Source of the DNA: Candidatus Gastranaerophilales bacterium
GTDB taxonomy: Bacteria > Cyanobacteriota > Vampirovibrionia > Gastranaerophilales > JAQUYY01
Assembly: GCA_028691575.1 (NCBI GenBank)
Contig: JAQUYY010000001.1
Location: forward strand, 1 to 29,871
Length of the DNA: 29,871 nt
Reading direction: 5' to 3'
A program made the translations under genes and the position numbers. The notes under the pieces are model-generated. The model did no database searches. It saw only the letters and a list, made by a program, of their open reading frames with translations, and had not been told where the DNA came from. Positions 1-29,871 of this stretch are shown one piece after another. Each line of letters starts with the position of its first letter. Positions within the stretch are counted from its first letter, which is position 1.

Positions 1-23
1 TGACTTAACTCAGTTCTTTTTTA

Positions 24-53
24 TTGCCAAAACAACTGTGTTCTTTGTAGAAT
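24..53 (+). promoter_or_regulatory. Putative sigma70 promoter for leuA
   Basis: TTGCCA (24-29), N18, TAGAAT (48-53), 30 nt before the ATG at 84. Confidence 0.45.
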
Positions 54-83
54 ATATTTAGATAAGATTAAAAGGACAAAATC

Positions 84-1616
84 ATGCAAGAAACTAAAAA
101 ACCATTTTTTTATGACATTACTTTAAGAGATGGCAATCAAGCCCTTAAAAAGCCCTGGAATACTAAAGAAAAAGAAATTATTTTTAATCAACTGCTCTCT
201 TTAGGTGTTCAGGGTATAGAAGTCGGATTTTCCGGCGCAAGCGATATGGATTTTGAAGCATGCTCTTATTTGGCATCAATAGCTCCTGATAATGTTGTGA
301 TTTCAGCCTTAGCTCGTGCAGTTAAGCATGATATTGAAAAAGTTGCAGCTGCTATAAAATCTGCAAATAAACCTAGAATTCATACTTTTATTGCTATGAG
401 TCCTTTTAATATGAAATATGTACTAAGAAAAGAACCCGATGAGGTTAAGAAAATTGCAATTGATGCTGTTAAATATGCGAAATCTTTAATGGGTGAAAAA
501 GGTGAAGTTCAATTTTCTGTTGAGCATTTTGGAGATTGTAAAGAAAATTTACCCTATGTTATTGATTCTTTAAAAGAAATTGTTGATGCAGGCGCAACTA
601 TTATTAATTTGCCTAACACCGTTGAAAGAACCCGTCCTCTAGAATTTGTAAAAATGATAAACGAGGTCGTTAAAGCACTTCCTGAGCATGTTACAATTGC
701 TGTTCACTGCCATAACGACTTGGGTATGGCAACTGCAACTACTGTCGAAAGTTATTTTGCAGGGGCAGTTCAGCTTGAATGCAGTTTAAACGGGCTTGGA
801 GAAAGAGCAGGCAACACAAATTTATATGAAGTTGCTGTAACTTTGCACAATAGCGAAATTGATATACATTTAGATTTATCTAAAATATATGAAACAGCTT
901 TGATTGTCGCTGAAATGTCCGGCGTTGAAATCTATGAAAAATGCGCTTTAATCGGTCCGGATGCTCTCGCTCATCGAAGTGGAATTCATCAGGACGGAGC
1001 TTTGAAAACTAAAGATATGGAAAAAGGCGCATATAGACCAATTCATCCATCATTAATAGGCAGAGACGATGATGAAAAACTTGGATTTACCAGCCAATCC
1101 GGCAAAACTGCTGTTTATGAAATTATAACTAAAGCAGGATACCCGATTACAATGCAAGAAGCTGTTAGAATTACTCCTGCTATTAAAGAAGCAGCAGAAA
1201 AAGTTGGAGAACTACCTACAAGGAACATTTTAGATATTTATCTGAAAGAAATTTTTGAGGTCAAAGGTAACTTCAAACTTATTGAATTTAAACGAATTGA
1301 TGAAGGTAAATTTAACCTGCAATTTACATATAAAGATAAAAAATTCAAACTCAACGGTATGGGAGACGGACCTCTGTCAGGATGTCTGGATGCCTTAAAA
1401 CAAGCCGGTTTCCCTCAAAAACTGCTGCATTATGAACAAGTTGCAATGGACGAAGAATTAAAAGGCGTTGATGCCGATGCTATGACTATTATTCATTTTG
1501 AAACCCCTGATAAACAAGTCGTTGTTTGCAGAGGCAAGGATAACAGCACCGCAAAAGCCAACGTTAAAGCTGTATTTAATGGATTGAATTTAATAGAACA
1601 ATTACATAATTCTTAA
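84..1616 (+). CDS. leuA: 2-isopropylmalate synthase (DRE-TIM metallolyase with C-terminal regulatory-type domain)
   Basis: Motifs DITLRDGNQ, HCHNDLGMATA, GLGERAGN, HRSGIHQDG, SQSGK; C-terminal GDGP motif; 510 aa. Confidence 0.88.
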   Translation: MQETKKPFFYDITLRDGNQALKKPWNTKEKEIIFNQLLSLGVQGIEVGFSGASDMDFEACSYLASIAPDNVVISALARAVKHDIEKVAAAIKSANKPRIHTFIAMSPFNMKYVLRKEPDEVKKIAIDAVKYAKSLMGEKGEVQFSVEHFGDCKENLPYVIDSLKEIVDAGATIINLPNTVERTRPLEFVKMINEVVKALPEHVTIAVHCHNDLGMATATTVESYFAGAVQLECSLNGLGERAGNTNLYEVAVTLHNSEIDIHLDLSKIYETALIVAEMSGVEIYEKCALIGPDALAHRSGIHQDGALKTKDMEKGAYRPIHPSLIGRDDDEKLGFTSQSGKTAVYEIITKAGYPITMQEAVRITPAIKEAAEKVGELPTRNILDIYLKEIFEVKGNFKLIEFKRIDEGKFNLQFTYKDKKFKLNGMGDGPLSGCLDALKQAGFPQKLLHYEQVAMDEELKGVDADAMTIIHFETPDKQVVVCRGKDNSTAKANVKAVFNGLNLIEQLHNS

Positions 1617-1649
1617 AATTATCCAAAAAAGACAAGATACTTAAGATAT

Positions 1650-1678
1650 TTGCCTCTTTGTTTAAATTTTTATATAAT
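1650..1678 (+). promoter_or_regulatory. sigma70 promoter for xerD
   Basis: TTGCCT (1650-1655), N17, TATAAT (1673-1678). Confidence 0.6.
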
Positions 1679-1684
1679 TTAAAA

Positions 1685-2548
1685 ATGCTAAATGCACTGT
1701 CTGAATACATTGAATATTTGCACATTGAAAGAGGTCTGTCGGAAAACACCGAACAGGCTTATCGTCGTGACTTGACAGCGTTTATCGATTTTTTAGACAA
1801 AAATTCAATAAAAAGTTTAAATGATATCGCAAGAACATCCGTTAATTCATATATAAGACATTTAAGGCTTAAAAACTATGCTCCGACAACAATTACCCGA
1901 CAAATAGCATCACTAAGAGGCTGGTTTAAATGGATGGCTGCTAATGAAATTATTTCACACAATCCTACTGTTAGTCTCGAACATCCTAAATTAAGCCGAC
2001 ATTTGCCAAAAGTTTTAACAACAAAAGAAATTGATGAAATTTTATCCCAAAAATTAACAACTCTTGAAAAAGCTGTTTTTGAACTCCTATATGCAGCAGG
2101 ATTAAGAGTTTCAGAACTTGTAAATTTATCAATAAACAGTGTAAATATTGATTCCGGATATGTAAGATGTTTTGGAAAAGGCTCAAAAGAACGGCTGGTT
2201 CCCATCGGAGATGCTGCTAAGCTTGCTTTGAATAAATATTTGGAAAATAGGGAATATATATTAAAAAAGAATAATTTGACAACTGAACAATTTTTTGTTG
2301 ACGAAAAAGGAAAAAAAATTGTAAGACAAGAAATTTATCATCTGATAAAAAAACTCGGAAAATATGTAAACAAGCATATTACACCTCATACGGTCAGGCA
2401 TAGTTTCGCTACTCATTTGCTCGAAAACGGCGCTGATTTAAGAATAGTACAAGAACTTTTAGGTCACAGTGATGTCTCAACAACTCAACTTTATACCCAT
2501 GTAAGCAAAAAAAGATTGAAAGAAGTTTATTTTGCTATAAATAAATGA
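1685..2548 (+). CDS. xerD: Site-specific tyrosine recombinase XerD (likely start ATG 1685 rather than TTG 1658)
   Basis: N-terminal ERGLSENT..AYRRDL; GLRVSELV; GKGSKERLVP; HTVRHSFATHLLENGADLRIVQELLGH...TTQLY carrying the R-K-H-R-H-Y catalytic set. TTG 1658 lies inside the promoter. Confidence 0.88.
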   Translation: MLNALSEYIEYLHIERGLSENTEQAYRRDLTAFIDFLDKNSIKSLNDIARTSVNSYIRHLRLKNYAPTTITRQIASLRGWFKWMAANEIISHNPTVSLEHPKLSRHLPKVLTTKEIDEILSQKLTTLEKAVFELLYAAGLRVSELVNLSINSVNIDSGYVRCFGKGSKERLVPIGDAAKLALNKYLENREYILKKNNLTTEQFFVDEKGKKIVRQEIYHLIKKLGKYVNKHITPHTVRHSFATHLLENGADLRIVQELLGHSDVSTTQLYTHVSKKRLKEVYFAINK

Positions 2549-2609
2549 TAAAATTTTTGAAAATCAATATAAAATAAGAGAAAATAAAGAATAACAAGGG
2601 GGTTTTAAA

Positions 2610-2933
2610 ATGAACAAAATTAAAATTTTTACACTTACAATTTTAAGCAGTTTTCTTGTGTTTTTTATATCAGGATGCACTTTACATCAAAAAATGGGTT
2701 TTATGGACGGAAAAAGAATAGAAAGCAGCAACAAATTAAGAAATTGGGCTAATTCAGTTGAAAAAGAAGAACCAAAAGCAGAAGTCACCAAGACTGCAAA
2801 CGGAATTGTTATTTACGAAGATAATTCTGTTTACAAATCCCCGACATATACCGGAGGGCAAATGGGCGGAAAACCGGTTTCAAAAGTAAAATTCGGTCCC
2901 GATAAAGTAAAATTCGGACCAAACGACAATTAA
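2610..2933 (+). CDS. Hypothetical lipoprotein
   Basis: Basic N-terminus, hydrophobic stretch and lipobox ISG-C; GGGGG SD-like sequence upstream; C-terminal KVKFGP repeat. Confidence 0.65.
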   Translation: MNKIKIFTLTILSSFLVFFISGCTLHQKMGFMDGKRIESSNKLRNWANSVEKEEPKAEVTKTANGIVIYEDNSVYKSPTYTGGQMGGKPVSKVKFGPDKVKFGPNDN

Positions 2934-2964
2934 ATTTTAGTATAGACAGCAAAAGGACTTTTAA

Positions 2965-4485
2965 ATGTTTGAAAATATACGGTACGAGTATTCGGTAAAA
3001 ACCTGCTCAAATCAAGATCCGGAAAATTTGGAAGATTTATTAAATACAATGGCTGCAGAGGGTTGGAATTTATATACTATAAATGAAGTAGAAGCACCAA
3101 CCAGCGGTTTTCAGTACAGCTGTATATTTCAAAGAGAATTTGATGAGAACAAAAGCAAAAAAATAGAAATTGCCGATATTCAGGATTTTAAAAGCAAAAT
3201 GGAAAAAATGCTCCACCCGTCTGATAAACCTTACGAAGAATGTATGGAAATTCAATCTCAAATAAACGAGCATCAACAAAAAGTCAATAAAATAAAACTT
3301 CAGCTCGATAAAACTTCCAATGACATTGACAGAGACAGGCTAAACCGCGAAATGTCTAATTATTTAGCGGAAATCAATTCGTTAAAAAGCAAGTTGGCTG
3401 AAGTTATTTCGCCAAATCGTATGTATGAAAATATTTATCAGGATAAACTCATAATTTTGCTGAGCTATGAGCTTACAGACCTTGTAAATACTGAAAAAGG
3501 AGGAGAGTTAATCTCCCAAACCGTTAAGCTGCGTCAAAAAATTTCTGAAAACTTGGGGTATGTTATTCCTGCCATCAAATTTGCCGTTAACGAGGAATTG
3601 GGCGATAATGAATACGAAATAAAAGTTCGAGGAGCAAAAATCCTCTCCGGCTGTGTTTACCCCGGATTTTCAAGATATTATGCAGGACAGTCAAACATTA
3701 ACAGAAAACCTAAAAATGCAATCGAAGAATATGATTTTATAAAACAGAAAAAAACGTTCTGGATAGAAAAATCTAAAACAAAAAATTTCTGGGAAAAAGG
3801 ACTCTCCCCTGCCGAAGTCATATCTAAAAACCTGGAATACGTTGTTTGCAAGTGTGCTGACCAGCTTTTAGACTATTCTGATATTAATAATTATATTGAA
3901 ATAGTCGGAACTCAAAATTTCTTTTTGGTCGAAACTCTTGTGGCAGACCACTTAACAATCGGCGAAATTCGTGCGATTTTAGCTAAATTAATCGAAGAAA
4001 AAATTTCAATAAAGGATATTGTTTATATTTTTGAAAAATTGACAGATTTCGCTCAAATATTAAAAACCAGCATCGAGGGAGAAGAGGTAACAATTTTAGA
4101 TATCAAAGAAATGCTGAAAAACTTAAGAAAAGCTCTGAAAATGCAAATTTGCAATTCAATCGCAGATAGCAACGGCACAATATATGCAATAACTTTATCT
4201 GACAAAACGGCTATTATGCTTGAAAAAGAGCTGCAAAAAGATAAATTGTATTACGATAATCCTAAAATTAAATCTTTTATTAATAAAATCCTAAAAATAA
4301 TTGAAACTAACGAATTGGAAACCAAACATACAGCACTTGTTGCACCAAATTCAATAAGAAGAAAAATGTTCCGGCTTATAGAAAACTTTATTCCTGAACT
4401 TGCCGTAATAGCCAAAACAGAGCTTTCGGGCGAATTTTCTATTGATATAATAGAAGAAATCGGTTCAAAAAACGGAGAAGAATAA
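2965..4485 (+). CDS. DUF4177-like N-terminus, coiled coil and FlhA/FHIPEP cytoplasmic-domain-like region, with no transmembrane domain
   Basis: YEY...LEDLLNTMAAEGW resembles DUF4177. LLSYELTDLV..EKGGELI...LRQKISENLGYVIPAIKFAVNEELGDNEYEIKVRG resembles FlhA-C (LEIGYGLIPLV..GGDLL.RI..IRR..A.ELG.VVP.IRIRDN..L..NEYVIKIKG). Confidence 0.7.
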   Translation: MFENIRYEYSVKTCSNQDPENLEDLLNTMAAEGWNLYTINEVEAPTSGFQYSCIFQREFDENKSKKIEIADIQDFKSKMEKMLHPSDKPYEECMEIQSQINEHQQKVNKIKLQLDKTSNDIDRDRLNREMSNYLAEINSLKSKLAEVISPNRMYENIYQDKLIILLSYELTDLVNTEKGGELISQTVKLRQKISENLGYVIPAIKFAVNEELGDNEYEIKVRGAKILSGCVYPGFSRYYAGQSNINRKPKNAIEEYDFIKQKKTFWIEKSKTKNFWEKGLSPAEVISKNLEYVVCKCADQLLDYSDINNYIEIVGTQNFFLVETLVADHLTIGEIRAILAKLIEEKISIKDIVYIFEKLTDFAQILKTSIEGEEVTILDIKEMLKNLRKALKMQICNSIADSNGTIYAITLSDKTAIMLEKELQKDKLYYDNPKIKSFINKILKIIETNELETKHTALVAPNSIRRKMFRLIENFIPELAVIAKTELSGEFSIDIIEEIGSKNGEE

Positions 4486-4823
4486 TGAGCGAAAATTGTA
4501 TTTTTTGCAAAATTGCAAATAAAGAAATAAAAATAGATTTGGTGTTAGAAACCGAGGATTTGGTGGCTTTTAAGGATATTAATGCTCAAGCTCCTTTTCA
4601 TATTTTGGTAATTCCCAAAAAACATTATGAAACGCTAAATGACATCAAAAATCCTGAATTATTGGGCAAATTATTTGAGGGTGTGCAAAATGTTGTTAAA
4701 AAATTAAATATTGAAGATGGCTACAGAACAGTTATAAATACAGGCAAAAAAGCGGGTCAAGAAGTATTCCATTTGCATATTCATATACTTGCAGGCCGTC
4801 CTTTTACTTGGCCTCCGGGTTAA
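4485..4823 (+). CDS. hinT: Histidine triad (HIT) nucleotide-binding protein
   Basis: CIFCKI start, AFKDINAQAPFHILVIPKKH, GQEVFHLHIHILAGR; TAATG overlap with the upstream ORF. Confidence 0.92.
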   Translation: MSENCIFCKIANKEIKIDLVLETEDLVAFKDINAQAPFHILVIPKKHYETLNDIKNPELLGKLFEGVQNVVKKLNIEDGYRTVINTGKKAGQEVFHLHIHILAGRPFTWPPG

Positions 4824-4898
4824 AGCGTCTTGCTCGTTCGCCGATAACGAGTTCCAACGAAAATTAATCGTTTCCGTTTCACTCTCAGCTCACTCTCG
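4824..4898 (-). repeat. Dispersed GC-richer intergenic element; core homologous to 9130-9170
   Basis: Minus strand GAGAGTGAAACGGAAACGA-ttaa-TTTTCGTTGGAACTCGTT matches 9130-9170 at 37/41 nt; the element fills the whole gap between two convergent stop codons. Confidence 0.75.
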
Positions 4899-5609
4899 CT
4901 ACTCGTACAAGTATTTTGCAGAACAGCCTGAACCGGTATTTGTGGATGCTGTTGAACTCTCTATGCAAGTTGTTGACGGGTCATTAATTCCTCTTGCTCC
5001 ATGTGGAATTAATGAATTTAAAGTTAAATTCATATAAAAAATATCTTTTCCTACTGTATTCGGTTTTTTAAATCCATTTACATCTACATTTATATATCCG
5101 CATCTTGTATAATCTCCTACCGGAGAACTGCAATTTGATTTGTCAACATTAAACCTGATTAAACTGCCATTATTTAATATTAAACCGCCTTGATATTGAT
5201 TACTTATACTTGTACCATTTAAATAGAACCAGTCTACACCTGCATGCCAACATCCATCAGCACTTACTCCGTTACCCGATCCTCCATAGGTAGAAGTTCC
5301 TGAACAATCTTTTATAATATTTAATTTTGATGCAAAAGCATTTTTTAAATCTTCACTTCCTGCTAAATCCCCAGGAAAAGCTCCGGCTAAAGTTCCGCCG
5401 TTATCAACAACTAATAATTGTGTAACTTGAGATAAATCAGAATATGACTTTTTCCACGCTGCTTTTAATTCTGCATCGCTTGTCGTACCAAATAACATCG
5501 GTGTAACTATTGAGGCAATTATTCCGATTATTGCAATAACAATTAATGTTTCTGCTAAAGTAAACGCTGTATATCTTTTAGATCTTGTTAACGCTTTTTG
5601 ATTTTTCAT
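4899..5609 (-). CDS. Type IV pilin-like protein (prepilin N-terminal cleavage/methylation domain), paralogue A
   Basis: Basic leader, A|FTLAETLIVIAIIGIIASIVTPMLFG, DVNGFKKPNTVGKDIF motif, 6 Cys. Confidence 0.88.
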   Translation of the reverse strand: MKNQKALTRSKRYTAFTLAETLIVIAIIGIIASIVTPMLFGTTSDAELKAAWKKSYSDLSQVTQLLVVDNGGTLAGAFPGDLAGSEDLKNAFASKLNIIKDCSGTSTYGGSGNGVSADGCWHAGVDWFYLNGTSISNQYQGGLILNNGSLIRFNVDKSNCSSPVGDYTRCGYINVDVNGFKKPNTVGKDIFYMNLTLNSLIPHGARGINDPSTTCIESSTASTNTGSGCSAKYLYE

Positions 5610-5626
5610 ACTTTTTTTTCTCCAAT

Positions 5627-6319
5627 TTATTCATACAAATACTTTGCAGAACAGCCATGACCTGTATTAGTTGTTGCAGTTGAACCTTCTATGCATCTTG
5701 TTGATATCGTATAAAAATTTCGTGCACCATATGGTATTAATGAATTTGAGGTTATACTTGCTACAAATATATCTTTTCCTACTGTATTCGGTTTTTTAAA
5801 TCCGTTTACATCTATATATAAATGAGCACATCTTGTATAATCTCCCGCAGAAGAACTGCAATCCGATTTGTTAACCTGAAACCACATAAGACTCCCATTA
5901 TTTAATATTAATCCGGGAAGAGAAGCACCTCCTCCCGTATCGTTGCCATTTAAGTAATACCAGCTGTTTGCTCCTACATGCCAACAACCTTCTGCACTTG
6001 AACCACTTCCGGTTCCTCCAAATGCAGATGTTCCGGAACAATCTTTTATAATATTTAATTTTGATGCAAAAGCATTTTTTAAATCTTCACTTCCTAAAAC
6101 ATCCTCTGTAAATGCTCCGGCTAAACTTCCGCCGTTGTCTGCAACTATCATCATTGTTGCCTGAGCAAGGTCTGAATATTCTTTTTTCCATTTTGCTTTT
6201 AGTTCCGCATCGCTTGTAGTACCAAATAACATCGGTGTAACTATTGAAGCAATAATTCCGATTATTGCAATCACTATTAATGTTTCTGCTAAAGTAAACG
6301 CTGTATAAGGCTTTTTCAT
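5627..6319 (-). CDS. Type IV pilin-like protein, paralogue B (tandem with A)
   Basis: A|FTLAE class III signal, same motifs and Cys pattern as A; GAGG SD upstream. Confidence 0.88.
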   Translation of the reverse strand: MKKPYTAFTLAETLIVIAIIGIIASIVTPMLFGTTSDAELKAKWKKEYSDLAQATMMIVADNGGSLAGAFTEDVLGSEDLKNAFASKLNIIKDCSGTSAFGGTGSGSSAEGCWHVGANSWYYLNGNDTGGGASLPGLILNNGSLMWFQVNKSDCSSSAGDYTRCAHLYIDVNGFKKPNTVGKDIFVASITSNSLIPYGARNFYTISTRCIEGSTATTNTGHGCSAKYLYE

Positions 6320-6372
6320 ACATATTCCTCAACTATATTTGAAAATAAGTATATCATATTATTCGGATAAAA

Positions 6373-8097
6373 TTAATTATTTTCTATAAAAATCGTCTTT
6401 TCATTCGAGTATGTCACATACCCAGGTTTTGCACATGGTGGCTTTTTTAGATATTTTTTTAAAGTATAAATCACAGGAACTTTTGTAGCCTTGCTTGCAA
6501 AACTGTATTTTACAGCCAGTTGAGCTGCTTTCAGCAAAATTTCGTCAGGAATTTGCTCTATTTGTTTGGGTATTTTTATTAAGACATGAGAACCGGGCGT
6601 ATTTTGCACATGAAGCCAAATATCAAACGGTGATGCGATTTTGGAGATTAAATAATCATTTTGCTTATTATTTTTTCCAACGTATATTTTAACTTCATTT
6701 TCAAAATCAAATTGTAATAAATCAATCTGCTCTTTTTGTTTTTTAATCGGCAAAACTTTTGCCTTAAGCAAATTTTGACTAACAAGTTCTTCTTTTATTT
6801 CAGTTAAATCTTTTATCGAAACAGCCTGATTTATTGAAATTTTAATACTTTCAAGATAATTTATTTCTTCTTGCGTTTTTTCTGACATATTTTGAGCAAT
6901 TTTAACGGCATTTTTCTTCTTATTATAAAGTTTATAGTATTTTTGAGCATTTTCATTGGCTGTTAGTGCAGTATCAAAAGAAATTTCCTCTGCTTTGTTC
7001 TCATTATAAGGATTTTCTAAGTACATAATCGGTTCAATCGTTTTTATTCTATAAAGATTGGAAATTATAACATCGCCAAACTCTTTGTATTTCTCGATTT
7101 TTAAAATCGAATCCAATATTTTTTGCTGTTTTTCAAAAGCTGTTTTTTGTTTTTTAATTTCTTTTTCCGCCACATTCAATAAAGTTTTTTGCATTCTGCC
7201 AAAAGTATCTTTGAACATTTGATAGCCAAAATATTCATCAATTAGCTCATTTACAGTTTCTCTATTCTCAAAATCATCTTTTTGCAATCCAAATAATGAA
7301 AAAAAGTTTTTATCTGCACTAATAACAGGATTTAAACATTCTAAATTAAGCATTTCGTACAAATAATCATATATTTGCAAGATTTTTTCCTGCGAAATTG
7401 CACTTATGCCTTTTTCAACAATTTCAATATTCAAAAATTCACACAACTCATTAGCTAAAGCAAGACTGACATCGTAAAAAGTCTTGTTCAACCACTGATT
7501 GATAGGTTTTTGAATTGCTTTTGCCATATTATAAAAATCATTTTTAGAAATTTCTAAAAGGTTTGTCTTTGTTTGCGCTGGAGGATAAATATATGGTAAA
7601 GTCCCTGCTAATTCTCGTTCTCTACTTTTTTCAGGTCCTATATTGTGAGCGCAGCCAATAATTATATTAGTTTTTTTATTATACAAAATTATATTGCTAT
7701 GTTTGCCCATCAGCTCAATAGCCATAACCAACGGAATTTTACCACCAATTGCATCGTAACTTTCAAAATAGAGTTCAATTATTCGCTCATTATCCGGCTG
7801 AATAACTGCATTGATTTTTGTTCCCTCCATATGTTTTCTTAAAAGCATACAAAACATCGGCGGTTGTTGAGGAATTTCAATATTTCGATATTTTTGCCCA
7901 ACTTCTGTCAAAAAACATATGTGAGGATATTTTGGATTAATATTTATGTATAATTTTTGGCTTTTACCTAATGTTCGAATCGATAAAATAAGCTCATGTC
8001 TCGATGGCTGCTGGATTTTTTGCACCCGACAAGACTCAAACAACAGTTGAGTTTCCTCCAAAAAAGCCTTTATCGTAAGTGAATCTAAATTAATCAT
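6373..8097 (-). CDS. rqcH: NFACT family protein (RqcH/FbpA, ribosome quality control)
   Basis: N-terminal KIQQP..ELIL, PPMFCMLLRKH, ELMGKHSNIIL; C-terminal GKNNKQNDYL, WLHVQNTPGSHV, KPGYVTY. Confidence 0.9.
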   Translation of the reverse strand: MINLDSLTIKAFLEETQLLFESCRVQKIQQPSRHELILSIRTLGKSQKLYININPKYPHICFLTEVGQKYRNIEIPQQPPMFCMLLRKHMEGTKINAVIQPDNERIIELYFESYDAIGGKIPLVMAIELMGKHSNIILYNKKTNIIIGCAHNIGPEKSRERELAGTLPYIYPPAQTKTNLLEISKNDFYNMAKAIQKPINQWLNKTFYDVSLALANELCEFLNIEIVEKGISAISQEKILQIYDYLYEMLNLECLNPVISADKNFFSLFGLQKDDFENRETVNELIDEYFGYQMFKDTFGRMQKTLLNVAEKEIKKQKTAFEKQQKILDSILKIEKYKEFGDVIISNLYRIKTIEPIMYLENPYNENKAEEISFDTALTANENAQKYYKLYNKKKNAVKIAQNMSEKTQEEINYLESIKISINQAVSIKDLTEIKEELVSQNLLKAKVLPIKKQKEQIDLLQFDFENEVKIYVGKNNKQNDYLISKIASPFDIWLHVQNTPGSHVLIKIPKQIEQIPDEILLKAAQLAVKYSFASKATKVPVIYTLKKYLKKPPCAKPGYVTYSNEKTIFIENN

Positions 8098-8214
8098 GAA
8101 ACAATTTTAGCATTAACATTATTGTAAATGAATGTAAAAACATAAGAAAAATTTGATTTTCATTCTAAAAAAATGTTTTTATATAATTACAAAAGAAATT
8201 GCAAGGAGTCTTAA

Positions 8215-8508
8215 ATGAGTGTTTCAGGAATAAATCCATTTGATAAAAATTCTTCTGTTCAAAAAATAGCCGAACTTAAGGCTATGGAATCAAATTCACT
8301 AAAAGAAGAACCTAAAAAAGATGAAAAAAATATTGATTTTAAATCACAGGCGCTTGAAAATGAAAGAAAAATACAAGATATTTCTTTAGAAATTGACGAA
8401 GCACAAGCAGATAAAGATATAGAAAAATTATCAGAAAAACTTGAAGAAAAGAAAAAATTGGTTGCCGAGGCAGTAAAACTTAAAGAAAAAAATCTTAAAA
8501 ATGAATAA
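8215..8508 (+). CDS. Hypothetical charged/coiled-coil protein
   Basis: 97-aa ORF with AAGGAG SD, followed by a terminator. Confidence 0.65.
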   Translation: MSVSGINPFDKNSSVQKIAELKAMESNSLKEEPKKDEKNIDFKSQALENERKIQDISLEIDEAQADKDIEKLSEKLEEKKKLVAEAVKLKEKNLKNE

Positions 8509-8564
8509 TCCAAATTCAAACAAAAAATTAAATAAATAAAAAATAAATAAAATACGGAGTTTGT

Positions 8565-8592
8565 AAAGCCTGATAAAAAAATCAGGTTTTTT
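8565..8592 (+). terminator. Intrinsic terminator
   Basis: AAAGCCTGAT-aaaaaa-ATCAGGTTTT followed by further Ts. Confidence 0.7.
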
Positions 8593-8703
8593 ATTGTCTT
8601 AAAGGATGATTTTTTTTAAAAAAATTGTCTTTTTGTAGCTTTAAAAATGACCGAGAAATCAGTACATTTATAATAAAGAAAAAGATATAAAGGAGAATAA
8701 CAA

Positions 8704-8928
8704 ATGAATAAATCTATTTCCTATTTAACCTACTTCCTTATAATAATAGGTGCCCTAAACTGGGGATTGGTAGGATTTTTTGGATTTGATTTGGTTGCTT
8801 TTTTATTCGGAGATATGACTTTAACAAGCAGAATAATTTATTCTCTGGTTGGAATATCAGCTGTAATAAGTCTTATTTACGAATTTACATCTGAAAAAAC
8901 AGAAAAAAGCACTCAATCAAGCCATTAA
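8704..8928 (+). CDS. DUF378 (YuzA-like) small membrane protein
   Basis: LIIIGALNWGLVGFFGFDLVAFLFG...RIIYSLVGISA; AAGGAG SD. Confidence 0.88.
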   Translation: MNKSISYLTYFLIIIGALNWGLVGFFGFDLVAFLFGDMTLTSRIIYSLVGISAVISLIYEFTSEKTEKSTQSSH

Positions 8929-8935
8929 AACACTA

Positions 8936-8964
8936 AAAAGAGGTCAATTAAAAGACCTCTTTTT
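8936..8964 (+). terminator. Intrinsic, possibly bidirectional terminator
   Basis: AAAAGAGGTC-aattaaaa-GACCTCTTTT-T, a perfect 10-bp stem. Confidence 0.8.
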
Positions 8965-9090
8965 AGTATGCCAATTATTTTTTAAAAAATACTAGCATTT
9001 TTTTATTTCTTTTGCTACAATACTTTTTGTATCCTTGCTAAAATAGTTTATACCGATTTCAATAAGTAAACATTAAATAAATCAATCTTT

Positions 9091-9252
9091 TTAAATCGGT
9101 ATGAGTGAGTTGGGAGAGAAACCTCGGCAGAGAGTGAAACGGAAACGAAGAGTTTTCGCTGGAACTCGTTTAACGCCAAGCGTTTCAAGACAGCGACGTT
9201 TAAAAAAACCATGCACGTTGCTTTTCTTTAAAACTAGCTCATTCTGGTTTGG
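9091..9252 (+). ncRNA. Candidate structured RNA (rod-like, 6S-like architecture) or MITE-like element
   Basis: Ends pair (AAATCGGtATGAGtgAGTT with AACTagCTCATtCTGGTTT, including G-U pairs on the + strand); inner helices AAACG/CGTTT, TCGCTG/CAGCGA and AACGC/GCGTT; A-rich central bulge; GC above background. Family identity not established. Confidence 0.4.
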
Positions 9253-9268
9253 CAAAAATACAACAAGT

Positions 9269-9354
9269 GCCGGAGTGGCGAAATCGGTAGACGCAGTGGA
9301 CTCAAAATCCACCGAGGTTCACCCCTCGTGTCGGTTCGAGTCCGACCTTCGGCA
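9269..9354 (+). tRNA. tRNA-Leu (anticodon CAA)
   Basis: Acceptor GCCGGAG/CTTCGGC-A; D-loop with GG; anticodon arm GTGGA-CT-CAA-AA-TCCAC; long variable arm; T-loop GGTTCGAGTCC; CCA not encoded. Confidence 0.95.
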
Positions 9355-9436
9355 TTTTTATCCAGATTTTAAAATTGAAACAAAACTATTTTTATTTCGT
9401 CTGTAAATACAGTCTTGAACATTGAAAATTAAATAT

Positions 9437-9839
9437 GGGGACGTTTTGGATTAGACAGGGCGATTGGTAGAATCAAACTGCGGGTCGGAGCGCTGTTCTT
9501 CGTTATCAACGAGCAACAAACAATAAATGGCAACAACGTCATTAAAGCTGACTTCGGCAGAGCTGCTGCTCTAGCTGCGTAGACAAACTTACGTATCAGC
9601 CACTGTACAATTTTTGACGATTGAATTGTATAGTCACTTCAAATCGAATGCTCTTAGTGTATGAAAGTAAGCTAAGATAAGATTTTCTTTCAAGGTCAGG
9701 CATGACTTTAAAAATGCTTAATTTTGGTTAAGGTTACGGTTTTTAATCATGCCAAAATGAAATCAATTAAAAACCTACACTCGTAGACGTTTGCTTGTAT
9801 CCGTTTTGGACGAGAGTTCGAATCTCTCCGTCTCCACCA
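9437..9839 (+). ncRNA. ssrA: tmRNA; tag ORF 9529-9582 encodes (A)GNNVIKADFGRAAALAA*
   Basis: 5' GGGGACG pairs with 3' CGTCTCC-ACCA including G3-U; T-arm GAGAG-TTCGAAT-CTCTC; resume context ATAAAT|GGC; tag ends in LAA. Confidence 0.95.
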
Positions 9840-11284
9840 TTTTTTAAATTAGCACTTTTGAACACAGGTTTGAAGGTGCTTTTTAGTTCTATGATTATAT
9901 TTTCACCATCGTAAGAAAAGTTCGAACACAGTAAATTTAATAATTTCCTTTTTTCTTCAACTGATTGGTTTAGATATAAGCTATAAGCATCTTTACAGAC
10001 TTTCAAAACAAGTTCTGCTTTATTTATAAAAGTTCTACTATCATTAAGCCTTGCTCTGTATTTTATTTCATATTCATCAATTTTTCTTTGCCAATCGTGT
10101 GAATTTTCAAAATAAAAATCTTCATCAATAATGCCGTCAATTTTATCCAAATACAATTTGTTTAAACGGTTTCTATATTTATCTATTTGTTGCAAGATAT
10201 GTTTTATTGAATGATTTTCATATTTATTTTTGAGTGCATACATTTCTTTAATTATTGAAATAACTTCTTTTATATCTTCTTCTGAAATATAAATGCCTTG
10301 CAAAATAGCAAAAACCGCATTGTCAATATGTTCTTGTTTTAAATATTTTCTTTTACAATCACCGCCTTTATTTCCTGTGCAGTGATAATAAATATATTTG
10401 CCTTTTTTAATTTCAGCAGTTAAATAACAGCCGCATTTAGAGCATTTAATCAAGTTTGTATATGTAAACTCGTGCTTTATTGTTTTGGGGCTTGTATGGG
10501 CTTCTCGTTGCTGCTGTACTGCATAAAAAAGTTCTTTAGTTATCAATGGTTCATGTTTACCAATAAACCTTTTGCCATTCCAATTAAATTCACCCATATA
10601 AAATGGATTATTAAAAGTTTTTTCAATTAATATCTTTGAACAAGGTTTTCTATTATATGAAAAGCCCTCTGAAGCAAGTTTTGTTGCCAATGTTTTAAAA
10701 GAATATGCACCTGTTGAATATAGTTCAAAAGCCTTTTTAACAAATGGTGCAGCAGTTTCATCTATTATAATTGTTCTTCTGCCATTCTCTTGGATAATAT
10801 TTTTATATCCAACCGGGGCTTTGCCGGGGAAGAACCCTTGTTCTGATTTTTCTTTTAATCCTTTACTGATTTCTTCAGAAAGATTGTCAATATAATTTTT
10901 AGCCATTAACACCCGGATGCCGTGCATAAATTTATCTTGGCTTTTTGAATTGTCGCTTAAAATAGTTCCTTCTTTTACAAAGTGAATTTCAACACCGTCA
11001 AGGTCATCAAGAGTAACATAATCTTTTAAATTTCTATAAAGTCTATCAGTCTTTTCTACAAGAATTGTTTTGATAGACTTATTTTTTTTGAGAAATTTCA
11101 CCATTTCAGTGAATTGTTTTCTGCCTGAAGTTTTTGCTGTTTCTGCTTCAACAAATTGAGAAACTATTTTTAAATTCTGTTTTACGGCATATTCTTTAAG
11201 CAGTTTAATTTGAGCAGGTATTGAAAAACCTTCTCTTTCTTGTTCTTTGCTTGATACTCTTGCATATAAAACTACTTGCTGCAT
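9767..11284 (-). CDS. Large serine recombinase (integrase); last ~24 codons antisense to the tmRNA 3' end
   Basis: YARVSSKEQ (catalytic Ser), EAETAK, LVEKTDRLYRN, GKAPVGYKN, recombinase domain GKHEPLIT, zinc ribbon CSKCG...YYHC, coiled coil. Confidence 0.93.
   Translation of the reverse strand: MQQVVLYARVSSKEQEREGFSIPAQIKLLKEYAVKQNLKIVSQFVEAETAKTSGRKQFTEMVKFLKKNKSIKTILVEKTDRLYRNLKDYVTLDDLDGVEIHFVKEGTILSDNSKSQDKFMHGIRVLMAKNYIDNLSEEISKGLKEKSEQGFFPGKAPVGYKNIIQENGRRTIIIDETAAPFVKKAFELYSTGAYSFKTLATKLASEGFSYNRKPCSKILIEKTFNNPFYMGEFNWNGKRFIGKHEPLITKELFYAVQQQREAHTSPKTIKHEFTYTNLIKCSKCGCYLTAEIKKGKYIYYHCTGNKGGDCKRKYLKQEHIDNAVFAILQGIYISEEDIKEVISIIKEMYALKNKYENHSIKHILQQIDKYRNRLNKLYLDKIDGIIDEDFYFENSHDWQRKIDEYEIKYRARLNDSRTFINKAELVLKVCKDAYSLYLNQSVEEKRKLLNLLCSNFSYDGENIIIELKSTFKPVFKSANLKNGGDGEIRTLVQNGYKQTSTSVGF
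9851..9884 (+). terminator. tmRNA terminator lying inside the antisense recombinase ORF
   Basis: AGCACTTTTGAAC-acag-GTTTGAAGGTGCT (13 bp with G-U pairs) followed by a T tract. Confidence 0.7.
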
Positions 11285-11287
11285 CTA

Positions 11288-12115
11288 TTATTTACTTTCT
11301 GCTATATTTAAATCTTCTTTAAAGAATGAAATATTTAAAATCTTCTTATCATCAACATATTTTGAACGATTTTTGTGTAAAAAACTTATAATATCTTTGC
11401 TTGTTATAAATAGTTCAGTTGCAGAAATTAGTGTATAATTTTTAATTTCTTCATCAAGCAAATTATTTTCTCTGGCTAGCCTAAGTAAAACATTTTTGTT
11501 TGATTTCTTTGGAAACTTTATTTCTGCAAGTTTCAAAATTTTTATTAGTTCATCTTTTGTAAAATAAATTTTTTCCAAAAAATCATCAACACTTAATGGG
11601 TGAAATTTAATAAATTTCAATTTTTCAAGATTGTTTAAAAGTTCATCATTTTTTGCGAAAAATAAATTATATAGACTTTTTCTTGATAACTGCATAAATT
11701 CGTACAATTCATAAATCCTATAATTTGAAACAAGTGGTTCAAATTGTGTCAATTCCTCAATATCACTTTGGATAAGCCCATGAATATTTTGAATAGATTC
11801 ATCAACAATATCTTTATTTAAGTACATTACTTTTGCATATTCCTTGAACTTATCTTTATACGGAATTTCTTTGCTATTTTTAACCTCAATAGCTTGAATT
11901 AATTTAGGTAAAAAATTAGGGGCTTTTTCTTTCAATAGTTCAAAATTATTATGTATTAAAGAAATTAAATGCTTACAAAGTTGTTTTTTCCCACCTGCCG
12001 GGCAAGTGCAAACAACACAACTATCAAATATATAAACTTCATATTCATTATTGGAAGTTTTGCTTTTTACCTTTTGGCTAACTAAAAGGTTATTTGGAGT
12101 AAGTTTTTCAGTCAT
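11288..12115 (-). CDS. SWIM zinc-finger protein with a possible C-terminal SAP/HeH-like motif
   Basis: YEVYIFDSCVVCTCPAGGKKQLCKHL (CxC-x9-CxH); FTKDELIKILKLAEIKFPKKSNKNVLLRLA. Confidence 0.65.
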   Translation of the reverse strand: MTEKLTPNNLLVSQKVKSKTSNNEYEVYIFDSCVVCTCPAGGKKQLCKHLISLIHNNFELLKEKAPNFLPKLIQAIEVKNSKEIPYKDKFKEYAKVMYLNKDIVDESIQNIHGLIQSDIEELTQFEPLVSNYRIYELYEFMQLSRKSLYNLFFAKNDELLNNLEKLKFIKFHPLSVDDFLEKIYFTKDELIKILKLAEIKFPKKSNKNVLLRLARENNLLDEEIKNYTLISATELFITSKDIISFLHKNRSKYVDDKKILNISFFKEDLNIAESK

Positions 12116-12190
12116 TTTTGCTTGTTCCCTAATTACATAATTAAATTATATAACAAGCATGATAAATTATAATAAATATTCAAATTAAAT

Positions 12191-12403
12191 CTACAAATCT
12201 TTAAATAAACTTTCAAGAGGGTAATTAAGAGCTTTAGCAACTTCAGCAAGATTGCAAATGCCAATATTTAACTCCCCTCTTTCAAGAAGTCCAATATATG
12301 TTCTGTGAGAGCCTGCAAGTTCAGCCAACTTTTCTTGGCTAAGTCCTTGTTTCTTTCTTTCAGCAGCTATTCTTCTACCAATTATTTTCCTTAAATCTTT
12401 CAT
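12191..12403 (-). CDS. XRE-family HTH regulator (controller C-protein-like)
   Basis: RKKQGLSQEKLAELAGSHRTYIGLLERGELNIGICNLAEVAKAL. Confidence 0.85.
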   Translation of the reverse strand: MKDLRKIIGRRIAAERKKQGLSQEKLAELAGSHRTYIGLLERGELNIGICNLAEVAKALNYPLESLFKDL

Positions 12404-12562
12404 ATAGCAATAATAAAAGCTATAAAAATTTTATCTACACCAAATTTATGCCCATGCGTGGCATGTGATACTGACTAGGTGTTGAAAATTGCCATATGAA
12501 AAAAATTTAAAACCCTACCGATTACTTTATATAAATGTAATAGTTTTTAGAAGGAATGTAAA

Positions 12563-12673
12563 ATGACACAAGAAGACATTTGTAAAATCTACGAAGCACT
12601 ACTTATTGCGTATCCAAAAGAGGCAAGAGTTATTTTATTACGTCTGTTAAACCGTATTCGTGCAGTAAATTAA
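12563..12673 (+). CDS. Candidate 36-aa small protein MTQEDICKIYEALLIAYPKEARVILLRLLNRIRAVN
   Basis: AAGGA SD upstream of ATG 12563; TAA at 12671-12673; below the ORF-track cutoff; convergent overlap with the cI-like gene. Confidence 0.4.
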   Translation: MTQEDICKIYEALLIAYPKEARVILLRLLNRIRAVN

Positions 12674-12944
12674 CAACTTCTGCTTTAATTATTCCCTTGA
12701 ATTCGTCGCTAACATTAGCGGCGTTTTCTTTTATGAACATATCCCCTTTGTTTATAAGAAGCCAATTAATGTTTAAATTGTATATTGTCGCAAGCTTAAC
12801 CAAATTTTCATTACTAAGATTGTTTTTATCTTTTTCAACCTTTGTTATAGAAGGTCCTGCAATCCCCAAAGAATTTGCCAAATCTGCTTGAGATAACCTC
12901 AATGTTTCTCTAAACTCTTTTAATCTACTTCCTTGTGTTGACAA
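12630..12944 (-). CDS. cI-like XRE HTH repressor (short, no peptidase domain)
   Basis: RLKEFRETLRLSQADLANSLGIAGPSITKVEKDK...LNINWLLINKGDMF; GAGG SD before TTG. Confidence 0.82.
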   Translation of the reverse strand: MSTQGSRLKEFRETLRLSQADLANSLGIAGPSITKVEKDKNNLSNENLVKLATIYNLNINWLLINKGDMFIKENAANVSDEFKGIIKAEVVNLLHEYGLTDVIK

Positions 12945-12982
12945 TGTTTAAGCCTCTTATTGTTAAGAAATGTAAAATAATA

Positions 12983-13024
12983 CTGCCCTTTGAGTTGCAA
13001 AAATTGCCTAGTGGGTAGTATAGT
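12983..13024 (+). promoter_or_regulatory. Rightward promoter with two candidate operators
   Basis: TTGCAA (12995-13000), N18, TATAGT (13019-13024); imperfect palindromes CTGCCCT-T-TGAGTTG (12983-12997) and TTGCCTA-G-TGGGTAG (13004-13018). Confidence 0.45.
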
Positions 13025-13121
13025 GATTACATAATTAAATCAGTAAGATATTAACACGGCATTGATGTCAATTCAATTCATCAGTTGGTCTAAGCCGTGT
13101 GGACAATTAAAAGGAAGAAGG

Positions 13122-13322
13122 ATGTTGAAAAAGAGAATTGAAAAAATCAAAGAAGCTTTAAAAAAAGAAGGTATCTCACAGGGTGATATTGCAAGAGAAT
13201 TAAGCATCACCTCACACGCTGTTTGGTTTTGGGTGCACGGCAGAATGTCATCAAAAAACATAACAGAATGGTTCAGAAACAGATTTGGGGAAGAGTTCTT
13301 AAAAGAAATAGAACTTAACTAA
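13122..13322 (+). CDS. Cro-like HTH protein (likely start ATG 13122)
   Basis: IKEALKKEGISQGDIARELSITSHAVWFWVHG; AAGG SD; divergent from the cI-like gene. Confidence 0.75.
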   Translation: MLKKRIEKIKEALKKEGISQGDIARELSITSHAVWFWVHGRMSSKNITEWFRNRFGEEFLKEIELN

Positions 13323-13410
13323 ACGATTTCAAAACAAAAAATTGAACAAGCAACAGGCTGTGTGCAACTGGGCTTAGTTTGCAATGAAAAATTACGAAAA
13401 GGAAAAACAA

Positions 13411-13557
13411 ATGAGCATAAAAAGAAAAGAAAAGAAAAAACCGGGCTTAATAGTAACTTTCAGTGATGAACCTGTTACTCCTGAAGCTAGAAAAAAAGCC
13501 CTTGGGAAAAATCCCCCGGTGAAATGTACAAAAAGACTGTTGAAAGAAGAGCAATGA
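13411..13557 (+). CDS. Small phage early-region ORF (48 aa, possibly frameshifted)
   Basis: AAAGGA SD, MSIKRKEKKKPGLIVTFSDEPVTPEARKKALG... Confidence 0.4.
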   Translation: MSIKRKEKKKPGLIVTFSDEPVTPEARKKALGKNPPVKCTKRLLKEEQ

Positions 13558-13575
13558 AGGGCATTGGAAAATTAA

Positions 13576-14192
13576 ACGGCAAGAACTGTTGAGCGTATAA
13601 GGGATATTAATGAATTTGTTGAAGCAACTTCTGTAAAAGAAAGAATTTTAGCTTGTTTAGCAATATTTATTAAAAAATTAGTTCCCGGAACAGGAATTGG
13701 AAGAAATACCCCTGTTAATAAAGATATTTCAACAGGATACAGCACACAAAAACTTGCACCCGGAATGATTAATGAATTGCAACCGGGGGATGATATTTCT
13801 GTTGTAAATCCTTCAGGACAAGCAAGCAATGCAAAAGATTTTATATCAACACAGCAACGTTTGATTGGAAGCGGTCAAGGCTTGAGTTATGAAGCTGTAT
13901 CAAGGGATATGTCGCAAGTCAATTATTCTTCTGCACGTCAAGGGCTTCTTGAAGATATAAGAACCTATAAAATGATGCAGAAATATTTAATAGAACATCT
14001 TTGCAAAATTGTTTACAGGGAATTTGTTACAGCTGCGGTTTTATCGGGCAAACTCAATATACCTGACTTTTTCAGCAATAAAGAAAGATATTTAAGGCAC
14101 TCTTGGATAACACCGGGATGGGATTGGATTGACCCGTTAAAAGAAGCAAAAGCCAATGAAGTGGCACTTAACACTGGTCAAACAAACCTTTG
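13576..14192 (+). pseudogene. Lambda-family phage portal protein, internal fragment truncated at both ends
   Basis: Frame opens after TAA 13573-13575: RIRDINEFVEATSVKERILACLAIFIKK...LQPGDDI...LSYEAVSRDMSQVNYSSARQGLLE...WITPGWDWIDPLKEAKA. Confidence 0.85.
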
Positions 14193-14408
14193 CTGATTTC
14201 TTCAGAAAGATTGTCAATATAATTTTTAGCCATTAACACCCGGATACCGTGCATAAATTTATCTTGGCTTTTTGAATTATCGCTTAAAACGGTTCCTTCT
14301 TTTACAAAGTGAATTTCAACACCGTCAAGGTCATCAAGAGTAACATAATCCTTTAAGTTTCTATAAAGTCTATCAGTCTTTTCTACAAGAATTGTTTTGA
14401 TAGACTTA
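14193..14408 (-). pseudogene. Fragment of a second, sibling serine recombinase
   Basis: 216 bp matching 10866-11081 with 6 mismatches, same orientation. Confidence 0.92.
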
Positions 14409-14684
14409 GAAGCTGTCTGGTCAAAAACATTTTTTAAGGGTAACCCATATCATTGCTATCCTTACAACATTTTCTGCTGTTAAAGTTAAGATTTCAAAGT
14501 CTTTTGATGCTCTCCTGAAATTATTAATCCAGGCAAAAGTCCTCTCCACTATCCATCTTTTGGGCAAAATAGCAAATTCATCTTTAACTCTCATTGATAT
14601 ATGTATAAATTTTTTTAAAATATTCTGTACATAATCTACAGATGTGCCTCTATAACCTGCATCGGCAGAAAATGCTTTTATAGT
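14409..14684 (-). mobile_element. IS5-family (IS1031-like) remnant: transposase C-terminus (14421-14684) and one end
   Basis: Manual translation TIKAFSADAGYRG...LPKRWIVERTFAWINNFRRASKDFE...TLKKCF*; terminus GAAGCTGTCTGG directly after a TTA target. Confidence 0.82.
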
Positions 14685-15109
14685 TCTTCCTGCTTTTCTG
14701 ACTGTATTTTTTCTTCTTCTATTTTTTGAGCCTTTGCCATTTCTAACTTTATAAGTTTTTCTTCTTTCCTTCTATCTAATCTTCTTATAGCCTGTATAAA
14801 GCATTCTACATTTTCAACACTTTTTTTAGCTTTTTCTATTGTTTTATTTGTAAAAATATACTTATCTACAAAGCTGAAACTACTAAAAACATCTTTTGTT
14901 AAAGGTTGTGCGTAATTTTCAACATAGGCATATTTTTGAGCCCAGTCAGCTTGTTGAGAAATTTCTTTTTCTGTAAAACAATCATGAAATCCAGAAAAAG
15001 AAACTTTTTTGTTTACCCCTATTTTAGTTTCAATATTTTTTTTTGAACTTTCTAATTTATAGGAAGGATTGTTGGTTTGAAAATATATGGGATTTGGTGG
15101 TATCTTCAT
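14678..15109 (-). CDS. Hypothetical protein, probably 3'-truncated at the IS remnant
   Basis: 143-aa ORF with a low-complexity N-terminus ending VSFSG; the stop codon falls within transposase-like sequence. Confidence 0.5.
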   Translation of the reverse strand: MKIPPNPIYFQTNNPSYKLESSKKNIETKIGVNKKVSFSGFHDCFTEKEISQQADWAQKYAYVENYAQPLTKDVFSSFSFVDKYIFTNKTIEKAKKSVENVECFIQAIRRLDRRKEEKLIKLEMAKAQKIEEEKIQSEKQEEL

Positions 15110-15117
15110 TTTTCTCT

Positions 15118-15492
15118 TTACTCTAACATTTTCTTAATTTGAGCCATGCCTTTATCTAGTAGTTTTTTGTGTTCATATTCACTCAAGAAGTCTCTTATTT
15201 CAAGTTTTTCTGCATTATCGGCAACCAGCTCTATACAATTTTTGTTTTCTGGAGTAATTGCCAAAATAAAATCGTCTATATCATCAATTTTTAGCTTATC
15301 TGCATTTTTAGCAACAATCTCTATTGCATCTTTAGTTTCAGGGGTAATATGCCCTAGTATGCTGGCGATTTGAGAAGCATTTTCGATTTTTAATTCATTT
15401 TTATATTTTGCTAATAATGGCATTACTTCATCAAATGCAAAATCTTTATTATCTGGTGTAATTGATTGGAGATACTTGTTGGTATATAGGAG
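15118..15492 (-). pseudogene. 5'-truncated helical-repeat protein fragment
   Basis: Frame is open 23 codons upstream of ATG 15423 with no start codon; three ITP(D/E)xK-led repeats. Confidence 0.5.
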
Positions 15493-15574
15493 TCATTTTC
15501 TCAAAGATACAAATTTCCTTTATTCTAAAATTTTTGCTATTATAGTTTTATAAAAGATGAACAGGAAGTGGAAA

Positions 15575-15949
15575 ATGAATTTTTTAATGGTTTTTTTAGG
15601 CGGAGGACTAGGATCTGTCCTGAGATATTTTATTAAAGTCCTTTGTGACAAGCATATCGGATATTTTTATCCCTGGGGAACTTTTACTGTAAATATATTA
15701 GGCAGCTTATTTTTAGGCTTTTGCATAACGTTGCTTATCGACAAATACTCATCTTTAGATACTTCAACAAAATTATTTTTAACCGTGGGCTTAGCTGGAG
15801 GCTTTACGACATTCAGCACTTTTTGTTTTGAATCTGTCAATTTTATAAAAGACGGACACTTTCAAATAAGCCTTTTATACATGTTATCAAGCACAATTTT
15901 AGGACTATTAGCGGTTATAATCGGAATGAACATTGCAAAAACAATCTAA
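15575..15949 (+). CDS. crcB: Fluoride efflux channel CrcB/FluC (likely start ATG 15575)
   Basis: VFLGGGLGSVLRY, PWGTFTVNILGS, GLAGGFTTFSTF; extended -10 TGcTATTAT at 15535-15543. Confidence 0.93.
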   Translation: MNFLMVFLGGGLGSVLRYFIKVLCDKHIGYFYPWGTFTVNILGSLFLGFCITLLIDKYSSLDTSTKLFLTVGLAGGFTTFSTFCFESVNFIKDGHFQISLLYMLSSTILGLLAVIIGMNIAKTI

Positions 15950-15958
15950 GAGGAACTT

Positions 15959-16897
15959 ATGAGAATTTTATTTTTTGGCGTACCTGATATGGGAATAATT
16001 TGTTTTAACGCACTTGTGGCAAAACACCTCAAAAGTCTTGTCGGCGTCGTCCCTCCCGCTCCTACACATGCTGCTTTTACAATGATGATGAGTGCTGCCG
16101 AAGAACATAATTTACCTTGTATTTATTTTTCAAATTCCCCAAAAGAAAAACCTTTTATTGAAAAAATAAAACAATTAGAGCCTGATATCGGCATTGTTTG
16201 TGCGTTCAATCATTTAATTTCTCAGGAAATCATTGATATTTTTCCTCAAGGCATAATTAATTGCCATCCGTCACTTTTACCCGATTACAGAGGAGGAAAT
16301 CCTTATTTTCATGTAATTGCAAACAACGAAGAGCAAACGGGCGTAACTTTTCATTATATGGACAGCTCGTTTGATACAGGGGATATTATTTATCAGCGAA
16401 AAATTCCATTGGCTAAAAATGAAACAATCGGAACTTTGTTCAATAAATTAAATATGCTTTCTGCACAAATGGTAGTTGAACTTGTGGATAATTTAGAAAG
16501 TGGTCAAAAATTGCCAAGAGTGCCTCAAATAAACCATGAAAACCTTAGGAAAGCTCCTTCTGTCAAACAAGAAATTGGGGATACTTTCATAAAATGGGAG
16601 TGGGAAGCCTATTATATAGAAAGTTTTATACGGGCATGCAATCCGTTTTGGGGAGCAGTAACCAATTTTAGAGGATGTCTTACTAAAATTTGGAGCGGGT
16701 ATTATGCTTCGGATAAAACCTATTCAAATGTACAACTCGGAACAATTGTAGAAGTTTCAACAGATAAAATCGGTATATTAACAGGCAAAGGTGTATTTTA
16801 TCCGACTTGTTTTACAATCGGCAGCTTTGTTTTAACTGAAATAAAAGATTTTATCTCTAGAACTAATCCCAAAGTGGGGGAAAGATTTTTAAGCTGA
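15959..16897 (+). CDS. Fmt-like 10-formyl-THF-dependent formyltransferase
   Basis: INCHPSLLPDYRGGNP, TGVTFHYMDSSFDTGDII, C-terminal IRACNPFWGA; N-terminus FFGVPDMG differs from canonical FMGTPxF. Confidence 0.8.
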   Translation: MRILFFGVPDMGIICFNALVAKHLKSLVGVVPPAPTHAAFTMMMSAAEEHNLPCIYFSNSPKEKPFIEKIKQLEPDIGIVCAFNHLISQEIIDIFPQGIINCHPSLLPDYRGGNPYFHVIANNEEQTGVTFHYMDSSFDTGDIIYQRKIPLAKNETIGTLFNKLNMLSAQMVVELVDNLESGQKLPRVPQINHENLRKAPSVKQEIGDTFIKWEWEAYYIESFIRACNPFWGAVTNFRGCLTKIWSGYYASDKTYSNVQLGTIVEVSTDKIGILTGKGVFYPTCFTIGSFVLTEIKDFISRTNPKVGERFLS

Positions 16898-16941
16898 TTT
16901 TTATTAAAATAAAAGATGTAAAAGCTTAAAAGGTAAATTTT

Positions 16942-17478
16942 ATGAAAAATTCAATGGAAGAAAAAACAATATCATCTGTGCAAAAACATAGGGGCTTGAT
17001 TATTAATGTTCGAGAAGATACGGTTATTTTTGAAGACGGTTCTGAGCATAAAAGAGAAGTTGCAACTCACCCGGGAGGTGTCGTAATTGCAGCATTTAAT
17101 AATAAAAATGAAATTTTATTGATTCGACAATGGCGTCATCCCATTCAAAAAAAATTGATTGAGCTTCCTGCCGGAAAACTTGATTATGGCGAAGATCCTT
17201 TTGTGGCAGCCAAAAGAGAACTCGAAGAAGAAACGGGTTTTATTGCAAATAAATGGAAGAAATTAGGCGAAATATACTCTACCCCGGGATTTTGTGATGA
17301 AAAACTGCACATTTACAGAGCCGATAATTTAACAAAAACCCAAACAAACTTTGATGATGGCGAATATATAGAAACTTTTTGTATTAGTTTCAAAGAAGCC
17401 ATAAATATGATAAAATTATCAAAAATACAAGATGCAAAAACAATAGCAGCTATAGGAATGCTCAATTGGAATGAATAA
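16942..17478 (+). CDS. nudF: NUDIX hydrolase, ADP-ribose pyrophosphatase-like
   Basis: Nudix box ELPAGKLDYGEDPFVAAKRELEEETG; HPGGV, QWRHP, STPGFCDE, DAKT. Confidence 0.8.
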   Translation: MKNSMEEKTISSVQKHRGLIINVREDTVIFEDGSEHKREVATHPGGVVIAAFNNKNEILLIRQWRHPIQKKLIELPAGKLDYGEDPFVAAKRELEEETGFIANKWKKLGEIYSTPGFCDEKLHIYRADNLTKTQTNFDDGEYIETFCISFKEAINMIKLSKIQDAKTIAAIGMLNWNE

Positions 17479-18274
17479 TATTAAATTAATAGTACTAGAT
17501 ATTGATGGAACCCTTATGGATAAGAACTTTCACATCTCAGATGGGGTGAAAAACGTTATCTCAAAAGCAATTTCAAAAGATATAAAAGTAGTTCTCGCAA
17601 CAGGCAGAATGCATAGTGCAACTGTTCCTATTGCCAAAAAATTAGGCATAACAACACCTTTAATTACATATCAAGGTGCTATGATCAGAGAATATCTGAA
17701 TTCTGATAAAATTCTTTTTCATGAGCCTGTTGAGGATAAGTTTTCAAGAAAAATAATTGCCGAATTAAGACAAAAAGACGTTCAAATTAATGTTTACATG
17801 GATGATATTTTATTTGTTGAAACAGAAGGTGCTATTTTAAAAGAATATGCGAATAAACGATTTATTTCTTATAAAAAAGTAAATTCCTTTGATAAAGTTG
17901 AAAAAATTGAAGCTACAAAAATTCTTGCAATGGCAAAAACATCACAATATGCAGATGATTTAACGGATTATCTTAACCAAAAGTATTCTCAAGATTTATA
18001 TATAACAAAATCCATGCCTGAATACTGTGAAATAGCTGACAACAAGGTTTCTAAGGGCAAAGCTATTTTATATCTGGCAAATTTATGGAATATTAACAAA
18101 TCTCAAATTATGGCAGCAGGAGACGGCGAAAACGATATTGAAATGCTTAAAATTGCAGGTTTATCTGTTGTTATGGGCAATGCCAGTAATAAAGTTAAAC
18201 AAAATGCTGATTTTATAACAGATACGGTTGATAACGACGGAATCGTTACCGCTATTGAAAAATTTGCACTTTAA
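17471..18274 (+). CDS. Cof-type HAD-IIB hydrolase
   Basis: LDIDGTL, LATGR, SKGKAI, AAGDGENDIEML. Confidence 0.92.
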   Translation: MNNIKLIVLDIDGTLMDKNFHISDGVKNVISKAISKDIKVVLATGRMHSATVPIAKKLGITTPLITYQGAMIREYLNSDKILFHEPVEDKFSRKIIAELRQKDVQINVYMDDILFVETEGAILKEYANKRFISYKKVNSFDKVEKIEATKILAMAKTSQYADDLTDYLNQKYSQDLYITKSMPEYCEIADNKVSKGKAILYLANLWNINKSQIMAAGDGENDIEMLKIAGLSVVMGNASNKVKQNADFITDTVDNDGIVTAIEKFAL

Positions 18275-18331
18275 TTCATCAAATAAAGCTTACTTTATCG
18301 ACTTTTTTATTATAAACCTTTTCCCCACTTA

Positions 18332-19057
18332 TTATTCAGCTTTGCAAGTTCCTGTTGTATAATCTATATCATCACAATATAAGGCTAATTTTGAACAGTG
18401 TTGTCCCAGATTAGCACTGGTTGATGTAGAATCTTCAAGGCAAGAATATGTTCCGGGGGCGCTCGGATCTGAGTTCCAACCATGTACTTTGACTATTCCG
18501 TTAGGACGCCCACCACAATAAAAAATATCTTTTCCCTGCATATTAGGCTTTTTAGAACCATTTACATCTACTCCAAAATAAACCAATTGACAATCGGCTG
18601 ATCCGTCGACACATCTGTTTCTGACAGCACCAATTCTCACATAAGCTCCATTTGATAGTATCGCAGTATATTGTACAGAAAAATTACTATTTATTTCTGT
18701 TCCATTTAAAGTAAAATATTCGCCAACTTCGTGCCAACAAGGATTGTCGGTTGTTTCTGTTGCAGAAGAGGGACCTTTTTTTATGTAATTCATTTTTTCC
18801 AAAAGGAGATTACCAAAAGTATTATCTAATTCACTGCTATTACCCTCTGCTGTAAAAACACCGTTTAAAGTACCTCCATGATCTAAAGATGCAAGCCTCC
18901 AAGCCTGCGAAATATCTGCATAAGATTTTTTCCATTTTGCGATATTTTCAGCGTTGTTTGTTGTACCAAACAACATCGGCGTTACGATGGAGGCAATTAT
19001 CCCGATTATAGCAATTACTATTAATGTTTCTGCCAGCGTAAAGCCAAGTTTTTTCAT
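18332..19057 (-). CDS. Type IV pilin-like protein, paralogue D
   Basis: MKKLG|FTLAETLIVIAIIGIIASIVTPMLFG; DVNGSKKPNMQGKDIF; Cys-rich C-terminus. Confidence 0.88.
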   Translation of the reverse strand: MKKLGFTLAETLIVIAIIGIIASIVTPMLFGTTNNAENIAKWKKSYADISQAWRLASLDHGGTLNGVFTAEGNSSELDNTFGNLLLEKMNYIKKGPSSATETTDNPCWHEVGEYFTLNGTEINSNFSVQYTAILSNGAYVRIGAVRNRCVDGSADCQLVYFGVDVNGSKKPNMQGKDIFYCGGRPNGIVKVHGWNSDPSAPGTYSCLEDSTSTSANLGQHCSKLALYCDDIDYTTGTCKAE

Positions 19058-19092
19058 GAGAATATTCCCTTTTTTATTACAACAATAAAATT

Positions 19093-19121
19093 ATTATATA
19101 GAATAAAGCAAATAATATCAA
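19093..19121 (-). promoter_or_regulatory. sigma70 promoter of pilin D
   Basis: TTGATA-N17-TATAAT on the minus strand. Confidence 0.65.
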
Positions 19122-19200
19122 TAAACTGTTTACATTACTTTTAGCGAAAAACCTCTGTTTTGTTAGATTACGGAGGCTTTTTATTTAAAAATATTAAAAT

Positions 19201-19743
19201 TTATTTAACTTCTATAGTTTCTTCTTGCGAAGATTCTTTTTTATTCTCTTTTTTGTTAATTATTTCATTTTGTTCTTTTTTATCACATTCATTGTCATTT
19301 TTTTCTTCACAAGTTGAAACAATATTTTTTTCAGTTTCTTCCTCTAAATTAGCTTCTGATTCAATTTCTGCTTCTAATGAATTTAGTTTTTCCTGTTTTT
19401 GAACTTTTTCTCTCTCTGCTGCTTCTATTTCTTCTTTCTTTTTGGCTCTAAGAACCGGAATACTTGCAACAAGCGCAATTGTATTGGTTTCACTCTCAAG
19501 GTTTAAATCAAGTGCTTCTCTATCAATTTCTACATATTTAGAAATAACGTCAACAAGCTCATCTTTCATTTTAGAAAGTGTGGCAGGATCAAGATTTGTT
19601 CTGTCATGCATAAGAACAAGTTTTAATCTGTTTTTTGCATCTTCTTTTGATGTATTTTCATTTTCTTTCGTTGAAAAACTTGCAGCAATCAAATTATTAC
19701 ATCTTACGATTATATCACTTAACATTTCATTTATAGCTCTCAT
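19201..19743 (-). CDS. minE: Cell division topological specificity factor MinE with a long acidic C-terminal tail
   Basis: SKEDAKNRLKLVLMHDR...MKDELVDVISKYVEID...ALVASIPV; downstream of minD. Confidence 0.88.
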   Translation of the reverse strand: MRAINEMLSDIIVRCNNLIAASFSTKENENTSKEDAKNRLKLVLMHDRTNLDPATLSKMKDELVDVISKYVEIDREALDLNLESETNTIALVASIPVLRAKKKEEIEAAEREKVQKQEKLNSLEAEIESEANLEEETEKNIVSTCEEKNDNECDKKEQNEIINKKENKKESSQEETIEVK

Positions 19744-19761
19744 TTATTAAATCCCCCTTTC

Positions 19762-20565
19762 CTACTTAGCAACGGCAAAAAAATTCTTAACTTTTTCAAT
19801 CCAAGTAGGCGGTTCGTTTAAGTCTAAGAACGGCACTTCTTCACCATTAATTCTTTTAGCTACATTTAAATACGCTTGACCGGCTTTTGAAGAATTTTCA
19901 TTGACAATAGGCTCACCCTTGTTTGTACTTGTAATAATGCCTACATCTTCAGGAATTACGCCTAAAAGATTAACTGAAAGAATATCTAAAACATCTTCAA
20001 CACTCATCATATCATTTGTTTTAATTAAATTAGGGCGAACTCTGTTTAAAACAAGTTTATAGCTTTCTATTTTTTCATTTGCTTCTAAAAGCCCAATAAT
20101 TCTATCGGCATCACGAACGGCAGACATTTCAGGCGTTGTAATGACAATAGCTTCAGTTGCACCTGCAACGGCATTTTGAAAACCCTGTTCAATTCCGGCA
20201 GGACAATCTACCAAAACAAAATCAAATTCTTCTTTTAATTTTTCACAAATATCTTTCATTTGTTCAGAGGAAAGTGCTGATTTATCACGTGTTTGAGCTG
20301 CAGCGAGAAGAACAAGATTGGGATTTTTTTTATCTTTTACCAGAGCTTGTTTTAACTTGCATCTTTCTTCTATAACATCAATAATTGTATAAACAATTCG
20401 ATTTTCCAATCCCATAAGCAAATCAAGGTTTCTAAGACCGATATCAGTATCAATCATTGCTACTTTTGCGCCATTTTTTGCAAGAGCAGTTCCTATATTT
20501 GCTGTTGAAGTTGTTTTGCCTACACCGCCCTTACCAGACGTTACAACTATTACTCTTCCGGCCAT
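19762..20565 (-). CDS. minD: Septum site-determining ATPase MinD
   Basis: VTSGKGGVGKTT, DTDIGLRNLD, DCPAGIEQGF, RDADR, C-terminal amphipathic helix WIEKVKNFF. Confidence 0.96.
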   Translation of the reverse strand: MAGRVIVVTSGKGGVGKTTSTANIGTALAKNGAKVAMIDTDIGLRNLDLLMGLENRIVYTIIDVIEERCKLKQALVKDKKNPNLVLLAAAQTRDKSALSSEQMKDICEKLKEEFDFVLVDCPAGIEQGFQNAVAGATEAIVITTPEMSAVRDADRIIGLLEANEKIESYKLVLNRVRPNLIKTNDMMSVEDVLDILSVNLLGVIPEDVGIITSTNKGEPIVNENSSKAGQAYLNVAKRINGEEVPFLDLNEPPTWIEKVKNFFAVAK

Positions 20566-20586
20566 ACTCTGGTTTTCCTCCTATTA

Positions 20587-21282
20587 TTATCCATTTAAAG
20601 AATGAATTATTATCTCACCGTCAACAATTTTAGCTTCTTCAGGCACATATGCATCGGGTTTTTCAATTTTTTCCATATGAACTTTATCGGGACGTCTTGC
20701 GTAAAGATCCGCAAGCCTTAATTGAATAGCGTTTATTTTTAAAGCTCTTATTGATGCGCTTCTGTTTCCTTTAGCTCCGGCATGGGCAATTCCGCTGAGG
20801 ATGCCCCATATGGTTACATCACCCGAGGCTATAATTTCAGACCCCGGATTGCAATCGCCGATAACGACAATATTTCCGTCAAATTCAATAGTCTGTCCCG
20901 AGCGCAAAGTTTGTTTTAAATAAAAAGTTTGCACCGATGAGCCTTTTATATCGGAATTTGCACTTTGCATTCCATCTTTTTCTTTGCTTTCATGATTTTT
21001 GCTGGCAACTGCCAAGCCTGCTTTTAGCGACGCTAATTGTGTTTTTGGCGAATCTGTATGAACCAGCATTAAATCAATCCCGAAATTTTCCAAAATGGAT
21101 TTGATACTGAAAATATGTGACTCTGTTAAATCTATATCACCTAATTGTAACTGAATTCCTTGTCCCTTGTACTCTTCTTTTTCGGCAATATTGCTAATTT
21201 CAAGAAGAACAGAGGTGGTGTTTTTGCAGTTTGAAAAATCTACGAAATTTTTTTCCGTTAATAAATTAGTCATGCCAACCAC
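20587..21282 (-). CDS. minC: Septum site-determining protein MinC
   Basis: TLRSGQTIEFDGNIVVIGDCNPGSEIIASGDVTIWGILSGIAHAG. Confidence 0.92.
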   Translation of the reverse strand: MVGMTNLLTEKNFVDFSNCKNTTSVLLEISNIAEKEEYKGQGIQLQLGDIDLTESHIFSIKSILENFGIDLMLVHTDSPKTQLASLKAGLAVASKNHESKEKDGMQSANSDIKGSSVQTFYLKQTLRSGQTIEFDGNIVVIGDCNPGSEIIASGDVTIWGILSGIAHAGAKGNRSASIRALKINAIQLRLADLYARRPDKVHMEKIEKPDAYVPEEAKIVDGEIIIHSLNG

Positions 21283-21530
21283 TCACTTTTTCAATTATCC
21301 AAGTCGTTATAAGTATATCCTTATAGGATATATTAAAGAACCATAAAACACAATCTGTTGTTAGTTTTTTGTTAATAAAAATCAATAAAACAGCCAAATT
21401 CAATAATGAACTGTTATTCAACATTTACATGAGTATTTATAAACAAATCTTAATTATAAAAGTTAATATTTAAAGTATTTTAGGCTCTATTCTTATATAA
21501 TATTTATAATTATGTTAAATTGGAGTTAAT

Positions 21531-22886
21531 ATGGCAAAAGTTACAGCCCTTAGAAAAATTGAAAAACTGCCGCCTCAAAGTCTTGAGGCAGAAGAAGCTG
21601 TTTTGGGTGCTGTTCTTGTAAATCCCATGTCAATTATTCAAGTTATGGAAAGCCTTGCTCCGGAACATTTTTACAAACCGGCACATAAGCAAATATATTC
21701 TGCAATGATTGATTTATGCAATAAAAGCCAACCTATTGATGTTGTTACGGTTTCTGAATACCTAAGGGATGCTGATAAGCTCGAATTAGTGGGCGGAAGA
21801 GCTTATATAAATGATTTGGCTTTAAATGTCATCACTACTGCAAATATTGAATATTATGCAAAAATTATTTCAGAAAAATCAGTATTAAGAGAACTTATAA
21901 ATGCCGGAACAGAGATTGTTACTCAAGCTTATGATGAAAGTTCTTCTGAAATGACTTTAGATACAGCAGAAAAGCTTATTTTTTCAATCGCCCAAAAAAA
22001 AGTTTCAAAAGATTTAATACCGATTAAAGAACTTATAATGCCAAGTTATTCTATGATTGAGTATCGTTACAACAACAGAGATGAATTAATCGGTGTGCCG
22101 AGCGGATTTATTGATTTAGACAATATTACTGCCGGTTTCCAGCCATCTGACTTGATAATTTTAGCAGCAAGACCTTCAATGGGAAAAACGGCATTTAGTT
22201 TAAATATTGCTCAAGAAGTTGCGATAAGAAAAAAACTTCCGACTGCTATTTTTAGTTTAGAAATGTCAAAAGAGCAGTTGGTACAAAGAGTTCTGTGCTC
22301 AGAAGCCGAGATTGACTCTAATAGATTAAGAACAGGACATATGCAATCTGATGATTGGTCAAGATTAACAAATGCAATGGGTACAATTGCTGAAGCACCT
22401 ATGTATATCGATGATTCGCCGGCAGCTACTATTATGGACATTCGGGCAAAATGTCGGCGTTTAACTATGGAACACGGGAAAATTGGTCTTGTGATTATTG
22501 ACTATTTACAGTTAATGGGCGGGACTAGCAATAATGACAGGGTTCAGGAAATTTCTGCAATTTCAAGAGGCTTAAAAGGAATAGCAAGGGAATTAAATGT
22601 TCCAATCATTGCATTATCACAACTTTCAAGAGCGGTTGAGAGCAGAACAATTAAAAAACCAATGCTTAGTGACCTTAGAGAATCGGGTGCTATTGAGCAA
22701 GACGCTGATATTGTTATGTTTATTTACAGAGAAGATTATTATGATCCTGAAAACGTTGAAAAACGCGGCAAAGCTGAAATTATTATTGCAAAACAAAGAA
22801 ACGGTCCTGTAGGGTCGGTTGAATTATTGTTCCAACCAAATATAACACGGTTTAAAAACCCTACTCAATCAATGCCGTCGTTTTAG
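21531..22886 (+). CDS. dnaB: Replicative DNA helicase DnaB
   Basis: PPQSLEAEEAVLG, LAARPSMGKT, FSLEMS, IDYLQLM, LSQLSRAVE, SDLRESGAIEQDAD, AKQRNGP. Confidence 0.97.
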   Translation: MAKVTALRKIEKLPPQSLEAEEAVLGAVLVNPMSIIQVMESLAPEHFYKPAHKQIYSAMIDLCNKSQPIDVVTVSEYLRDADKLELVGGRAYINDLALNVITTANIEYYAKIISEKSVLRELINAGTEIVTQAYDESSSEMTLDTAEKLIFSIAQKKVSKDLIPIKELIMPSYSMIEYRYNNRDELIGVPSGFIDLDNITAGFQPSDLIILAARPSMGKTAFSLNIAQEVAIRKKLPTAIFSLEMSKEQLVQRVLCSEAEIDSNRLRTGHMQSDDWSRLTNAMGTIAEAPMYIDDSPAATIMDIRAKCRRLTMEHGKIGLVIIDYLQLMGGTSNNDRVQEISAISRGLKGIARELNVPIIALSQLSRAVESRTIKKPMLSDLRESGAIEQDADIVMFIYREDYYDPENVEKRGKAEIIIAKQRNGPVGSVELLFQPNITRFKNPTQSMPSF

Positions 22887-22917
22887 GCAATTTTTATAAA
22901 TATATATAAACAACTGA

Positions 22918-22946
22918 TTGCCAATAATTACAATAAAGCATATAAT
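22918..22946 (+). promoter_or_regulatory. sigma70 promoter of pilin C
   Basis: TTGCCA (22918-22923), N17, TATAAT (22941-22946). Confidence 0.65.
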
Positions 22947-22998
22947 TAAAAGTAATATTAAAATAATAAAAAGAATAAAATAAAAGGAGTAGGAAAAA

Positions 22999-23718
22999 AT
23001 GTTAAAGCGAATGCAGCAATCAAATAATAAATTTGTAAGAAAGCTAGGATTTACTTTAGCAGAAACTCTTATTGTAATAGCAATAATCGGAATAATAGCC
23101 TCAATAGTAACGCCAATGTTGTTTGGCACGACAAGCGATGCTGAACTAAAAGCAGCATGGAAAAAGTCGTATTCTGATTTATCACAAGCAACAATGATGA
23201 TTGTAGCTGATAACGGAGGAACTTTAGCAGGCGCATTCCCTGGAGATGGAGCAGGAGCCGAAGATTTGAAAAATGCTTATGCTTCTAAATTAAACATAAT
23301 AAAAGATTGCTCAGGTACTTCTACCTATGGAGGAACCGGATCAGGAGTAGCGGCGGAAGGTTGTTGGCATTTATATGATGCTTGGTATTTTTTAAATGGG
23401 ACAACAACCGGTTGGACTCAATCTTTTCCCGGTTTGATTCTAAATAATGGAAGTTTAATATATTTTATTCTTAATAAGTCTGATTGTAGTTCTTCCAGAG
23501 GAGATTATGAACGATGTGCGGAAATATATTTGGATGTAAATGGTTTTAAAAAGCCTAATATAATAGGTAAAGATATATTTGTAATGTCAATAACTTCAAA
23601 TGCATTAATACCGTTAGGTGCAAGAGGAGATCTTGAACCATCAATAACATGTGTGGAAGGTTCTACAGCTACTGATAATTATGGTTATGGCTGTTCGGCG
23701 AAGTATCTGTATGAATAA
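22999..23718 (+). CDS. Type IV pilin-like protein, paralogue C (close to A and B)
   Basis: RKLG|FTLAE...; DVNGFKKPNIIGKDIF; ends GCSAKYLYE like A and B; AAGGAG SD. Confidence 0.88.
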   Translation: MLKRMQQSNNKFVRKLGFTLAETLIVIAIIGIIASIVTPMLFGTTSDAELKAAWKKSYSDLSQATMMIVADNGGTLAGAFPGDGAGAEDLKNAYASKLNIIKDCSGTSTYGGTGSGVAAEGCWHLYDAWYFLNGTTTGWTQSFPGLILNNGSLIYFILNKSDCSSSRGDYERCAEIYLDVNGFKKPNIIGKDIFVMSITSNALIPLGARGDLEPSITCVEGSTATDNYGYGCSAKYLYE

Positions 23719-23726
23719 AAATAGCC

Positions 23727-23820
23727 TGTCATCCTGAACTTGTTTCAGGATCTAATAAATTAACAATAAAGAGCAAATAATGAAAAACCGGAAAGATGCT
23801 GAAATAAATTCAGCATGACA
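23727..23820. repeat. Inverted doublet of REP-like palindromes (GTCAT type)
   Basis: TGTCATCCTGAACTTGTTTCAGGATCT (23727-23753) and AGATGCTGAAATAAATTCAGCATGACA (23794-23820), the latter a reverse-complement variant. Confidence 0.8.
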
Positions 23821-23832
23821 TTTTGTGAGTCT

Positions 23833-23891
23833 GTAAGGTAGGTTCACTAACCCACCAAGCTATAGGTTAGATAAATTTTAATTTACCCAAC
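23833..23891. repeat. Two further degenerate REP-like hairpins (GTAG/GTAA type)
   Basis: GTAA-GGTAGGTT-cact-AACCCACC and (ctata)GGTTAGATAAAT-ttta-ATTTACCCAAC; both pair fully with G-T on the minus strand. Confidence 0.55.
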
Positions 23892-23928
23892 AGGTTAAAA
23901 TTAAGCAAAAAATTTCTATTATTAATCA

Positions 23929-25239
23929 CTAAATATCGCCAAATAAATCGTATTCGTTAGCATTTGTTATTTTTACAAATTCAATGTCACCCGGTAATAG
24001 AGATTTTTTTGTGTCAATGTAAACAAAACCGTCTATTTCAGGAGCATCTCGGTATGTTCTTCCTATAATTTGCCCGTCATCTGAAATATTTTCAATAATT
24101 GTCGGAAGTTTTTTACCAATAAGTGATTGATTAATTTGAGAAGAAATATTTTGTTGCAATATCATCAGCTCTTTTTTCCGCTGCTTTTTGATTTTGGCAG
24201 GAACTTGAGGTTTTAGTGAATATGATTTTGTATTTTTTTCTTTTGAATATTCAAAAACACCCATTTTATCAAATTTATTTTTTTCTATAAAATTGTATAA
24301 ATGCTCAAAATGTTTTTCAGTTTCGCAAGGATAGCCGACAATAAAAGCTGTTCTTATTGCTACATCCTTTATATTATCTCTAAATTTTTTAATCATATCG
24401 CTATAATCAAAATCAGGACGATTCATTAGCTTCAAAATTTCAGTATGACTATGCTGGAGTGGAATATCAATATATTTAACAACTTTATCCAAATTTGCAT
24501 ACGCTTTTATCAGTTCATCGTTAAAAAGTCCCGGATAAGTATACATAACACGAATCCAGCTAATTTCTTCAACCTCGTTTAGAGCTGTTAATAATTTTGC
24601 TAAAGACGGTTTTTTGTAAATATCTTTGCCATAGTTTGTAGTATCTTGTGCGATCAAAACTATTTCATTGACACCTTTTGAGCCTAAATATCGAGCTTCT
24701 TGCACAATATTTTCAATAGGTCTGCTGATATAAGACCCCCTTAATTGGGGAATAATACAATATCCGCAGTTATAATCACAGCCTTCGGCTATTTTTATAT
24801 AAGAGCTTGAACCCATTGTGATTTGCTGACGCTCAATTCCTTCTGGATAAATATATTTTGGCTCTGTTGAAATTTCGTTAATAAAATGTGTTTTGTCTAA
24901 TTTTTCAATTACTTCAACAATTTTTGAAATATCAGAAGTCCCAAGCATTGCAAGGGTTTCAGGGATTGCATCGAACAGTTGTTTTTTGTGTTTTTGAGGC
25001 AAACAGCCTGTTATTATAATTTTTTTGCCCTTATTTACCATTTCTAAAATAGAGCGTACTGACTCGGTTTCGGCATCATGAATAAAAGAACAGGTATTAA
25101 TTATGACAATTTCAGCCTTATCAACATTTAAAGTTATGTCGTATCCTGCTTTTGTCAAAAAACCCAACATAAGCTCGGAATCTACCAAATTTTTGGGGCA
25201 ACCATGATTTATTAAGCCAATAACAGGTTTTTTCAACAT
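23929..25239 (-). CDS. rimO: Ribosomal protein S12 methylthiotransferase RimO
   Basis: GCPKNLVDSE, INTCSFI, KIAEGCDYNCGYCIIPQLRG (radical SAM CxxxCxxC), DAPEIDG TRAM domain. Confidence 0.95.
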   Translation of the reverse strand: MLKKPVIGLINHGCPKNLVDSELMLGFLTKAGYDITLNVDKAEIVIINTCSFIHDAETESVRSILEMVNKGKKIIITGCLPQKHKKQLFDAIPETLAMLGTSDISKIVEVIEKLDKTHFINEISTEPKYIYPEGIERQQITMGSSSYIKIAEGCDYNCGYCIIPQLRGSYISRPIENIVQEARYLGSKGVNEIVLIAQDTTNYGKDIYKKPSLAKLLTALNEVEEISWIRVMYTYPGLFNDELIKAYANLDKVVKYIDIPLQHSHTEILKLMNRPDFDYSDMIKKFRDNIKDVAIRTAFIVGYPCETEKHFEHLYNFIEKNKFDKMGVFEYSKEKNTKSYSLKPQVPAKIKKQRKKELMILQQNISSQINQSLIGKKLPTIIENISDDGQIIGRTYRDAPEIDGFVYIDTKKSLLPGDIEFVKITNANEYDLFGDI

Positions 25240-25242
25240 TTT

Positions 25243-25743
25243 TTACCTGTAATTTGTAAACTGCAAAGCAATATCATATTTGTCCTCATTTTCACGAAGC
25301 ATTTTTATAATTGATTGCAATTCATCCTTATCTTTGCCTGAAACCCTTACCTGATCTCCTTGAATAGCGGCTTGAACTTTTATTTTTGAATTTTTAATAT
25401 CAGCAACGATTTTTTTAGCTAATTCAGCTGACAATCCTTTTTTTAATAAAAAAACTTGTCTGACATTTCCGCCAAGGGCACTTTCAACCTTTTGAGCATC
25501 AAGAATTTTTATACTTAAACCTCTTTTCGTTAATTTTGATTGCAAAATATCAACAATATTTTTTAATTTCATATCATCATTTGAAGTAATTGTTATACTT
25601 TTATCAGCTTCTAGATCAACTGTGCTGTTGCTGTTTTTCAAATCAAACCTGGCTGAAATATCCCGATTCGTTTGATCAATTGCATTTACAAGCTCTTGTT
25701 TGTCAAATTCTGACACAACATCAAAACTACTCTCTTTTGCCAT
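25243..25743 (-). CDS. yajQ: YajQ family nucleotide/c-di-GMP-binding protein
   Basis: SFDVVSEFDKQELVNAIDQ, RFDLK, KVQAAIQGDQVRVSGK, LQFTNYR. Confidence 0.95.
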   Translation of the reverse strand: MAKESSFDVVSEFDKQELVNAIDQTNRDISARFDLKNSNSTVDLEADKSITITSNDDMKLKNIVDILQSKLTKRGLSIKILDAQKVESALGGNVRQVFLLKKGLSAELAKKIVADIKNSKIKVQAAIQGDQVRVSGKDKDELQSIIKMLRENEDKYDIALQFTNYR

Positions 25744-25826
25744 TTTAAAGCTCCTTATAATTAAGTTAATAACTATAAAATACCAAAAATGCAGTCATTA
25801 AACAAGGATTTTACAAATATAAAAGT

Positions 25827-26501
25827 TTATTTAATTGCTCCTGAGTTAATTAATTCTTTTACTCTTTCCTTAATTTGATTGTGAATTGTATTAATAGTCA
25901 AATTTCCATCAATAGTTATAAAATTAAATTCATGAGCCATTTTTGAATATTCTTCTAAAATTCTTGCTTGATAAATTTTAAAACTTTTATAAAAATCTGT
26001 ACTTAGTCCGATGTCTCTTCCTGATTCATAATAATCCAGTCCTGTTGTGGCAATAATTCTTTTCATCAATGCTTTTACAGGCATATCTAAATAAAAAACA
26101 ATATCGGGAGTCGGTGCAAAATTGTACAAATTTCTTACCCATCCGGGTTTTACCCCTCTTACAACGTCTCTTGCATAGGCAGTATAAGTATATCTATCCA
26201 TTAAAACAATCAAACCCGCTTTAAGTGCCGGGATTATATTTTTTTCAAGCCTATCGGTAAAATCACTGGCGTACAAAAGGCTAAAAGTGTTGGCATTTAA
26301 TAAATTCTTTTCTTTTGCCTGATCAATAGCGCCTGAAATAAGTGCAGAAGTTTTCCATTCGCTAACCATTGCACCGTAACTTTCAACAGCAAGCCAATCT
26401 TTTAATTTATTAATTTGAGTGGATTTTCCAGAACCGTCTGTGCCTTCAATTACAATTAACAATCCGGGATATTCATGTTTTTTTGTATAATTGTTTGTCA
26501 T
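25827..26501 (-). CDS. Thymidylate-kinase-like P-loop kinase, subunit 2 of a tandem pair
   Basis: EGTDGSGKST, SEWKTS, DRYTYTAYARDVVRG, YESGRD. Confidence 0.85.
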   Translation of the reverse strand: MTNNYTKKHEYPGLLIVIEGTDGSGKSTQINKLKDWLAVESYGAMVSEWKTSALISGAIDQAKEKNLLNANTFSLLYASDFTDRLEKNIIPALKAGLIVLMDRYTYTAYARDVVRGVKPGWVRNLYNFAPTPDIVFYLDMPVKALMKRIIATTGLDYYESGRDIGLSTDFYKSFKIYQARILEEYSKMAHEFNFITIDGNLTINTIHNQIKERVKELINSGAIK

Positions 26502-27173
26502 TTATATACTGCACCCTTTTTCTTCAAGTTTTTTTCTTACGATATCTCTAAAAATTACCTGCTGCTCATGTACTGTATTTGTTGCATCTATTTTTATAAG
26601 ATTATATTCATCAACCATTTTATCGTATTCTTCTATAACTCTGTTTTGAAAAATTTTATAACTTTCATATGGATCGGGATTTAAATTTAAGTCCATGCCT
26701 GATTCATAGAATTTTGGCTGTCTGTTAGAACAAATTCTTTCTAAAGAAACTTCAACCGGAACACTAAAATACATTGATAAATCAGGTTTTATGGCAAACC
26801 CGTAAGTATTTCTTACCCATTCAGGCTGAACTCCTCTTGCAACATCTCTTGCAAAAGCAGTAAAAGCATATCTGTCAGACAAAACAATAAATCCGGCTTT
26901 TAGAGCAGGTACAATAACCTGTTCTAACCTATCAGCAAAATCTACGGCATGAAGAAGGCTAAAAGTTCTCGGGCTAAGCATATTTTTCTTTTTAGCTCTT
27001 TTGGTTGTTTGAGAAATCAGCTTAGAAGAATTCCATTCTGTAAAAATAACATCTTGCCCGATATTCTGAAGCCAATCTCTTAATATAGCAAGCTGAGTTG
27101 ACTTGCCGGAGCCGTCAATTCCTTCAACCACTATTAATGTGCCGGGTAAGTCATGATTTTGGTTTAAACGCAT
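26502..27173 (-). CDS. Thymidylate-kinase-like P-loop kinase, subunit 1 of a tandem pair
   Basis: EGIDGSGKST, TEWNSS, DRYAFTAFARDVARG, YESGMD; TAA-ATG junction with the next gene (0-bp gap). Confidence 0.85.
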   Translation of the reverse strand: MRLNQNHDLPGTLIVVEGIDGSGKSTQLAILRDWLQNIGQDVIFTEWNSSKLISQTTKRAKKKNMLSPRTFSLLHAVDFADRLEQVIVPALKAGFIVLSDRYAFTAFARDVARGVQPEWVRNTYGFAIKPDLSMYFSVPVEVSLERICSNRQPKFYESGMDLNLNPDPYESYKIFQNRVIEEYDKMVDEYNLIKIDATNTVHEQQVIFRDIVRKKLEEKGCSI

Positions 27174-27252
27174 TTTTTTGTCCGTTTTTTAAATAAAATT
27201 CTTTAATTTATTTTACTACAAAAATTTGATTTCAAGAGCTTAGTATATTTAA

Positions 27253-27261
27253 ATTATATCA
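27253..27261 (-). promoter_or_regulatory. Extended -10 promoter candidate for the kinase pair
   Basis: TG-A-TATAAT on the minus strand, about 80 nt upstream of the ATG. Confidence 0.45.
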
Positions 27262-27344
27262 AAATATTTGTATTTATTGGTTTTTCATTTCTTTTTCTAC
27301 ATAAAACCTGAATTTAAAAATTTCTTTGTATTCTTGGTGTTTCT

Positions 27345-27407
27345 GTTCATTTTCTTTCTTTTTACCTACTAACAAAAAGAAAGAAAACGAACCAAAAGAA
27401 AGAAAAA
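27345..27407. repeat. Hairpin plus perfect 14-nt purine mirror repeat
   Basis: Y tract 27350-27363 is the reverse complement of R1 27374-27387; R2 27394-27407 is the exact mirror of R1. Confidence 0.85.
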
Positions 27408-27434
27408 CCCAGTAAATCTCTCTATCGTGGTTAA

Positions 27435-27483
27435 ATTAAAGCCTTTAAGCCTTGACGGCTCTACTATTGCCAAAGGCTTTAAT
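27435..27483. repeat. 12-bp perfect inverted repeat with an inner hairpin
   Basis: ATTAAAGCCTTT ... AAAGGCTTTAAT enclosing AGCC-ttgac-GGCT. Confidence 0.7.
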
Positions 27484-27516
27484 GAGTTGAATTACAACTT
27501 AAAATTTATTAATAAA

Positions 27517-28413
27517 TCAATACCCTGTTCTTACAACTTTTGTAGGCACAATCAAAACAGGCAAATGTGAATTGTCCAAAATCCTTTTACTTACGCTTCC
27601 TATTATAAAATCGGCAACGCCTTCTCTGCCATGCGATCCCATCACTATTAAATCAAAATAATTTTCATCAATAAAATTCAAAATAACATCCGCTGCATTT
27701 CCTTGCAAAGAAAGCATATTTGCAGGACTTAAATTATATTTTGATAAAATATCCTGAGATTTTGATAAAATTTCTAAAGCCAATTCTTCCTGTTTTTCAA
27801 TACATGCTTCAAGCCACTCGTTATCAAGAGAAATTTCTAACGGTAGAGTTTCCATTCCTGCTTTTACGGTCAATAATTCTATTTTAAAATCACTTAAATC
27901 AAACATTTCAAAAGTTTTTTCAATTGCATTATAAGAACAGGATGAACCGTCAACTGCAAAAAGAACTTTATGGGCAAATTTTTTCTTTTCCTTAGGCGGT
28001 TTAGCAACAAAAGTCGAAATCGGCGATTTCATAACGACTTTTCTGCTGACACTGCCAAGCCAATTTCGTACACCTTTTTTGCCATGCGAACCTAAAATGA
28101 CAAAATCATATATTCTGTCATTTATTAAATTTATAATTGCTTGTGCAGGCTGTGCCGTTGTAAATTCGGATTTGTTAACCTTGAAACCTTTATTAATAAT
28201 GATTTTTTCGGCTTTTTTTAAAATGTTTTCAGCTGTTTTTTTTCTTTCTTCAATAAATTTTTCTTCTGATGGAGCTGCAATCTGCGGAAAAAAAAATCCT
28301 TCCTCAATTACATAAAAAATATCAATAAAAGTTTTTTTATCTAAAAAATATAACGCCTGTTTTATGGCATAAATAGAAGCGTCCGAGCCATCCGTACAAA
28401 ATAAAACTTTCAT
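27517..28413 (-). CDS. Universal stress protein with tandem USP domains
   Basis: VLFCTDGSDAS...VILGSHGKKG...LGSVSRKVV and VLFAVDGSSCS...IVMGSHGREG...IGSVSKRIL. Confidence 0.93.
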   Translation of the reverse strand: MKVLFCTDGSDASIYAIKQALYFLDKKTFIDIFYVIEEGFFFPQIAAPSEEKFIEERKKTAENILKKAEKIIINKGFKVNKSEFTTAQPAQAIINLINDRIYDFVILGSHGKKGVRNWLGSVSRKVVMKSPISTFVAKPPKEKKKFAHKVLFAVDGSSCSYNAIEKTFEMFDLSDFKIELLTVKAGMETLPLEISLDNEWLEACIEKQEELALEILSKSQDILSKYNLSPANMLSLQGNAADVILNFIDENYFDLIVMGSHGREGVADFIIGSVSKRILDNSHLPVLIVPTKVVRTGY

Positions 28414-28541
28414 AAAAAGCCCTCTTTTTGTTTTATCTTAAATATTTTACTATTTTAATTTTTATTACTTAATCCCTTGTTGTTTAATTTTTGGAATAAA
28501 AGATTTGAAAATTTTCAAATTTCCTAAAAAACAAACAAGAC

Positions 28542-28570
28542 TTGAATTTAAACTTTCTGTGTGTTAACAT
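28542..28570 (+). promoter_or_regulatory. sigma70 promoter of rpsU
   Basis: TTGAAT, N17, TAACAT with a TG extension. Confidence 0.6.
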
Positions 28571-28608
28571 GCGAAAATAATAATAGAAAACAAACCCGAA
28601 GGGAGGTT

Positions 28609-28788
28609 ATGAACTTGGCAGAAGTACGTGTTGGCGAAAACGAAAACATTGAAAGTGCGCTAAAACGCTTTAAGAAAAAAATTCAAAAAGCCGGCATTTT
28701 ATCTGAAATCAAACGCCGTGAACGCTACGAAAAGCCTAGCGTTAAGAAAAAACGCAAAGCTGAAGCAGCAAGAAAAAGACGTTCATAA
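28609..28788 (+). CDS. rpsU: 30S ribosomal protein S21 (start ATG 28609)
   Basis: GGGAGG SD; [40 protein letters not shown]. Confidence 0.96.
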
Positions 28789-28813
28789 TTGCTCTTTTTT
28801 ATAAATTATTTTA

Positions 28814-28840
28814 AAAAACCGCTCAATATGGGCGGTTTTT
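28814..28840. terminator. Bidirectional intrinsic terminator between rpsU and pilin E
   Basis: AAAAACCGCTC-aatat-GGGCGGTTTTT. Confidence 0.85.
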
Positions 28841-28851
28841 GTATTCTGAAA

Positions 28852-29583
28852 TTATCGATTTGTAATCCAGGAAGTATTATAGCAAGGCGGACTCATGCAC
28901 CTTGAATACGCAGTATTAATTACAGTATTAAAATCAGGCTGAGGCAATATTTTAATTTGATCGCCAATAACACACGACGAGTCATCTGCAAAACCTAAAA
29001 CGCTATAATCACCTATGTTACAGTTTTTTGTAACAGTTTGCAGAAAAAATCTGTCTTTACCGTACTTATTAGGTTTTTTTAAACCGTTTGTATCGAGAAA
29101 TATTCCATCATTAGCAACAAAAGCAGGATGCATCAATGCCCAACTTCTGCCGGCATTATCTATAAATCCCGGCCAATCACTTGTAGGAGCTCCCCCATGT
29201 TCATGCACTCCATCATAAAGGAAACCTTCATAAATATCTCCGCCGCTGGAATCCCAACATTCTGATAAACTAGAATCTCCTGTATTAATATTGCACGTTT
29301 TTATAACATTAAATTTATTTGCAAAATTTATAAAATTACTTTCTGCTGAAGTCATTGAACCAGTCACAGAAGTTATGCCAATAAGATCTCTATCGGTAAC
29401 TACTTGCATCCAGGCAATTGATGCATCGGCATAAGCTTTTTTATAGGCTGCTTTATATTCTGCATCATTTGTTGAACCAAATAACATTGGCGTAACAATT
29501 GATGCAATTATTCCAATTATTGCAATTACAATTAATGTTTCAGCTAATGTAAAGGCTGATTTTTTCATTTCAAACATTTCCAA
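28852..29583 (-). CDS. Type IV pilin-like protein, paralogue E (start could instead be ATG 29577 or 29568)
   Basis: MKKSA|FTLAETLIVIAIIGIIASIVTPMLFG; DTNGLKKPNKYGKDRF. Confidence 0.87.
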   Translation of the reverse strand: MEMFEMKKSAFTLAETLIVIAIIGIIASIVTPMLFGSTNDAEYKAAYKKAYADASIAWMQVVTDRDLIGITSVTGSMTSAESNFINFANKFNVIKTCNINTGDSSLSECWDSSGGDIYEGFLYDGVHEHGGAPTSDWPGFIDNAGRSWALMHPAFVANDGIFLDTNGLKKPNKYGKDRFFLQTVTKNCNIGDYSVLGFADDSSCVIGDQIKILPQPDFNTVINTAYSRCMSPPCYNTSWITNR

Positions 29584-29600
29584 TTTTTCTTACAAAACGT

Positions 29601-29629
29601 ATTATAAGTTAAATTTTAAATAATATCAA
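29601..29629 (-). promoter_or_regulatory. sigma70 promoter of pilin E
   Basis: TTGATA-N17-TATAAT; shares ATTGATATTATTT with the pilin D promoter. Confidence 0.65.
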
Positions 29630-29656
29630 TCAATTATTGAAATTCCAATTTATTAC

Positions 29657-29682
29657 AAAAAAAATGGCCCTTGGAGGAGCCA
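29657..29682 (-). terminator. Weak minus-strand terminator upstream of the pilin E promoter
   Basis: TGGC-t-CCT-cca-AGG-GCCA followed by 8 T. Confidence 0.4.
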
Positions 29683-29871
29683 ATAGTTTTTAATTATAAG
29701 AAGAGAGAGCTTTATACTGTATTAAAGTATTTTTTTCTCAAATAATTGCTTTTTTTTATTAAATAGTTAAGTAATATTAAAAAAAACTTTAAAATAATCT
29801 TTGGTTATTGTATAAAGGTATATACCATGCAATTATTTTGTGTGATAATGAGTTAAATTGATAAAATCCGG

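Follow-up and report, generated by a model that had tools for sequence, protein, structure and literature searches.

Our analysis points to the 3' end of the tmRNA gene in the window (the whole 29,871-nucleotide stretch of DNA analysed) as the attL junction of a decayed prophage, whose integrase belongs to a clade of serine integrases that target tRNA and tmRNA genes and that may carry, in a detachable C-terminal tail, a cis-acting control of recombination direction, a reading to which we assign a probability of roughly 55%. Relatives show that attP lies inside the integrase gene, such that the free phage encodes a conserved tail and the inserted phage a junk tail.

Results

The integrase gene ends inside the tmRNA gene

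The large serine integrase gene, present in its attL (integrated) form, occupies positions 9767 to 11284 of the minus strand and encodes 505 residues. It matches the Pfam families PF00239, PF07508 and PF13408, retains the catalytic S11 and all four zinc-binding cysteines, and shows the resolvase catalytic domain with a serine nucleophile, the recombinase domain and the zinc ribbon with coiled coil of large serine integrases; its closest homologue is L226 (66%). The integration target is the tmRNA (ssrA) gene on the plus strand at 9437 to 9839, called by ARAGORN and by Rfam (135.6 bits), and no credible Rfam match to an RNA family was found in 8900-9440. As the preliminary description had noted, the integrase frame meets no stop before the tmRNA, shares 73 nt with it and terminates at 9767; both the ORF and its C-terminal peptide were confirmed. 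By analogy with the attL/attR pairs of relatives, which we used to place the junction, residues 1-484 would be encoded by the element and residues 485-505 by the antisense strand of the host tmRNA. The host-derived junk tail, 21 codons and a stop on the tmRNA antisense strand (9767 to 9833, minus strand), forms the B arm of attL. The putative crossover core, CCA at 9834 to 9836 of the plus strand (TGG on the integrase strand), spans the discriminator and the two final bases of the acceptor stem and is spaced as in relatives' att pairs. The T-loop GTTCGA at 9816 to 9821 (plus strand) is the likely motif for the zinc-ribbon domain in the B half-site, with a spacing to the core (15 nt to TGG) that matches relatives, whose P arms also carry a GTTCGA-type T-loop motif, 5 bp further out.

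Read-through into the RNA gene is a family trait

The length of the overlap is unremarkable, because the antisense tmRNA 3' ends of relatives are commonly that open (median 65 nt, with at least 73 nt in 41% of frames), and selection on the 73-nt read-through was rejected on this ground. That the frame meets no stop ahead of the RNA gene is characteristic of the family and not a matter of chance. Among 145 homologous loci (closed, non-redundant, taken from genomes, viruses and metagenomes, the window included), the integrase ORF terminates within an opposite-strand tRNA or tmRNA at 108, with overlaps mostly of 10-105 nt, and at most one stops before the RNA gene, so the concern that homologues might stop before the att site does not hold. 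The targets at the 108 loci comprise 12 tRNA types and, in 12 loci, tmRNA. What the antisense RNA encodes is passive, variable and unconstrained junk; tails range from 1 to over 60 residues among homologues. This corrects the earlier idea that the tmRNA-encoded C-terminus is put to use.

Two truncated relatives of the integrase were observed in the same genome. One, 5'-truncated (C167:405-1186), enters tRNA-Asp and has a similar terminator hairpin in its last codons; the other (C36:59-689) enters tRNA-Glu, with no clear terminator seen. Elsewhere, two near-identical integrases lie at tRNA-Leu in one record (L111) and at tmRNA in the other (L112), and one enzyme seems to accept different RNA genes.

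Two classes of tail are exchanged by recombination in relatives

The comparison of C-termini suggested by the preliminary description separates two tail classes among 120 protein homologues: an antisense T-arm signature marks the tails of 53 proteins, and another 54 carry long tails of a different kind, with a median length of 34 residues; the remaining 13 stop almost immediately. Alanine is the last residue in 48 of the 54 non-antisense long tails, whereas the antisense class has it in one of 53 and the ORFs of this genome in 3.7%, with classes assigned blind to the last residue and the proteins being kin and not independent samples; the Ala-ended tails finish in CA (the commonest), AA, IA or VA. 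Viral records hold Ala-ended tails with no RNA gene near the stop, and at L227 phage genes directly follow the integrase stop. This is the pattern to be expected of excised forms.

The integrated relatives supply the missing tail. At the far end of ten of them, about 5-35 kb from the integrase, a tail profile locates an orphan tail of ~28-38 codons, preceded by a stop and lying behind a 3-9-bp core (E 1e-5 to 1e-11). Of 20 loci examined with the profile, which was built from Ala-ended tails and is hence biased toward them, 10 yielded a tail, nine as an orphan and one in a circle; L040 brings the orphans to ten. When attL and attR were aligned, a 5-bp shift between the T-loop motif and its counterpart in the element arm yielded the longest shared core in all ten pairs; this offset is the published mark that distinguishes attP from attB in serine integrases (PMC3783163). 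The cores, of 3-9 bp, all contain TGG, which is complementary to the discriminator and the two acceptor-stem bases before it, and rejoining attL and attR at the core opens a frame into the tail in the ten pairs. A short core with the attP zinc-ribbon motif 5 bp outward is found in the pairs of these ten relatives, and the window shows the B arm only. Cores of this size also run against the possibility that the element carries at least 73 bp of tmRNA identity. Moreover, one phage is found both as a circle with the tail joined and as a prophage with the tail split: G044, a record with terminal repeats, carries the joined integrase gene, and in its sibling, the prophage L119/L133, the integrase (L119) stops after three glycines in tRNA-Ala and an identical tail lies 34 kb away. 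The earlier claim that attP lies within the integrase gene and that the C-terminal tail depends on the state of the DNA is thus borne out by ten attL/attR pairs and one circle/prophage pair in relatives; for the copy in the window, where attR and tail were not detected, the swap is putative.

Differences among the tails fall at the third codon position in 47 cases, versus 28 and 18 at the other two, and 40 codon changes are non-synonymous versus 28. At its start the attP tail shows SN, L/FEL or RT, three translations of a single DNA motif that depend on the frame in which the gene crosses the core.

The tail is predicted to pack where RDFs bind

AlphaFold2 modelling of P0005, a homologue 57% identical to the window integrase, gave a disordered linker followed by tail helices at 489-501 and 506-518 (pLDDT about 78-81). 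Predicted as a complex, its body and tail scored 0.68 against 0.02 for the best control, on a mark reached by 58 of 80 solved pairs and 2 of 110 mismatched pairs; the runs agreed in at least 86% of contacts, with a partner pLDDT of at least 78. Segments cut from a single chain, as body and tail are, tend to pass, and structures of integrase-RDF complexes have been solved, so that we read the prediction as indicating a plausible packing site rather than binding. The predicted contacts on P0005 fall at 336-351, 418-428, 450 and 467-479; on the tail side they include 496, 499, 512 and 515, and the last two tail residues lie within the interface. In an HMM alignment of ~18% identity, 336-351 and 418-428 map onto the SPbeta inter-hinge segments 380-401 and 468-479, and in this distant alignment the SPbeta hinges fall at about 332/350 (outgoing) and 416/427 (returning) of P0005. 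The SPbeta RDF restrains the inter-hinge segments (PMC11722253), prediction places all known RDFs at this coiled-coil-base junction, and it has been suggested that in other integrases the RDF site is blocked by an extension of the C-terminus (PMC12286644); engineered C-terminal integrase-RDF fusions at this site switch direction, favouring excision (PMC11722253, PMC12286644). On these models, the attP tail is predicted to be a two-helix hairpin that packs against the zinc-ribbon domain and the pair of inter-hinge helices at the coiled-coil base, where RDFs bind.

The integrase codons contain a probable terminator for the tmRNA

An intrinsic-terminator-like hairpin with a T tract, which would replace the displaced host terminator, lies inside the integrase codons at 9851 to 9884 of the plus strand. 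The 13-bp hairpin and T tract that the preliminary description had placed just after the tmRNA CCA are indeed present: the stem (9851-9880) has 13 pairs, four of them G-C, the T tract extends to 9884, and the structure, listed on the plus strand only, has an MFE of -15.4 kcal/mol and a z of -4.4 against shuffles. A stable, structurally conserved hairpin and U tract follow the RNA 3' end, as in an intrinsic terminator. Terminator-like sites within 75 nt behind the RNA occur at 53 of 103 integrated loci (which are not independent), versus 117 of 1648 control windows (7%) drawn from other, same-strand positions in these genes. In the window's subclade, represented by 12 distinct sequences, 87% of cells pair and changes occur on both sides in 7 of the 13 pairs, a figure matched by 12 of 500 shuffles, while slid controls give 1-4, a comparison in which the hairpin has the advantage that its structure was derived from the window sequence. 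The residues encoded by the hairpin change together with the compensatory base changes, and from this covariation the hairpin appears to be under selection.

In eight of the nine pairs with flank, inspected by eye, a hairpin and T tract stand directly behind the displaced core at attR, and in empty relatives they stand right behind the tmRNA. The integrated host RNA gene loses its own terminator because the latter moves with the displaced core to attR. The earlier proposal that the element supplies the host tmRNA terminator gains from the covariation and the enrichment, but the feature is found in only about half of the family. As a universal feature it was rejected, since the tmRNA-targeting subclade L032/L033/L036/L037/L062/L112/L150 has none in our scan. 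The sequence TTTGAAC in the hairpin was tried as a symmetric P'-arm motif and rejected, as its spacing to the core does not fit and it is absent in L112.

The element in the window is probably stranded

Directly upstream of the integrase, three bases from its start, is a 275-aa ORF of unknown family (11288 to 12115, minus strand), with no Pfam or PHROG hit; it has a CxC...CxH motif near its N-terminus, which we take to be SWIM-like. A phage immunity region follows at 12191 to 13322, with two HTH genes on the minus strand and a divergent Cro-like gene on the plus strand, and then the 3' fragment of a lambda-type portal gene (13765 to 14196, plus strand). Next, integrase codons about 68-143 recur as a 225-bp duplicate at 96% (14184 to 14408, minus strand), left behind by a rearrangement or by another, related element. 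The recognisable element ends in the 3' remnant of a transposase, presumably IS5-like by its motif (14410 to 14680, minus strand), where no attR was found and beyond which the genes are of host type. The host is probably a member of Gastranaerophilales, the order to which the closest named genomes belong. Logan contigs of one run, probably the source sample, match the window's layout in long pieces without differences and at even depth, and one of them spans the portal/duplicate junction; no attP or empty-site junction was found among the contigs of that run, in which rare variants are dropped.

Searches of the window and the genome by blastn, k-mers, a repeat finder and the tail HMM found no attR or tail for this element, and neither did a motif-plus-open-frame scan for attR that recovers 13 of 17 known sites. 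An ssrA direct repeat was not found at the right boundary and may have been deleted; the boundary itself is approximate, because crcB does not adjoin tmRNA in relatives. An attR-like site with the core ATGGTGG on C283 was rejected as the partner, its tail being open in a different frame and on another contig. This site (C283:171-389, minus strand) holds a decayed orphan tail behind ATGGTGG, beside a hairpin resembling the ones that follow tmRNA in L002 and L020, and is possibly a junction of stacked elements. The window captures the attL junction of a decayed prophage that has lost its right end and is probably stranded, with excision unlikely; what the junction still contributes is probably the coded terminator.

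Discussion

The mechanism that we propose is a cycle in which recombination edits the recombinase. The attP site would lie about 35 codons before the end of the integrase gene, and crossover would occur at the CCA of acceptor stem and discriminator, as in relatives. Integration would cause the integrase to read into antisense RNA and would leave attR with both the host terminator and the true tail, whereas excision would rejoin the tail to the integrase, both outcomes being seen in relatives. In the enzyme encoded by the circle, the RDF site would be occupied by the tail, committing it to attP x attB; the tail-less enzyme encoded by the prophage would have a free RDF site and would be the form that excises. 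The terminal alanine may, in addition, make the circle form protease-labile. We favour a blocking role because integration is the task of the circle form and excision that of the prophage form, although the direction of the effect is argued purely from this logic and the excision-favouring RDF fusions point the opposite way. The tail swap could then be a built-in in/out switch. The broader proposition, that a widespread clade carries directionality control in its own tail at the RDF site, with recombination adding and removing it so that each DNA state encodes the enzyme for the next reaction, is a tentative one that we judge somewhat likelier to be wrong than right.

Other roles for the tail would account for parts of these data. 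It may be a degradation tag, ssrA-like or of the basic-xA type, making the circle form short-lived and limiting lysogeny, with integration yielding a stable enzyme. The skew in terminal alanine among the tail classes is what such a tag would leave, host tmRNA tags end in AA, and a tag lost on integration, with a stable protein left behind, has a precedent in the repressor and integrase of integration-dependent-immunity mycobacteriophages (PMC9262239). A bare tag, however, would need a few residues, whereas this tail has about 35 and contains two conserved amphipathic helices; its last two residues belong to the predicted interface, and CA, the commonest ending, differs from the canonical AA, so that we consider this role unlikely. 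Alternatively, the tail may be part of the fold, and its loss would serve as a 'suicidal' off-switch that cripples the integrated form and leaves excision to a rare event or to an enzyme acting in trans. The predicted packing of the tail on the body would agree with this, dead remnants are frequent, with two in this genome (C167 and C36), and precedents exist in the suicidal integrases of archaea (PMC8371274) and in a suggestion made for DsiB (PMC3146451). However, the catalytic region, the recombinase region, the zinc ribbon and the coiled coil, all of which align to solved integrases, are retained in the tail-less form, and the phage found as both prophage and circle is most easily explained by an integrated form that excises, which makes a crippled enzyme distinctly unlikely.

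We give little credence to a tail that acts as a built-in RDF, blocking re-integration in the circle form or translated from the orphan copy at attR as a small RDF. The predicted tail site does match the RDF site, C-terminal RDF fusions switch direction (PMC12286644), and in some cases (L132, L134, L135) the orphan tail has an ATG close to the core; yet an incoming phage could then integrate only after losing its tail, and several orphan tails have no start codon (L133, L141, L142, L040). Scarcely credible, finally, is neutral compaction, in which attP merely overlaps a dispensable C-terminus and both forms behave alike: the lack of constraint on antisense tails and the many non-synonymous tail changes (40 vs 28 codons) would suit it, but the orphan tails at prophage ends stay open, helical and Ala-ended while being usable only after excision.

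The Int protein of the Myxococcus phage Mx8 is a tyrosine recombinase. The attP of this phage lies inside int, and integration gives a new 3' end that alters rather than abolishes activity (PMC6070905). The location of attP within the integrase gene is shared by our relatives and would be shared by the window, but the present enzymes are serine recombinases, whose cores span 3-9 bp and whose control system is of the coiled-coil/RDF type. In archaea, 'suicidal' tyrosine integrases of the SSV type likewise combine an att site inside the integrase gene with tRNA targets, but their split detaches the catalytic part, whereas here only about 35 C-terminal residues are lost; self-disrupting recombinases were called exclusive to archaea in the same review (PMC8371274). 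C-terminal swapping is thus established for the Mx8 and archaeal tyrosine integrases (PMC6070905, PMC8371274). In the mycobacteriophage BPs, the gene that is cut is the repressor, the integrase is of the tyrosine type and the core is 35 bp (PMC9262239); unlike in integration-dependent immunity, the HTH genes of the window lie over 2 kb from the crossover site, with attP outside the repressor.

The nearest precedent is the Dehalococcoides DsiB, a serine recombinase whose gene was reported in 2011 to overlap attL at ssrA, with regulation suggested (PMC3146451). The overlap and the regulatory idea are already published for DsiB, in the paper to which the preliminary description alluded, and the window gene resembles it in overlapping attL at the ssrA 3' end. 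The DsiB islands have a six-gene module (dsiA, RecF-like, ParB-like, mom-like), where the window has an unknown ORF, HTH/Cro genes and a portal fragment, and they are ssrA islands, unlike the clade studied here, which also targets at least 12 tRNA types. The part of the paper available to us mentions divergent C-termini; a conserved attP tail, terminal alanine, 5-bp shift or coded terminator is not described there. The SPbeta and LI/A118 integrases share with this clade their domain order and fold, the 5-bp attP/attB shift and a control site at the coiled-coil base (PMC11722253, PMC3783163, PMC12286644), but their control element is a separate protein, whereas the candidate here is the enzyme's own tail, added and removed by its recombination. 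Outside subscription journals, which our search did not cover, we found no paper other than PMC3146451 on serine integrases spanning attP, and none on the conserved attP tail, the terminal alanine, the predicted site or the coded terminator.

How direction is controlled in serine integrases without an obvious RDF is an open question on which this clade bears; 24 integrases were left without an RDF in a study that suggested C-terminal extensions (PMC12286644). The clade offers a natural, genetically encoded pair with and without the tail, the tail being predicted at the RDF site. Members mined from chromosomes carry the junk tail, and their behaviour in screens for tools may differ. According to Islander, tRNA genes are not known targets of serine integrases, the main text of Durrant 2022 mentions neither tRNA nor tmRNA, and with cores of 3-9 bp these elements escape island finders that search for tRNA fragments. 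Intact relatives (L117/L119, L112, L033) are better experimental systems than the copy in the window.

Other features of the window

Five ORFs with a prepilin-type N-methylation signal are scattered through the window (4899-6319, 18332-19057, 22999-23718, 28852-29583), and two thymidylate-kinase-family genes stand in tandem at 25827-27173. A 506-aa protein encoded at 2965-4485 has a C-terminal FHIPEP (FlhA-like) match and a different N-terminus, and near it lies a gene for a XerC/D-like tyrosine recombinase (1658-2548).

Follow-up and report, generated by a model that had tools for sequence, protein, structure and literature searches.

Introduction

The closest described counterpart of the locus reported here is SaPPK3 of Sulfolobus acidocaldarius (Hofmann et al., J Biol Chem 2026, PMC12995831; preprint 10.1101/2024.08.28.610084), a polyphosphate (polyP) kinase with alpha2-beta2 stoichiometry that consists of a catalytic subunit, Saci_2019 (cPPK3), and a regulatory subunit, Saci_2020 (rPPK3), that is inactive alone. 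The enzyme strongly favours the direction polyP + ADP -> ATP, and neither Saci_2019 nor Saci_2020 has dTMP kinase (dTMPK) activity (PMC12995831). PPK3 forms a distinct clade within the dTMPK superfamily; predicted PPK3 operons carry both c and r genes, with the Arg of the DRX motif replaced in rPPK3, and PPK3 carriers have a canonical tmk elsewhere and for the most part lack PPK1 and PPK2 (PMC12995831). The S. acidocaldarius enzyme is the only PPK3 to have been assayed, and putative bacterial members are known from sequence.

Two further systems are useful for comparison. The S. tokodaii protein STK_15430 (2plr, 4nzy, 4rzx, 5h70) was deposited as a 'probable thymidylate kinase' and is named in PMC12995831 as the homologue of Saci_2019, that is, of cPPK3. 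Two-domain class II PPK2 (P. aeruginosa PA3455; compared with PPK3 in PMC12995831) resembles a catalytic/regulatory pair in that it combines an active kinase module with an inactive paralogous module, the latter thought to drive oligomerisation, and a fusion of c and r modules of the PPK3 type (P0121, 460 aa) exists as well. Class II PPK2 differs in that it belongs to another P-loop kinase family (PF03976), is a fused protein and acts on AMP.

Here we describe a candidate PPK3 pair from the bacterial order Gastranaerophilales. An earlier reading of the same DNA, hereafter the original prediction, pointed to the Saci_2019/Saci_2020 heteromer, correctly as judged from PMC12995831, and proposed that two thymidylate kinase-like genes form a bacterial equivalent.

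Two abutting thymidylate kinase-like genes

The window, a 29,871-nucleotide stretch of a Candidatus Gastranaerophilales genome whose DNA was detected only in the landfill metagenome runs of one study, contains the following features.

26502..27173, minus strand: gene A, the upstream gene, 223 aa; predicted cPPK3-like catalytic subunit, from its match to 2plr and its placement in trees
25827..26501, minus strand: gene B, the downstream gene, 224 aa; predicted rPPK3-type partner subunit, from its placement in the r-type clade
26499..26518, minus strand: junction of genes A and B, with abutting codons and an SD-like site, read directly from the sequence
27174..27516, minus strand: AT-rich spacer of 343 bp that separates gene A from the tandem-USP gene; presumed, from spacing alone, to be the promoter region of the pair

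As originally described, A and B are paralogues of about 223 aa separated by a 0-bp gap: the TAA of gene A (26502-26504) abuts the ATG of gene B (26499-26501), and the two products share 53% identity across 203 residues (E 1e-80). An SD-like AAGGGTG lies inside gene A, 10 nt upstream of the gene B ATG, and we infer that the two genes are translationally coupled. A scan for sigma-70 sites and terminators gave no more sites than were found in shuffled sequence.

Every motif quoted in the original prediction was recovered from both proteins. The P-loops read EGIDGSGKST in A and EGTDGSGKST in B (Walker A, GIDGSGKST and GTDGSGKST), the DRY motif is the same in each, and the common motifs TAxARDVxRG and YESGxD take the forms TAFARDVARG and YESGMD in A and TAYARDVVRG and YESGRD in B. 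The position of the canonical Tmk motif TR(D/E)PGG is occupied by (T/S)EW(N/K)(S/T)S, specifically TEWNSS in A and SEWKTS in B, and the dTMP-binding residues are not conserved. Gene A further encodes a basic patch, K58-R59-A-K61-K62-K63, whose counterpart in B reads D-Q-A-K-E-K, so that most of the charge of the patch is lost.

Both proteins pass the Pfam family Thymidylate_kin (PF02223) at approximately 90 bits, as well as the NCBIfam dTMP kinase equivalog TIGR00041 (A, 104 bits; B, 102 bits; cut-off, 83.25). It is because they exceed the TIGR00041 cut-off that the orthologues of A and B are named 'dTMP kinase' in public records.

The pair is distinct from canonical Tmk

For both A and B, the nearest solved protein was STK_15430 (2plr/5h70), which aligned over the full length. 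Gene A scored 205 bits (E 9e-60) against this protein vs 61 bits for the best canonical Tmk, and B scored 171 bits vs at most 52 bits for canonical Tmk. The sequence elements GIDGSGKS, TEWNSS, a KxAKKK patch, DRY, TAYARD and RG are common to STK_15430 and A; the archaeal protein differs in coming from a thermophile and in its weaker match to B (171 bits).

The genome holds exactly three genes of the Tmk family, namely A, B and a canonical tmk on another contig, C160 (G000:C160:8933-9490), which scores 183.5 bits and carries TRDPGG. This is the separate TREPG-type tmk that the original prediction had suggested looking for, and the same pattern of a canonical tmk plus the pair was found in all five relatives searched. 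In a careful maximum-likelihood tree of 116 sequences, canonical Tmk split from a PPK3-like clade with support of 100/100, and A and B fell outside the Tmk clade. Both the tree and the bit scores thus place the pair in the PPK3 clade, as had been proposed; judged by sequence, A and B are neither the sole tmk homologues of the genome nor members of the canonical Tmk cluster. Canonical Tmk (TIGR00041, PF02223) nevertheless shares with A and B the fold, the P-loop, DR(Y/H) and the lid Arg, in line with the HMM cut-offs that both exceed. What sets the pair apart is the replacement of TR(D/E)PGG, the long branch between the groups, the lack of the pair in 13 of 76 relatives and the location of the true tmk of this genome on contig C160.

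A is of the catalytic type and B of the regulatory type

For reference we used an archaeal pair from a locus of a relative of the Sulfolobales cPPK3 cluster, with the gene order sixA-ppx-c-r. In the rPPK3 of this pair, GSGKS is replaced by GAGRT and DRY by DGY; A shares approximately 43% identity with the archaeal c-type reference. In a first tree, B was placed with the archaeal rPPK3 in a 37-row clade (support 100/94), which also holds an unlinked r-like gene from another Vampirovibrionia order, and A lay outside this clade among the c-types. The phylogeny that had been proposed as a check therefore groups A with the c type and B with the r type, with canonical Tmk apart from both. Residues differ between the two sides of this tree: the Walker A residue is Lys in 66 of 70 sequences on the c side, vs 4 of the 37 in the r-clade, where 28 have Arg, and the patch at K58/59/61/62/63 is basic on the c side only, being acidic or neutral in the r-clade. 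The Arg of DRX is kept in 35 of the 37 r-clade representatives sampled.

In a second data set, genes were labelled by their position in the locus; it comprised 44 named loci from many phyla together with the Melainabacterial lineage. Its 51 upstream and 51 downstream genes lay on opposite sides of a single branch (support 98/90; present in 100% of 200 bootstrap trees), with A on the upstream (c) side and B on the downstream (r) side. Forcing the Melainabacterial copies of A and B into one clade cost 47.8 lnL (AU p=0.0068), and on these sequences a lineage-specific A/B duplication is rejected, with the reservation that a sister relationship of A and B is compatible with the first data set (AU p=0.084) and that the groups for both tests were named only after the trees had been seen. 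Together, the trees and the AU test suggest that the c/r duplication is old and that B represents the least degenerate branch of the r type.

The features expected of a catalytic subunit, an intact P-loop, the DRY Arg and the basic patch, are present in A and are conserved both in its orthologues and on the c side generally. Among 119 A orthologues, the Walker A Lys is found in 118, the DRY Arg is invariant and the basic patch is kept; the assignment of its residues (K58, R59, K61, K62, K63) to a polyP-binding cleft is our own. The 119 B orthologues present a different picture. Although DRY is retained in 119/119, the Walker A residue is Lys in 55 and Arg in 64, with Arg at four of five related loci and at least four changes of state on the B tree, and the positions corresponding to K58, K59, K61, K62 and K63 are D, D/Q, K, E/D and R. 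In other phyla, Arg occupies the Walker A position in 46 of 48 downstream partners. We derived this Lys-to-Arg replacement as a hallmark of the partner subunit in the present analysis, and it is not stated in PMC12995831; the published hallmark of rPPK3, replacement of the DRX Arg, does not hold for B, which retains DRY.

By its sequence, B is an orthologue of the regulatory rPPK3 type. The description of the pair as two paralogues with intact P-loops is accurate for this genome but does not make them equivalent, and the intact Walker A Lys of B is one state of a Lys/Arg polymorphism.

Because B keeps both DRY and the Walker A Lys, unlike rPPK3 of the Saci_2020 type, it may itself be catalytic, in which case the pair would be a less degenerate PPK3-type heteromer with two active sites in comparison with the archaeal enzyme. 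GSGKST and DRY are intact in the B of this window, the Walker position across the B orthologues is always Lys or Arg alongside an invariant DRY, within the r-clade the B orthologues form the least diverged branch, and their mutual identity, at 65-78%, indicates strong constraint. We nonetheless regard two catalytic subunits as unlikely, given the repeated changes between Lys and Arg in B at a position where A almost always keeps Lys, the loss of the basic patch in B (K58 to Asp, K62 to Glu/Asp and K154 to Asp) and the predominance of Arg in downstream partners outside this class. A catalytic A with a regulatory-type B remains the reading that we favour.

A predicted complex of A and B

The original prediction also proposed modelling the heterodimer. 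The predicted A+B complex gave an ipSAE of 0.51 vs 0.00 for the best control, a value that the likeness to solved Tmk-fold dimers may explain; contact agreement among three runs was 100%, and the partner pLDDT was at least 84. Of 80 solved complexes, 58 reach the pass mark for ipSAE, as do 2 of 110 mismatched pairs; these counts hold only roughly here since our own alignments were used in the A+B prediction. In the band up to 0.60, only 7 of those 80 solved complexes passed, as did both mismatched pairs. As Tmk-fold dimers have already been solved, the pass may only reflect this likeness, and the model points weakly towards a heterodimer. Natural fusions of c and r modules support contact between the two subunits.

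Distribution and gene neighbourhood

Of 76 same-order genomes, 63 carry the A-then-B pair; the 13 that lack it are nearly complete. It was found in 25 of 30 same-order genomes, across nine families, and in 40 of 50 genomes of one family; outside the order, one genome from another order of the class carries it in unlinked form, and none of approximately 100 other Cyanobacteriota searched has it. The public names of the orthologues are Gastranaerophilales or Melainabacteria. At all 21 same-order loci inspected, A precedes B with gaps of -20 to +36 nt, a tight arrangement that makes the pairing far beyond chance.

Synteny is limited to the pair itself, as no flanking family is common to more than 4 of the 21 loci. 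The USP and YajQ genes lie beside the pair in this window and at none of 20 related loci, which rules them out as functional partners. The stress role that had been suggested from these neighbours must consequently be dropped, as genes that are not conserved support no inference about stress. The broader proposal, that a polyP/ADP-ATP kinase pair is misannotated in a Melainabacteria-like bacterium, fares better given the placement in the PPK3 clade; its energy-buffer component draws solely on the published behaviour of the archaeal enzyme.

Genes of the c type with at least 52% identity to A are found in Acidobacteriota, Nitrospirota, Verrucomicrobiota, Planctomycetota, Chloroflexota, Bacteroidota, Nitrososphaerota and others, and the family comprises 469 clusters at 50% identity (E<=1e-30) from many phyla. 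With a crude ORF caller, 48 of 73 such loci from other phyla yielded a c(Lys)-then-r(Arg) pair; ppx is found no more than 4 kb away at 37 of the 73 and sixA at 16. At the Melainabacterial loci, neither ppx nor sixA was found within 4 kb (0/7).

Other polyphosphate genes

The status of ppk1, ppk2 and ppx had been named as a further check on the proposal. No PPK1 (C-domain) was found in 30 same-order relatives, no PPX (Ppx-GppA) or CHAD in 30-31 same-order genomes, and no ppx, sixA, CHAD or pst near the pair at 21 same-order loci. The outcome for PPK2 is mixed, with no match over the cut-off in the 30 relatives and one PPK2 in the bin of this genome, on contig C129 (2.8 kb). The gene for this PPK2 has a GC content of 52% vs 32% for the genome, and its contig has a tetranucleotide correlation of 0.80 vs a median of 0.94. 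Given its GC content and the lack of a match over the cut-off in any relative, the PPK2 may be, and probably is, a binning contaminant, and we set it aside as a second polyP kinase. The putative PPK3 pair is apparently the only polyphosphate kinase of the lineage.

An unlinked HD protein co-occurs with the pair

The genome encodes a standalone HD protein of approximately 200 aa (G000:C61:10102-10710), located directly after a CheA-like hybrid kinase and unlinked to the pair. Its bit scores are 80.6 for PF21447, 41.7 for the HD domain and 85 for residues 342-482 of the exopolyphosphatase 8jgo, and it so resembles domain III of PPX. The best NCBIfam match is the pppGpp phosphatase GppA (37 bits); by sequence, the closest structural relatives are exopolyphosphatases. 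Its co-occurrence with the pair in 76 same-order genomes, which are related and hence not independent and which were counted without a species tree, was as follows.

Pair present, HD protein present: 58 of 76
Pair present, HD protein absent: 5 of 76
Pair absent, HD protein present: 0 of 76
Pair absent, HD protein absent: 13 of 76

In one family the match is exact, with the HD protein in 40 of 40 genomes that carry the pair and in 0 of 10 that do not. The co-occurrence includes splits within two genera, and counting by genus codes gives about six independent contrasts, all in the same direction. In other lineages, the c + r fusion P0121 is accompanied by fusions of c, r and a Ppx-GppA domain III/HD module (P0122, P0126 and P0128) in which LLHD(I/V)G is intact. 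This one-way co-occurrence, together with the fusions to c and r elsewhere, makes the HD protein a candidate third component, and it probably works together with the pair. In the family with the exact match, a different HD gene, a 280-aa HD/OB gene (L039:4177-5019), lies immediately upstream of the pair and served as a control. It was rejected as a specific partner for want of co-variation, since 27 of 31 genomes have it, among them all five without the pair.

These results also bear on whether polyP is the substrate at all. A Tmk-fold kinase for another phosphorylated acceptor, either a nucleotide or an oligophosphate such as an alarmone of the (p)ppGpp type, would fit an order in which we found no PPX, CHAD or other polyP gene and loci whose neighbours give no polyP context; the HD protein, moreover, resembles the C-terminal domain of Ppx/GppA, which also occurs in GppA, its 37-bit match. 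We consider this somewhat less probable again than two catalytic subunits. The orthology of the pair with the assayed cPPK3 clade and the c-then-r architecture shared with ppx-linked loci of many phyla argue for polyP, the conserved Lys-rich patch suits a polyanion, and the best structural relatives of the HD protein by sequence are exopolyphosphatases, as noted above.

Discussion

With a probability of roughly 70%, we interpret A and B as the catalytic and partner subunits of a polyphosphate kinase of the known PPK3 type. The observations behind this reading are homology, orthology, gene order, motif conservation and phyletic patterns, and from them we infer the enzyme activity, subunit roles, assembly, stoichiometry and physiological role of A and B.

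The comparison with SaPPK3 is close in several respects. Both systems consist of two adjacent Tmk-fold genes of the same clade, the catalytic type first and the partner type second, with the dTMP-binding residues replaced, a canonical tmk elsewhere and no PPK1 found. They differ in that the locus described here is not part of a sixA-ppx-...-CHAD operon, and the order yielded neither PPX nor CHAD. In B the DRY Arg is retained, as is the Walker A Lys in this genome, whereas the archaeal rPPK3 compared has DGY and GAGRT; identity between A and B is 53%, vs 22-38% between PPK3 and rPPK3 sequences (preprint bioRxiv 10.1101/2024.08.28.610084). The host here is a mesophilic, AT-rich bacterium, and the pair co-occurs with an unlinked HD protein that resembles PPX domain III. 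The points of interest are the ppx-less setting, a partner that keeps DRY and the Walker A Lys, and the co-occurring HD protein.

As a PPK3, the pair would be a Tmk-fold enzyme that moves phosphate between polyphosphate and ADP/ATP. Both subunits would be made together from one tightly coupled transcript. In the catalytic subunit A, the Walker A Lys and the DRY Arg would form the ATP/ADP site, and a Lys-rich cleft in place of the dTMP pocket would hold polyP. By analogy with the alpha2-beta2 complex of Sulfolobus, B most likely assembles with A and activates it, probably binding nucleotide while contributing little or no catalysis. Such an enzyme would build polyP when the ATP/ADP ratio is high and spend it to regenerate ATP when the ratio is low. 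As no PPK1, PPX, CHAD or over-cut-off PPK2 was found in the order, the pair would serve both the synthesis and the use of polyP, probably working with the small unlinked HD protein that resembles PPX domain III.

That A and B are instead redundant or specialised dTMP kinases, as their public names, their TIGR00041 scores (104 and 102 bits vs a cut-off of 83.25) and their passing of Pfam Thymidylate_kin would have it, is highly improbable given TEWNSS and SEWKTS in place of the dTMP-binding TR(D/E)PGG, a canonical tmk (183 bits) elsewhere in the genome, 13 of 76 nearly complete relatives that do without the pair, and the lack of dTMPK activity in Saci_2019 and Saci_2020 (PMC12995831).

Beyond the PPK3 reading of A and B, a larger proposal can be made tentatively, and we think it more doubtful than not: that Gastranaerophilales possess a three-part, ppx-less polyP system comprising A, a nucleotide-competent B and an unlinked HD protein, derived from PPX domain III and with an intact HD motif, that takes over the binding or hydrolysis of polyP. 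If so, these three proteins would account for the whole polyP metabolism of the lineage, including gut Melainabacteria, and the distribution of PPK3 in 'few bacteria' would be a large underestimate (469 clusters).

The size of the family in itself indicates that the phrase 'a few bacteria' greatly understates the spread of PPK3 among bacteria. As A and B pass the dTMP kinase model and are labelled accordingly, Melainabacterial polyP metabolism would be invisible to standard annotation. A mesophilic PPK3 whose partner appears half-way to a pseudokinase would be useful for probing the role of the regulatory subunit. If the PPK3 reading is true, an order that includes the Gastranaerophilales of animal guts would make and use polyP by PPK3 alone, without PPK1, PPK2 or PPX.

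Genomic context of the probable PPK3 pair

Downstream of the rPPK3-type partner gene B, and on the same strand, lie two further genes that may be co-transcribed with it, the first after a gap of 83 nt and the second after one of 3 nt:

25243-25743 (-), YajQ/DUF520 gene
23929-25239 (-), RimO-like radical-SAM methylthiotransferase gene

This order is not kept in relatives. In one Gastranaerophilales family (f3), the cPPK3-like gene A and B form a tight array with ilvC and a gene for a 280-aa HD-domain protein, with gaps of 2-6 nt:

L039:3127-6367 and L040, ilvC, HD-domain gene, A and B

The HD gene of this array is also found in genomes without the PPK3 pair. Elsewhere in the window, two proteins of ~240 aa share an N-terminal prepilin-type methylation motif, FTLAETLIVIAIIGIIASIVTPMLFG:

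22999-23718 (+), protein with the prepilin-type motif
28852-29583 (-), protein with the prepilin-type motif

PPK3-type genes in another order of the class and in public proteins

One genome from another order of Vampirovibrionia, G151, carries catalytic-type (c-like) and regulatory-type (r-like) genes that are unlinked, each on a separate contig, and the r-like gene has a GVGRTT motif:

L014:1202-1945 and L015:3114-3797, c-like and r-like genes

In contrast to Gastranaerophilales, an open frame of the PPX type, full-length at 551 aa, is also present in G151.

Among public proteins, cPPK3-like domains are embedded in the very large P0153, P0155, P0169, P0176 and P0145. Some of these fuse the domain to inorganic pyrophosphatase (InPase) domains, one such fusion also containing ART-PolyVal, a domain typical of polyvalent mobile-element proteins; others fuse it to an MFS transporter and DUF2252.

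PPK2 and HD-domain genes on other contigs of the genome

Two genes outside the window were located on contigs C129 (2.8 kb) and C61:

C129:81-746 (L004), PPK2 gene
C61:10102-10710 (L125:3603-4211), standalone 202-aa HD protein (PF21447, Ppx-GppA domain III)

The PPK2 gene is the only one found in the order, and its GC content is 52%, versus 32% for the genome. The other gene on C129 is AT-rich (35%), and contamination, a chimera and recent transfer are therefore all possible origins for PPK2.

The C61 HD protein retains an intact LLHDIG motif. Its gene is preceded, after a gap of 5 nt, by one encoding a 1041-aa CheA-like hybrid kinase (Hpt-HATPase-CheW-REC), and linkage to a gene of 933-1052 aa recurs in two of six relatives inspected. 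A third protein carrying the FTLAETLIVIAIIGIIASIVTPMLFG motif adjoins the HD gene (L125:4271-4966). Across the 76 genomes of the order searched for both, the C61-type HD protein and the PPK3 pair co-occur.
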